A stretch of DNA of 64,000 bases from Scenedesmus sp. PABB004 (taxonomy: Eukaryota). The stretch covers positions 1,240,001-1,304,000 of the forward strand of contig CM026547.1 of the NCBI GenBank assembly GCA_014905635.1. The letters run 5' to 3'. A program made the position numbers and the translations under genes. The first letter of the stretch is position 1; each line of letters starts with the position of its first letter. Below, piece after piece: positions 1-64,000 of the stretch. Below the pieces are notes generated by a model. It saw nothing but the letters and a program-made list of their open reading frames with translations. It was not told where the DNA came from and ran no database searches.

Positions 1-1486
1 CGTGGCGCTGCGGCACAGCGGCGACGCGGAGCGCCTCTGCGCCGCCGTGCACGCGCGCGAGCTGCCGCGCGCGGCGCCGGCCGTCGACCTGGGCGACCCC
101 CGCTCGGTCGCTGAGTTTGCGGCCGGCCTCACCGGCTCGCCCGACCCGCTCGACCTGCTCGTGCTGCACGCCGGGGAGCCGGCGCGGCGCGGCCGCCGCT
201 GGTACACCCAGCAGGGCGTGGCCGGCACCGCGCAGGCCGGCTTCCTGGGCCCCGCGACCCTGCTGCACCGCTTGCGCGGCAAGCTCGCCGACGGCGGCGG
301 CGCGGTGCTGCTGACCGCGTCGCCGCTGCACCGCCTGGGCCGCGTCGACGACGCGGATGTGAGTGTGGAGGGGGGAGAGGGGAGGGGGCAGCGCAGCGCG
401 CGTGCAGCGCCGACCACGGCCAGCGCAGCCACCTGACGCTCGCGCCCGCCCGCACGCCGCAGGAGCTGGCGACGGTGTGGGGCGCCAGCAGCGCGCCCAA
501 CGCGCAGGCCGCGCTGCTTGCGTACGCGCGCCAGCTGGCGCTGCGCGAGGGCGTCGACGTCGCGGCGGCGGACCTTGGCCTGCTGCGCGAGCAGCCGCTG
601 GCGGGCTCGGTGCTGCGCAAGCTGCCGCCGGTTCACCTGCTGCTGCAGCTGCTGCTGCCCCCGGCGGCCGACGCCGCGCGCCTGCTGGCCGGCTGCGCGG
701 AGCAGCTGCTGCGCGCCGGCGAGGGCGGCGGCCTGCAGGCGGAAGGCGGGCCGGGCGGCGCGGCGGGGCCAGGGGCCGCGACGGCCGCGCCCGGCCGGGC
801 GCCGCGCGGCGCCGATGCGGAGCCCCTTGACCAGGGCCGCGCGCGCGGGGCGACCGAGCCCGGCGCCCGCCCCGCCGAGGCGCCGGCGGGCGAGGCCGAG
901 GCGGGGAGCGCGGCGCGGGCCACGGAGGCCGATCGTCCCCTGCCGGAGGGCCGCGAGCGCACGCGCGGCGCCGCCGCGCCGCCGCGCCCCGCCAGGGAGG
1001 CGTTCAGGTGCGGCAGGCGCCGCGGCGCAGTGGCTCGCACACAGAGACTCTCTCGGCGCCTCGCGCGCGTCGCTCTCACCACGCGCGCGCCGCCCAGCGC
1101 TGCCCGGCGCCCGCAGCTACCAGTCGCGCGGACTGCTCGCGACGCCGCTGCTGACCCAGCTGGACCTCGCGGCGCGCGGGAGCTGGGCCACGCGCGCGCT
1201 CGCGGGGCTCGCCGCACCCTGGTGGGACCTGGCCGCCTTGGCGCTCATGCACGGCGCGCTGCTGGCGGACTGGCCCCTGCGCGGGCTGCTCGCGCCCGGC
1301 GTGGCGCTCGCGCCGGGCGCCGCCGCGCGCCTGCAGCGTGCCATGCCGGGCGTTCACGGCGCGGGGCGCGGCACGGGCTCGATCGGCGTCGCGCCGGCGG
1401 CGGTCGTGGTCAGCGAGCGCACGGGCGACGCGCTGTGGCGCCTGGTCGACCGCGCGGCGGGCGGCGAGCCTGAGGCGGGCGCGTGA
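1..1486 (+). CDS. Short-chain dehydrogenase/reductase-like protein (retinol dehydrogenase-like), 5' partial, spliced
   Basis: Exons ~<1-358, 463-1007 and 1117-1486 (GT at 359 and 1008; AG at 461-462 and 1115-1116). SDR-like motifs: VDLGDPRSVAEFA, LDLLVLHAG, VLLTASPLHRLG, and C-terminal GDALWRLVDR. TGA at 1484-1486. Confidence 0.6.
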
Positions 1487-2026
1487 GGCGAGCGCGTGAG
1501 GCGAGCGGAGTTGGCGCTCTCGAGTTGCGTCCTCGTTTGTCACAATTGAGCGTGACCCCGACGCGCGTCCCCGATCGCCGCAGCCCCGCCCCGCCAATCA
1601 GGGGAGGCATCAAATGCACAGTGTGTGTGTGTTGGGTTTTGGGGTTTCACACGCGCCAGCCAGACAGCCTGCAGGTGACAAGGGCCGCCCCGGGCCGTCG
1701 CGTGCTGGCGCGAGGGCACCGGCGCGCGAGGCACCGCGGGCGGCGGTGCAGCAGGCCTGCGGCCCCAGCGCGGCACGGCAATTGCCGACGCACACGACGC
1801 AACGCACAACGCAGCACACACACAGAGATACATACATACATACATACATACACACACAGACGCGGGCCGCGTGGGTTGGGTTTTTCTTGCGCGGCCGCCT
1901 GACGGCACAGGACAAGTACAAGGTGCGCGCAGGCGTGCCGAAGAGTGCGCGCAGCGCGGCGGCGCGCTCGCGCAGCGGCGCCCGCCGCCGCCGGCGCGCG
2001 CCAGCCAGCGACGGCGCGGCCGCGCC

Positions 2027-2572
2027 TCACGCCGGCGGCAGGGCGAACGTGCCGCTGCTGCTCACATCGCTCGAGCCGCCGCTCGTGGCCATGGGCGACG
2101 CGCCGGCGCTCGCGCGCTGCAGGTGCGCGGCGGCGCCGCCGGCGTGCGCGCGCCGCGCCGCCCAGCCCGGGTCGACGTCCAGCGCCGCGAGCTGGCGGTC
2201 CAGCGGCGCGATGCGGCCGTGGCAGTAGTCGCGGAACGCGTCGCACCGCGCGATGACGCGCGCGACGGTGGGGTCCTCGCGAATCAGCCCCAGCGCCCCC
2301 GGCGGCGCGCCGGGCGCGACGCCCCGCCGCCGCCAGCCGCCGCGCCGCCAGCCGCCGGCGCTCGGCGCCGGCGTCGCGGCGGCGGTGCTGGTCGCGGAGT
2401 GCGGCTCCGACGCGCTGCCGCTGCCGAACGACGCCTGCTGCGCCGGCTGGCGCGGCTGCGCGCCCGGGGCCGGGGCGCCGGCGCTGCCAAACTCGTGAAC
2501 GCCGGGAGGGGCGAAGCAGCGCGGCAGCAGCCAGTGCAGCAGCCCCGCCCCGCCGGGGCCGCCAGGCCCGCC

Positions 2573-2606
<34 letters not shown>

Positions 2607-3551
2607 TGCTGCTGCTGCTGGTGCTGCTTCTGCTGCTGCTGCTGGTGGCCCGGGACGCCGCCGTGCTCGCCGCCGCTGCTGATGCTCCGGCTGCTGCTGC
2701 TGGGGGTGAGCACGGGCGAGGTCGCGGCGCTGCTGCCGACGTTGGGCGACACGCGCGCGTAGTGCTGCGCCGGCGGCGGCGGCTGCCACTGCCCGCCGCC
2801 CGCGCCCCACGACTTGCTCGCCAGCTGCGGCGCGCTGCCGCGCCGCCGGAAGAGCCCGCCGCCGCCGCCGCCGCCGCTCGCGCCGCTCGCCGCGCTCACG
2901 CCACTGCAGGCGCTGCAGCGCGACAGGCGGTCGAGCTTCATCTGCGAGCTGAACGCGCTGCAGCGCTCCGGGACGAGGTCCACGACCAGCACCGACATGT
3001 CGCCGCGGTCGTGCAGGTGCGCGCGGCGCCGCGCCGCGCGCCGCAGCAGCGCGTCGGCCGCGTGCGGCAGGCTCACGTCGCGCAGCGCGTCGGCGGCCTT
3101 CTGGAAGGTCTCAAACGCGTCCCACACGGTGCTGCTCGCCACGATCAGCCGGCTCGCGCGCCGCGGCAGCCACACCTGCGGGCCGCGGCGCGGCGCGGAG
3201 GGCCTCACGCGCGGCGCGGCGCGGCGCGCGGCGGGCCGCCGCCCCTCGCTGCAGCCCTTGCTGCGCCGCGCGGCGCGTTGGCCCCTGCGCCGCCGCCGGC
3301 GCCGGCGCACCTGCTGGATGTACGGGTGGGGGATGACGTGCTCGCCGCAGTCAAAGCTGCCGATCGCGCGCGACATGTGCAGCCCGCCCGGCCACAGGCG
3401 CAGCGGCCCGCAGCCCGTCTCGCCCGGCGCCGCGGGGCCCGACAGGTCGAAGCGCAGGCGCGCCACGCGCGCGCCCGCTGCGGACGCGGCGGCGGCGGCG
3501 GCAGCGCACGCGTGAGGCGGAGAGGGGGGGAGCCTGCTGCGTGCGGCGCTG

Positions 3552-3586
<35 letters not shown>

Positions 3587-4196
3587 CCGCAGCGCGCGCG
3601 CGCCTCCCCCGCTGCGCGCCGCGCCGCGCGCGCCGCGCACCCGCGTCGAGGCGCTCCTCCTCCTCCTCGTTGTCGCCCAGGCGGTGGTCCTGGGTGCACT
3701 CAAACGCGGTGTGGCCGACGTCGAGCACGCAGCGCGCGCTGCCCACGTTGGCGACCGTGAGCAGGCCGCCCGCCTGCACCGCGACCGTGGCCGACGTGCC
3801 GCACCCGCCGCGGCCGCTGCCCCACGACCAGCCGCCGCCGCCGCCGCCGCCGTGCGCCGCCGCCTCCTGCAGCGCCGCGTGGCGCTGGCTGACCGCGAGC
3901 TGCAGGAACACGGCCGCGAGCGCGCGGCGCACGTGGTCGGCGTAGTGGTAGCGCGCGCCCGCCTCGAGCGGGAGCGGCCCCGCCGGCAGGCGGGCCTGCA
4001 GCAGGCCAACGAGCTGCTCCGCGCACGACCGCGCCGCGTCGGGGCCGCCGTGGCCGTCGAAGAGCGCCCAGACGCTGTAGTGCGGCCCGCCCGCGCGCGG
4101 CGCGGCGAGCACGTAGTCCTCGTGCCGCTGCAGCGCCTGCGCGTGCGACCCCGTCGCGCTGTACGGCGCCGCCGAGCCGTGCAGCATCGCGGGCAT
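2027..4196 (-). CDS. Protein phosphatase 2C (PPM) family protein, probably catalytically impaired; Gln/Gly-rich C-terminus
   Basis: Motifs RHED, WALFDGHGG, GTSATVAV, LTVANVGSAR, TQDHRL, GPLRLWPGGLHMSRAIG and RLIVASSTVWD. Two GT-AG introns (donors at ~3640 and ~3310). Confidence 0.85.
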
Positions 4197-5152
4197 GGCC
4201 GCCGTCGTGGCCGTCGCCGTCGCCGGCCGCGTCAGGGGCCGGCGCGCGCGCGCAGGCCGCGAGCGGCAGCGCCGGCGGCGCCCGTCGCTGCTGCCGCCGC
4301 CACTGCCCGGCGCGGCACGGCGCGCGCGGGCGGCCGCGCACGCGAGGTCTCCGTGGCCCCGGCCGCCGGGAGCGGCCGCGTGCCGGCGCAGCGGCGCCGG
4401 CCACGCAAAAGGTGCCGCTCGCCTGCGAGCAGCGCGGTGGAAGGTGCCCCCGCTGGCTCCGCGCGGCCCCGTTCCGCGCTGTCCTCGTCCGGGGCCGGTC
4501 GCCGACTGGCCGGGCGAGGCGGGGCGCCGCGCGTGGCCCGGGCCGTTGGCGACAGAAGCCCTTGCGCCCCGCTCGATCCGTGATGCGACTGCGGGGAGTC
4601 GCGAGATTGTTCAGGCGGCGGACGCGACGGCTCGGCGAGAGCGCGCCGGCGAGCGGCGCCTGCTCGCCGCGCCCGCTCGCCGCTGCCGCCGCCGCAGCCC
4701 GCGGCAGGCGCTGCGCCGTGCGGGTGGTGTGTGTGATCGTACTGCGACGCGGCACGGCTGGGTTCCAGCTCCCCCGCCGCGCGCCGCACGGCACGCCGCG
4801 CGGCCGGCCGCGCGGCCGGCGCAGCACGCGCGCCGCGGCGGCCGGCGTGCCGGCGCGGGCGAAGCGGGCGACGCGCTCGGGCCGGGTTGGCCCGGCCGTG
4901 CCCAGGCGGGTGGTCCGCGCGAGAAGCACCACGCTTCATCGGGCAGGCCCTGCCCGGCAGGGCACGCGAACAGTCGGCGATGCGTTCGAATGCGGCGCGC
5001 CCCGCTCGCCCCCCGGCCCCCGCGCCCGCGATCCCCACTCCGCGCCGCCCACCCCCGCGCGCGCCCCGCCCCGGCCACGCCGCATGCGCCGCTGCGCGGC
5101 CCAGCAGCAGCGCGCGGGCACCGCCTGAGCGCGCGCCGAGCCGCGCCGGGCC

Positions 5153-8100
5153 ATGGCGGCCCCCGGGGAGGAGGCGGGCGATGTGGAGGTCGACTACCGG
5201 CGCGCCACGGGGCGCATAGACCGGCTGGAGGTGGAGAACTTCAAGTCCTACCGCGGTCATCAGCAGATTGGGCCCTTCAAGAGCTTCACCGCCATCGTGG
5301 GCCCCAACGGCAGCGGCAAGAGCAACCTCATGGACGCCATCAGCTTCGTGCTGGGCGTGCGCACCGCGCAGCTGCGCGGCTCGCTGCGGGAGCTGCTCTA
5401 CGCCGCGGGCGACGCCGCCGCCGCGGGCGGCGCCGCCGCCGACGCGGCGGCGCGGCCGCGCCGCGGCTACGTCAAGCTCGTCTACGAGACCGACGCCGGC
5501 GAGGAGGTGGCCTTCTCGCGCGTCATCCAGCCCTCCGGCGGCGACGCGGGCGGGGGCTACGCGTCCGTGTACAAGATCGACGACCGCGCCGTCACGTGGG
5601 ACGCGTACAGCCGCCGCCTCGCGGGCTACGGCATCCTGGTCAAGGTCCGAAACTTCCTGGTCTTCCAGGTGCGCGGCGTGGGAGCGGGGGCGGGGGCGGG
5701 AGCGGCGCGGCGGCCGGGCCGGGGCCGGGCGGCGCGCGCGGCGGGCACGGCGGCGGCGCAGGCGGCGCGCGGGCGACGACGGCGCGCCGCGCCGCGCCGC
5801 GCGCCGCGCGCCGCGCGCAGGGCGACATCGAGAAGGTCGCGTCGCGCTCGCCCGAGCAGCTCACGGCGCTGTTTGAGCAGATCGCGGGCAGCGACGTGCT
5901 CGCCAAGCCCTACGACGACGCGGCGGCCGAGAAGGCGCGCGCGGAGGAGGCCGCGGCGCTGCTGTTTGCCAAGAAGAAGGCCGTGGCCGCGGAGCGCAAG
6001 CAGAAGCGCGAGCAGAAGGAGGAGGCCGAGCGCCACATCGCGGCGCAGGAGGCGCAGGTGCGGCGCGGGGGCGCGCGGCGCGCGGGCGTGCGGCGGCGGC
6101 GGCGGCGGCGGCGGCGGCAGCGGCAGCGTATGCTTGCGCAGGCGGCCGACGCCGCCCGCCCGCCCGCCTGCCCGCCCGCCGCCCCGCGCCGCGCAGCGTG
6201 AGCGCCGCGCGCACTTCTACCTGTGGCAGCTGTACCAGCTGCAGCAGGACGAGGCGGGCGCGCTGCAGCAGCAGCAGGACCTCGCGGACCAGCTCGCGCA
6301 GCTGTCGGAGGCGCACGGCGCGTTTGAGGCCAAGCTCGACGAGGCGCGGCGGGGGCAGAGCGGGCTCGTGCGCGAGCGCATGCGCGTTGAGAAGGAGCAG
6401 AAGAAGCTGCAGAAGAAGCGCGACAACAAGGTGCGCCAGCGGGGCGTGGGGCGCGGGGCGCCAGCGGGCGGCCAGCATGGCGCGGCGGCGCTGCGCGCCC
6501 ACGCCGCCGCGTGCCGCCCGCCGCCCGCCCGCCGCCGCCGCCGCGCAGGACCCCGCGCGCGCGCGGCTGCGCGAGGAGGCGGCGCGGCTCGTGCGCAAGA
6601 TCGGGGCGGGCAAGAACGACATCGACAACCTCAGCCGCGCGGCCAAGGCGCAGGCAAAGCGCCTCGCCAAGCTGCGCAAGGACCTGGCCGCGCTGCAGGA
6701 CGCGCGGGTGCGGCGGCGCGCGGCGGCGCTGGCGTGGGGCGGCGGCGCGGCGCGCGCTTACCCCGCCCGCTGCCGCGGCGCCGCCGCCGCCGCCGCAGGC
6801 GCGGCTGGACGCGGACGCGAGCGAGGGCGAGGAGGGGCTGGCGCTCGACCCCGCGCAGCTGGCCGAGTACCGCCGCCTGCAGGGCGAGGCGGACGCCAAG
6901 GCCAGCCGGCTGCTGCAGGAGCGGAGTGCGCTCGCCGCGCAGCTCAAGGTGCGCGCCGCCAGCGGCGCCAGTCCGCGCGCGCGCCGCGCGCCGCGCAGGC
7001 GAGAGGCGCAGCCAGCGGCGGCGAGGCCGCGCCGGCCAACGGCCGCCGTGCCGCGCCGCCGCCAGGTGGACGAGTCTGGCCTCGCGCGGCTGCAGCAGGC
7101 GGCGGCCTCCAAGGCCGCCCGGCTCGAGGCGCAGCGCGCCAAGCTGGCCGCGCTGCGCGAGCGCGCCGCCGCGGCGGCGGCCGAGGCGGAGCACGAGCTC
7201 GCGGCCGCGCTCGCGGCCAAGCGCAAGGAGGCCAAGGCCGCGCAGGCCGAGCAGCGCAAGGCCAGGTGCGCGCAGCGCGCAGCGCGCGCAGCGGCGTGCG
7301 CCCCTGTCGGCGCGGCCGCCGACGCGCCTGCGCGCCGCCGCCGCCGCGCCCGCAGCTCGCAGCGTGACGCCCTGCTGGGCAAGCTGCGCGAGCTGGAGGG
7401 CCGCCTCGCTGCGAGCAAGAGCGTGCGCCAGGCGACCGACCGCGAGCGCCGCCTCGCGTCGGCGGCGGCCAAGCTGCAGAAGGACGTGCCGGGTGCGCCG
7501 CGCGCCTGCCGCGCGCGCGCGTGGCGCGCGCCGCCGGCGCTGCCGCGGCGCGCCGCGCCGCGCGCGTCCCTCCGCGAGACCCCCCCCCCCCCGCGCGCGG
7601 CCCGCGCGCGGTGCGCCTGCGGCGGCGGCGCGCAGGCGTGTTTGGGCGCGTGAGCGAGCTCGCGCGCGTGACCAACCGCAAGTACAACCTCGCGATGGCG
7701 GTGGTCATGCAGCAGAGCCTCGACGCCGTCGTGGTGGAGAGCAAGGCCGCCGGCTTTGCCTGCGTCGACTACCTGCGCGCCGCCAAGTGCGCGGCGCACT
7801 GCCGCCGCCTCACGCCGCGCGTGCGCCGCAGACGCCCGCCTCACTTTATGCGCCCACTGCGCCTCGCCCCCCCCCCCTCGCCCACGCACCCACCCACCCA
7901 CCCACCACACCCACCCATCCACCCACACAGGCTGGAGCGCATGGACTTCATCCCCCTGGACTCGTGCGAGGCGCGGCCGCTGCCGGAGCGGCTGCGCCGC
8001 CTCGGCGGCACCTCCGCGCCCGCGCTCGACCTGCTCGCCTATGAGCCGCGCTTCGAGCGCGCCATGGCGCACGTCTGCGGGTGCGGCGCGCGGCCGCGTC

Positions 8101-10307
8101 ACGCCATGCGCGCCGAGCATGCTGCGCAGCGCAGCGCAGCGCAGCGCCGCGCAGCGCGGGGCGCGCGCAACTGACGCGGCGCATGCGTGACCCGCGCGCG
8201 CGCCGCGCAGCTCCACGCTCGTGGTCGACGGCATCGACGAGGCGCGCGGCCTCTGCTACGGCGCCGAGCGCCACAAGGTCGTCACGCTCGATGGCACGCT
8301 GTTCAAGCCCAACGGCACCTTCACGGGTGCGCGCCGCGCGGCCGCGCGGCCGCGCGCGCGCGGCGCGGGCGCTGGCGAGCGGCCGCGGTCGCGGCCGCGC
8401 CGCCGGCGGCAGCTGCTCACCGCCGCGGCGGGCGGGCGGCCGCCCGCGCGCGCCCGGTCGCAGGCGGGCGGTCGGCGGGCATCGACGCGCGCGCGAGCCG
8501 GTGGGACGCTGAGGAGTATGAGGCGCTCAAGGCGCAGCGGGAGGCGCTCAAGGAGGAGATCAACGTGCGCCTGCTTGCCTGCGCCCGCGGCAGGGGGCGG
8601 GGCGGGGTCGGCGCGCGGGCATGCGGCCGGCGGGGCGGCCAGCGGGAGAGGCCTGGGGCCGGGCCGGGGGGCGCGCCGGCGCCGCCGACCGACCAACCGA
8701 CTGAGCGGCGGCGCGGCGCCGCCCGCCGCCGCGCGCGCAGGCGCTGCCGGACGTGCGGTCGTGCAGCGCGGCGGCGCAGGCGCTGGAGGTTGCAGCGCAG
8801 CAGCTGGAGCAGCGCATCAAGTTCAAGCGCGCCGAGGCGCAGCAGGCGCGCGAGGAGAGCGAGGCGCTGCAGGTGCGCACGCCTGGCGCCGCGCGGCGCG
8901 CGGGCGCAGCGCTCCGCCACGGCGCGCGCCCGCGGCGCGGGGCCCGCCTCGGGCCCCGACGGCCGCCCCGCCCCGGCGCCGCGCCGCAGCGCGACGTCGC
9001 GCTGCTCGAGGCGGCCGCGGGCAGCGCGGAGGCCGACCCGCAGCTCGCGGCGCTGGACGCGGCGGCGGCGGAGAAGCGCGGCGCGCTGGGCCGCCTGGAG
9101 GCGCGGCTGAACGAAGTGAAGGACCGCCTCTTCGCCGACTTCAGGTGTGTGTGCGTGCGTGTGTGGCGCGCGGCCGCGCGCGCAGCCGCTGTGAGCCGGG
9201 GCGCGGCGCGCTGGCCCGCGCGCGCCGCCGGGCCGCCGCCGACCCCGCCCCGCCCGTGTGCGCCCCGCCCGTGTGCGCCCCGCCCGCGCGAGCAGCAAGC
9301 ACGTCGGCGTGCCCAACATCCGCGTGTGGGAGGAGACGACGCTCGCGGCGGCGACCAAGCTCGACGAGGAGCGCCAGCAGCTCGAGGAGCAGGCGCGCCG
9401 GGGCGCGCGCGCGCGCGCACGCCGCGGCCGCGGCCCGCCTGCGCCGAGCCACGCGCGCGCGCGCGTGGCGGCGCGCCCCTGGCCAGCCACCCACCCGCGA
9501 CCGCCCCGCCCGCCCGCGCGGTGCCGCGCGGCGCCGCGCAGATTGACAAGCTGAGCGAGCAGGTCGCATATGAGGAGGAGCGCGGCGCGCCAGCCGAGCT
9601 CGCGGCCAAGCAGGCGGCGCTGGCGGAGGACGAGGCCAAGCTGGCGGGGCTGCGCGAGCAGGAGGCGGAGCTCGAGGCCTCGGCCGCGCAGCTGGGCGAG
9701 CAGGGCGAGGCGCTCAAGGCCCAGATGGAGGCGCTGCGCCAGCAGGTGCGCGGCGCCGGCGCCCGCGCGGCGCGCCGGCCGGCCAGGCGGCCAGGTTGGC
9801 TGGTGGTGCTCGGAGCCAGCAGCGCGCGCACGCACCCCCGCCCCCGCCCCCCTGAACCCCGCAGGCCGAGGCGGCGGCGGTGAACATCAAGGAGCTGCAG
9901 GCCACCGCGGCCAACTACCAGAAGGACGCGGGCCGCCTGCGCGGCAACATGGCCGCCGCCGCGACGGCGGTTGAGGCGGCGCGCAGCGCGCGGCGCGGGC
10001 TGCTGGAGGCGGCGACGCTCGAGCAGGCGCGCGGGCGGGCGGCGCGGCGGCGGGCGCAGCAGCGGCGGCGCTGCCGTCTCACGCGCTCGCCGCCCACTGC
10101 GCAGGTGGACCTGCCGCGCCGCCCCGGCAGCGGCGCCGCCGGCGACGGCGAGGGCGCTGACGGAGCGGAGGCCATGGACGTGGACGAGTCGCCGCCGGCC
10201 GACAGCGACGCGGCGGGCGCGAGCGGCGGCGCGCGCAAGGGCCGCGGCGGCGGTGAGCGGCCAGGCGCTTCAGCCTGCGCACGCGCACCGCTGGCGCGCC
10301 CCTCTCA

Positions 10308-10340
<33 letters not shown>

Positions 10341-11921
10341 GCAGCGTTTGACTTTTCGCGTCTCTCCGCGGCGGACAAGGCGGCCGCCACGGGCAGCAAG
10401 AAGGAGCGCGAGGCCACCGCCAAGCGCTTCAAGGAGGTGCGGCGCCGCGCGTCGCCAGCGCACTCGCTCGCGGCGCCGCCGCGCGGCGGCCGCGCAGCAG
10501 CGCCCGGCGGCGGCGCGCGCGCCGACCGACCCCCGCGCCGGCCGCCGCAGGAGCTCGACGCCGCGGCCGCCGAGCTCGCCGCGGCGGCGCCCAACATGAA
10601 GGCCCCCGAGCAGTACGAGGCGGTGCGCGAGAAGGAGCGCGCGCAGGCGGCGGCGCTCGAGGCCGCGCGCAAGGCGGCGGGCGAGGCGGCCAAGGCCTTC
10701 CTGCGCCTGCAGCAGAAGCGCACCGCGCGCTTCAACGCCGCGTTCGAGCACATCCGGTGCGCGCCCGCCGCCGCGCCGCGCCCGCGCGCTGCCCGCCCAT
10801 GCGAACCCCGCGCCCGGCCCGCCCCGCGCCGCGCCTGGCCCTCGCCCCCACCCACACCACGCCGCGGCGCACGCGCGCCCCCCCCCCCCCCCCCCCCGCC
10901 ACACCCGCAGGTCAAGCATCGACGCGATCTACAAGCAGCTCACCTGCAGCGCGGTGCACCCGCTCGGCGGCCAGGCGTACCTGGCGCTGGAGGCGGAGGA
11001 CGAGCCCTTCCTGGGGGGCGTCAAGTACACCGCCATGCCGCCGACCAAGCGCTTCAGGGACATGGAGCAGCTCTCGGGTGCGTGGCCGCGGCGGCGGCGG
11101 CGGCGGCGGCGCGCCGGCCGCGGCCGCGCCGGGCGGGCGGGCGGGGCCTCGGCGAGGGGCGGCGGGGCCTCGGCGGGGGGGCGGCAGCGCGCGTGCGCGT
11201 GTGCGCGGCGCGCGACGGCCGGCCGGCCGCCCGGGTGGCCGCAGGCGGCGAGAAGAGCGTGGCGGCGCTGGCGCTGCTGTTTGCCATCCACTCGTACCGC
11301 CCCAGCCCCTTCTTCGTGCTGGACGAGGTGAGCCCGCGCTGCGCGCCAGAGGGGGGGGGGGCGCACCGGCGGAGGCCGGGCCGGGAGCCGCGGGGCCCGG
11401 CGGGGGCTGTGCGCGGGGCTGACGCGCGCCGCGCCGCGCCGCGCCGCAGGTCGACGCGGCGCTGGATGCGACCAACGTCGCGCGCGTCGCACACTACATC
11501 CGCGCCTGCACGCGCGGCGGCGGCGCAGTGCCGCCGCCGGGGCCCGCGCCGCCCAAGCGCGCGCGCCGCGACGGCGCCGACGGCGAGGCCGACGGCGCCG
11601 GCGAGGCTGCCGAGGCTGGCGGCGAGGCTGGCGAGGCTGGCGGGCTGGAGAGCTTCCAGAGCATCGTCATCAGCCTCAAGGACATCTTCTATGAGAAGGT
11701 CAGGGGGCAGGGCCAGGGGGCAGGGCCACGGGCAGCGGGGCGCGGCGGGCCGGACCCGCCGCGACAGAGTCTGCTCTCACCCGCCCGCGCCCGCGCCCGC
11801 GCCCGCGCGCGCCCGGCAGGCGGACGCGCTCGTGGGCGTGTGCCGCGACCTGGACCAGAACTGCAGCAAGACCTTCACCTTTGACCTGGGGCGCTTTGAG
11901 CCGCCCGCAGAGGCGCTGTGA
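5153..11921 (+). CDS. SMC1: Structural maintenance of chromosomes protein 1 (cohesin subunit), ~23 exons
   Basis: N-terminal [31 protein letters not shown] (Walker A) and [17 protein letters not shown]. Hinge GVFGRVSEL...FIPLD...[11 protein letters not shown]-terminal [51 protein letters not shown] and QSIVISLKD. 22 introns traced, 2 of them GC-AG (9393-9541, 10027-10104). Confidence 0.97.
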
Positions 11922-12292
11922 GCGCCGGCGGGGCGCGGAGCACGGCGCGGCGCGCCTGTACATCTGAGGAGGGGGGGGGGGGGGGGCGGGACGCATCACC
12001 ACGGCGGCGGGGGCCGCAGCAGCGTTTGACCGTGTGCGCACGTGACGGGCGGCGGGGGCGGCGCGGGGGCGGCGCTCTGGGGGCGCGCCGGGGCGGGCGG
12101 GCAGGGCACGGTCCGGCGGCGGCGCCCCCGATCGGGCGGCGGGCGGCCGGGGGGCATTCAGGCTGCATGTCGTGTGCGGCGCGCGGCGCCTGCTTGCATG
12201 CGCGACGGCAGAAGAGTTGCAACCGCGAGGCGCGTTTGCAGTCGCCGCGCAGCCAACGCGCGCACGCGCGCACACCGCAGCGCGCGCGTGCC

Positions 12293-12728
12293 TCAGAGCT
12301 CGCCGTAGCCGCCGCCGCCCGCGTCGTCGCCGTCGGGCGGGGTCGCCGGCAGCTCGTCGTCGCTGGCCTCCATGCCGCCGACGCCCTCGCCGCCGGGCTC
12401 GCACGCCTCGGGGATGAACAGCTCCTGATACGGCGCCTGCTGCTCGTAGTGCTGCTGCTGCAGCTGCTGCCCAACCTGCTGCTGCTCCAGCTGCATCGCC
12501 GCCATCGCCTGCTCCGGCTGCGGCGGCGGCGGCGCCGCCGCCTGCCACGGCGCCGCCGCCCCAGGCGGCGGGTACTGCTGCTGCGGCGGCGGCGGCGAGA
12601 GGCGCTGCAGCGGCGCGGCCTGCAGCCCGTGCGCGGCGGCCTGGCGGTAGTAGGCCGCGCGCACGTCGTGGCGCAGGCCAGGCAGCGCCTCGGGGTCGTC
12701 CACCTGGCTGTCGCCGGGCGGCGGCGCC

Positions 12729-12762
<34 letters not shown>

Positions 12763-14951
12763 ACTGCGCCTGGCCGGGCTGCGCGCGGCTGTCGGCGCCG
12801 CCCATCGGGCTGCCGCTGCGCGCCATGCTGCTCGCCGGGCGGCCGTAGGGCGGTGCGCGCGCGGCCTGGTCGGCCGCCTCCTGCGCCTCCAGCGCCTGCA
12901 GCCGGCCCAGGCCGCCGCCGCTGCCGCGGCTGCGCCCGCCGCTCGCGCCGGCAGCGCCGCTCCAGCCGCCGCCGCCGCCAAAGCCGCCGCTGTCCATGGC
13001 GCTGGGCCCGCCCGGCGCTGCCGGCGGCAGGCGCGCGGCGGCGCCGCCGCCGCGCCCGCCCTGCGGCGTCGCGCCGCCGGTGTGCCCGCCCCTGCCGCCC
13101 CCGCCGCCGCCGGCCCAGGTAGTGGTCGGGTGGATGGTCTCCGCGCCGCCCGCCGGCGCGGCCGCCACGGCCGCCGCGCGGGCGCCCACACCCGCGCCCG
13201 CGCCCGGCGCCGGCGGCGCGTCCCAGCCGTCGTCGTCGGCGATCTGCGACTCCTGCAGCGTCGCCAGGATGAGCTCGGCGGTGAAGTCCACCTCCTGCGC
13301 AGGCGCGGCGGGGCGGGGGCGGCTCGTACACGCCCGGGCGCCCCGCTGTGCGCACGCGCCGCGCCGCGCCGCGCCGCGCCTGCGCGCCGCGCATGTGCGG
13401 CGTCGCGAGCAGCGGCACGCCGGGCGCGTCGAACCGCAGCGCGACGTCGGCGCCGACGTCGACGCAGAGGCCCAGCAGCGCGCGGAGGTCTTTGAGGTTG
13501 ATCGTCACGTCGCTCGTCGCCGCGCCGCTGTGCGCGTAGCGCTTGAACACGCTGCGGCAGTCGAGCTGCACGATCGTGTGCAGCGACCGCCCACCCGCGC
13601 CTGCGGTCGCGCCGGCGGGCGCCGCGTGCGCGCGGGCGGCGGCCGGCCCGCGCGGCGCGCGCGGCCCGCGCGCCGAGCGCCCCGTGTGCCCGCCCCGCCG
13701 CCGCCGCGCCTGCCCTGCCCCGCCCCGCCGCGCGCCGCACCCTTGGCTGGGTCATAGAAGCTCTGGATCTGCACCGCGCGCTGCGCCGCCGCGGCCGCGG
13801 CGGCGGTGCCGTCGTGGGGCTGGTGCTGCTGGTCGGGCTGGGCGATGATCGTGACCTCGTCCAGCGTCGACTGGAACGTGTTGAGCAGCCTGCCGCGGCG
13901 CCAACGCGCCCGCGTGCGCGTGGGCAGCGCTCGAACCGTGGCGGCGCGGGGGCGCGGGGCTGCCGCCGCACGCGCGCGCGCGCGCGCGCGATCGCGCCGC
14001 ACTTGTTGAGCTCGGCCGCCTCGGCCACGACGCACACCGGCAGCAGCTGGCCGTCCAGGTTGGCCTGCAGGATGTCGCTCGAGCTCACGTCCAGGCCGTA
14101 ACGCTTCAGTAGGCCTCCCGGGGGGCGCCAGGGGTGAGCGAGTGGGCGGGCGGCAGGCGGGCAGCGCCGGCTGCCGGGCGGTGCAGGCGCAAGCAAACCG
14201 CAGGCGCCCCGAGCCCGACCAGGCCGGCGCCGCGCCAGCGCCTGTGCTGCGCCCGCACGGCGCCGGCTCACCGTTTTCGCACTTGAGCGTCACGCGCAGC
14301 AGCGCCTGCTCGGGGCAGAGCTCAAACACCATGCTCGACACGCGCGTCGAGCGGAACGCGGCCAGCAGGTGCTGCGCGGCGCGCGCGGGCACGGGCACGT
14401 CGGCCCGCCGCCCGCCGAGCGCGGCGCGCCCGCCTGCGCGCGGCGCTGGGGCGCTGGCGGCGCCGCCTGCCGCCGCCGGCCTCGCCCGCCCCGCGCGCGC
14501 CGCCGCCTGCCTGCCGGCTGGCGGCGCACCTTGATGAGCACGCCGGCCTGCACGAGGCCGGTCGCGCCAAAGAGGCTGTAGCTCTCGAAGAACTGGCAGG
14601 ACAGCGTGACCGCGAGGAAGGCTGAGCGCGCGCTGTTGATGGAGCGCAGCACCAGCTGCGGCGGGCGGCGCGCGGCGCGGGTTTGAACGCGGCCGCGCTG
14701 CTGCGCCGCGCGGCGGAGGGCGAGCGCGCCGCCGGCAGCGCGGAGGGCGCGTCGTGCGGTCCCCCACCCGCTCGGGGATGCCCTCCACCAGCAGCTCCGA
14801 CCCTGCCGGGGCGGCCGGCGGTGGCGCGGGCGGCGCCGCGCGCGGCGCTCGCTGCTTCTGCCGCCGCCGCACCTATGGCGGCCAGCGCCTTGAGCGCGGT
14901 GCGGAAGCGCTTGATCTGCACGCCCACCAGCACGAAGCTGAGCGAGGCCAT
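12293..14951 (-). CDS. RAD9: RAD9 checkpoint clamp (9-1-1 complex) subunit with long low-complexity tail
   Basis: Spliced product: FRTALKALAAIGSELLVE...LVLRSINSARSAF...FFESY...LKCENGLLKRY...INLKDLRALLGLC...VALRFDAPGVPLL...AELILATL. C-terminal DDELPATPP. About 7 introns, one GC-AG (13379-13295). Confidence 0.88.
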
Positions 14952-15294
14952 GGCTCCGGGCGCCCGCAGCGGCCGCGGTGGCGCCGTTCAAGCAGATGCC
15001 TCGCCCTGCCCGCGCGTGGGCTGCGCGTGGGCGGTGCGCGCGCGCAGAGATCGTCGCGTGTCGCTCGGCAGCACTCCCGGCCGCTCCACGCGGGCGCGTT
15101 CGCGGGCGCGGGCAATGCGCTGCCGCGGCCTGGCGCGCGCCGCGGCGCTGGCACGCCGCTGCGCCGAGAAGGGAGCCGTGAGTGCGTGCACGGTGCAGCT
15201 GTGACGGGCGCGCGGCGCGCTGTGGCGCCGGCGCGTCATGGCTGCCCTCGGACGCGTCGCACGTCACGCTGAGTCGCGACGCACCGCCGCCGGC

Positions 15295-15302
15295 GCATAA
15301 AG
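15295..15302 (+). promoter_or_regulatory. TATA-like element of the LEA-like gene, with an ACGT-core motif (GCACGTCAC) ~30 nt upstream
   Basis: GCATAAAG is a rare AT-rich island about 120 nt upstream of ATG 15418; ACGT core at ~15259-15267. Confidence 0.4.
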
Positions 15303-15417
15303 GCGCGCCCCGCCCCCCGTCCCCGCCACAGCGCACTCGCCCCGAGCCCTGACAGCCCGATCCAGCAGCTCCTTCGCCGCACCCCGTCGCCGCACCCGTC
15401 GCGCCGTCGCCGCCACG

Positions 15418-15665
15418 ATGATCTGCTCCCGCGCCAGCCTCGCCGCCGTCGCGGCGCCGCGCCCCGCTCCCCGCGTGGCGCTGCGCCCGGCCGCGCCCAG
15501 CCGGCCGCGCGCCGCCGTGGCGGTGCGCGCCGGCGCCGACCTCGGCGACCTCGGCGACCAGGCCAAGCAGGCGGCGCGCGACGCGAACAAGAACGTGCGC
15601 GCCGCCCCGGGGGGCACGCCCAGCACTGCGCGCCCGCGGCGGCCGCGCCGAGCCCGCGCGCGCCG

Positions 15666-15696
<31 letters not shown>

Positions 15697-16072
15697 AGGT
15701 GTCGCGCGGCGCTGAGGACCTGAAGGACTCTGCCTCCAACGCGGGCGACAAGGTCAAGAACGCCGCCAGCGACGCGGGCGACGACAACGAGGGCGTGCTG
15801 CGCAAGGCCTCCAAGAACGTCAACCGCGCGGCGGAGGACGCCAAGGACAACGTGCGCGCGCGCCGTCGCGCCCCGCGCCGCGCCAGCGCCCGCCTGCCGC
15901 GCCGCTGAGCCGCGCGCTCCGCCGCCGCCGCCACCGCACCGCCGCCCGCGCACCGCGCCGCGCGCAGGTGGCCGAGACGTACAAGTCGGCCAAGGAGTCG
16001 GCCTCCGACGCGGTCAAGGACGTCAAGCGCGGCGCGGAGGACCTGGGCGACCGCATCACCGGCAAGGAGTGA
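15418..16072 (+). CDS. Small LEA/CsbD-like hydrophilic protein with plastid transit-peptide-like N-terminus
   Basis: Exons 15418-15594, 15699-15851 and 15968-16072. Arg/Ala/Pro leader ending AVAVRA, then Ala/Asp/Lys repeats (DQAKQAARDANKN, AEDLKDSASNAGDKVKNAASDA, KESASDAVKDVKRGAEDLGDRITGKE). Confidence 0.75.
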
Positions 16073-16212
16073 GCGCCGCCGCCAGGCCCTGGGGGAGGAG
16101 GCCCCGCTGCCGTGAGCGGGCCGTGAGCAGGCCGAGCGCGGGGTCTGCGTGCCTGCGCGCTGCGTGTTGTGTGTGTGTGTTGCGAGTCGGTGCTGAAATT
16201 TTGAGGCGGCGC

Positions 16213-16217
16213 TGTAA
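16213..16217 (+). terminator. Chlorophyte-type polyadenylation signal TGTAA (LEA-like gene)
   Basis: TGTAA ~140 nt after the stop. Equivalent signals at 31849-31853 (-), 55031-55035 (-) and 63845-63849 (+). Confidence 0.55.
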
Positions 16218-16419
16218 CCGAGCTGGCCGCGACCCGACCGCGCGCGTGTCACAGCCGCGCCCGATCCCGCGCCCGCGCGCGGCGCCTGGCTGCAGGCCCT
16301 CGCGTTTGACAGTCGTCTCGCGCGCGGCGGCAGCGGCACACCCATCCTGCCTGCCTGGTCAAGCAATGTGGCTACCTACCTACACAGTCCCCCGCGCCAG
16401 CCCCCCGCCGGCCCGCAGG

Positions 16420-18567
16420 TCACGTGAGCAGCAGCTTATCACGAATGTGGGTGTTGTGCGCGTGCTTGACGTCCGCGTCATGCTGCCGCGCCTCCTCCGC
16501 GGCCGCCTCGGCCGCCACGTCGTTGCCCACCGCGTCCGCCAGCTCCATCACCGCCGCCGCGTCGGCCTCCGCCATGCCCGTCTCGGCGGCGATGTCCGCG
16601 GCCGCGACCGCGCCGCCGCCGCCGTCCGGCGCCGCTGCGGCGGCGTCGGCGGCTGCGCCGTGGCCGTGCGCCGGCGCGGTGAGCTGGCCGTTGTCGTTGT
16701 GCGCCAGCGCGTCCCCGGCGGCCGCGTCCGCGGCCGCCGGGTCGGCCGCCGCCGCAGCCGTGGCCGGGTCGGCCGCCGCCGCGACCGGCGCCGGGTCGGC
16801 CGCCGGGGCTGGGTCGGCCGGCGCCTGCGCGCCGTCGGGCGCCAGCAGCGCCCGCTCCGCCTGCTGCTGCTCGGCCCAGCGCCGCGCGCGGCGCCGCGCG
16901 GCGCGCTCCGCGCCGGCCGTGCCGGGCGCGCCGGCCGCGCCGGGCGCGTGCGTGTGCGCGCCGTCGACGGTGTGGACGGTGGTGCCGCTGATCTGCACGA
17001 GCTGCCGGATGGCCGCCTCGATGCCCTTCATCGCCTGGCTCGGCGCGTGCAGGCGCAGCATGAGCCCGCTGCCGATCAGCAGCGACTTGAGCCGCCCCGC
17101 GTCCGACATCGCGCACCAGCCCTGCAGTGGCGCGCGGGCGCGGGCGTGTGGGCGAGTGCCGCGGCGGCGGCGCACGCGGGGGCGCGCGCGGCTCGGCCGC
17201 CCGCCCCGGACTGGCCGGCCGCCGGAGCGCGCCGCCGCCACGCGCCTGGGCCTTGCCGTCGGGCGTGAGGCACTCAAACGGCGCGCCCTCGCTCATCGCG
17301 AGCTCGCCCCAGAAAAAGTCGAGCACGCCGCGCCCGACCGGCCAGCTCGCGTTGCTGAACCCGCTGCTCGTGCGCACGCCCGACAGCGTGTCGGCGTCGA
17401 GCAGCAGCTGCCGGCTGAACACCGGGTCGCGGTGCGCGTCGGGCGCCGGCGGCGCGGGCGCAGCCGGCGGCGGCGTGGGCAGGCCCGCGGCGGCGCGGTC
17501 CCTGATGGCCGCGACAAAGGCGCGCTGGTCGACGTCCAGCACGAAGCACTTGGACACCTGCGACGCGTCGCCGCGCAGCGCCGCCTCGACGACCTCGGCG
17601 GGGCAGTCCCGCCCCGCCTTGACCGCGACGTCCCCGGGCGTCGCGTAGGCGTAGTGCAGCACGAGCGTGCTGTTGGACACCACGGGGCGCCACAGGCCGT
17701 GCGGGTTGTCCGGCGTCGCCCAGCTGACGCGCGCGGCGGGCGGCGCGGCGCGGGCCGTCGTGGCCGGGCGCGGCGGCGCGGCGCGGCGCGGCGCGGCGCG
17801 GGCAGTGCGGCCGCACGGCGCGGCGCCGCGCGTGCGCGCGCCGCCGCACCGCTTGTCCGCGGGGCCCAGGAAGACGTGCGGCCCGCCCTGCGTCACGCCC
17901 GGCGCGTCGGGGCGCACCGCCGACTTGCCGTTGGTGTAGAGGTGCAGCCAGGCGTCCGAGTGGCCCTGCTTGAAGATGTAACTGCGGCCGGCAGCAGGCG
18001 TCGGGGCGTGCGCAGCGTGCGTGGCGGGGCCGGGCGCGCGTGCGCGGCCCCCGCGCCGCTGCCGCCGCTGCCGCTGCCGCTGCCGCTGCCGCGCAGCGCA
18101 CCGGTAGGGCTGCGCCGCGGGCGGCACGAGGTGGCGGTGCGCCCGGAAGAGCGTGACCTGCTCGTAGCGGTTGGTGAGGTCGGCGGCCTCGGGCACGCCC
18201 TCGACGTTCACAAAGCTGCGCCGCGGCGGCGAGGGGCGGCAGCGTTGGCAGGGAGCGGCCGCGCGGGCGTCGGCGGCGTCAGCGCGCCGCGTCGCGCGCC
18301 GCACCGGATGCTGGGCACGCTCTCGGGCGCGCCGCAGAGCTCTGGCAGCAGGCTGAACGCGCCGCCCGCGTCGCCCGCGGCGGGCGCGGCGCCCGGGTGC
18401 AGCAGCTCATCCGGGTCCATGTGCAGCAGCCACGCCACGCCGTCCTCCTTGGCCGCCGCGAGCGCCTTGGTCACGGCATACGCTGCGCGCCCGCGGCAAC
18501 GGCGGGTGACGCGCCGGGGCGACCGCGGCGGCGCGCGGGCCCTGCAGTGCACCGGCTTGCGCGCGCG

Positions 18568-18608
<41 letters not shown>

Positions 18609-20231
18609 CCTGCTTGGTCATGAGGGCGTAGTTGCCCGGCTGGCTGCTCCACTCCTTGATGTGCGTGTCGGGCACGCTCGCCTCCCACGCGGCAAAGTCG
18701 GCCGTCTGCGTCGCATTGGCGAGGGGCGCGCTCGCCAGCAGCACGACCACGCGCGGCGAGAGGTCGTGCAGCGCCTGCGCGGGCGTGCGGGGGCGGGGCC
18801 GGGCGGGGCGGCGCGGTCAGCGCGGTCAGCGCGGCTGGGCGGCTGCCGGGGCGCCCGCGGGCGGCTTTGGCAGGCCGCGTGACCGCGCACCGTGAGCGTC
18901 GCGCTGTCGCCGCCCTCGTACAGCACGTACAGCCGCGCCACGCCCAGCTCGGCGTGGTAGGTCAGCCACGGCAGCAGCTCCTGGCGCAGGCCCCACACGT
19001 CGCCCGCCCACGTCGTCACCAGCGCGAGCTTGCACGGCGCGCGCTCGTGCATCAGCTGCAGCGCGCCCAGCGCATACTCCAGCCTGAACTCCAGCGTGTC
19101 CAGGTCGGCCTCTGCGTCGGCGTAGGGCTCGACGTGCGTGATGCCCAGCTGCGCCGCGGTTGGCCGCGACTGCCGCGCCAGCGCGTCCTGCGAGTGCGCG
19201 CGCCAGGCCCGGCGTCGGCGCCGCGGCCGGCGACGGGCGCCGCGCCGTGCTGCGGCTTGCGACGGGCGCCGCGCCGCGCCGCGCCGTGCACCTGCCAACT
19301 GAGCGTGACGTTGGTGGCCGCCACGGCGCCGTAGTAGTGCCGCAGCTCGGCCACGGGGTCGTGCCCGCTCTCGGTCAGCGGGTCGCTCGTGCGCAGGCTG
19401 ATGGCCGCGGCGACGCGCGAGAGGCGGCCCATCAGCTGGTCCGCGCGCGCCAGCTCGCGCACCTGCGCCGCCTGCGCCTCGCGCGAGAGCGTGGGCAGCG
19501 CCGCCGTCGCCGCCGCCACGCTGGACGAGACCTCGTCGATCTGCCGCTCCACCTGCGGCGGCCGGGCCGGAGCGCGGCGCCCGGCGGTCGGCGCGCCGCG
19601 CGCGCGTCGCCTCCGGCCGCACACGCGCCCGTCCCGCCCCCTCCCTCGCCAGCTCGGCGGTCACCTTGTGCAGCATGTTGAGCTCCGCATCGACGCGCTC
19701 CTGCGGGAAGTACTGCTCCACGTCGGCGCCGGCCGAGCCGTTGGCGGACGCCGCGCCCGCGGTGGCCGCCTGCAGCTGGCGCTCCTGCTGCACGAAGCGC
19801 GTCTGCAGCTCCAGCATCGCCTTGGCCTGTCGCGGCGGCGGGGGCGCGGGCGCGGTGAGGAGCTGAGCGCCGCGTGCGCGGCCGCCCTCCTCGCGGCGCG
19901 GCGCACCTGGCGGTTGATGGTGTCCTGCTGCTGTTGAACCACGCGGCTCATCGCCGCCAGCTGCTCGGCCTCCTTTGCCGACTGCGCGTCGTGCAGCGGG
20001 TCCGCCGCCGCCGCCGCGGGCGCGGAGGACGCCGCCGCCGCGACGACGGTGGCCGGGTGCGCAGCGGACGCGACGGCTGCTGCCGGCGCCGCCGCCGCCC
20101 CCGGCGCGCTGGCCGGCTCTGCCGCGGCCGCCGCAGGGCTGACCGCGCCGCTGAGCGGCTGCGTGGGGACGGGCGCCGGCGCCGGGGCGGGCGGCAAGGC
20201 GCTGCCGTGCGCTGGCGCTGCGGGTGCAACG

Positions 20232-20288
<57 letters not shown>

Positions 20289-20972
20289 TCGCGCATGCGG
20301 CGCTCGTACGACTGGCGGTGCTGCTCAATGAGGTGCTGCCGCGCAGAGTGGTTGCTGCTGGCAGACACGATGCGGCCGTTGTCAGCCCTGCAGGCGCCAC
20401 GCGGCAGGGTGGACGCAGCGCGAGGCCGTCAGCGGCGGGCCCGGCGGACGGGCCGAGGCCGCGCGCGAGCCCCGTTCCGCGGCCGCCGCGCGCCGGCGGG
20501 GCGCGCCAGCGGCGTGTCGCGCAAAGCGCGTGCGTGCAAGCGCGCATGCGTGCGCACGCGACGGTCGCCGCCGGGCCCCGCACCCGTCAGCGGGCGGCGC
20601 CGCGCCGTCCGCGTCGGCGGCGGCGAGCGCCTTGCGCCCCGGGCGCGCGAGCTTGATGCTCAGGTCGTCCACCGCGTGCAGCGCGCGGCCGTGCGAGTGC
20701 CCGGCGTCCAGTTCCGGCGCCAGCGGCTCTGCCAGCTCGCCGCCGCCCGCCCAGACCGCGGTGCGCCACACCGCCAGCACGCCCAGCACGAGCAGCAGCG
20801 CGCCCGCGGCGCCGCCCGCCCGCAGCGCGAGGCGCCTGCTCGCATCGCGCCGCCGGCCGGGGCCCAGGCGGCTGGAGGAGTAGGAGTAGCGGGGGGAGCC
20901 GGGCAGCGTGCCGTCGCGCAGGCTGGCCGCGAAGAGCCCGTCCTGCGCGCTGGCCCGGGCCGCGCGCAGCAT
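16420..20972 (-). CDS. KOBITO1/ELD1-like glycosyltransferase-fold protein (type II membrane anchor, polyQ/coiled-coil stem)
   Basis: TM segment GALLLVLGVLAVW. Motifs WLTYHAELGVARLYVLYEG, GVAWLLHMDPDELLHP (DxD), FVNVEGVPE...EQVTLFR, YTNGKSAVR, GGPH, VLHYAY and KCFVLDVDQRAF. About 10 introns, one GC-AG (donor 17245). Confidence 0.75.
18576..18604. repeat. (CA)n microsatellite preceded by (CG)n, intronic
   Basis: Direct reading; lies in an intron of the KOBITO1-like gene. Confidence 0.9.
20233..20288 (-). repeat. (CAG)n tract encoding polyglutamine
   Basis: REQQQQ...QHV within the stem region of the glycosyltransferase. Confidence 0.85.
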
Positions 20973-21370
20973 CGCGAGCAGGTCGGGCTCAGAGCATGTG
21001 GGAGGTGTGCGGCAGATCCACGCCAGCGCGTGGGCAGCGCTGGCCGCAGCTGGGGGCGCGCTGGCGCAGCTCGGGGGCGCGATGCGCGAGATGCGAAAAC
21101 CGTTGTGGTCGGCCCGAGCCCAGATGCCCGAGAGCTGCGCGGCGGCGACCTCCTTGCACCTCCGCGAGAGCACCGGGCAGGCGGACGGGGGCTGGGGCGA
21201 GCTAAGCCCCCGGGCAGTACTGCGAACAGTATCGCCGCGCTGGCCGAGCCGCCGCGCGCCGGCCGAGCGTCCGAGCTGAGCAGCCAGCACACATTGTTCT
21301 TCAACGCCTGCCGCGATTTGGTTTGAACACCTCCACCGCGCGATCGACGGGCACGGGCGCCGGCGCGGGT

Positions 21371-21676
21371 GTGAGAGGTCGCGCCCCGCCGCAGCGCACG
21401 CACCGCCAGTCCTGCCAGCCCGCTCCAGCAGCTCCGTCCAGCAGCTCCGCCACACCCGCACCCGTTGCACGCGCCGCCATGATCTGCGCCCGCGCCAGCC
21501 GCGGCGCCGCGACGCTGCGGGGCGCGGGGCCCGCGCCGCGCGCGGCGCTGCGCCCGGCAGCGCCCAGCCGGCCGCGCGCCGCCGCGCACGTGCCGCCGCG
21601 GCGGTGCGCGACGGCGGCGACGCCGGCGACCAGGCCAAGCAGGCGGCGCGCGACGCCAGCAAAAGAGCGTGCGCGC
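21371..21676 (+). pseudogene. Degenerate copy of the promoter, 5'UTR and exon 1 of the LEA-like gene (15418)
   Basis: ATGATCTGCGCCCGCGCCAGCC at 21479 vs ATGATCTGCTCCCGCGCCAGCC at 15418. Shared GGCGACCAGGCCAAGCAGGCGGCGCGCGACGC and UTR CAGCCCG.TCCAGCAGCTCC. Frameshifted; exons 2-3 absent. Confidence 0.85.
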
Positions 21677-22684
21677 ACAGCGTGGCGCGCGCGCCGTGCA
21701 CGGCGTGCGGCGCACGCCCCAGCCCGCCGCTGCGCGCGCGTGGCCGGTCCCGCGCATGCCCGCCGCGCCGTCTGGCCGCCATCTGGGCGGCGCACGCGGC
21801 CAGCCCGGCGGCGCCAGGGCCCACAAGTGGCGGCGCCGATGTACGCGGGCTGCGCCGCCGCCGCCCGTCCCGCGCGCTCCGGTGCCCGAGAGCCGGGGCG
21901 GCGCCGCGTGGGCATGGGAAAAACGCGCCCGCAACAACAGATCCGCGCTGCACGTATGCGCGGACATTCGCCGCCCACTGACCACCGTCCCCTGCCGGAC
22001 CAGCTTCTTGTGCCCGCATGATGCCCCGGGTGGCGCATCCGCGCCCCGCGAGCCCGGAGGAGGCACCCTGAAGAGCGTGGGCGCGACGGGGCACCCGCTC
22101 ACTGCCACACGCGCCCCCCACGCGCGCCGCGGCAGCCACGCTGCGACGCTCGCCTCCGCCCGCCCCGCCCTGCCGCACGCCCCTGCCCGGCCCGTCTCCG
22201 GCGATCCGGCGCCCAGCCCCCGACATCGTGGCCACTGCGCCGCGCGCAGACGACCGCCAGGTGCGCCTGGGGCTTCGCGCGGCGCGCCCGCCCCCGAATG
22301 TGGGCGCCCCGGCGCCGCAGCCCTGCCGCGCGCGGCGGGGCTGCTTTTCTCCGAGCGAGCGGCCGGCTGGGCGGGCGTGCGGGACTAGATTCGCGCGCTG
22401 GCGCCGGGGCCGGCCGGCGCGAGCGCGGCCCGTCGGGGGAGGGCCGCTGCCACGGCCCTCGCATCCCGGGGATGATCCCGGGCGCATGATGCGTGCGCCG
22501 GCGCAGCGGGAGCTGCGCCCACTCTTTGGCGGCCCAACGCCGCCGCTGCCGCCGCCGCCCGCAGGCAGACCGGAGCCCGCGCCCCGCCCCCGCCCGCCAG
22601 CGCCCGGCGCCGCCGGCGCAGCAGCACCGCCGGCGCAGCAGCACTAGCCGTCGCGGCTGAGGCGCGGCGCAGCGTCGGGCAGCC

Positions 22685-25600
22685 ATGAAGTTTGGCAAGC
22701 GCCTCGCCGCCGAGGCGGCGCGCTGTTGGCCCGAGGCGTGCCTGGACTACAAGTCCATCAAGCGCGCGCTGAAGAATGACCTCGCCGCCGGCGGTGCGCG
22801 GCGGCGGCGGCGCGCGCCGCGCGCGCAGCGCAGCGCCCCGAGCTGCGCCGGCAGGCAGCCGACCTGCGCCCGCCCGCCCCCGCCGCGCCGCCGCGCCGCG
22901 CCGCGCCGCGCCGCAGACCCCGCGGCGCGCAGCTTCCTGGCGCAGCTCGTCAAGGAGCTCGCCAAGGTCTCGCGCTTCTATGTGGAGAAGGCAGAGGCCC
23001 TCGAGGTGCGCCTGCGCCGCGGCCGCCAGCGCGCAGCAGCGCGCGCCTGCGGCCAGCGCGCGCAGCACGCGCGCCGCGCCGGGGCCGCGCGCCCACACGC
23101 CCGCGCCGCGCCCGCCCCGCAGGCCGCGCTGGGTGAGCTCGCGGCGGCGGCGCCGCCGAGCGCCGAGGCGCTGGACGGCCTGCGCGCCCAGATCCGCGAG
23201 CTCATCAAGTTTGTCGCGCTGAACTACCTCGGCGTGGTCAAGGCGATCAAGAAGCGCAACCGCCACGCGCGCGTCGCGTTTGGCGACGCCGCCGCGCCGC
23301 ACGGCCTGCACGCGATGGACCTGCTGCGCAGCGAGGTGTTCTTCACCTCGCCCCGCCTCGCCGCGCTGTCGACGCGCGCGGAGCTGATGGCCGCGGGCGC
23401 GCCCGGCGCGGCCGGCGCGCCGGCGGCGGCGGCGAGCGCCGCGGCGGCCGCCGCGGCTGCGGGCGGCGTCGAGGCGGAGGACTACCTCTGCCCCATCTGC
23501 CTCGACGTGCTGCGCAGCCCCGTGGTGCTCACGTGCGCGCATCGCTTCTGCTGGGGCTGCCTCGTCGCGCACTGCGCGGCCATCACCGGCCCAGCGCGAG
23601 CGGCGCGCCCGCGGCGCCGGGCGGCGCGGCGCCGCCGCAGCAGGGCGGCGGCGCCGCCTGCTGTGGCGGCGGCGCGGCCTGCGAGCACGGCCAGCAGCAG
23701 CAAGCGGCGGAGCAGCAGCGCGCGGCTGACGAGCTGGACGGCGCGGGCGCCAGCCGCAGCAGCAGCACCAGCAGCAGCAGCGGCAAGGAGGGCCTCGTGG
23801 TGCTGGAGAAGCTCGTGGCGGCCGATGCGAGCGGCAGCGCTGGAGGCAGCGCGGGCGCGTGCGACGTGTACAACTGCCCCGTGTGCAGGCAGCCGCAGGT
23901 GCTGAGCATCGACAACATGGCGGTGGACCCCCAGCTGTCGCGCTTTGTGGACGAGCTGCGCCTGCGGCTCAAGCGCGGCGCGGACGGCCCCGGCAGCGCG
24001 GGCAGCGCGAGCAGCCGCAGCACGCTCAGCAGCGCGCCGCCCAGCCCGCGGTGCGCGCCCGGCAGCCGCACGAGCAGCGTCGCGAGCGTGGCGACGGAGG
24101 AGCCGGAGGAGGCCTTCCTGCTGCCCCGCCAGGCGCCGTGCCACGCTGGCCGGCTGACGGTGCTTCTCGACCTCGACGGCACGCTCGTGTCGTCCTACAC
24201 GCCCCGCCGCGCGCCCAAGCTGCCGTCCATGCGCACGCACCTCGTCGGCGTCGGGTCGGAGCTCAACCCCGGCGGCGTGTTCGTCGTCGAGCGCCCCGGG
24301 CTGGGCCAGTTCCTCGCGCAGCTCGCGCAGGTCGCCGAGGTCGTGGTCTTCACCGCCGGTGCGCGCGCCGCGCACGTCCCCGCGCCGCGCGCGCTGCGCG
24401 GCCGCGCGCCGCGCCCGCGTGCCGCGCTGCCCCGCGCCCACGCCCCCTCCCCCCCTCCCCTCCCTCCCCCCGCGCGCGCGCAGGCCTGGAGGACTACGCG
24501 TCGCCGATCATCGACGCCATCGACCCCGCGGGCACCATCTCGGGCCGCCTCTACCGCGGCGCCTGCACGCGCACGCCGCACCACCAGTGCGTCAAGGACC
24601 TCGCGCTCGTCGGCCGCCCCCTCAGCCGGACCGTGCTCGTGGACGACACGCCCCTGGCCTTCCTGCACCAGCCCGCCAACGGCGTGCCGGTGCTGGGCTT
24701 CCGCGGCGACCCCGACGACCGGCTGCTGCTCGAGGCGGTGCTGCCACTCCTGCAGGTGCGCGGCGGGGCTTCGGCGGCGGGGCTTTGCGTGGCTTTGCGG
24801 GGCTTTGTTGCACCCGCGTGGCTCGTGCACGCGGCATCTCCGGGCGGGATGCCTCGCCTCGCGTGATGCCGATCGTGGTGCTCGCTCGCACACGCGCCCG
24901 CGCCCTGCACGCGCTCCGCGCGCGCACCGCCTGCGCGCGCGGCGGTCGGCCCGGCATGCCGCTGTCTTCTTACGTGACGCGCGCCCTGGCCGCGCCCGCG
25001 CTGGGCGGCGCGGCCGGGGCGGGGCGATGCCGCGCGGGGGCCGTCGCTGGCGCGCAGCGGGCGCGCGGGCCCCGCGCCCTCGCGCCACGGTCGGGGCCGC
25101 TGATCACGCCCGTGCGTGCCCGTCGCACTGGCGGGGCTGCGACGCGCCGCCGCCGACCCGCCGCTCACGCGGCCCGCCGCCCGCCGCCCGCGCAGAACCT
25201 GGCCTCCGCGCCCGACGTGCGCAGCGTGCTCGAGCGGCGCTTCGCCATGTGCGACTGGTTCACGCGCAACGGCTACCCGCCCGAGGTGTGGGCGCCGCGC
25301 GCCGCCGGCGCGGAGCCGCAGCAGCCGGAGGTCGCGGCCGCGGACGCGGTGGTCGTCGTCGACGACGCGCCCGCGCTGGCCAAGGCCGGCGGCACGGTGC
25401 TGGTCTGCGACTTTGACAAGACGCTCACGTCCTGGGACGCGGGGGAGCGACTCGTGTCGGAGCTCGCGCCGGAGCTCGTGCCCTGGCTCGCGTCGCTCGA
25501 GCAGCCCGCCAACTTTGTGCCCATCACCAACGAGGTCCTCGCCGAGGTCGCGCGCCGCGGCGTCGGCCGCGACGCGCTGCTGACGCGCCTGCGGGCGCTC

Positions 25601-26188
25601 GGCGGCGAGCTGCCGCCCGCGACGGGCAAGCTGCTCGGCTGGGCGGCCGCGCGGGGCCTGCCGGTCAAGGTGCTCAGCGACTGCAACGCCGTGTTCATCC
25701 GAAACATCCTCGCCGGCGCGGGCCTCGGCGGCCTGCTGCAGCGCGGCGACGTCGAGCTCATCACCAACGCTGCCTGCTTCGAGCGCCTGCCTGGCGCCGG
25801 CGGCGCCGTCGGCCTCGGCGCAGCGCCCGGCGCGCGCGGCGGCGGCGCGCCGCCGACGCACAAGCTCGTGATCGCGCCGCGCCACGCCGGCGCGGCGCAC
25901 GGCTGCCCGCGCTGCCCCGCCAACCTGTGCAAGGGGCGCGAGATGGCGCGCCTGGTCGGCGCAGGGTACGCCAAGGTGGTCTACGCCGGCGACGGCGCGA
26001 ACGACATCTGCCCCGCGCTCGCGCTCGGGCCGGGCGACGTCGTGCTCGCGCGCGCGGGCGACGCGCTCGCGCGCTACGTCGCCGCCGCGGCGGCCGACCC
26101 GTCGCTCGCGCAGCTGCGCGCGCGCGTGTGCATGTGGTCGGACCACGAGCAGCTCGCGGCGCTCGCGATGCAGCACGCCGGCTGCTGA
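22685..26188 (+). CDS. Four-domain fusion: SPX - C3HC4 RING - FCP1/SCP (NIF) HAD phosphatase - PHOSPHO1/PECP-like HAD phosphatase
   Basis: SPX: MKFGK, LDYKSIKRALK, ELAKVSRFY, LNYLGVVKAIKK. RING: CPICLDVLRSPVVLTCAHRFCWGC...CPVCR. NIF: LLDLDGTLV, ERPGL, VFTAGLEDYASPIIDAIDP, RLYR, VKDL, VLVDD. PHOSPHO: VCDFDKTL, VLSDCNAVFI, HGCPRCPANLCKG, YAGDGANDICP. Introns 22794-22916, 23006-23122, 24359-24483 and 24756-25195; one apparent 1-nt frameshift at ~23590. Confidence 0.88.
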
Positions 26189-26880
26189 TCGGCGCTCCTG
26201 TGTGTGCTGTGTGCGATGAGCGCTTCCTGGGCTGGGGCTGGGGCTGGGCCCTGGCGTTGTATCAACAACAGAAGAAGCGCAACGTGCGGCTCGCCTGTGT
26301 GGGGGGGGGCCGCAACGGCCGCCCAGCTGCGACGCTGGGCGGCGCCCGCCCGCCCTACAGCGGCGGGGCAGCGCGAGGGCTGTGTGCGTGCGTGTGCGCG
26401 CGGGACCGATTGGTGGCGCAGTCGGGGGAGGCGGTGGGTGCTGCTGCTGGCATCGCGCGTCGACAGGGCCAGCGCCTCGCATTGAGGAGCGTTTTGCGCG
26501 TCGGACGCAGTGGTAATTGTCCATGGTGTACAGACCCCCCGCCGTTGAGTCACGATCGCGCCGCAGCCGGGCTGGGGAGAGGGGCCGCCACGCTTGCGCA
26601 GCGCGGCGGCAGTCTGCAGTCGTGACACGTCGAGGCGTCGACGCCGCGTCGCAAAGCCGAGCGCGCACGCCAGCGCGCTTGATTTGGGGGGGGGGTGGCA
26701 GTGCTCACAGTTTTTCACATGCTAGACATGGAGGTGCACACACACTGGTCACAACGTGGCCCCGTTTGCCAAAACACAAAAGTCGCCGCCGGCACGAGCG
26801 GCCGCCATCCTGCAGGCGGCGAGCAAGTCACGTGCCCGCCGGTCGCGCACGCCTGCTGCGCCGGCGCAGACTCCCGCCGC

Positions 26881-27271
26881 TCAGCCGCGGCTGCTGCCGG
26901 GCAGACCGCCGCCCTGGCTGGAAGCGGCCGACGCCGCGGCCACCTGCTCAAGCGGCAGCAGCGTCGGCGGAGCCAGCTTGTTCCTGGCCGTCAGCGGCCG
27001 CCACGGCAGCTGCCAGGACGGCGGCAGCGCGGGCTGGGCCTGCCGCTGCGCCTGCTGCTGCTGCGCCGCCGCGGCGGCCGCCGCGGCGTGCGCGGCGGCC
27101 TGCGCCGCCTGCAGCTGCGCCTGCAGCGACGTCTGCATCTGCAGGTCGCCCGAGGGCTCCGCGAGCAGCTGCAGCAGCGTGTCGACCAGCGCGTCAGACT
27201 CCATCGCGCCGACGGACATGAGCTCAGGCATGGCCGGCTCGCCGTCCAGCGCGGGCAGGGCGCGCTGGCCG

Positions 27272-27326
<55 letters not shown>

Positions 27327-30300
27327 TCGATGCCCGCGCGAGCTGCTCCCGCTGCAGGGACAGGAAGGGGTTGGGCGGCTCGTCGTCATCCTCGCCGCCA
27401 CCGCCGCCGCCGCCGCTGCCGTCAAACTCCTCCCACGGCGCGCCGCCGCCGTCGCGCAGCTCCAGCGGCTCGAGCGAGGGCGGCGCCGGCGCGCCGCTGC
27501 GGGGCTGCCAGGCCGCGGCGGCGCCGCCGTCGCGCGGCTCCGGCTGCTGCTCAGGCGCCTCCGTCATCTGCACGCTCTGCACCGTCTGCAGCGCCGGCGC
27601 AGAGGGAGCGCCGCCGTCGGCCGGGCCCGGCCGCGGGGCCGGGGCGGGTGCGAGCTGCTGCGGCAGCGCCAGCGACGCCGGCGGGCCCATGCAGTCGCCG
27701 GGGCCGCTGCACGCGGGCGCCTGCAGCGAGGCGCTGAAGGCGAGGCCGCCGTAGCGCGTCGCGCTCACGCCAGACGACGCGGGCGAGGCGCCCAGGAAGC
27801 CGGTGGAGACCTGCCAGCCGCCCGTGCCGCCGCCGGCGCCGGCGCCGCCGCCGCCGTGCTCGAGCTCCTCCCGCTGCAGCTGCGCGAGCGCCGCCGCGCG
27901 CGCCGCGCCGTGCCGGCTCGCCTGCGGCGCGCTCACGCTGCGGCCCAGGAAGCGGCGCGCCGCCTCGGCCGCGCTCACGACGGGCGGCGGCTGCATGCTG
28001 CCCGCGGCCGGCAGCCCGCCGCCGCGGCCGGCGACGGGCGGCTCGCCGCCGCTCGCGCCGCTCGCGGCGGCGCCGCCAAACTGGAAGCCCTCCATGATGG
28101 AGCTCGCCGGCCCCAGCAGCGAGCTGCCCTGCCCGCCGAGCAGCGAGCGCTGCGCAAGCATGGACGAGCCCGCGGGGCCCAGCACCGAGCCCTGGCCGCA
28201 CAGCCCGCCCGACGCCTGCAGGCCGAGGCTGGCGCCCAGGTGCAGCTCCGAGCCGCGGCCGGTGCCTGTGCTGCCGGAGAAGCTGTGCTGCTTGAGGTAC
28301 GCGCGGCCGCCCGCCGGGGGCGCCAGCGCGGCGCCGCCGTCGGCGGGGCCGGCCGGGTAGGTGCCCCAGCTGCTCAGGCCGGCGGCGGCGGGCTGCTGCT
28401 GCCAGGGCTGGTCAGACGCGCTCCAGCGCAGCGGCTCCAGCTGGCCGCCGCCCAGCTGCGACCAGGGGCCCTCCTGCTGCGACACGACCGCGCGGCCCGC
28501 CGCCGACGCGGACGCCGGCGACAGCACCACGCCGCCGCCGCCGCCGCCGGAGGCCCGCCGCGCGGCCGCGGCGAGGGAGATGTTGAGCCGCTTGCTGCGC
28601 GCCTTGGACGCGGCGCCCTCGTGCCCCGCGACCGCGCCGGAGCGGTCCGACGCGACGCGCAGCGAGCCGAAGCCGTCCTTGAGGCTGCCGCACGTGGCCT
28701 GGCTGCTCGTGGGGCCGGCCGCGGCGGCCGCCGCCGCGGCGCGGGCGCTGCCGCCGCTGCCGCGGCGGCCGCCGCCGCCGCCGCTGCCGCTCGAGTGGTC
28801 GGGGTCAAAGTCCTCGTCGCTGCCGTCGTCCTCGTCGTCGTCGTCCTCGTCGGACGAGTTGCGGCCGCGCTTCTTCTTGCGCGCCGCCGCGCCGCGGCGG
28901 CGCCGCGCGGCCGCGCCCGCGCCCGACGCGAGCGCGCGCCGGTTGCTGCTGCCGTTGCGGCTGAGCTGCCGCCCGGCGCGCCGCGCGCGCCGCCGCCGGG
29001 CGCGGGCCGGCCGTCGGTCTCGCCCTCGCCCGGCGCGAGCGCGCCGCCGCCGGCCTTGCCGCACGGCGGCGGCGGGCTGTCGGCGCCGCCGCCGCCCTCG
29101 CGCAGGCTGCCGACGATGACCTTGACGCAGCCCTCGTCCGGCAGCGCGCCCGCCCACATGGGCTCGGGCTCGCCGCCGCCGCGGCTCACCGCGACCGCGA
29201 GCGTCGTGCGGCAGCCGCCGCGGCGCTCAAACGTGATCGCGTCGCCGATCGCGAGGCGCTTGGCCTTGATGAACTCGCTCCACCCGCACGTGAGCCGCAG
29301 GTGGCGCTGCCCCGCGCACAGCACGCCCTCGTACGTGACCGGCCACACCGCGCCCTGCCCGTCCACGAGCTTCACCTGGACCTTGAACAGCATCTCGTAG
29401 CTGCGCGGCCCGCCGCCGCCGCGGCCGCCCGACGCGGACGCGCCGCCGGCCGCCGGCTTGGCCCTGCCGCCGCCGCGCGGCGCGTAGTCTGCGTCGTCGC
29501 CGGCGCCGCCGCCCGCCGCCGGCGGCGCCGCGCCCGTGCCGCCGCCGCCGTCGCCGCCGGGCGCGGCGTCGGCGGCGTGCGTGGCGGCCGACGCCGACGG
29601 CGCGCCGCGCGCGCCCGCGCGCTGGCTCGACGTGCGCACGCTGCCCTCCATGCGCGGCAGCAGGTGGTCAGACATGTACTGCGTGACGTTGAGGCGCTTG
29701 AGGTAGGTCTTGCAGCTGATCGCGCGCGTATGGCGCAGCGTCGCGCCCGCCGCGCCGGCGTGCGGCGCGGGCGCCGCGGCGGCGCGGCCGCCCGCGCGGC
29801 GGCCGCCCGCGCCTGCGCCTCCGCCGTCGTCGCCGCCGGCGCCGCGGGCGCCGCCGCCGTCGCCGTCCAGCGGCGCGGCGTCGTCGGCGGGCGGCAGCGG
29901 CAGCTCGCCGGTGACGGTGCGGCCGATCACGCTCGCGGACCGCTCGCCGGCGGGCGGGCCGGCCTTGGGCTCGGCGTTGCCGCCCGGCGCGTTTGCCGCC
30001 GCAGCCGCGGCAAACGCGCTGGCCGGCTCCTCGCCCGGCTCCGGCTTCGCCTGCAGCAGATTGCTCGGGTGCTGCGGCGCGACCGGCTGCGGCGGCGCCT
30101 CCGCCGCCGGCTCGTCGCCGCCCGGCGCGCCCGGCTCGCCGCCGCTGCCCGGCAGGGGCGAGGGCACGGGCGAGGCCAGCAGGGCGAGCAGGTCCAGCGA
30201 GGTCGTCGTGAAGAGCGCGGCGGGCTCGCCGCCGCCGGGCGCGGCGGCGGGCGCCGGCGGCTGCACGTGGGGCGCCTCGTCCGCGAGCGGGCCGGGCCGG

Positions 30301-30500
30301 GCCGCCGTCGCCGCGGCCGCCATGGACGACGAGGCGCCGGGTGCGGGGGGCGGCTCCGCGGCCGCTCCTAGTTTAGGGTGCGCCGGCTGCTCGCCGGGCT
30401 GGTCTGCCGAGCGCGGCGCGTCCAGCGAGCGCCGCGCCGCTGCTTGCTGCTGCGGCCCCGCTAGGCCGTCGTCGGAGCGCCGCGCGTCGCCGCCGAGCAT
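26881..30500 (-). CDS. B3 DNA-binding domain protein (putative transcription factor), mostly low-complexity; apparent frameshift at ~28975
   Basis: VKLVDGQGAVWPVTYEG...HLRLTCGWSEFIKAKRLAIGDAITFER is the B3 core (D-G--W...GW--F----L--GD---F). NLS-like RKKKRGR plus acidic DEDDDDEDD downstream in the adjacent frame. No clear introns; start codon uncertain. Confidence 0.75.
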
Positions 30501-31895
30501 GCTCCCGCGCGCGGGTGGCGGCCTGCGCGGCGCGCGCCGGCATCGTCCGCGTCCCGCCGGTCACGCCCTCCGGCTGCAGCACCAGCGCGCGGCAGCTCGG
30601 GGCTCCCTGCGCGGGCGGCGCGGCGCAGCGGCGGCGGCGGCAGCAGCGGCCGGCCGGTGAGGGGGCCGCGCCGGCGGGCTGGGGGCGCCCGCGGTCGCGC
30701 GCGCGGTGCGGGGGATGGAGGACCCCCCACAGAGCCTGGTGCGCCCTGCGACGGCCGCCACCGCGCGCCCAGGCGCCCGAAACCGCCCCATTATCCGACA
30801 GTCTGCGCGCCGGGCGCTCGCGCGCGCGCGGGGCCCGATCGAGCCCGGCACACCCTCCCAAACCGCTGGCAGCATCGCGCAGCGCGCAACGCCGGCGGTC
30901 CGGGGGCCAGGCGGGGCCTGGCGGGCGCACGGCGGGCGTGCATGCCGGCCGCGCCGCGCCGCGCCCCGGTGCGCGCGCACCCGCACCCTGGCGGGCCCGC
31001 TGTCGGCCTGATTGCGGCCCCGGGGTCTCACGGCACCGCCCGCGCGCCCGCCAGGGCCGGTCCCGGTCGCCGCGCGCCACCTTCGAGCGGCCCCCTTGGG
31101 CCGTGCCCAACCCGGCGCCGCGCGCTGGCCGCAGGCGCGGCGCGCCCGGTGGCTGCCACGGGGCCACCCGGATGCGGTTGCGTGTCCCCTGCCGCGCGGC
31201 GTGGCGGCCTCACCGCTCGCAGGTGGCGCGCAGCAGCTCCGCGAGGCGCGCGTCCGGCAGAACGGCGCGGCGCTGTCGCAGAGAGGTGAAGAGCCTTCAC
31301 GGAGGCTCAGGGCGATGCGGGCGGGGCGCGCATGCGGGCGATCGTGCTGTTCGCTGCTGCTGCCGGGCGCGGTGTGCCGGCGAGCGCGTGTGGGTGGGGC
31401 GGTGCCAGGCCGCAACAAGACTGCGCGCTGGAGCAGACGCCGGCGCGCCAGGCCGCGGGACGGCTGGCGGGAGCGCGGGTGGGTTCGCGTCACATGGGCC
31501 GGCACCGCGCTGGGCCGCGAACAGCGCGTGGGGGCGGTCCCCCACGGCCCAAATGTTCGGTGCATGGGGTCTCAGACCACGCCGCCAGCTCCCGCGCGCC
31601 GCGCGCCGCCGAGCGCCGCGCGCCGAGCGCTCATGCACGTCGCAGCGGCCGCCGCAGGCAGCACCTGCCTTGCGCACCCAGCCGTCGCAAGCCACGCAGG
31701 CCTGACGTCAGCCGGAGCACCGCGCCTGGGGGGGTCACCGGCGTCACCCGCACGGCCGCTGCTGCCGAGGGAGCCGGCCCAACGCTCGCCTCCGCCGCGC
31801 CTGCCTGAGGAGCCGGCCCAACGCCGTCAGTGGAGCGCACGTTGGGCCTTACAGGAGCGCCGTCAGTCGGTGGCGGCGGCGCGGAAGCGGCGCGG

Positions 31896-32845
31896 TCAGT
31901 GGTGGTAGGGCGCGCCCTTGAGGATGGTGTAGCCCCGGTACAGCTGCTCCGCGAGCACCACGTGCGCGACGCTGTGGTTGAGCACGAGCCGGCTCAGCCG
32001 GATGCTGTCGTCCGCGCGCGCCGACACGCCCGCGCCGTGGCCGTACGGCCCGCCCACCACGAAGCAGAGCGGCGTGCCGTCGTCGCCCGCGGCCGCGATG
32101 AGCCGCGCGACGTCTGCGCGGGCGGCGGCGGCGCGGGCGGCGGGGGCGGGCCGCTCACCGCTCACGCCAGCTCGGGGCCGCCCAGCGGCAGCGAGGCCTC
32201 GCAGGGGCCCGCGCGCACCTTCGCTGCTGACCTCGCGCCCCCGCTCGTCCAGCAGCACGACGCGCTCCCCGGGGGCGATGGCCTTGAGCACCTGCGGCGC
32301 GGCGCGGCGCGGCGCGGCGCGGCGCTCAGCCGGCCAGCCAGGCGGGGCGCGTACGCTCTAGTCTAGTCGCGCGCGCGACGCGCCCGCCGCGGGGCCGCCG
32401 CCCACTACCTTTTCAGCCTCGTCGTCCTTCTGCACCTGCGGCGACGACGCGCCGCGCGGGTTGGGCTTGATTGCCACCTCGCTCACGGCCGTGTACCTGC
32501 GGCGGCGCGCGGACGCGCGGCGCGGGGGCTCCCGGTGCTGCCGCGGGACCCACGCGGGCGCGGCAGCAGCCGCCGGCGGCCGCCGCGCCTGGCGAGCTTG
32601 TCGATCCACTCCGCGGCCATCGCCTGCGCGGCCTTGCTGTTGCCCTTGCTCACGCTGATGAGCTTGATGGGCATCGCACGCACGCTGCGCACCAGCTCCG
32701 CGCCGCCACCCGCCCGCGTGGCGGCGGCGGCGGCACGCGCGGCCGCGCCGCGTGCGCGCAGCGCGAGCCACGGCGCGGCCGCGGCTCGCCGGGCGGCGGA
32801 GCAGCCTGCGGTGGCCGCGCGCCCGCAGCCGCGCGCCAGCAGCAT
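31896..32845 (-). CDS. rlmH: RlmH-like SPOUT rRNA (pseudouridine-1915 N3) methyltransferase, organelle-targeted
   Basis: IKLISVSKG, VVLLDERGREVSSE, CFVVGGPYG, IRLSRLVLNH, VVLAEQLYRGYTILKGAPYHH*. Three introns, the first GC-AG (donor 32588). Arg/Ala-rich leader. Confidence 0.92.
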
Positions 32846-33215
32846 GGCGGCCCGGCGGGCGCGCCGGCGCCGCCTGCCGCCGCGCGGCGGCGGCTGCGCG
32901 CGGGCGGCGGCGGACGCGGCGGCGGCAGCGACGGCAGCAACGGCGCGGCGCGTGCCCGCGGCGGTCGCGAGGGCTGCGCCGGCGGTCGCGGCAGGAGCAG
33001 GAGGTCCTGGAGCGTGGGGCGTGACGCAGGGGAGAGCTCCAACCGTCCGCGACTGTGCCCGGCTGCTGAGGGCGGCGGCGTGCACGCGCCGGCGCCGCTG
33101 CCGAGAGCTTGAACCCCCGCTGCCTCGCCAGCTGCCCGCTCTGCTGGCGAGCGCGAGCCCAGCCGCGCGTCAGTGGCCCTCGCTTCCGCACCCAGCTCTG
33201 CGCCAGTCGCTCGCG

Positions 33216-34831
33216 ATGCAGGCGGGCCTGCGCGGCGCGGCCGCAGGCGCCGCCGCCGCCCAGGGGGCGCCGCAGCCCGGCGGGGGCGGGCCGTGCGTGC
33301 TGCCAGGCGCCAGGCAGCCGCACGCGCGCGCTGGCCCACCGCCGTTGCCCTGGCAGCGCGCCCCCGGCAGCGCAGCGCCGCCGGTGGCGGCGCGCTGCTG
33401 CCGCCGGCCGCCGCGCGCCCGCGCGGTCGCGCCGCGCGCCTGGTGGGGCGGCCAGCAGTCGGGCGGCAAGCTGTGGAGTGCGTGGCGCCGCGCTGCGTGG
33501 CGCGGCGCAGCGCGTGCGGGCGCCGCCGGCCGCAGCCGCACCGCCGGCCGACGCTTGCCGCGGCGCCGCACCGCCGCAGGCTACGACGGCTCGGCCGTGA
33601 AGCAGCTGAGCCTCCAAGAGGTGCAGCTGCTGCACCGGCTGTCGTTCGGGCACCGCAACCAGCGGTCGTACCTCATCGTGCTCTTCACGGCCGACTCGCC
33701 CGCCTGCCAGGCGTTTGAGCAGGAGGTGCGAGCACCTGGGGCCTGCGCGCGCGGGCCTGTGCGCAGCAGCTGTGGCAGGGTCGGTGGCGGTGGCGACAGG
33801 GGCAGCGACGGCGGCGGCCGAGCTCGCCGCCGCGACCGCTGGCGCAGGTGGAGCGCCTCGCCGCGGGGTTGGCACACGAGCGCGCGTTTGTCGCGGGCGC
33901 GCTGGACGTGTCGGGCGCGGCGGCGGCCGACTTTGCGCGCGACATGCTCGGCGTGCGCAGCGTGCCGGCCGTGCTGCTCTATCCTGAGGCCGCGCGCGGC
34001 TGCCTGCGCTTCCTGGGTGAGCGCGGCGCGCCGTGGGCGGCGCGCACGGGGGCGCGGCGCTTGTGGAGCGCCGTGCGGCGGGCTGACGCGCCCGCGCCGC
34101 CGCCGCCGCCGCGGTGTGCAAGGGCCCGACATGTCCGCGCCGGGCATGCTGGCGGCGATCAACAGCGCGCGCCGCGCCGCGCGGCCGCCCGCCAAGAAAA
34201 CCAAGACCACGCCGGCCAGCCCCGGCGCGGCGGCGTGGGAGCTGCGCGAGGCGGCGGTGCCGCTCGCCGCCACGGCCGTGCGCGCCGCGGCGGCGGGCGG
34301 CGGCCGCGAGGGCGCGGTCGCCGCGCTGGCGCAGCGCATGGCGCCGCTGACGCCCACGCCGCTGCCGGCGGTGCAGGTGCGACGCGCCGGGGGCGGCAGC
34401 GCGAGCAGGGGGCGGCGGCCGCGCGCGCGCCGCCGGCGGCGCGGCGCCGAATCCGCCCCGCGCGCGCGCGCGCCCGGCTCGCAGCGCTCGCACTGGGGGT
34501 CCGGCCGCGGCGCGCTGTGGGGCGGCATGCTGCTGGTGGCGCTGCTGTACCTGGCGTGGGACCTGCGCCTCGGCGACGCGTGGGAGGAGTGGTGCCTCGC
34601 GCGGCGGCAGCGCGAGCGTGCGGCGGGGCGGCGCTTCAGCGCCCAGGAAAACCTGGACGACGTGGCGGCGCTCATCCTGGGCGGCGGCGGCGGCGAGCAG
34701 CAGGCGCAGCAGCGGGCGCAGCGGCGGCCGGGCGGCGGTGCGCCGCTTCAGCAGGGGGAGCCGGGGGACGGGGGGCCGCCGGGCCCGCCGCCGCTGCCGA
34801 TGCGGCCGTCGGGCGGCGGCGGCTGGGAGCT

Positions 34832-34870
<39 letters not shown>

Positions 34871-34919
34871 GGGGAAGGAGCAGCAGGGGGCGCAGCAGCC
34901 GGGCGCGCCGCCGCCGTGA
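33216..34919 (+). CDS. Thioredoxin-fold protein with SPAC in place of CxxC, transit-peptide-like leader and C-terminal TM helix
   Basis: YLIVLFTADSPACQAFEQEVERLA...FARDMLGVRSVPAVLLYPE (cis-Pro loop). TM LWGGMLLVALLYLAW. About 4 introns. Confidence 0.6.
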
Positions 34920-35356
34920 CGGGCGCGGGCACGCGCCGCTGAGACGCGGCGCGCGCGCCCGGCAACCGCAAGCGCCGTGGCTGGCTCGCCGGCTCTCCGC
35001 TCGACTCTGCTGCCACCCAGCGCGCCGGCCGCGTGAGGCCAGCACCGCCGAGGGCAGCAGCAGCAGGCCGGGCCAGAGCAGCAGGCAGAAGCGGTGAGCG
35101 GCTGCGCCCGGCGCAATCGCGCGCGGTGTGGCCAATGTGATCGCCCGGCGGTCGCGGCGGGCCGCGTGGCCGCGCCGCGGCGGTCGCGCGCATCAATCGG
35201 ACGCCTGCGGCCGCGCAGGCGCCCGCCGGCCGCGCGCCTGGCCCTGACGCTCCCCTCGTCACCGCGCGCAGGCATCGCGCTGCGCAGGAGCGTCGCAGAG
35301 CAGGCGCAGGAGCAGGAGCAGGAGCAGGAGCAGCAGCGGCGGCAGCAGCAGCAGCG

Positions 35357-35937
35357 ATGCAGGCCCTGCCCGCCCGCTCCGGCGCCGGCCTGCGGGCGGC
35401 GGCGCGCCCAGCGGCCTGCCGCCTGCAGCACGCCGGCCGCGCGCCGGCGGCGGCGCTGCCGGCGCGGCGCTGCGGCGGCGCCGGCGCGGCGCCGCCGCGG
35501 GCGCGCCTGCTGCGCGGCCGCGCGACGGAGCGCGAGACCGACGCGCAGCCGCGCGTGCCCGACGCGCCGCCGGCGCCCGCGGGCGGCGCGTCGTCGCCCG
35601 GCGGCGGCAGCAGCAGCGGCAACAGCATCCTCGACAGCGTCTCGCGCGCCAACACGCCGGGCACGAGCCGCGGCCCCAGCCCGACGTCGAGCACGGAGGA
35701 GGAGGGCGGCTTCAGCTGGGGCAGCTTCCTCGGCGGCCCGCTGCCGCTGAAGCTCGCGGCGCTGGTGGGCCTGATCGTGGTGAGCCGCGTCGGCGTGTAC
35801 GTGCGCATCCCGGGCGTCGACGTCGACGCCTTCAGCGCGGCGATGCAGTCCAACGGCCTCCTCGGCTACGTCGACGCCCTCTCCGGCGGCAGCATCAGCA
35901 AGGCGCGCGCGCCCGCGCGCCCCGCGCGCCCGTCCGC

Positions 35938-35986
<49 letters not shown>

Positions 35987-36070
35987 GCTGCGGCCGCCCC
36001 GCATCACTGCGATTCGCTGCCCGCCCCCCGCCCCGCATCACGTGGGCTCGCCCCGCCCTCCCCCTCTCCT

Positions 36071-36145
<75 letters not shown>

Positions 36146-38188
36146 AGGTCGGCCTGTTCAGCCTGGGCATCATCCCCTACATCAACGCCTCCATCGTGCT
36201 GCAGCTAATGAGCGCCGCGTTCCCCGGCCTCAAAAAGATGCAGCGCGAGGACGGCCCCCAGGGCCGCGCGCGCTTCCAGTACTACCAGAAGCTCGCCGCG
36301 TTCGTATTCGCCATCGCGCAGGCGCGCACCGCGCGCCCGCACCCGCCGCGGCGCTGCGGCCGCCGTGCTGCGGCCGCCGGCGCGTGCCGCGCGCGCGCGC
36401 CCGCCACCGCCGCCGCCCACGCCCCGCGCCGCGGCGCCTGTGTGTGGGCCACCACCACGATCCACAGGCGGTGGGCCAGCTGACCTACATCCGGCCCTAT
36501 GTGACCGACTTCAGCCCCGAGTGGCTCGCCGGCAGCAGCCTCGCGCTCGTGGCGGGGGCGATGGGACTCATCTACATCGCAGGTGGCCCACCCACACACA
36601 CGCATCGCAGCGCCGCCGCGCAGCGCCGCCGCGCCGGCAGCCGCGCCCGCGCCTCTCGCTTGACGCGCCGCCCGGGCGCCGCCGCCGCCGCAGACACGAT
36701 CAGCGAGCTGAAGCTCGGCAACGGCACGAGCGTGTTGATCTTTGCCAACATCGCGTCGAGCCTGCCGGGGAGCGTCGGCGCGCTGCTCGCCCAAAACGCG
36801 GAGAGCGACCCCGGCAACGTCGCGATCTACGCCGCCGCGTTCTTCCTCACCACACTCGGCATCATCTACGTCCAGGAGGCGGAGCGCCGCATCCCAGTCA
36901 ACTACAGCAGCAGGCGCGGCACGGCGCCGGCGCGGCGGCGCCGGCGCGGCCCGCGCGGCGGCCGCGCAGCGGCGCGGCGGGGCGGCGGCCGCGCAGCGGC
37001 GCGGCGGGGTGGCGGCACGGCGGCGGCGCGGCCGACGTGAGCTGCTGCTCGCGCGCGCTGTGCGCGCAGGTACCAGGCGGGCAACCTGGCGCGGCAGAGC
37101 TACCTTCCCTTCAAGGTCAACGCCACGGGTGCGCCGCCCCACCCTCTGCCTCGCTTTTTCCTCTCTTCTCTCCTCCTGCGCTTCCTCGCCTCTCTCCTGC
37201 CCCTGCCCCTCCCGCCCACACCCACACACACTCGCCCCGTGCGCCCCCGTGCGCCCCCCCCCCACACACACACACGCACACCCCCCACACACACCCACAG
37301 GCGTGATGCCGCTCATCTTTGCCTCCTCCCTGCTCGGCCTGCCGCTCGCGGTCGCGCGGCTCGCCGACAGCGCGGCGCTCGAGCGCGCGGCCGCGTCGCT
37401 CGGCCCCGGCGGCGCGCTGTACCTGCCGGTCAACGTCGCGCTCATCGCGTTCTTCAACTACTACTACACCTTCCTGCAGGTGTGTGCCTTGATCAGTAGT
37501 CAGCTTGTGGTTTTAGTTGTTTAGTTATTGTTTGGCTTATTGTTTGGTCACTCAAACGGTCAGCTGCTCGATCGCCAGCCAGCGGCAGCGCCGCGCGACG
37601 CGGCGCCCCCTCCCCCCACCGCGCCGCGGCCTCACCCCGCGGCGCCGCCGCCCCACACCGCGCGCGCGCGCGCAGCTGGAGCCCAAGGACCTGAGCGAGC
37701 AGCTCAAGCGCACGGGCGCGGCGATCCCGGGCATCCGCCCGGGCAAGCAGACGGCCGAGTACGTGGCGGCCACGCTCACGCGCATGAGCCTGCTCGGGTC
37801 GGTCTTCCTCGGCGCGCTCTCGCTCGCGCCCGCCGCGGTCGAGGGCCTCACGCACCTCAGCGCGTTCCGGGGCTTTGCCGGCACGAGCGTGCTCATCATG
37901 GTCGGCGTCGCGACAGACACCGCGCGCCGCCTGCGCGCGGAGCAGGCGATGGCAAAGTACCAGGCGCGCGCCGCGGCGGCAGATCACGCGGCGGCGGCGC
38001 GCGGGGGTGCAGGCGGCGGCGGCGGCAGGCTGGCGGCGCGCCGCGGCGGGGGCGGCAGGCGGGCGGCCGCGCCCGCGCGGCGCGGGCCTGACGCGTGCCT
38101 GCGCCCGCCGCGCGCCGCGCCCGCCGCGCGCCGCGCCCGCCGCGCGCAGGACGTGGACAAGCTTTACCAGGAGACGGACAAGCTGTGA
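35357..38188 (+). CDS. secY: Plastid preprotein translocase SecY (SCY1-like)
   Basis: SRVGVYVRIPGVD, VGLFSLGIIPYINASIVLQL, LGNGTSVLIFANI, QEAERRIPVNY, YLPFKVNATGVMPLIFA, IPGIRPGKQTAEY, GTSVLIMVGVA. Seven introns, 4 of them GC-AG. Confidence 0.96.
36072..36144. repeat. Long (CA)n microsatellite abutting the 3' splice site of SecY intron 1; a (GCC)n tract at ~35940-35985 lies in the same intron
   Basis: Direct reading; acceptor AG at 36146-36147. Confidence 0.95.
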
Positions 38189-39617
38189 GCGAGCCGCGCG
38201 GAGGCGGCGGCGCGTGCTGCCGCGGCAGGATGACGACGGCGTGAGACTCACGTTCCAGGTTACCACACAGCGCCCCCCGCGGAGAGGCGGGCCGCGCGCG
38301 CTCAGGCACGCGCAGCTTGCGCCGGCAAGCAGTCTCGCAGGCAGGCGGCGCGCCGGACCGTGCCGCCGTTCGTTCGCCGCCAGCGAGGCGAGGCTCCGCG
38401 TGAGGGCAAAGCAAACGCGCAGCAAACGCACACCAACAGCAGGTGCGGGCGCGCTCGGGAGCGATGCGCCCCCGTGCTACGCTCAAAAAAACACCACGCG
38501 CGGGGCCGGCGCTCGCGCGCAGCGGCCGCCGTCGTGCCTGGCGTGCGCCTGTTTCAGGGAGAACAGCAGTTCGCAGCGGTCTGGCGGGCGCGGCAGCGGG
38601 CCGCCGCCATCGGGGCCGCGCCGCGCGCCGCCGCCGGCTCTCTCGGGCAGTGCGCAGTTTCGGGCTATCAAAGTGGGTGGGTGGTGGTGGTGGTGGGTGG
38701 CGGGCCGGCGCCGTGTTTGTGAGGCGGTGCAGTCTGGCCGAACGGGCCGATGGCGTCGCCGTCGGCCGGCCAACCATTCGGTCTGTGCGCACCGCACACA
38801 CAACACAGCACGCAAGGGGCCTAAGGGCCGGCTTTTCTTGGGCTTTCTTGGGCAGCAAACCTAATCAGTGCATCAATCTCGCCGGCCGGTGAAGTCACCG
38901 GCGCGGCCGCTCATCGTCATCATCAACACAACGCCTCAGCCGCGCCCGGTAAGCAACGTGGGCGCGCCGCCGTGCGTCCCCCCCCCCCTGCCCCCGCCCC
39001 TTGAGCGTCCCCGCCAGCGCTGCTCCCTGTTTCAACCAAAACTGCACCTGCGGCTCGCTCCTTCCGTGGCAGCGGCAGCTGCACGCACCGCGCAGGGCCT
39101 CGGCCCGCGCACGGCCGCGCCGCGCACGAAGAGCGGCAGGTGCGGACGGCCCAAACCGTCGCGCGCGCAAAAAGCTGTGAAGCAGGCGAGCTCGTTGGCC
39201 GCCGCCGTGCAGCGCGGCGCTGCGCAGCGCGGCGCCGGCACAACACGGACGGCGGATGCTGCTAGCAGTGCACGGGCCTCCTCCCAGCCGGTGGTGACGC
39301 ATCCAAAAGTGTCCAAATTGTTGGTACAGGCACGATCATGCGGGCACGATCATGCAGCCTGGGCAGTCGACGACCCAAAAACCCAAACCCAAACCCAGCC
39401 GTTGACGCAGGGCGCACCATCATCGTTCCGCTCAGGCGCCTTCAGCGGCCTCGCCAGGCTGTCGGTCGCCTCGGAGGCAAGAGTGCGGGCGCCCACAGGC
39501 ACGGGCGCCCCCTGACTGATCTCAATCCCAGAGCCGTTGTGTTGTCAGGCCCCTCGCCACGGTGCCGTTGCGCGCGGGCAGCACAGCAGCCCGGCCGTCG
39601 CCGCCCCGTGGTGGTGC

Positions 39618-40971
39618 TCAGCCGTACGTGGCGTAGTCACAGGCAAAGGTGTTGGTCGGCGTCGCGCGCCTGCAGCGGCGGCGGCGGCGGCGGCGGCGCC
39701 GGTCATTGCGGCGCGGCGTCGGTCGGCGCCCAGGCGCGCGCGGGCGCTGCGCCCGCGGCCGCGGCCCCGCGCGGCGGTGCGGCGCGGTGCGCACCGCGAG
39801 ATGTCGAGCGCGGGCAGCACGGCGCCGCCGCGCGGCGCGGCGGGTGTGCGCGAGCCGAGCATGACGTGGCTCTCGACAACGTGGCCGCCGAAGAGGTGCT
39901 CCTCGATGATGCGCTCGATGACGAGCGGGCTGAGGCGCTCGTACACGACGCCCTCGGGCAGCACCACGGCGACGGGGCCGCGGCAGCGCTGCGCCGCGGC
40001 GAGCGGCGGCAGCAGCTTGGCCGCGTTTACGCAGTCGACGCGCGTGCCCAGGATGGGCTGCTCGTTGTCGGCCGCGGCGCGCAGCTGGTTGATCTCCTGC
40101 GGCGGCGGGGCGGGGCGGCAGGTCGGCGGGCCGCGCCGGCGGCGCGGGCGGCGGGCCGCGGCGCCCGGGGCGCGGTCGCGCGCGCGCGCCGCGCACCTGC
40201 AGGCGCTGCTGCAGGTACTCCCACGTCCGCTGGCCGGTCGCGCACGCGGCGCTGGTGGCCTTGCACGCCGAGCCGCCCGTGCAGAGCATGATGTGCTTGG
40301 TCTGGTGGCTGCCGGCGTAGGGGCTCGCAAACACGGTGTCGGCCGCGGCGCCCGGCTCGCACGCCGCGGGGCGCCGCGCGGGCGCCGCGGCGGTCTGGAC
40401 GCGCCGCCGGCGCAGCGCGGCGGCCTGCACCTCGCTGAGGGGCGGGTACACGTTGCCCGCGCCCGAGGCCTGGCGGTCTGCACGGCGGGCGCGGCAGGGG
40501 GACGGGGTGGGCGGCGGCGGGGATGCCGCCGGGCTGACCGCGGCGGCGATGCCGCCGGCTGACCGCGCGCGACGCCCGACTGGGCCGCCCCCTCACTCCA
40601 CACGCGCCTTACCTCCGCGCAGCGCCCCGTAGCTGCAGGAACGGACTTGATGCGTCAGGAGCGCGCCGAGCGAGCCTGCGGGGGGGGGGCGTGAGGGCGG
40701 CCCTCAGGGATGGCGACGTGCCGGCGCTGGGCGGGCAGCTCTAATCCCCGCGCGCAGCTGGTCCGTGGCGCGCGCTCCAGTTACGCAGCAGCGCCACCAG
40801 CTCACCGGTCAGCCGCGACGCGGCCACCAGCGCGCCGGGCGCGAGTGCGAGCTGGGCCTGCGTGCGATGCCGGCGCGTGCGGCCACCTCAGCGCGCGATG
40901 CAGGGCGCGCGGGCCCACCGCAGTCCTCGGTCACGCACCTGGAAGGCCAGGGCAGCCAGGGGCAGGGCCAT
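39618..40971 (-). CDS. Thioredoxin-like [2Fe-2S] ferredoxin family protein with organelle-targeting-like leader
   Basis: Spliced: MALPLAALAFQ|AQLALAPG...|GSLGALL...|...KHIMLCTGGSACKATSAAC...WEYLQQRLQ|...GTRVDC...CRGPVAVVLPEGVVYERLSPLVIERIIEEHLFGGHVVE. The GP-vVV-PEGv-Y...IIEEHL--G signature is characteristic. Confidence 0.78.
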
Positions 40972-41318
40972 CGCGGATCGGCGACGCCGGTGCGCACGGG
41001 AGGTGGGAGTTTGGCGGTGTATCGGCGCCGAAAGAGCCTCGCCCGGGCGCGCGGGATGGCGGCCTGATTGCGGGAAGCGCGGGTCTGAGCGGGGCGAGCG
41101 TGGGGCGGGGCGGAGTGCTGCGGGCGAGTCGAGGTACAAGGCCTGAGGCGAGGCGTGGGCGTGTCTTTTGCTCGAGCTGTGGTCGGTTGATGGTGAAATC
41201 GCGCATTCAGCGGTCCCCGAGCGCGCACGTCGCGCCCCGCGACCAAAGGCGTCCTCACTCGTCCCGGGGCGTCATCATCCACCGCGCATCGCCCACGCGC
41301 AGCAGCCCGGCCGCGTTG

Positions 41319-43348
41319 ATGCCGCCCGGCCGCCCCCGGCTGCTCACCGGGCGCCGCGCGCTCGGCCTGGGCGCGCTGGGCCTCGCGGCGGCGGGCGCCG
41401 CTGCCGCGCGCTCGCAGCCGCCGCGCGCGCCGCAGCCGGCCGCGCCGCCGCGCCCTGGGGCCGTGGCCATGGTCGCCGCAGCGGGCGCGCCCGGCGGCGG
41501 CGCCGCGCGCGGCGCGGCGTCCGGCGGCGGCGGCGCGGCGCCGCCGCGGGCAGTCAACCTGCGAGACATAGCCGAGGTCGCGCCGGACCGGCTGCGCCGG
41601 GGCGTGCTCTTCAGGTGCAGCCAGATCTACACGCCCGACGTGCTCTCCGAGCTGCGCATCCGCACCGTCGTCGACCTGCGCGGCCGCGCGGAGCGCGGCC
41701 GCAGCGCTGGCGCGGGCGCGGGCGGCGCGCGCGCGCCGGCGCCGGCGCCGGGCAGCCCGGCGGCCGCGCCGGGGCCGCTGCTCACGCCGGAGCAGGTGGA
41801 CGCGCTGCACGCGTCGGCGGGCGAGAACCCGCCGGGCGCGGGCGGCGGGCCCGCGGCGGGGGCGCGCCGCCGCCGCCGCCGCCGCCGGGCGCCGACGCGC
41901 AGCACCCCGGCGCGGAGCTGCTTGCGACGACGCTGGCGGCCAACGGCGCGGCCGCGGCGCCGCCCGCGCCCGGCGGCGCCCTGGGCTCGGCCGACGGCGG
42001 CGACGAGGCCGGCGCGGCCGCCGCGGCGCGGCGCCGCGCGTGGCCGGCCAAGGTCGCGGCGGGGCTGTTGGCCGACGACTACGGCGGCCCGCCGGAGCGC
42101 GAGGGCTTCAACCTCATCCCCGGCCGCCAGTTCGGCTACGCCATGCTGCGCATGCCCTGGTGCGCGCGGCGCCGCGCCGCGCGCCGCGCGCCGCCCGCCC
42201 ACGCACGCCGCCCCCTCTGCCCGCCAGGCGCGTGTGGCGCGCCGCGCTCGGCAACCTCGCGGGCGGGCGCGACCCGCGGCGGCCGTTTGTGGAGGCGTTT
42301 GCTGACGAGCAGCTGCTGGGGTTTACCAAGTATTACATCATCATACTGGAGCACGCCAAGAAGAACATCGCGGGTGCGCGGCGCGGGCGAGCGGCGCAGG
42401 CGGCGGGCGGGAGGGCGGGAGGCGGATCGCGAGAGGGAGGGAGTGGGAGGGAGAGGGAGAAGAGGGAGGGAGAGGGAGTGAGAGGGAGAGGGAGCGAGGG
42501 GCGGGGGCGCGTGCGTGCGGGGGCGCGCGCGTGCGGGGCGCGCGGGGGCAGGCAAGGGCTCTGACGCCGACGCCCGCGCGCCGCGCCACGCGCCGCGCAG
42601 CGGTGATGCGCGTGTTTGCGAAGCGCGGCGCGCTGCCGGCGCTGGTGCACTGCGCGCACGGCAAGGACCGCACCGGCGTGATCATCATGCTGCTGCTCCT
42701 CGCCTGCGACGTCCCGCACGAGGCGATCGTCGCCGACTACGTGCAGGCGCGGCGCTGCGAGGGCGGGCCACCGCGCGCGCGCGCGGTGGAGGGCGGGTCG
42801 CAGCCGCCGCGCGCCCGACGCGCCCCGCGCGCCGCGCGCTGCGACGTGAGCCGACCGGCGCGCGCGCTGCGACGTGAGCCCCCCCCTCTCGGCATACGAC
42901 GCGCAGAGCGAGGTGGAGCTGCGGCGGTACCGCGAGAGCCTGGGCCTGCCCGACCCGAGCGGCGGCAGCGGCGCGGTCATCCCGCTGACAGAGGTCATCA
43001 TCGCCAGCACGCAGGAGACGCTGCGCGCGCTGCTCGTGCGCGCGCGCCGCCGCCGCGCGAGCGCCGCACCGCGCCGCGCCGCGCCGCCCAGGCCAGCCTC
43101 GGCGAGGGGGTGACGCCCTGAGCCTCCCGCGCCGCCGCGCCGCCGCGCGCGGGGGGCAGGCGTACATGGACGCGCGGTACATCACCGTCGACAACTACCT
43201 GGCCAGCTGCGGCCTCACGGCGGACGAAGTCCAGGCCATCCGCAACAACCTGCTGCTGCCCGGCGCGGCGCCCGCGGCGGCGGGCGGCGCCGCGGGCGGC
43301 GCCGCGGACCCCACGGCGGCCGCGGCGGCGGAGAGCGGCCGAGCGTGA
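41319..43348 (+). CDS. Cys-based protein tyrosine/lipid phosphatase, PtpB/IphP (Y_phosphatase3) type; apparent frameshift at ~41860
   Basis: VNLRDIA, LRRGVLFRCS, IRTVVDLRG, P-loop LVHCAHGKDRTG, IVADY, DNYLASCGLTADEVQAIRNNLL. GC-AG intron 42747-42906. Confidence 0.88.
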
Positions 43349-43557
43349 GGCGAGCGAGCGCGGGGGATGGGTTCAAGCAGCGCGCGGCATCTTGCTTGTC
43401 CTGCTAGGTGGGCAGGTCAGTTATGGCGTTGAGAGTTCGGGGGCGGGTTGCAGGCAACGTCGCTGGCAGCTCGGCGGGCGCTTGTCGGGGCGCAGCGGTT
43501 CTCGTTGCGGCGCGCGCCGGCCGCGTCCATGCCCAGCAGTTGGCGCAGGGCTCGCCC

Positions 43558-44946
43558 ATGCACAGGCTCACCCCCAGCGCCGCCAGTACCGACTACCGCC
43601 AGCCGCCAGCCGCCGCCGCTGCTCGCGCTGCCGCTGCTGCCGCTCGCCGCGCAGGCCCCGCTGCAGCCGCTCCTGCGCAGCGCCGGACCGGGGAGAGCAT
43701 GCCGCGCGAGACGGCGGACGCCCGCGTGCGGGCGGGGCGCGTGCAGGCCACGACGCTCAGCATCGACCGCCCCGAGACGACCGTGCGCGGCCCGAACGGC
43801 GACGTCTTCACGCTGTGAGTGGTCGCGTGGGGCCGCGCGGCCTGGAAATGGCCGCGGGGCGCCGTGCAGCAGGCGCCCGCGCGCGCCGCCGCTGCTGCCG
43901 GCGGCGCTGGCTGCCGCGGCCGCCGCCGGCCGCCCGGGCGCTGGCGGCGCGGCGCCGCCCCCAGCTCCGCGGTGCCTTTGAGCACGCAGTTGCGGCGCGC
44001 GCAGCCCGTGCCTCACGCGCCGCCCGCATGCCGCCGCGTCCGCCGCCAGGCCGCGGCGGGCCGCTGACGGCGGCGTGCTGGTGTATCAGAAGGTCAACGG
44101 CCGCCTGCTGGACCCGCGCACGGGGCAGCGCTCGGGCCGGGGGCGGCGCGCGTTTGCGGAGGGGCGGCCGCGCACGCTGAGCTTCAGCGCGGTCGCGCTG
44201 ACCGCGTTCATCGGCTTCCGCGTCGCCCAGCTGCTGCGCCGCTGCTGGCGCCGGCCCAGCGCCGCGGCGGCGCAGGAGGCGGCGCTGCAGCAGCTCGAGG
44301 CGGACGAGCAGGCGCCGGCGCTGCCGCCCGTGGTGCGCAGCGGGGGCGGCGGGGGCGCCGCCGCGGGGGCGCCGGCGCCGGCGCCGGCGCGGCCGCCGCC
44401 CGCCGATGCACGCCCCGCCGATGCACGCCCCGCCGCCGCCCCGTCCCGCCGCCGCCGCCCCCGCCTGGCAGCGGACGATGCCGGCGATGCTGCAGCGCGC
44501 GCTGCCGCAGCTCGGCCCGCCCAGCCGCGTGAAGCGCATCGCCGCGGCGCACCGCAACCGCGAGCGCCGCGTGCCGAGCGCGGCGCAGAAGATGCAGACG
44601 CGCGGCGCGGCGCCGCGGCGCGCGACGACGCTCGAAAAGTGGGACGCCGCCGTGCGGCGCCAGGTGCGGGGCGCCGCCGCCGCCGCGCCGGCGGGCCCCC
44701 GCGGCGTGCAAGGCCCGCCCCCGCGTCGGCCGACGCGGCCGCCTGCTGCCGCCCGCGCCCGCGCAGGCGCACGCGCTCGTGGTGCAGCAGCAGCAGCCCG
44801 GCGACGCGCAGGACTGTGGCCGCGCCGCGCTGCTGCCGCTGCCGGGCACGCCGGGCGCCGCGCTGGCGCCGCAGCCGATGCTCGAGGTCGCCGAGACGGC
44901 GCCGGCGGCGGCGGGCGCGTCGGAGGAGCAGCACGAGCAGCAGTAG
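43558..44946 (+). CDS. Hypothetical protein with one predicted hydrophobic helix; start uncertain
   Basis: Exon-like segments (TTLSIDRPETTVRGPNGDVFTL; VYQKVNGRLLDPRTG...FSAVALTAFIGFRVAQLL; TTLEKWDAAVRRQ; ...EEQHEQQ TAG) bounded by GT/AG sites. No family recognised. Confidence 0.5.
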
Positions 44947-45764
44947 GGGGGGGGGGCGGTCGCGTGCTCGCCCCATCCTCATGCCCACGGCGCCCGGGGG
45001 GCCGTGCTCGTGTGACAGCTTCGCGCCCGCCACTGCCGCTCGAGGACCGCGCTCGCGCGCGCGGCGCGGCGCGGCGAGCAGGTGTTCCCGCACGCCAGCA
45101 GGGCCCCGTGCGGACGATGCACGCCGCCGCGGCGCAGGGGCCACCGGCGGCGGTCCGCGGCGGCGGTCCCGGCCGACGCGTCACCGTCAGCGGGCTGCGC
45201 CGCCGCGCCGCTCCAACCCGCCGCCCTGCTCGCATGCCCGTCAACATCTCCGCACCCTTTTCTGCGCAGTCGGCACGCCGCAAGCAGTCCTGGGCCACAC
45301 CAGCGAACAGTAGCGAGCGCAAAACAGCTCGGCGAGGGCCAGCAGCGCGGGGGCTCACACGTCCATTCCAGGACGCCAGGTGGGCGCTGGGGATGCAGAT
45401 GAAGCAGGGGGCTGCGGCGCGGGGCGCGCTGGCGCGCGAGCGCGGAGGACCGGCCAGCCCCGGACTGCCAGCTCCGCCCGACGCGGACGGCGCGGCGTCG
45501 GCCCCGCCGGGACGCAGCGCGCCGGGAGCGAGTCCAGTGACGCGTGATATGCGCTCCCGACCGTGCCGGGCGCGCTGGCGCGGCGCGAGTCCGTTACGCC
45601 GCAGCGCGGGCGAGGATGGCCAGTCAAAGCGGGCCCCCGGGCTGGCGCGCGGCCCGCAGCGGCTGCGGGCGCGCCAGGAGCTGACCCCAATCGCGGCCTT
45701 ACCCGTCGTCGCAGGCCGGCGCACGCCGCGCGGCGTCGTGGGCGGTGGGCGGGCGGGCAGCAGG

Positions 45765-48118
45765 ATGGCCCGCTACAGCGACATGGTCTGCGGCCCCGAC
45801 GACGACGACAGCGATGACGAGGTCGGGCACCCGGCGCACCACCGCGCCAAGCCGCGCCGCAAGTCCCACCAGCGCCCGCAGGTGCGGCGGCGGCGCAGCG
45901 CGCGCGCGCCGCTGCTGCGCGCCGCCGCGCGCGGCGCCCGACGCCCGCCACGCGGCGCCCGACGCGCGCGCAGGGCTCGGACCAGATCCGGCAGGCGTTC
46001 AGCAAGCGCAAGAAGGGCCTGGTGCTCAAGGCGTTCCAGCTCAACGCGCTCACGGACGCCAAGGCGCGCCCCCGCCACGCGCATGCGCGCGCCCGCGCCG
46101 CCGCCCGCGCACGCCGCCCACGCACGCCCCCGCGCACGCCGTCCACGCACGCCGCCCACGCACGCCCCGCCGCCGCCGCGGGCGCAGGTGTTCATGTTTA
46201 TCGTGAACGAGAAGGGCACCTCCTGGGCCTACTCCACGCCCGGCTTCAGCGCCGCGCTGAACCCCGAGCTGCTCAAGGAGCTGCGCGGCCTCGCGGCGGT
46301 GCCGGAGCAGGCCAAGCTCGTCACGGAGGTGATGCCGGACCCGGTGAACGCCAAGGCGCCGGAGCCGACGCCGGCCGAGGCGGCGCGCCGCGCGGCCGAG
46401 GCGGCGGCCGCCGCCGCGGCGTACGCGGTGCCGACCACGCGCACCGCGACGGGCTCGCTGCCGGCGCGCAGCCGCGCCAGCTGCAGCGGCGCCGGCGCCG
46501 GCGCGGGCGCGGGCGCCGCCGAGGCGGCGGCGCAGCCGGCCGAGAGCCCCGCGCTCGCACGCAGCGGCAGCACCACCACCAACACGCGCCTGCCGTCGGC
46601 GGCGCACAGCGAGGAGGCGTCGCCGGACAAGTGCGGGCGCGCGCAGCCGCCGTCGGGCAGCAGCATGGCGGCCGCGCCGCCGCGCGGCGGCGCCGGCGCG
46701 GCGGCGGCGGCGCAGTGGCCCCCGCGCGGCGCGGTGCCGGGCGGCAAAGCGCTGGGCCTGGAGCCGCCCACGCCCTGCGGCGTGTATGGCGCGCCCGGCA
46801 GCGCGGGCGCCGCCAACGACAGCCCCACCGTGGTCAGCGGCGAGCTCGCGGCGAGCTGCGCCTCGCCCGCGGCGGGGCCCCCCCTGCAGCCGCCGCCCGA
46901 CGCCGCGTTCCTCGCGGTCGCGGGCGCTGGCCCCGCGGCGGCGCCCCTCGGGGGCGGCGAGGCCGACGCGCAGCGCTGCTGGGCGGCGGCCGGCGGGCGG
47001 TGCGCGCCACCGGGCGCGGCGTGGCTGGCGGCGCAGGCGGCGCCGGCATGGAGCGCCGGCATGTACGCGCAGCAGGCCGCAGCGGCGACGGCGGCGTACG
47101 GCGAGATGCAGTACGCGCAGCAGGGGGCGTACGGCGCAGCAGACGGCTGGGCGGCGGTCGAGGTCAAGCGCGACGTCGAGAGCCCCTGGCGCAGCGACGG
47201 CCCAGCGGAGTGCGGCCTGGTGCGCATGCGCAGCACCAACTCGTCGCGCATGCCCTGCCCCGGCGACGGCGCGGGCGGCGGCCGGCCGCCGGGCGCCGCG
47301 TGCTGGGGCGCCGCCGAGGGCGCGGCGGCGGGGGTCGTGCCGGAGGGCGGCTTTGAGCGCATGCTGCGCGGCCTGCCGCCGCTGCGCGTGGCGCGGCCCT
47401 CGCCCGGCGGCGAGTGGCGCGAGGCGCCCGACGGCGCGCGCAGCGCGCCCGCCGCGGCCGGCGGGCCGGGCCTCGGCCGGCCGTCGCAGTGGCTCGAGTT
47501 TGCGGCGCCGCCGGAGCAGCTGCGCGGCATGAGCGACGCGGGCTGCGGCTACGGCGCGAGCAGCAGCGGCTACTCCAGCCCCTACTCGGGCAGCGCCTAC
47601 GGCCGCGCCGGCGCGGCCAGCCCCGAGGCCGGCCAGCGGGCGAGCCCCGGGGGCGCGGCCGCGCTGCGGCGCGGCGGCGGGCGCGACGCGTCGGCCGACC
47701 CCTCGCCCACCGCGGCGCTGAGCAGCCAGCTGTGCAGCATGCTCGCCGTCGGCTCGCCGCTGCATCCCTCGGCGCAGGCCCGCGCGGCGTTCTGGCCCGG
47801 CCCCGCCGCCGGCTGGGCCGGCGCCGGCGGCGCGGACGGCCCGCCCGCGGGCGCGCAGCCGCAGCAGCCGCAGCCGCAGCAGCTGCGCGGGCCGGGCGGG
47901 CCCGGGCACAACCAGGGCGCATACATGCCGCTCACCGACGACCTGGTGGCCGACCCGCTCATGGATATGCTGCTCGACCAGGCCATGTCGGGGCGCAGCA
48001 CGCCGACCGGCCACGGCCACGGCCGCGGCTGCGGCGGCCAGACGACGGTGAGCATCATGGAGGCCACGCTCTCGGCGCCGCCGGCGGCGCCGGCGCCGCC
48101 CTACGCGGCGCCCGGCGG

Positions 48119-48149
<31 letters not shown>

Positions 48150-49226
48150 GGGGAGTCGCAGGCGGCGCTGGTGGGGCTGCTGATGGCGCACATCCCGCTG
48201 CCGCCCAAGAGCGACGCCGACAAGCCAGCGTGGCAGGAGCAGGCGCGCGGCATCCTCGCCACGCTGCAGCTGCCGCCGCAGCAGCGCGAGCAGGTGCGCG
48301 CGCTGCTGGACCAGATGGCCGGCGGCGGCGGCGGCGTCACCGCCAGCAGCCCCTGCAGCCCGCCGGTGTGCGGCGGCGGGGGCGGCTACCGCGCGCCGGG
48401 CGCGGCGCCAGGCGGCAAGCAGCGCCACGGCCCCAGCCGGCTGAGCGCGAGCACCAGCCAGGCCAACGACGGCGGCGACGGCGACGGCAGCGGCGGCGAC
48501 GGCCTCGCCGGCGGGGGCATGGCGGGCTACGTCGCCGCGGACGGCAGCTTCTGCGCCGCGGGCGGCGCGCTGCCGCCGGGCTGCCTGCCCATGGGCGCGC
48601 CGCTGCGCGCGCTGCCGGGCGGCCTGGGCGGCTTCTGCGGCGCGGGCGGCGGCGGCCTGGCGGCTGGCCAGATGCTGGCGCCCCCCAGCGCGTTTGCGGC
48701 GGCTGCCGGCGTGGCCGGCGCGCCGCCGACCTGCTCCAGCCCGCTGAAGCGCGGCCAGCCGTGCGGCGCGTTTGGCGGCGGCGAGCCCGCGGGCGAGCGG
48801 GCGCCGCTCCTGCCCGAGCAGGGCGGCAGCCCGCTGAAGCGCGCGTGCCGTGAGCTGCCGGAGCCGCCGAGCTTTGCCACGCTGCTGCAGACGGAGCTGG
48901 GCGAGGACGACGCCGTCGCGTGGGCCGCGTCGGCCGCGGCCAACGACGGCCTGCGCCTCGCCGGCTCGGTGGGCAGCTTCCTGAAGTTTGATAGCCTCGC
49001 CAAGTACGAGAGCCGCGACTCGCTGCCGGGCTTTGTCACCGCGGCGGGCTGCGAGGGCGCCGCCGGCACGCTCGCGGGCGCGGGCTCGGCGTCGCTCGGC
49101 AGCGGCGGCGGCGCCGCGAGGCCCGGCGCCGCGCTGCCGCCCGACGGGCTGGAGGGCCTGCAGGGCGGCGGCAGCCTGGACGGCGCCGACTCCCTGATGG
49201 CCGAGCTGGAGGAGCCCGCAGCGTGA
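45765..49226 (+). CDS. MADS-box (SRF-like) transcription factor with ~1000-aa low-complexity C-terminus
   Basis: Exons 45765-45881, 45974-46063 and 46188-49226. IRQAFSKRKKGLVLKAFQLNALTDAK|VFMFIVNEKGTSWAYST matches the MADS core. Intron 2 is GC-AG. Confidence 0.85.
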
Positions 49227-51638
49227 GGGAGCGCGGCCCGGCGGCGCTGCAGCCAGCGCCCGGGGCGGGGCAGCGGCGGCCCGAGGCGCCCGCCGGGGGC
49301 AGCCCAGCGCATTTTCCGCGCCGGCTGCCGGCGTGCTGCGCGCTGGGCTGTGCCGGTTCAGGCGATTGGTTGCTGGAACAGCAACGGCAGGGAGCAACTG
49401 AATTGCGTTGGGTTCAGTTCTGCGAGGAGGACCGCGGCCGCCCGCCGGCGCGGCCGCGGACGCGCTGCACGCCGAGCGCGCCGAGCACGCCCGCCCCGGC
49501 TCGGGGCGTGCGCCGCCGGCGGCCCGGCGGCGCCCTGTACCTATGCCGGCTGCGGCGGTTGGCAAACCAGAGCAGGAGTAGCTTGCCTTGCGTTGCAGAG
49601 CGCGGCGTGTGCACTTGACTAGGTGTTGCAGCGTTGACCAGCGCGCGTGGTGTTGCCCGAGCGAGCGCCGCCCCCTGAAAGCAAGGGGGCGCAGCACTGC
49701 CAGTTTCGGTTCCGCCCGCGCACGCAGGCTTTGAGCAGACTAGACATTTGCCATGCCTCACGCTGCATTCCTGCAAAATGAACGCCGGGCGCCCGCTGGC
49801 ATGCACGTGGTGCGGCGCCGGGCGGCCCGCACGGGCCCTGCCGGGCGGCGGCGTTGCGCGGCGGCGGCGGCGCGTGCGCGTGACGCGGCGGCCGCACGCC
49901 CTCTGGTGCACCGCAAGCGATTCTTCTTCTCAGACACATAGCCATGCTGCTGCGCGCGCCCTCCCTCGCTGCGCGCCCGGCTGGCCCGGCTGGCGCCACG
50001 GCGCCCGCCGCGGCGGGCCTGCGGCGATTTTGGCGCCTGCGTGGGGCGCCCGCGTGCGCCTCTCGGCTGCCCCTCGCGGCAGCGCTCGCGCGCATTGTTG
50101 TTTGGTGGTGGCGCGCTGCGAAAGCGCCTCGCCGTGCGCCGCGCCGCTGCTGCAGCCGGCGGCGCAGAGAGAGATGCCTGGGCGGGTGCCGTGCTGGCGG
50201 GGCGGCAAATCGCCGCCCCCGCCGGGCTGGGCGGGGCTGCACGGTGCACGATGCATGGTGCACGGTGCAGTGCACTGGGGAGGCAGGTGGGGGAGGGCGA
50301 ATTGTTCGGGTGGCGGGGCGGGCGTGTGGGCTGCGTCGGGCTGGTTCCCTCGGGGGGCGTTGTTGACGCGCACCGGCACACGGGCACGGCATCACTCAGC
50401 GGCAGCGGGGTTTGGTCGCCCGGCATGGCTTGTTCGCAGCGTGCAAGGGGGGGGGGGGCGCTGGCGCCGGTGGTGGCTCCGCGCCGCGCGGATGCCGACG
50501 GGGGTGCGCGGGCTTGCATAGTCGTGTGAAGCTTGCTGCCGCGAGGGGTTGTACAGCTTGACAGTCGCTGCGAGCGAGCGCCTGCCCGGCGCGCCGGTGG
50601 TAATGGCCGTCTGGCCGTCATGCGTCGTCGCGCGCGCTTACCGCGCCGCGCTGCTCGGCCGGCGCGGGCGCCCCGCCGTGTGCAGGCGGCGCGCACCGGC
50701 GGCGTTCAGCGGTGATGATCGGGGCGTCTGGTGCGGAGGTCGGCGCGGCGGGCGAGACGGAGCGGGCGCGCTGCGCTGCGTTGACTAGAGACTCAGTCTC
50801 GCTGACCCGCCGCTCCGAGACCTCAAACGCCGCCGCGGGGCACTCCATCGATCCGAACGGCCTGTACTGTGCTCCAGCCGCGCCGGGGCAGCCCTGGTCG
50901 GTCGCGCGCACGCGCAGGCCCGGCGCAGTTGTGCGTACCAGAGTCGCCAGCGCCCCGGCCCCACGGCGGCCGGTGCAGCTCTACCGCGCGCCACAGTGCC
51001 TACCCGCGCCTCGCCGGAGCCCCTCCGCACGCCCAGGAGCGCGCAGGGCGCGCGCGCGCAGCGGCGAGCTCCTCGCGCGCAGCCAGCGCTGGCGCAGCCC
51101 CAGCGCGGGCCGCAGGGCCCCCGCTGAGCACCGATGCCACTCAACAACCGGACGCTCCGGGCGGCGCTCGGGCGCGCGCCCGGGCTCCTGCTGGCCTGCC
51201 GGCCCTGGTGAGCCCCCCCGCGCCGCGCGGGCATGCTGCTGCGCCGGCCGGGCAGCGCGCGCCGGCGCGCCCCGCGGGCCCGCACGCCGCGGCACGCCCG
51301 TAGCCGCACACGAGCGCGTTCAGGGCGGGTCGGCGGGGCGGGGCGGTCATTTTTGGCGCTTGGAACGCGGCTGGACTCACGCGACCGTCCCGCCCCGCCC
51401 GCCCCGCCTTCGCCGCGCGCCCCGCCGCCGCCCATTGTGCCCGCCGCCCATGATTGCCTCCCCCGCCAGGCGGCCGCTGTCCCACGCCCGCGCACGCAGT
51501 CGAGCACCGCCCCAGGCACGCCGCTCGGCGACGCCGGGGCGCGTCTTGCGTGGCGCGGGCGCGGCCATCAGCGTCTTCGCCTGGGCCGGCTTCTCATCGC
51601 GCGCAGCGCCGGCGCCGCGGTCGCGCGCGGTCAGCGAC

Positions 51639-53894
51639 ATGGGCGGCCCGATCAGCGAGCTGGAGCCCCAGGTGCGCGTTCACGGCGCGTTCCCGGCCCT
51701 CCTCACCCCGCACAATGCGCCCGGGCGCGCGGCGGGGCCGCGCGGCGCGCGGGGCGCAGCGTTCCCCGGGCGGCGTGCCGCGCGGCTAGGGAACGCTCAC
51801 TTTTCGAGCCCCCCCCCCCCGCTCGCGCCGGGGCCCGCCCGCGGCGCGCGCGCGCTCCTGGGGCACTGACGAGCTCGCAGGAGCACGTTACCGCGTGGGC
51901 GGGCCGTCGCGCCGCGCCGCGCCGAGGCCATCTGCCTCACACGCCGCCGCCGCTGCCCCCGCCGCCGCCGGCGGCGCAGGACGTGCGCTGCGCCACGCTG
52001 CTGAGCGAGCTGGTGTACCGCGCCGCCGACTGCCGCACGGACGCGTGCTTCGACGCGGCCAAGGCGGCGGTCGAGGCGGAGCTCGGCGCGGCGCTGCCGG
52101 CGGTGCGGCGCGCCAAGTCGGGCGGCCAGCGCTACCTGGTCGCGGAGACCGGGTCGGCCATCTACGTCGCCTTCCTGGGCACCAAGCACGCCGCCGACTG
52201 GCTCGCCAACCTCGCGTTCTTCCACAGCCCGCTCTGGTGCCACGGCCGCGGCGGCGCGGGCGGCGCGGGCGCCGACGCCGACGCGGCGCGCGACGCCGAC
52301 GCGGCCGCGCTCGACGGCGACGGCGGCAGCAGCGCCGCGAGCTTTGCGAGCAGCGCCGGCAGCGCGGGCAGCGGCAGCGCGCGCGCGCACGTGGGCTTCC
52401 TGCGCCGCGCCAACCAGTCGGCGCTGTCCATCACGGAGCTCTACTCCGCCGCGGCGGCGGCGGGCAAGCGCCTCGTGCTGACGGGGCACAGCCTCGGCGG
52501 CGCGGTCGCGACGCTCACGGCCGTGCGCCTGCTGCGCAAGCTCGCGGGCGCCGGCGGCGACGCGGGCGCCGACCCGCGCATCCGCTGCATCAGCTTCGCG
52601 ACGCCCGCAGTTGCCAACACCGACCTGCTGACCGAGGTCGCCGAGGCGGGCTGGGACCGCTACATCCAAAACATCCTCATGCCGGGTGCGGCGCGCGCGC
52701 GCGCGGGAGCTAGCAGCGGCGCGGGCGCGCCCCTCGCCCCTGGCCCGCCACGGCCGCCCGCTCGCTCGCTCGCTCGCTGCGCGCCGCTCACGCCGCCGCT
52801 CACGCGCCTGCCGCTGCCGCCGTGTGCGCGCAGAGGACCCGGTGGTGCCCTTTGTCAACCTGCTGCTCAAGGCGCCGCCGGCGTCTGCGGCGCCGAGCGA
52901 GGACGGCAGCGCGCGCAGCTGGCGCCTCGCGACCGGCGGCGGCGGGCCGGGCAGCGCCGTGCCCAGCCTGTCGCTCTCCAGCCGCACCGCGTCGTGGGAG
53001 AGCCTCGGCGAGCTGCAGCTGGCGGGCGGCCTGCCGTCGCCGCTGGGCGGCGGCGGCGGCTGGGAGTTTGAGTACTCCAGCGGCGGCGGCGCGGCGCGCG
53101 CGCTCGCGGGCTCGGCCACCGCGGCGGCGCTCGGCGGCGGCAGCGGCGGCGGCGCGCTGTCGCCCTCGCCGCTCGGCGGCAGCCAGGAGCTCACCAGCTG
53201 GCTGGCCGCCGCGCGCAGCGCGGTCGCGCGCCGCCGCCAGCAGCGGCGCTGCGCCGCGCTCCCGCGCAGCCTGAGCGAGGCGAGCGAGGCGCACAGCAGC
53301 AGCGACGCCGACCTCGCAAGCCTCACGGCCGACAGCTGGGGCGGCGCGCCCAGCCCGCGCGGGCCGGGGCTGGAGGCGTTCACGCGCAGCCTCGAGGCGT
53401 CGCCGCTCGGCGGCGCGCCCGACGCCGCGGCGGCGCCGGCGCCGCCGGCCGCCGCCGCGCGGCCGCGCTGGCACCAGCGCCGCATCACGCGCGCCTCGCT
53501 CGCGCTCGTCACCGGCGTGCTCGCGGCGGGCGCGCGCTGCGCCGCGGCGCTCGGCGCGACGGGCATCATCGGCGGCGCGCTCGCGCCGCACGTCGGCCTG
53601 CTCGGCCTGCTCCCCGGCGTGCCGGCGGCGCTGCTGAGCGCGCCCGCGGCGCTCGCGGCGGTGCACCTGCTCGGCAGCGCGACGTTCAAGCTCGCGCTGC
53701 CGGTGACGCACCCGCTGGGGCAGCAGTGGGTGATGACGGGCGCGGGGCTGCAGCGCCTCGACCGCCCGCTCAAGTCGTACGCGCGCAACGACGACAGCCT
53801 GCGGCTCAAGGAGCTTGGCGGCCTCTTCCCGGGGCATCGCATGATCGCCTACCGCCGGCGCATGGTCGCGCTCATCCGGGAGGGCTGGCAGTGA
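51639..53894 (+). CDS. Class 3 lipase (alpha/beta hydrolase)
   Basis: IYVAFLGT...DWLANL, AHVGFLRRA, VLTGHSLGGAVA (GxSxG), CISFATPAVAN, EDPVVP (Asp) and GHRMIAY (His). Two introns (~51672-51979, ~52686-52833). Confidence 0.88.
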
Positions 53895-55056
53895 GCGGCG
53901 CGGGCGGGGGCGGCCCCCGCCGCGCCGCGCCGCGCGACGGGGGCTTTCCAAGTTGTACGAGCCGGCGCGGGCCGGCGGCTCCATCCGAGCCGCCGGCGCC
54001 GCGGCACGTGTGGCGCGCCGACGGCCAGCGCTGCTGTGTGCTGTGCTGCGCGGCGCGCTGAACGCTGGCGCCTGAACGCTGGCGCCCTAAAACGAGCCCC
54101 TCTTTTTGGCACGGCCCCTCCGGCCGTGTGCTGCAGCGCGCACACTGTACTCGCGCACGTGTGTCGGCACACGCACAGCCCCGCGGCCGCCCGGCCGGCC
54201 CCGCTGCAACGCGGGCGGGCGGCGCACGCGCAGCGCCGGCGGCCGGCGCCCCGACTGGGCTGGGCTGGGCTGCGCCGCGCAGGCCATCGCCGGCGCGCGG
54301 CGCGCTCAGCACCCAGCAAGCACTCCTGCCGGGCGGCGGCGCCTGCGCGCGCCCCGCCCGGCCTCGGCGCACCGCGCGGCATGCGCGCTGCGCTCCTGTA
54401 CAGCAGCAGTCGACTGACGCCCCAATCCTTGTGCATAACCGAAGACCCCCTGGCAGCGTGCTGACCTTTGCAGCGTGCTGTGAGCCGTTTGATGATGATA
54501 AATGATGGTGTCGTCCTGAGTGCTCTGACCCGCGCGGCTGCGAGGCTGCGCGTCAGCGGCGCGCCGCCCCCTGCGGCGGCCCTACTGCAGCTGGCCCGCC
54601 GATCTGTACAATGGCGAGGCGGCGCGCGCCGCCGACTGACGCAGCGTGCGAGCGGCGAACGCAGGCTGCGTGTGTGCTGTGCAGCTTGGCAGGGTTGGGT
54701 GCGAGCGCTGGCTTGGCCGAGGGCGTGCGCCCGCGTGCTGGCCTGCTCTCGAGAAGGCGATGGGCTGGGCTGAGGCTGGGCGGCAGCCGCCGGCGCGGCG
54801 GCCCCGGTGTGTCACCGGCTCGCGGCGCCCTGCGCGGCGCACATTGATTGCGGCTGGCCCGCCGGGTGGTGGATGCGCACTGCATTGCGCGTGGCAGACT
54901 CTGCACAGCGCCGCCGCGCCCGTGAGCGTGCGGCTGCCATCGCAGTCGGGCTCTGCTGGGCCGCGCGCCCGAGAGAGTAACCGCCACGCTGTGCGTCGCG
55001 CCGCGTCTCGCACAGCAGCAAAAGGAGACTTTACAGCCCGGCCCTCGGCCACTGCG

Positions 55057-57326
55057 TCAGCCCTCCTCGCCCTCCTCCTCCTCCTCCAGTTCCTCCTCCT
55101 CCTCCTCGCCCTCCTGCTCCTCCATTTCCTCCTCCTCCTCCTCTGCCTCCTCGCCCTCCTCCTCCTCCTCCTCCTCGCCCTCCTCCCCCTCGTCGTCGTC
55201 CCAGAGCTCGTCAAAGCCCCGCCCGCGGTACTGGCGCGGCACGGCGCCGGCGCTGTAGCGCGCGGCCAGCCAGGCGGGGTACCCCGGGTGCGTGGCCACA
55301 AACGCGCGGCCGCTCATGCTCACCGCCGCCTTGAGCCCCGTGGGCACGCCGCGCCGGCCGGCCGACAGGAAGGCGAGCCGCGCGAGGCGCAGCTCCTCCA
55401 TGCGCAGCGCGCGCGCGATGTTGACCGGGTTGGCCATCAGCTGCCTGCAAGCGCGGCCGGGCGCCAGCGGCGGTGGGCGCGCGGCGCCGCAGCGCGGGCG
55501 GCGGCGGGGCCACGGCGGGCGGCGCCGCTTGGCGGCGGGGCTCGCCTGTACTCGGCCGCCCAGGCGCGGCGGCGGCCGGCCAGCGCCTTGAAGCTCGCCG
55601 TGCTGACTGCGAGCTGGCCGGGCGAGCAGCACAGCACGCTGGGGTCGTACTCCACCACCTGCGCGCGGAGCCGCCGCACCGGCGCATGAGCGCATGAGCA
55701 CCGAGCGCACCAGGCAGCCGCCGGCTCGCCGCCGCGGCGCGGCGCGCGGGCGCGCGCCGCGCACCTGGAGCAACGCCTCCGGCCCGAGCTGGTAGGTCGA
55801 GCGCAGCACGCCCAGCGCGCCGGCGATGGCGCCGGGCTCGCGCAGCAGCAGGGCGGGCTCCTGCAGCCCCGGCGTCGCGTGCGCAAGCGAGCGGGGCGCG
55901 CGTGGGCGCGCGGCCAGGCGCGGGCTCGGCGCGGCGAGGCCCGCTGCGCGCCCGCACCTGCAGCAGGATGTCGGCTGCCACCTCTGGCGGCGCGTCCAGC
56001 GCGGTGGCGAGCTCCACCAGCAAATCGGCCGGCTGCCCCGGCGGCACCAGCAGCGCGGCGGGCGCCCTGCGGCGGCGGGCGCGCGGAGTTGGGCGGCGGC
56101 CGGCGGGGCGGGGGCCCGGCAGCGCAGCGCGGCCGTGGCGGCGCGCACCTGCGCAGCGCCAGCGCCGCGCCCTGCTCGCTCAGCTGCAGCACCTGCTGCA
56201 GCCCCGCCGCGCGCGCGTACAGCTGCGCCGCCGGCGTGACGAGCAGCCGCGCTCCACGCTGCGCCAGCAGCGCCGGCAGCAGGCGCGCCAGCTGCCAGCC
56301 GCACACCTGCTCCAGCGCCTCCACCGAGCTGACCAGCTCCGCGGGCTCGGCGCCGAGCAGGCGCGGCTCGGCGCACACCAGCGCCGCGAGCCGCCGGCGC
56401 CACCGCCGCCGCGCGCGGTCGCGCCGGCGCTGCCTCGCCGCCGCCGCCGCCGCCGCAGCAGGCGGCGGCGGCGCCTCGCGCGCGTGCTGCCGCTGCCCGC
56501 CCTCCTCGTCCTGCTCCGGCCGCAGGCCCAGCACGCCCGCCAGCAGCTCCAGCTGGGCCGCGAGCTCCTGCTGCGACATGAGCAGCAGCCGCGCGCGCAG
56601 CCGCGCCGCCTGCGGCGCGCGCCACGACAGCAGGCGCGGCAGCGGGACGCGCAGCACGCCCGCCGCCTCGCCCAGGCGCGCCGCGAGCGTGGCTTGCGGC
56701 CGCGCCAGCAGGTCTGGCAGCGCCAGCGCCGCGCGGACCAGCACCGCCGGCGCGACGGGCAGCGCCGCCTGCAGCGCCGCCCAGTTGGACGCCAGCTGCG
56801 GCCGCGGCAGCAGCGCGGCGTCCGGGCACGCCAGCATGAGCAGCCGCGCGTCCGCGCCGCTCACGCGAAGCACCTCGCACAGGGCGGCCTCCGCGCTGTC
56901 TGGCACGCCGTCGGGGAAGGGCGCCAGGCGCACGGCGCGGCGCGGGCCGCCCGGGGGCGGCGCTCGCTGCTGCTGCTGCTCCGCGCGGCTGGCCGCGCGG
57001 CGAGCCGCCGCGGCGCCCCGGCGCGGCGCCCGCCACGCGTCCCCAGCCTGCGCACAGGAGGGCTGGGTCACGCGGAGACCGCCGCTGCCCAGGGCCCACT
57101 GCAGCGCCAGCGTCTGCCGCGTGCCGGCCGCGGCAGCAGCGGCAGCGGCGGGCGGGACGCGCTGCGCGGCGGCGCAGGGCGTGCCGCGCCGCCGCCGCGC
57201 CAGCTGCGCTGAGGCGACGCCAGCCTGGGAGGTGCTCGGCAGCCCGCCGGCCGCTGCTGCCGGCGCCGCGCCCGGCAGGGCCCGCGGGGGCGCCGGCCCT
57301 GGCGCTGCCCCGGCGAGCGCATGCAT
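55057..57326 (-). CDS. mTERF-like helical-repeat protein, plastid-targeting-like leader, Glu-rich C-terminal tail
   Basis: Recurrent ~30-35 aa units with a P-x-LL signature (ACPDAALL, ALPDLLA, AEPRLLG, EPALLL, YDPSVL). Four introns, the last GC-AG (donor 55545). Acidic tail at 55060-55200. Confidence 0.55.
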
Positions 57327-57536
57327 GCGACGAGAGTGGAGCGCGGTGAGACTAGGTCGTGGCGGTCGGGGCGGGAGCTGGGGAAGCCCGTTGGCAGCGC
57401 GCTGGTCGCGCGCGTCCGCCTGCCGGGCTCCTCGCGCCCACGCACCGCCGCAGCTCGCGCACCGCAGTGGAACAAACTAGCTAGCCGTTTTATGCACCAT
57501 GAGCTGCTGAAGGAGGCTCTCCGGCGTCGCAGCAGC

Positions 57537-58803
57537 ATGGCCGCGCGCGCGAGATGGCGCGCGCGCCCCGCGCTGGCGCTGCTGGCGCTGGCGCTGCTGG
57601 CACTGGTCGCCCCAGCACGTGCCAGCCACTCACGCAGCTTGTCCGCGATGCTGCGCAAGCTGGCGCAGCAGGTGCGTGGCGGCGGCGCGGCAGCAGCATC
57701 GGCCGCGCAGTACGTGCTGGCAGCGGCAGGCGCACCCGCCGGGCAGGCCCCGGGGCAGCAGAACAGGCGGCCAGGGCCAGGTCCAGGGCCTTCAGCCTGC
57801 CGCCGCCCGCAGGACGACGCCGCGCCGGCCGAGGCGGCCTGGACGGGCGGCGGGCTGCTGCACCACCACCCGCTGCTCGCGGCGGCGGGGCACCACCACG
57901 CGGGCTACCGCTACATGCTCACCCGGACGCAGCGCCAGCGCGGCCTCACGCACTACGGCAGCGCGGAGCGCCTGCGCGCGGCGCTCAGCCGCGCCATCAG
58001 CAGTGAGCCGGCGCTGCGCCCGCCGGCGAGGGGCCCGGCCCGAGCGCAGGCGGCGCGTGGTGCGGGCCACGGCGCCGCCGCCGCGGCCGCCGCCCACGCG
58101 CCGCGCGCCGCGCGACGCACGCCGCGCCGGCGCAGGCAAGAAGCTCACGGTCGCGGTCGTGGGCGGCAGCATCAGCGCGGGCACGGGCGCCGAGGACGCG
58201 CCGTCGTGGGTGGACCGGCTCGAGGCGTACCTGCGCGACACCTACGGCCGCGGCGCGGGCGTCAACGTGACCGTGAACAACGGCGCCGTGCCGGGCACGA
58301 CGAGCGCGTACGCGGCGGCCTGCGCGCGGCGGCACGTGCCGGCCGACGCCGACGTGGTGGTGGTCGAGTACAGCGTGAACGACGAGTACTACGCCCTGCC
58401 GCCCCTGGACAACCCAGTGCGGTGAGCGACGCGAGCATGCGCGCGCGCGCGAGCCTGCGGGCGCCGCGGGCGGCAGCGCCGTCCGCCGCAGCCGCCGCCC
58501 GACGCCGCGCCGCGCGTCCTCCCCCCTACCCTGCCGCCCGGCGCGCGCAGGCGGCCGTACGAGCGGCTGCTGCGCAAGCTGCTGGCGCTGCCGGGGCGGC
58601 CCGCGGTGGTGCTGCTGCACGCGTACGCGTGGTTCAAGGCCGACCCCGCGGTGGGCACGTTCTACAACAACGCCGAGCGCGACCTCAACGAGCTCGCCGC
58701 CTACTACGGCCTGCCCGTGCTCTCGGTCAAGGGCTGCTGCTACGAGGCCATGCGCGACGGCGTGCCGGGCTTCCAGGCGCGCGGCCGCGGCGGCGGCGGC
58801 GGC

Positions 58804-58847
<44 letters not shown>

Positions 58848-59909
58848 AGGGATGCGGGCGCTGACCGACGCCGCGCCCGCGGCGCAGGTGCACGCGGCGC
58901 GCGAGCGCGACCTGCTGGGGCTCAAGGGCAAGGCCTTTTATTTTGACTACATCCACCCAGACGGCAACACCGGACACAGGCGCGCGCTGCGCCAGCAGCC
59001 CGCGTCGCGCCGGCGGCTGCGGGGTCGGCGTCGGAGGGGGGGGGGGGGCAAGCGCCGACAGGGCCCGACCCTGCGCGCCGCCGCGGCGCAGGGTGATGGC
59101 GGAGCTGCTGGTGACGCTGCTGCAGCGCGGCGTCGCGGACCTGCTGCACACGCCGCTGACGGACGGCGACCGGGCCGTCGCGGCGGCGGCGCTGCCGCCG
59201 CCGCTCGTGCACGGCAACCACGAGTCCCTGTCGGACCGCTGCTTCGTGGGGGACGCGTTCCGCACGCAGGCGGTCGACGGCGCGCCGCCGGACTGGGCGT
59301 GGGTCAACGAGGCGCGCGGGCTGCGCCCCAAGTGGGGCTACGTCGCGACGCGCCCCGGTGCGGCGCTCACGCTGCGGCTGAACAGCACCGCGAGCAGCGG
59401 GGACCCGGGGCACCCGGTGCTCGTGCAGCTCGGCTTCCTGCAGAGCTACGAGCACATGGGCGCCGCGCGCGTGGCGTGCGTGGCGGGCTGCGAGTGCGAC
59501 GACTCGCAGCTCAACGGCCACCACGCCGCGCGCACGAGCCTGCTCGCGCTGCACCGCGTCTACGTCAGCCAGGCTGACGAGTGCATAATGACCGTCACGG
59601 TGCGGCAGCGGCAACGGCCACGGCGGCGGCGGCGGCGCGGCCAGCCGCGCGCCTGGCCGGGGCTCTTGCGCGCGCCCGCGACGGGCCGCCCCCGCCGCCG
59701 CCGGGCGCGTGGCGGCGCAGGTCTCGGAGTCCACGTCCGACCCGGGCGGCGAGCACAAGGTGAAGCTCGCAGCCGCGATCGTGAGCGAGGAGGCGGGCGA
59801 GGCGCAAGGCGTCGACAACGCCGCCGCGGTGGAGCACGTGCACGACATCAGCTTCCGGCACGCCGGCTTTGGCGCGGGGACCGTGTTCGACATACGGAAC
59901 CACATCTGA
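57537..59909 (+). CDS. Secreted SGNH/GDSL hydrolase
   Basis: Signal peptide ALALLALALLALVAPARA. Block I VVGGSIS, block II NGAVPGT, block III VEYSVND, block V DYIHP. GC-AG donors at 58777 and 58980. Confidence 0.85.
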
Positions 59910-59927
59910 CCGGGGCGCGCGCGTTGA

Positions 59928-59963
59928 ACCGCCGACCGCCGACCGCCGACCGCCGACCGCCGC
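59928..59963. repeat. Short tandem repeat (CCGCCGA)n in the SGNH 3'UTR
   Basis: About 4-5 copies, read directly. Confidence 0.8.
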
Positions 59964-60285
59964 CGGCGAGCCGTGCCCGCTGCGCGCTCCGCCTGCCAGA
60001 GGCCGCCCCGCTCGGCCATGGAGGCCCGCCGGCCCGTGCAGCGCGCGCCAGCCCGGAGCACGACACGCAGCGGCGCCGTGCCCGCCCCGCTGCGCCGCGC
60101 TGCTGCGCCTGTGCGTTTCGTAGCTGCGCTCGACACGCGGGAATGCGCGCACGCGAGCACGTCCTGGGCGTCACAGCCGCCGCGGCACAGCCGCGCTGCC
60201 GCCGTTCGCGAGCCGACCGCGCCGCCGCCGAGAAGCCGCCGCGCTGCCGCGCCGCCGCCGCCCCCAGGGTGGTTGGAAGAGCTTG

Positions 60286-62328
60286 ATGATGCGCGGCCAG
60301 GCGCAGGAAGAGGGCGCCTTTGCCGACCGCGCGGACGGCGGGCGCGCGCTGGGCGCGGCGCTAGCCGCGCGGCACCCGCCGCCGCCCGGCGGCCCCGGCC
60401 TGCGCTCAGACCTCGTCGTGCTCGGCCTCGTCCGCGGCGGCCTCCCCGTCGCCGAGCCCGTCGCGGCCGCCCTGCGCGCGCCGCTCGACGCCTTCGTCTC
60501 GCGCAAGATCGGCGCGCCGCACCAGCCCGAGTGAGCGACCAGGAGCGCGGCCGGCCGCCCGCAAGCCGCAGAGCGAGCCCCGAGCCCCGTCACCCCATCA
60601 CCCCCCGCCGCACGCAGGTATGGCATCGGCGCGCTGGCCGAGGGCGGCGCGCCGGTCATCGATGCTGCCGCCGCCGCCGCGGTGGGCGCCACGCCCGCGC
60701 AGCTCGCCGCGGCCGCCGCGCGCGAGGGGGCCGAGCTGGCGCGCCGCGTCGCAGCCTACCGCGGCGGCGCAGAGCACCTGCCCGTCGCTGGTGCGCGCGC
60801 TGCCGCCATGCGCCTGCGTGCTGGGCGCCGCAGCGCTGCCTCTCCGCTCAGAGGTGTGCCGCCGCGCGCCCCCGCTGGACGCGCCGCGCCCGCGCCCGCG
60901 CGCCTGAACAGGCAAGACGGTGGTGCTCGTCGACGACGGGCTCGCGACCGGCGTGACCGCGCGCGCCGCGCTGGCGGCGCTGCGCGGCCACGGGGCGGGC
61001 CGCCTCGTGCTCGCCGCGCCCGTGGGCAGCATCCACGCAGTCGAGGCGCTCGCCGCCGAGGGCGCCGCAGATGAGGTGGTCGTGCTGCGCACGCCGCGGC
61101 ACTTCCGGGCCGTCGGCCAGTGGTTTGAGGTGCGAGCCAGCAGAGCCAGTCAGCCAGCCTGCAGCAGAGAGAGGGGTGACCGCTGGGCCGGGCGGCGGTG
61201 GTCAGCCCCGGGACCGCCCTGAGCGCCGCCGGCGCCGCCCGACCGCGTCAGGACTTTGCCCAGACCAGCGACGAGGAGGTGGTGGCCATCCTGCGGCGCT
61301 GCGCGGCCCAGGCGGCGCAGGCGCCCGCCGGCGAGGGCGGCGCGGCGGGGCAGGACGCGCGCGAGCCGCGGAGCTCCGCCGCCGCGCCCGCGCCCGCGCC
61401 CGCGCCCACGGGGCCGGCCGCGCCCGGCGCGGCCGCGCCTGCGCCGCGCGCGGGCATGGCGCCCACGGCGGGGCAGGAGGCGGTGGCCATACCCGACGGC
61501 GCGGCGCGGCTGCAAGGCTTGCTGACCGTGCCTCCGGGCGCGGCGGGGCTCGTCGTGTTTGCGCACGGCAGCGGCTCGTCGCGGCACAGCCCGCGCAACC
61601 AGCAGGTGGCGGCGGCGCTCCACGGCGCGGGTGCGCGGCGCGGCGCGGCCCGCAGCGCGCGCGCGCGCGCGCGCGCGCGGTCGCGCGACCGCGGCGCCGT
61701 GCGACGGCGCGCCGCCGCGGCCACCGCCTCGCGCAGGCTGCGCCACGCTGCTGTTTGACCTGCTGACCGAGGACGAGGCGGCCCAGCGGGGCAACGTGTT
61801 TGACATCGACCTGCTCAGCCGCCGCCTGACGCGTGCCATCGCGTGGCTCGAGGATGCGCGCCGCCTGCCGGCCACCTTCCCTGTCGGCTTGTTTGGCGCG
61901 AGCACCGGTGCGGGGCAGGCCGTCGCCTCTGCGCGCGCGCGCATGGCGCAGCTGTGCCTGCAGGCGCCCGGCGTGACCAGACCGCGCCGCGCCGCGCCAC
62001 GCCCCGCCGCGCGGCAGGCGGCGCCGCGGCGCTGCGGGCGGCTGCCGCGCTGGGCCGCCGCGTCGCGGCGGTCGTCGTGCGCGGCGGGCGGCCCGACCTC
62101 GCCGGCGACGCGCTGCCCGCGGTGGCCGCGCCGACGCTGCTGGTCGTGGGCGGCGAGGACGCGCGCGTGCTGGACCTCAACCGCGCGGCGCTGGAGCGGC
62201 TCACCAGCGCGGCCGCTCGCGAGCTGCGCGTCGTGCCCGGGGCGGGGCACCTGTTCGAGGGGCCCGGCGAGCTCCAGGCGGTCGCGGCCGCGGCGGCCGA
62301 CTGGTTCGGCGCGCACATGCCGCGCTGA
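60286..62328 (+). CDS. Phosphoribosyltransferase-like + dienelactone hydrolase-like fusion (bacterial Rv0571c-type architecture)
   Basis: [64 protein letters not shown]. Hydrolase: [55 protein letters not shown]. Five GT-AG introns. Confidence 0.92.
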
Positions 62329-62356
62329 GGGCGTGCGAGCGGTGTGGTTTTGTGCC

Positions 62357-62476
62357 AGGGAGTTGAGCGTTGACGCGGTGCGCACCGCGTGAGGTGATGT
62401 GCAGAGAGTTGAGTGCTGGCGGTGCGCACCGCGTGAGGTGGTGTGCAGAGGGTTGAATGTGGCGGTGCGCACTGCG
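62357..62476. repeat. ~43-44 bp tandem repeat (about 3 units) carrying the palindrome GCGGTGCGCACCGC
   Basis: Palindrome starts at 62375, 62419 and 62462 (third copy degenerate). Linkers GTGAGGTG(A/G)TGTGCAGAG(A/G)GTTGA are near-identical. Confidence 0.85.
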
Positions 62477-62797
62477 TTGCCGGCGGTTGCCGTGGCGGTT
62501 GTGCGTTGACGCCGCGAGCTGAAACCTTGGCGTCTGGGCCGCGGTCGCCGCTCACCAGCCGGCTCGTGCCTGCTGCAGACCACGCTCTCTCTCACCAGAC
62601 CCCGCGCCCCCTGCTCTGCAGCTCGCACCGCCGACAGCGCCGACAGCAGCACCGACCGCCCGCCGCCTCACCGCGCCTCCGCCGCACGCCAGCCGCTGCT
62701 GCGAGCGAGTCGGGCGGCTGGGTCCGGTACTGTCAGTCGCTGCAGCTCACCTCAGCGCGGGGGGCGGAGGCGGCAGCGCACCAAGCCCGGGGGCGGC

Positions 62798-63830
62798 ATG
62801 TCTGCGCCGGCGGCCCCCGCGGCCCCAGCAGTGGGCATCGGGTCCGCCCCGCCCGCGCCCAAGCACCCCATCGCCTTCATCTTCCACTTCGCCTTCAAGG
62901 TGCGCTCCCGCAGCAGCGACAGCGACGGTGCCGCGCATGCGCCGCGGCGGCGCTGCTGTTGGCGCGCCGCGGCCAAGCGCGCGGCCCCGCGCTCCCAGGT
63001 CGCCGCGATGGTGTTTTACATCCTCTGCGAGAGCTTCAACAAGAACAAGTTCGTGCTAAACTTTGTGGTGTGCATAGTGCTGCTCGCGATGGACTTTTGG
63101 ACGGTGCGCAGCGCGGGGGCGGCGCAACCTCCGAGCACGCGGCGCGGCGGCGGCCGCGGCAGCGGCAGCCTCCCACCGCCGCCGCGGCCCCGGCGCGCAG
63201 GTCAAAAACGTGACGGGGCGGCTGCTGGTCGGCCTGCGCTGGTGGAACGAGGGCAACAGCGAGACGGGCAACGCGTGGCGGTTCGAGAGCCTAGCAGAGG
63301 CGCGGCGCGGCGCGGCGGCAGGCCAGGCGGCGCGCGGCAGCGCGGCAGCGCGGCAGCGCCAGAGACGGCGGCTGCGGCGCCCGCCCCCGCTGCGGCGCGC
63401 AGGGTCAGCGCGTGATCAACCCGTACGAGGCGCGCTGGTTCTGGATCGTGCTGGTCGCCAACCCCGCGGTCTGGGCGCTCCTCTGCCTCTCCGCGCTGCT
63501 GGGCCTCGACTGGGGTGCGCGCCGCCGCGCCCGCCGCTGGCCGCCCGCCGTGCCGCTGGCCGCCCGCCGGCAGCAGCAGCGTGGCCGCCCCTCCCCCCGC
63601 GGCGCGCGCGCTGACCTGCGCCGCGCGCGCCGCCCGCCGCCGCCGCGCCGGCAGGCTACCTGCTGATTCCCATCACGGGCGTCGTGCTGGGCGGCAGCAA
63701 CCTGGCGGGCTACTTCAAGTGCAGCAAGGACGCAAAGCGCCAGCTGCAGAGCATGACCGCGAGCATGGCGACGAGCGCGATGACCAGCGCCGTCACGGGG
63801 CGCCTGCAGGCCGCGATCGCGCGCGTGTGA
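62798..63830 (+). CDS. TVP23: Golgi membrane protein TVP23/ECHIDNA (FAM18) family
   Basis: [51 protein letters not shown]. Four introns, one GC-AG (donor 63300). TGTAA at 63845. Confidence 0.93.
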
Positions 63831-64000
63831 CCACCACGCCCGGCTGTAACGGCGGCGGGCGCGAGCCGAGCCGGCGCGGCGCGGCGCAGTTACCCGCGCG
63901 CGTGGAGGGAGGGAATCAATGACGACGCGACCAAAACTGCGGCAGCAGCAGATGCACCCCGCACACACACATGCGCGCCCCCCGTGCGCGGCTCAAAAGG

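Follow-up and report, generated by a model that had tools for sequence, protein, structure and literature searches.

A probable single four-domain SPX-RING-phosphatase gene in Scenedesmus sp. PABB004 and other core green algae

The central receptors for phosphate status in eukaryotes are the SPX proteins, which plant researchers divide into four classes. A locus in Scenedesmus sp. PABB004, at positions 22685-26188 (plus strand) of the window (the whole 64,000-nucleotide stretch of DNA analysed) and deposited under the name "PSR2", raises the question of whether one gene can join an SPX and a RING domain to two phosphatases of different types and, if so, what its product might do. A prior sequence-only reading had proposed just such a fusion, acting in phosphate (Pi) sensing, ubiquitination and scavenging.

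Gene model and a frame break within the RING

The locus is a five-exon gene (22685-22793, 22917-23005, 23123-24358, 24484-24755 and 25196-26188) with four introns of 123, 117, 125 and 440 nt, each of the form GTGCGC...CGCAG. In its product of ~899 aa, an SPX domain is followed by a split C3HC4 RING, then by an SCP/NIF-type HAD phosphatase and finally by a HAD phosphatase of the PHOSPHO1 type (PF06888). Our model and the deposited protein, P0001, are identical in a 203-residue prefix and a 675-residue suffix; the sole difference is 21 RING residues that have no counterpart in P0001. The features of the locus are as follows.

22685-22793, plus strand: exon 1, with the start codon and helices 1-2 of SPX (MKFGKR..., DYKSIKRALK); the exon alone matches Pfam SPX positions 1-30 (E 0.0027)
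22794-22916, plus strand: intron 1, 123 nt, GTGCGC...CGCAG, phase 1; splicing gives the deposited protein P0001
22917-23005, plus strand: exon 2, SPX helix 3, aligned with the ELxKVSxFY block of orthologues
23006-23122, plus strand: intron 2, 117 nt, GTGCGC...CGCAG, phase 0 (gene model)
23123-23390, plus strand: first part of exon 3, SPX helices 4-6, including the basic VKAIKKRNR cluster of 23240-23263 (OsSPX1 alignment, family profile)
23489-23560, plus strand: first six RING zinc ligands (CPIC...CAHRFCWGC), frame mod3=2; Pfam zf-C3HC4_4, 1.2e-7
23533-23594, plus strand: 62-nt "intron" of the deposited model, GTGCGC...GCCCAG, which deletes CAHRFCWGCLVAHCAAITGPS; most likely not real (orthologues keep the residues; frame 2 GC3 0.93-0.97)
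23588-23595, plus strand: frame break from mod3=2 to mod3=1; simplest cause, one C missing from the C-run at 23590-23592
23596-23874, plus strand: low-complexity insert within the RING, variable among relatives and predicted to be disordered (residues 206-286 of the P0005 AF2 model, pLDDT <50)
23875-23886, plus strand: last RING zinc-ligand pair, CPVC, frame mod3=1; CxxC column filled in 69 of 69 rows
23887-24147, plus strand: post-RING helix (VDPQLSRFVDELRLRL) and variable linker ending in a conserved LLPxQ (orthologue alignment, AF2 model)
24148-24358, plus strand: N-terminal part of the NIF domain, carrying DLDGT (24169-24183) and, at the end of the exon, FTAG; Pfam NIF positions 1-61, 7.6e-9
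24359-24483, plus strand: intron 3, 125 nt, phase 1, within the NIF domain (gene model)
24484-24755, plus strand: exon 4, middle part of the NIF domain (VKDL, VDDTP); Pfam NIF positions 64-150, 2.9e-23
24756-25195, plus strand: intron 4, 440 nt, phase 0, after ...LPLLQ; intron read-through at the same residue in P0067 and P0072
25196-25402, plus strand: first part of the last exon, with the NIF C-terminal helix (PDVRSVLERRF), a conserved RRFxMxxWF and a variable linker (orthologue alignment)
25403-26170, plus strand: PHOSPHO1-type HAD phosphatase with DFDKT (25409-25423), LSDCN, CPANLCKG and GDGAND (25988-26005); PF06888 1e-25, HAD 2.3e-8
26186-26188, plus strand: stop codon TGA (gene model)

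As assembled, the reading frame ends at the TGA at 23903 after 326 aa, and, because the frame changes at ~23588-23595, the last RING ligand pair is out of frame with the six ligands before it. The frameshift near 23590 that the sequence-only reading had noticed is therefore present in the assembly, where the deposited 62-nt "intron" masks it, but it looks like a one-base homopolymer error. GC3 changes frame at 23550-23610 without an intron-like dip and is 0.90-1.00 in the new frame downstream. At the break itself, frame 2 of the window reads ITGP and frame 1 reads PSAS, while relatives read TGPS at exactly the same place; because three close relatives (P0003, P0064 and P0080) read ...CAS[IV]TGPS..., the break is most simply explained by the loss of a single C from the C-run. 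Such an error of the assembly is, in our assessment, the probable origin of the break.

If the frameshift were genuine, the locus would encode an SPX protein of 326 aa whose RING is crippled, its phosphatase part would be untranslated or decaying, and it would be either a recently formed pseudogene or an allele peculiar to the strain. In its present form the assembly does change frame and then meets a stop, and the depositors' pipeline also needed an invented intron to hold the frame. However, GC3 stays high in the new frame past the break, the NIF and PHOSPHO motifs are all canonical, the ~2.2 kb of coding sequence downstream holds no second lesion, and the break falls in a C-run where the two frames, once joined, give the TGPS of the three relatives. 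A genuine frameshift is thus quite unlikely.

The deposited model avoids the break by splicing 23533-23594, which would yield an 878-aa protein without a functional RING. The boundaries of this 62-nt stretch, GTGCGC...CCCAG, resemble those of the four real introns, and the frame is restored once it is taken out. By contrast, the 62 nt code for CAHRFCWGCLVAHCAAITGP, a match to the conserved orthologue block VVLTCAHRFCWGCLVAH; their GC3 (0.93-0.97) is of the coding type, the GTGCGC "donor" is accounted for by the T, C and A codons in succession, and the stretch is half as long as the shortest real intron. We reject this intron because conserved RING residues would be deleted, and consider the deposited model very unlikely to be correct. 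Most likely it carries an annotation error whereby the RING core has been removed. Indeed, the six-ligand RING pattern is found in 68 of 69 relatives of at least 750 aa, the single miss being P0001. Other real introns at the break were also considered and rejected: 469 frame-restoring, stop-free GT/GC...AG pairs were listed (23545-23875), and the GTGCGC...CGCAG look was seen only in the deposited 62-nt one.

Four domains in one conserved protein

For the SPX domain, the Pfam model (PF03105) scores 23.5 bits on P0001 against a cut-off of 27.8; among orthologues, P0005 (30.0) and P0010 (27.9) lie above the cut-off and P0047 and P0068 (24.5 each) below it. A profile built from 28 orthologues, though, finds solved SPX domains with E-values between 4.2e-12 and 1.1e-6, the matches covering profile positions 1 to ~160. 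These include 5ijj (4.2e-12; "SPX domain" in the structure table, presumably that of Gde1), OsSPX1 (7e40, 2.4e-11), Vtc4 (9.7e-11) and XPR1 (3.6e-10), and on the strength of this profile we take an SPX domain to be present at the family level. In the alignment with OsSPX1, its "ALNYTGLVKILKKYDKR" is paired with the orthologue "ALNYLAVVKAIKKRNRQ", and its KILKKYDK with KAIKKRNR, the last Lys being Arg here. The basic residues of the window, MKFGK, YKSIK and KAIKKRNR, had been described as intact, and the family data agree: M1, K2, F3, R6, Y22, K26, K103, K106 and K107 are invariant across the 28 orthologues, and the helix 4 K-x-x-K-K is found in 67 of 69 aligned full-length rows.

The NIF (FCP1-homology) domain is matched over 160 of 160 profile positions on P0001 (PF03031, 4.3e-41), and the window carries its DLDGT, FTAG, VKDL and VDDTP motifs. 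Among the aligned rows, D-x-D-G-[TS]-L is found in 69/69 and the motif IV DD in 68/69. The nearest solved structures are SCP1/2/3 (Foldseek TM 0.88 to SCP1, target-normalised), which the 28-sequence profile matches at ~1e-33, with CTDNEP1 at 6.3e-29. The human SCP1/2/3 (CTDSP1, CTDSP2, CTDSPL) and CTDNEP1/Dullard proteins are also the best single-sequence matches (1.3e-24, 32-33% identity) and share the DxDxT, T, K and DD motifs. However, those proteins are stand-alone or membrane-anchored, whereas the algal NIF domain has a RING on one side and a second HAD enzyme on the other; the likeness does not imply action on the RNA polymerase II CTD or lipin.

The last domain scores 91 bits against the PF06888 cut-off of 27 when the last exon is searched (2.3e-24 on P0001), and its fold resembles those of MtnX, phosphoserine phosphatase (PSP) and cN-III in Foldseek. 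With PHOSPHO1/PHOSPHO2 and the plant PS2/PPsPase1/PECP1 enzymes it has in common the PF06888 match, the DFDKT, LSDCN, CPxNLCKG and GDGAND motifs and a capped HAD fold. The substrates of PF06888 enzymes are phosphocholine, phosphoethanolamine, PPi or PLP. Pi starvation induces the plant members, and some of the plant enzymes most strongly induced in this way belong to the family. Stand-alone PF06888 relatives, of ~240-290 aa, are only 33-38% identical to the fused domain, which differs from them in having a variable insert (P0005 residues 737-765, pLDDT <50) and in being catalytically degenerate in some lineages. The PHOSPHO D-x-D is present in 64 of 69 aligned full-length rows, the window included, and a catalytic motif is degenerate or missing in 8 of the 69 relatives: seven are without the nucleophile Asp and/or motif IV and one more row is gapped at motif IV, while all keep the domain; NIF and RING, by comparison, are intact throughout. 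Pi release by the PHOSPHO domain would thus not be indispensable to the family, catalysis being dispensable in some lineages. The window itself is canonical at every motif scored in the 69-row alignment, in line with the earlier statement that both sets of HAD motifs are intact.

Do these four domains belong to one gene? The genome is 79% GC and long stop-free runs are common (those of at least 250 codons hold 52% of six-frame residues), so an open frame, or the absence of a stop between domains, is weak evidence alone. The domain junctions do fall inside exons, as had been noted: SPX passes into RING within exon 3, CPVC (23875-23886) is in frame with DLDGT (24169-24183), and the NIF C-terminal helix (25196-25243), DFDKT and GDGAND all lie in the last exon. 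More telling is the recurrence of the same order in dozens of chlorophyte species, the outcome of the Pfam architecture check that the sequence-only reading had proposed. Among long relatives of the last exon, PF03031 and PF06888 occur together in every one (26 of 26). A search of representative proteins with the last exon gave 985 matches (E <=0.001), the top 150 comprising family members, fragments and stand-alone proteins (~240-290 aa). RING, NIF and PF06888 are combined in 63 of 92 full-length P0005 relatives (a hand count of the precomputed Pfam column), 20 of these 63 also having PF03105. Taxa represented among the named members are Chlorophyceae, Trebouxiophyceae, Ulva, Tetraselmis and a pedinophyte.

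Relatives also provide evidence for a single mRNA encoding the four domains. P0047 (from an MMETSP source) and P0068 (a Trinity "complete" ORF) are transcriptome-derived, and P0005 (877 aa) and P0018 (912 aa) lie on contigs of 2955 and 3030 nt, respectively, which leave no space for introns. The linkers are partly conserved (LLPPQ...LDLDGT and DVR..L.RRF.M..WF). The AF2 model of P0005 has four well-folded domains (490 residues with pLDDT >=90) with disordered linkers between them; its pTM of 0.42 lends no support to the fixed contacts between domains for which a structure prediction had been suggested.

These data bear on the possibility that neighbouring NLA-like, SCP-like and PHOSPHO1-like genes have been joined only by stop-poor, GC-rich DNA. 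The abundance of long stop-free runs would permit such a merge, and database models with SPX-RING-NIF only (P0064, P0067, P0072, P0077, P0080 and P0081) or NIF-PHOSPHO only (P0060, P0075 and P0079) might seem to be its unmerged parts. The partial models are, however, visibly truncated, as they end mid-NIF, run into the intron after LPLLQ or begin inside NIF, and we rejected them as separate sub-architectures. Moreover, the frame has no in-frame stop from RING to NIF or from NIF to PHOSPHO, the full order is found in dozens of species and in transcript-derived proteins, and the junction regions are themselves conserved. A merge artefact is therefore extremely unlikely, and the original contention of a single gene is upheld by the domain matches, the conserved order and linkers and the transcript-derived relatives. 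From these comparisons, the locus is very probably a single conserved four-domain gene, of an order maintained in one orthologous family of core green algae.

Relation to NLA and other SPX proteins

Like plant NLA/BAH1, the four-domain protein begins with an SPX domain followed by a C3HC4 RING, and the conserved helix after the last RING Cys pair is also present in plant NLA. Plant NLA, of ~330 aa, ends after the RING, whereas in the algal protein a further ~550 aa follow, with the two phosphatase domains. The yeast/fungal Vtc4 polyphosphate polymerase and Gde1 glycerophosphodiesterase likewise have SPX at the N terminus, joined to a phosphate-metabolising catalytic domain; the catalytic domains of these proteins are, however, unrelated to NIF or PF06888, and neither fusion pairs a ubiquitin ligase with phosphatases.

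Published surveys, in their available text, disagree about the presence of an NLA-type SPX-RING protein in green algae. According to the accessible part of a 2020 preprint, NLA homologues occur only in streptophytes and not in chlorophytes, while in the available portion of a 2026 review the basal member of the SPX-RING subfamily is a protein of Volvox carteri. Our data suggest that core green algae do have an SPX-RING protein of an NLA-like kind, inside a protein of ~800-1000 aa labelled "CTD small phosphatase". The 98 matches of a short SPX-RING relative search, mostly unnamed fragments, included no named plant NLA.

The SPX, RING, NIF and PF06888 architecture was described in no paper found by full-text literature search, nor was it listed in the accessible part of a 2021 survey of algal SPX fusions. 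The novelty that had been supposed thus holds for the literature but not for the databases, since public protein sets already contain the architecture for dozens of green algae, where it is labelled, for example, "CTD small phosphatase" or "FCP1 homology domain-containing protein". The family appears to be a variant within the SPX-RING class that has been present unremarked in databases.

Proposed role in phosphate homeostasis

In the mechanism that we propose, the SPX domain would bind inositol pyrophosphates when the cell is Pi-replete, and its ligand state would govern an NLA-like ubiquitin ligase that probably acts on Pi transporters or on other proteins of Pi homeostasis; the available text on NLA describes ubiquitination of PHT1 Pi transporters. 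The NIF domain would most likely strip phospho-Ser/Thr marks from ligase targets or from a partner, and the C-terminal domain would most likely hydrolyse a small phospho-metabolite, namely phosphocholine, phosphoethanolamine, PPi or PLP. No biochemical or genetic work on any family member was found in the literature. A role in Pi homeostasis as an SPX-gated ligase is marginally favoured, and the specific division of labour among the domains is tentative. Taken together, the gene, its domains and the inferred mechanism make the four-domain protein the best explanation of the locus, with moderate confidence.

A different possibility is that the protein is essentially an E3 ligase in which one or both HAD domains are substrate- or ligand-binding modules rather than working phosphatases. 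The seven relatives that lost the PHOSPHO nucleophile and/or motif IV (plus the gapped row) while keeping the domain would fit this idea, and the NIF family has non-catalytic members, TIM50 being among the matches. Against it, the retention of the NIF motifs in all or all but one of the rows, and of the PHOSPHO D-x-D in most rows including the window, is the pattern of active enzymes under selection. We consider this alternative unlikely relative to two working phosphatases.

The most far-reaching form of our proposal, equally unlikely as it stands, is that the chlorophyte counterpart of NLA is a four-in-one machine. Inositol pyrophosphate on the SPX domain would then switch three activities of a single chain: the E3 ligase, a protein phosphatase by which the targets of the ligase are prepared or protected, and a metabolite phosphatase whose task would be either to recover Pi from PPi or phospholipid head groups or to destroy the signal itself. 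If true, this "Rosetta stone" fusion predicts a shared pathway in land plants for NLA, SCP-like small phosphatases and PS2/PECP1-type phosphatases, which are separately encoded there. A ubiquitin ligase tied to two phosphatase types is in any case a concrete pathway-wiring hypothesis for Chlamydomonas and, by extension, for crops. Among Chlamydomonas reinhardtii genes, and with no link to the SPX-RING-NIF-PF06888 family found in the literature for either, the table of a 2023 paper gives Phospho1 (Cre02.g114500) and the RING gene ZF3 (Cre16.g681100) as PSR1-dependent and induced by P starvation.

Gene model and domain content

Three-frame translation and splice signals gave a five-exon model for the SPX–RING–NIF–PHOSPHO gene at 22685-26188 (+), in which NIF denotes the SCP/FCP1-homology HAD phosphatase and PHOSPHO the last domain, a PHOSPHO1-type HAD phosphatase (PF06888). 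The four introns, of 123, 117, 125 and 440 nt, each show a GTGCGC...CGCAG pattern.

Features of the gene
22685-22793, + strand, exon 1
22917-23005, + strand, exon 2
23123-24358, + strand, exon 3
23533-23594, + strand, 62-nt intron of the deposited protein, P0001 (GTGCGC...GCCCAG)
24484-24755, + strand, exon 4
25196-26188, + strand, exon 5 (last)
26186-26188, + strand, TGA stop codon

The last exon, used as query, retrieved P0001 at 100% identity (878 aa, source name 'PSR2 [Scenedesmus sp. PABB004]'), which is identical to the derived model in its first 203 and its last 675 residues and is without 21 RING residues. In Pfam searches, NIF (PF03031) matched P0001 at 4.3e-41 over 160 of 160 profile positions, PF06888 ('Put_Phosphatase') matched the last exon at 1e-25 and the N-half of the RING matched the exon translation at 1.2e-7; the SPX match on P0001 was weak (23.5 bits; cut-off 27.8). 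A family profile from 28 orthologues (alignment A1) matched solved SPX domains, namely 5ijj (4.2e-12), rice SPX1 7e40 (2.4e-11), Vtc4 (9.7e-11) and XPR1 (3.6e-10), and pairwise alignment placed rice SPX1 'ALNYTGLVKILKKYDKR' over the orthologue's 'ALNYLAVVKAIKKRNRQ'. Judged from these profile matches, the SPX assignment is thus secured at family level.

As the sequence-only reading had proposed, the domain junctions fall inside exons. The passage from SPX to RING lies within exon 3, the RING CPVC (23875-23886) is open in one frame to the NIF DLDGT (24169-24183), and the last exon holds together the NIF C-terminal helix, DFDKT (25409-25423) and GDGAND (25988-26005). The window has a G+C content of ~79% throughout, and stop-free runs of at least 250 codons account for 52% of its six-frame residues (all six frames: median run 61 codons, maximum 1674). 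In this genome, ORF length therefore says almost nothing about coding, and a GC3 above 0.9 is a far better guide to the coding frame. The open frame alone is little evidence against a merge artefact, and the case against one therefore rests on relatives.

The frame break within the RING

A frameshift had been flagged near 23590, and it is present in the assembly: the RING ligand groups fall in two frames, the first six ligands in frame 2 (mod3=2) and the last pair, with all that lies downstream, in frame 1 (mod3=1). GC3 is 0.93-1.00 in frame 2 to ~23550 and 0.90-1.00 in frame 1 from ~23610, with no intron-like GC3 dip seen between these positions. The deposited model crosses the break with its 62-nt intron, the removal of which restores the frame and deletes CAHRFCWGCLVAHCAAITGPS. 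However, this intron takes out the RING core, including a CAHRFCWGCLVAH block that orthologues conserve, and its 'donor' is accounted for by codons for Thr-Cys-Ala; we consider it very unlikely to be real. Because the RING core is removed, the precomputed Pfam record of P0001 lists neither RING nor SPX.

Translated directly, the assembled sequence ends at a TGA at 23903 after 326 residues, as a genuine recent frameshift would have it. Against this, three close relatives, P0003, P0064 (Scenedesmus sp. NREL 46B-D3) and P0080, read ...CAS[IV]TGPS..., while in the window frame 2 reads ...CAAITGP and frame 1 reads PSAS..., and one more C in the run 23590-23592 gives ...ITGPSAS..., with the TGPS of these relatives, and an 899-aa protein. 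A genuine frameshift is thus unlikely, and the break is probably a homopolymer error of the assembly.

Conservation of the architecture in green algae

PF03031 and PF06888 are on record in all 26 long (at least 579 aa) relatives of the last exon, and for 19 of the 26 a RING family is recorded too. With the full-length orthologue P0005 as query, 92 proteins were found; counted by hand from their precomputed Pfam entries, RING, NIF and PF06888 occur together in 63, and PF03105 is also recorded in 20 of these. Four Trebouxia proteins with no recorded RING (P0008, P0009, P0013 and P0014) matched all eight motif patterns, and by such motifs Pfam under-calls SPX and RING among these relatives. The Chlorophyceae members are Chlamydomonas incerta (P0037), C. 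schloesseri (P0035), C. eustigma, C. sp. UWO 241, Edaphochlamys, Gonium, Volvox, Astrephomene, Dunaliella, Haematococcus, Sanguina, Raphidocelis, Monoraphidium, Tetradesmus and Scenedesmus, and the Trebouxiophyceae members Trebouxia, Elliptochloris, Apatococcus, Myrmecia, Symbiochloris, Micractinium, Chlorella and Coccomyxa; Ulva, Tetraselmis and one pedinophyte are further named members.

Several relatives are transcript-derived: P0047 comes from an MMETSP source, P0068 is a Trinity ORF marked complete, and P0005 (877 aa) and P0018 (912 aa) lie on contigs of 2955 nt and 3030 nt, respectively, with no room for introns. Hence, in relatives, a single mRNA encodes the entire chain. The lead-in to NIF (LLPPQ...G.LTV.LDLDGTL) and the region after it (DVR..L.RRF.M..WF) are also conserved. 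The relatives' architecture, the transcript-derived members and the conserved junctions bear out the original claim of a single four-domain fusion with no merge artefact; the fusion is genuine and ancient within core green algae.

Seemingly SPX-RING-NIF-only and NIF-PHOSPHO-only architectures were rejected as truncated models, which end mid-NIF, begin inside NIF or run into an intron after ...LPLLQ. The models P0067 (Monoraphidium neglectum) and P0072 (Haematococcus lacustris) continue past ...LPLLQ straight into an intron, at the site of window intron 4 (24755/24756); since both enter it at the same residue, the intron 4 position seems, from these sequences, conserved across Chlorophyceae. 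In P0002 (Tetradesmus obliquus, 702 aa), SPX is joined directly to the NIF lead-in and the whole RING region is absent. Because other Scenedesmaceae-like relatives retain the RING, this absence probably reflects an exon that the model skips, not a real loss.

Catalytic residues, proposed working and literature

Residues were compared in 69 full-length rows (68 database proteins of at least 750 aa and the window model, P0001 being left out). NIF D-x-D-G-[TS]-L and [FY]TAG are found in all 69, NIF motif IV DD in 68, SPX helix-4 K-x-x-K-K in 67 (two gapped), PHOSPHO D-x-D in 64 and its GDGxND-type motif IV in 61; the window model has the canonical form at every motif. By pattern matching, 68 of the 69 database proteins of at least 750 aa contain the six-ligand RING pattern, P0001 being the single miss, and all 69 contain the last RING Cys pair. 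A PHOSPHO motif is degenerate or missing in eight of the 69 rows: P0036 (C. eustigma), P0039 (C. sp. UWO 241), P0040, P0046, P0062, P0063, P0068 and P0051, the last gapped. The PHOSPHO nucleophile Asp and/or motif IV were lost in several lineages in which NIF and RING are intact, suggesting that the domain repeatedly turned into a pseudo-enzyme. That 7/69 relatives lost catalytic residues yet retain the domain argues for an additional non-catalytic role.

An AlphaFold2 model of P0005 built with A1 had a mean pLDDT of 79.6, with 490 residues reaching at least 90. Confidence was low at 206-286 (RING insert), 329-342, 559-600 and 737-765, and the pTM was 0.42. This pTM points to four folded domains connected by flexible linkers, with none of the packing between them predicted confidently. 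In Foldseek searches, the NIF domain matched SCP1/2/3 (TM 0.84-0.89 normalised to target, 32-33% identity) and the last domain matched capped HAD enzymes, e.g., MtnX, phosphoserine phosphatase and cytosolic 5'-nucleotidase III.

The component domains are present; how they work jointly we infer. As in solved and studied SPX proteins, SPX would bind inositol pyrophosphates via its conserved basic residues. The RING would ubiquitinate Pi-homeostasis proteins at plentiful Pi in the manner of plant NLA, which ubiquitinates PHT1 Pi transporters (PMC11528361, available text). The NIF domain is nearest to small CTD phosphatases, then CTDNEP1, and because its catalytic residues are universally kept it most likely dephosphorylates phospho-Ser/Thr on proteins that are targets or partners of the ligase. 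The last domain is of the PF06888 enzyme family; substrates of this family are phosphocholine, phosphoethanolamine, PPi or PLP, and Pi starvation induces its plant members.

Full-text literature searches, within the text they cover, found no paper describing this architecture. It is not among the many algal SPX fusions in the available part of PMC8717665, and the accessible portions of PMC11528361, PMC8997716 and PMC6973038 hold nothing on it. According to the portions available, a preprint confines NLA homologues to streptophytes (10.1101/2020.09.16.300814) and a review roots the SPX-RING subfamily in Volvox; the phosphatase-labelled four-domain family may explain this conflict over chlorophyte NLA-type genes. 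The available text of PMC10413257 lists two Chlamydomonas genes induced by P starvation, one a 'Phospho1' and the other for a RING protein; a link from either to the family was sought and not found. As far as these searches reach, the architecture is undescribed in print and sits in databases under phosphatase names. The family belongs to the SPX-RING class as a variant of it and is no new kind of system.

Elsewhere in the window, a long open frame at 28377-30560 (-) with a B3 DNA-binding domain (PF02362, 5.3e-10) looks like a neighbouring opposite-strand gene unrelated to the fusion. The open frame at 31899-32357 (-) matches the C-terminal half of SPOUT methyltransferase (PF02590, 5.5e-26) and is probably an exon of an RlmH-like gene.
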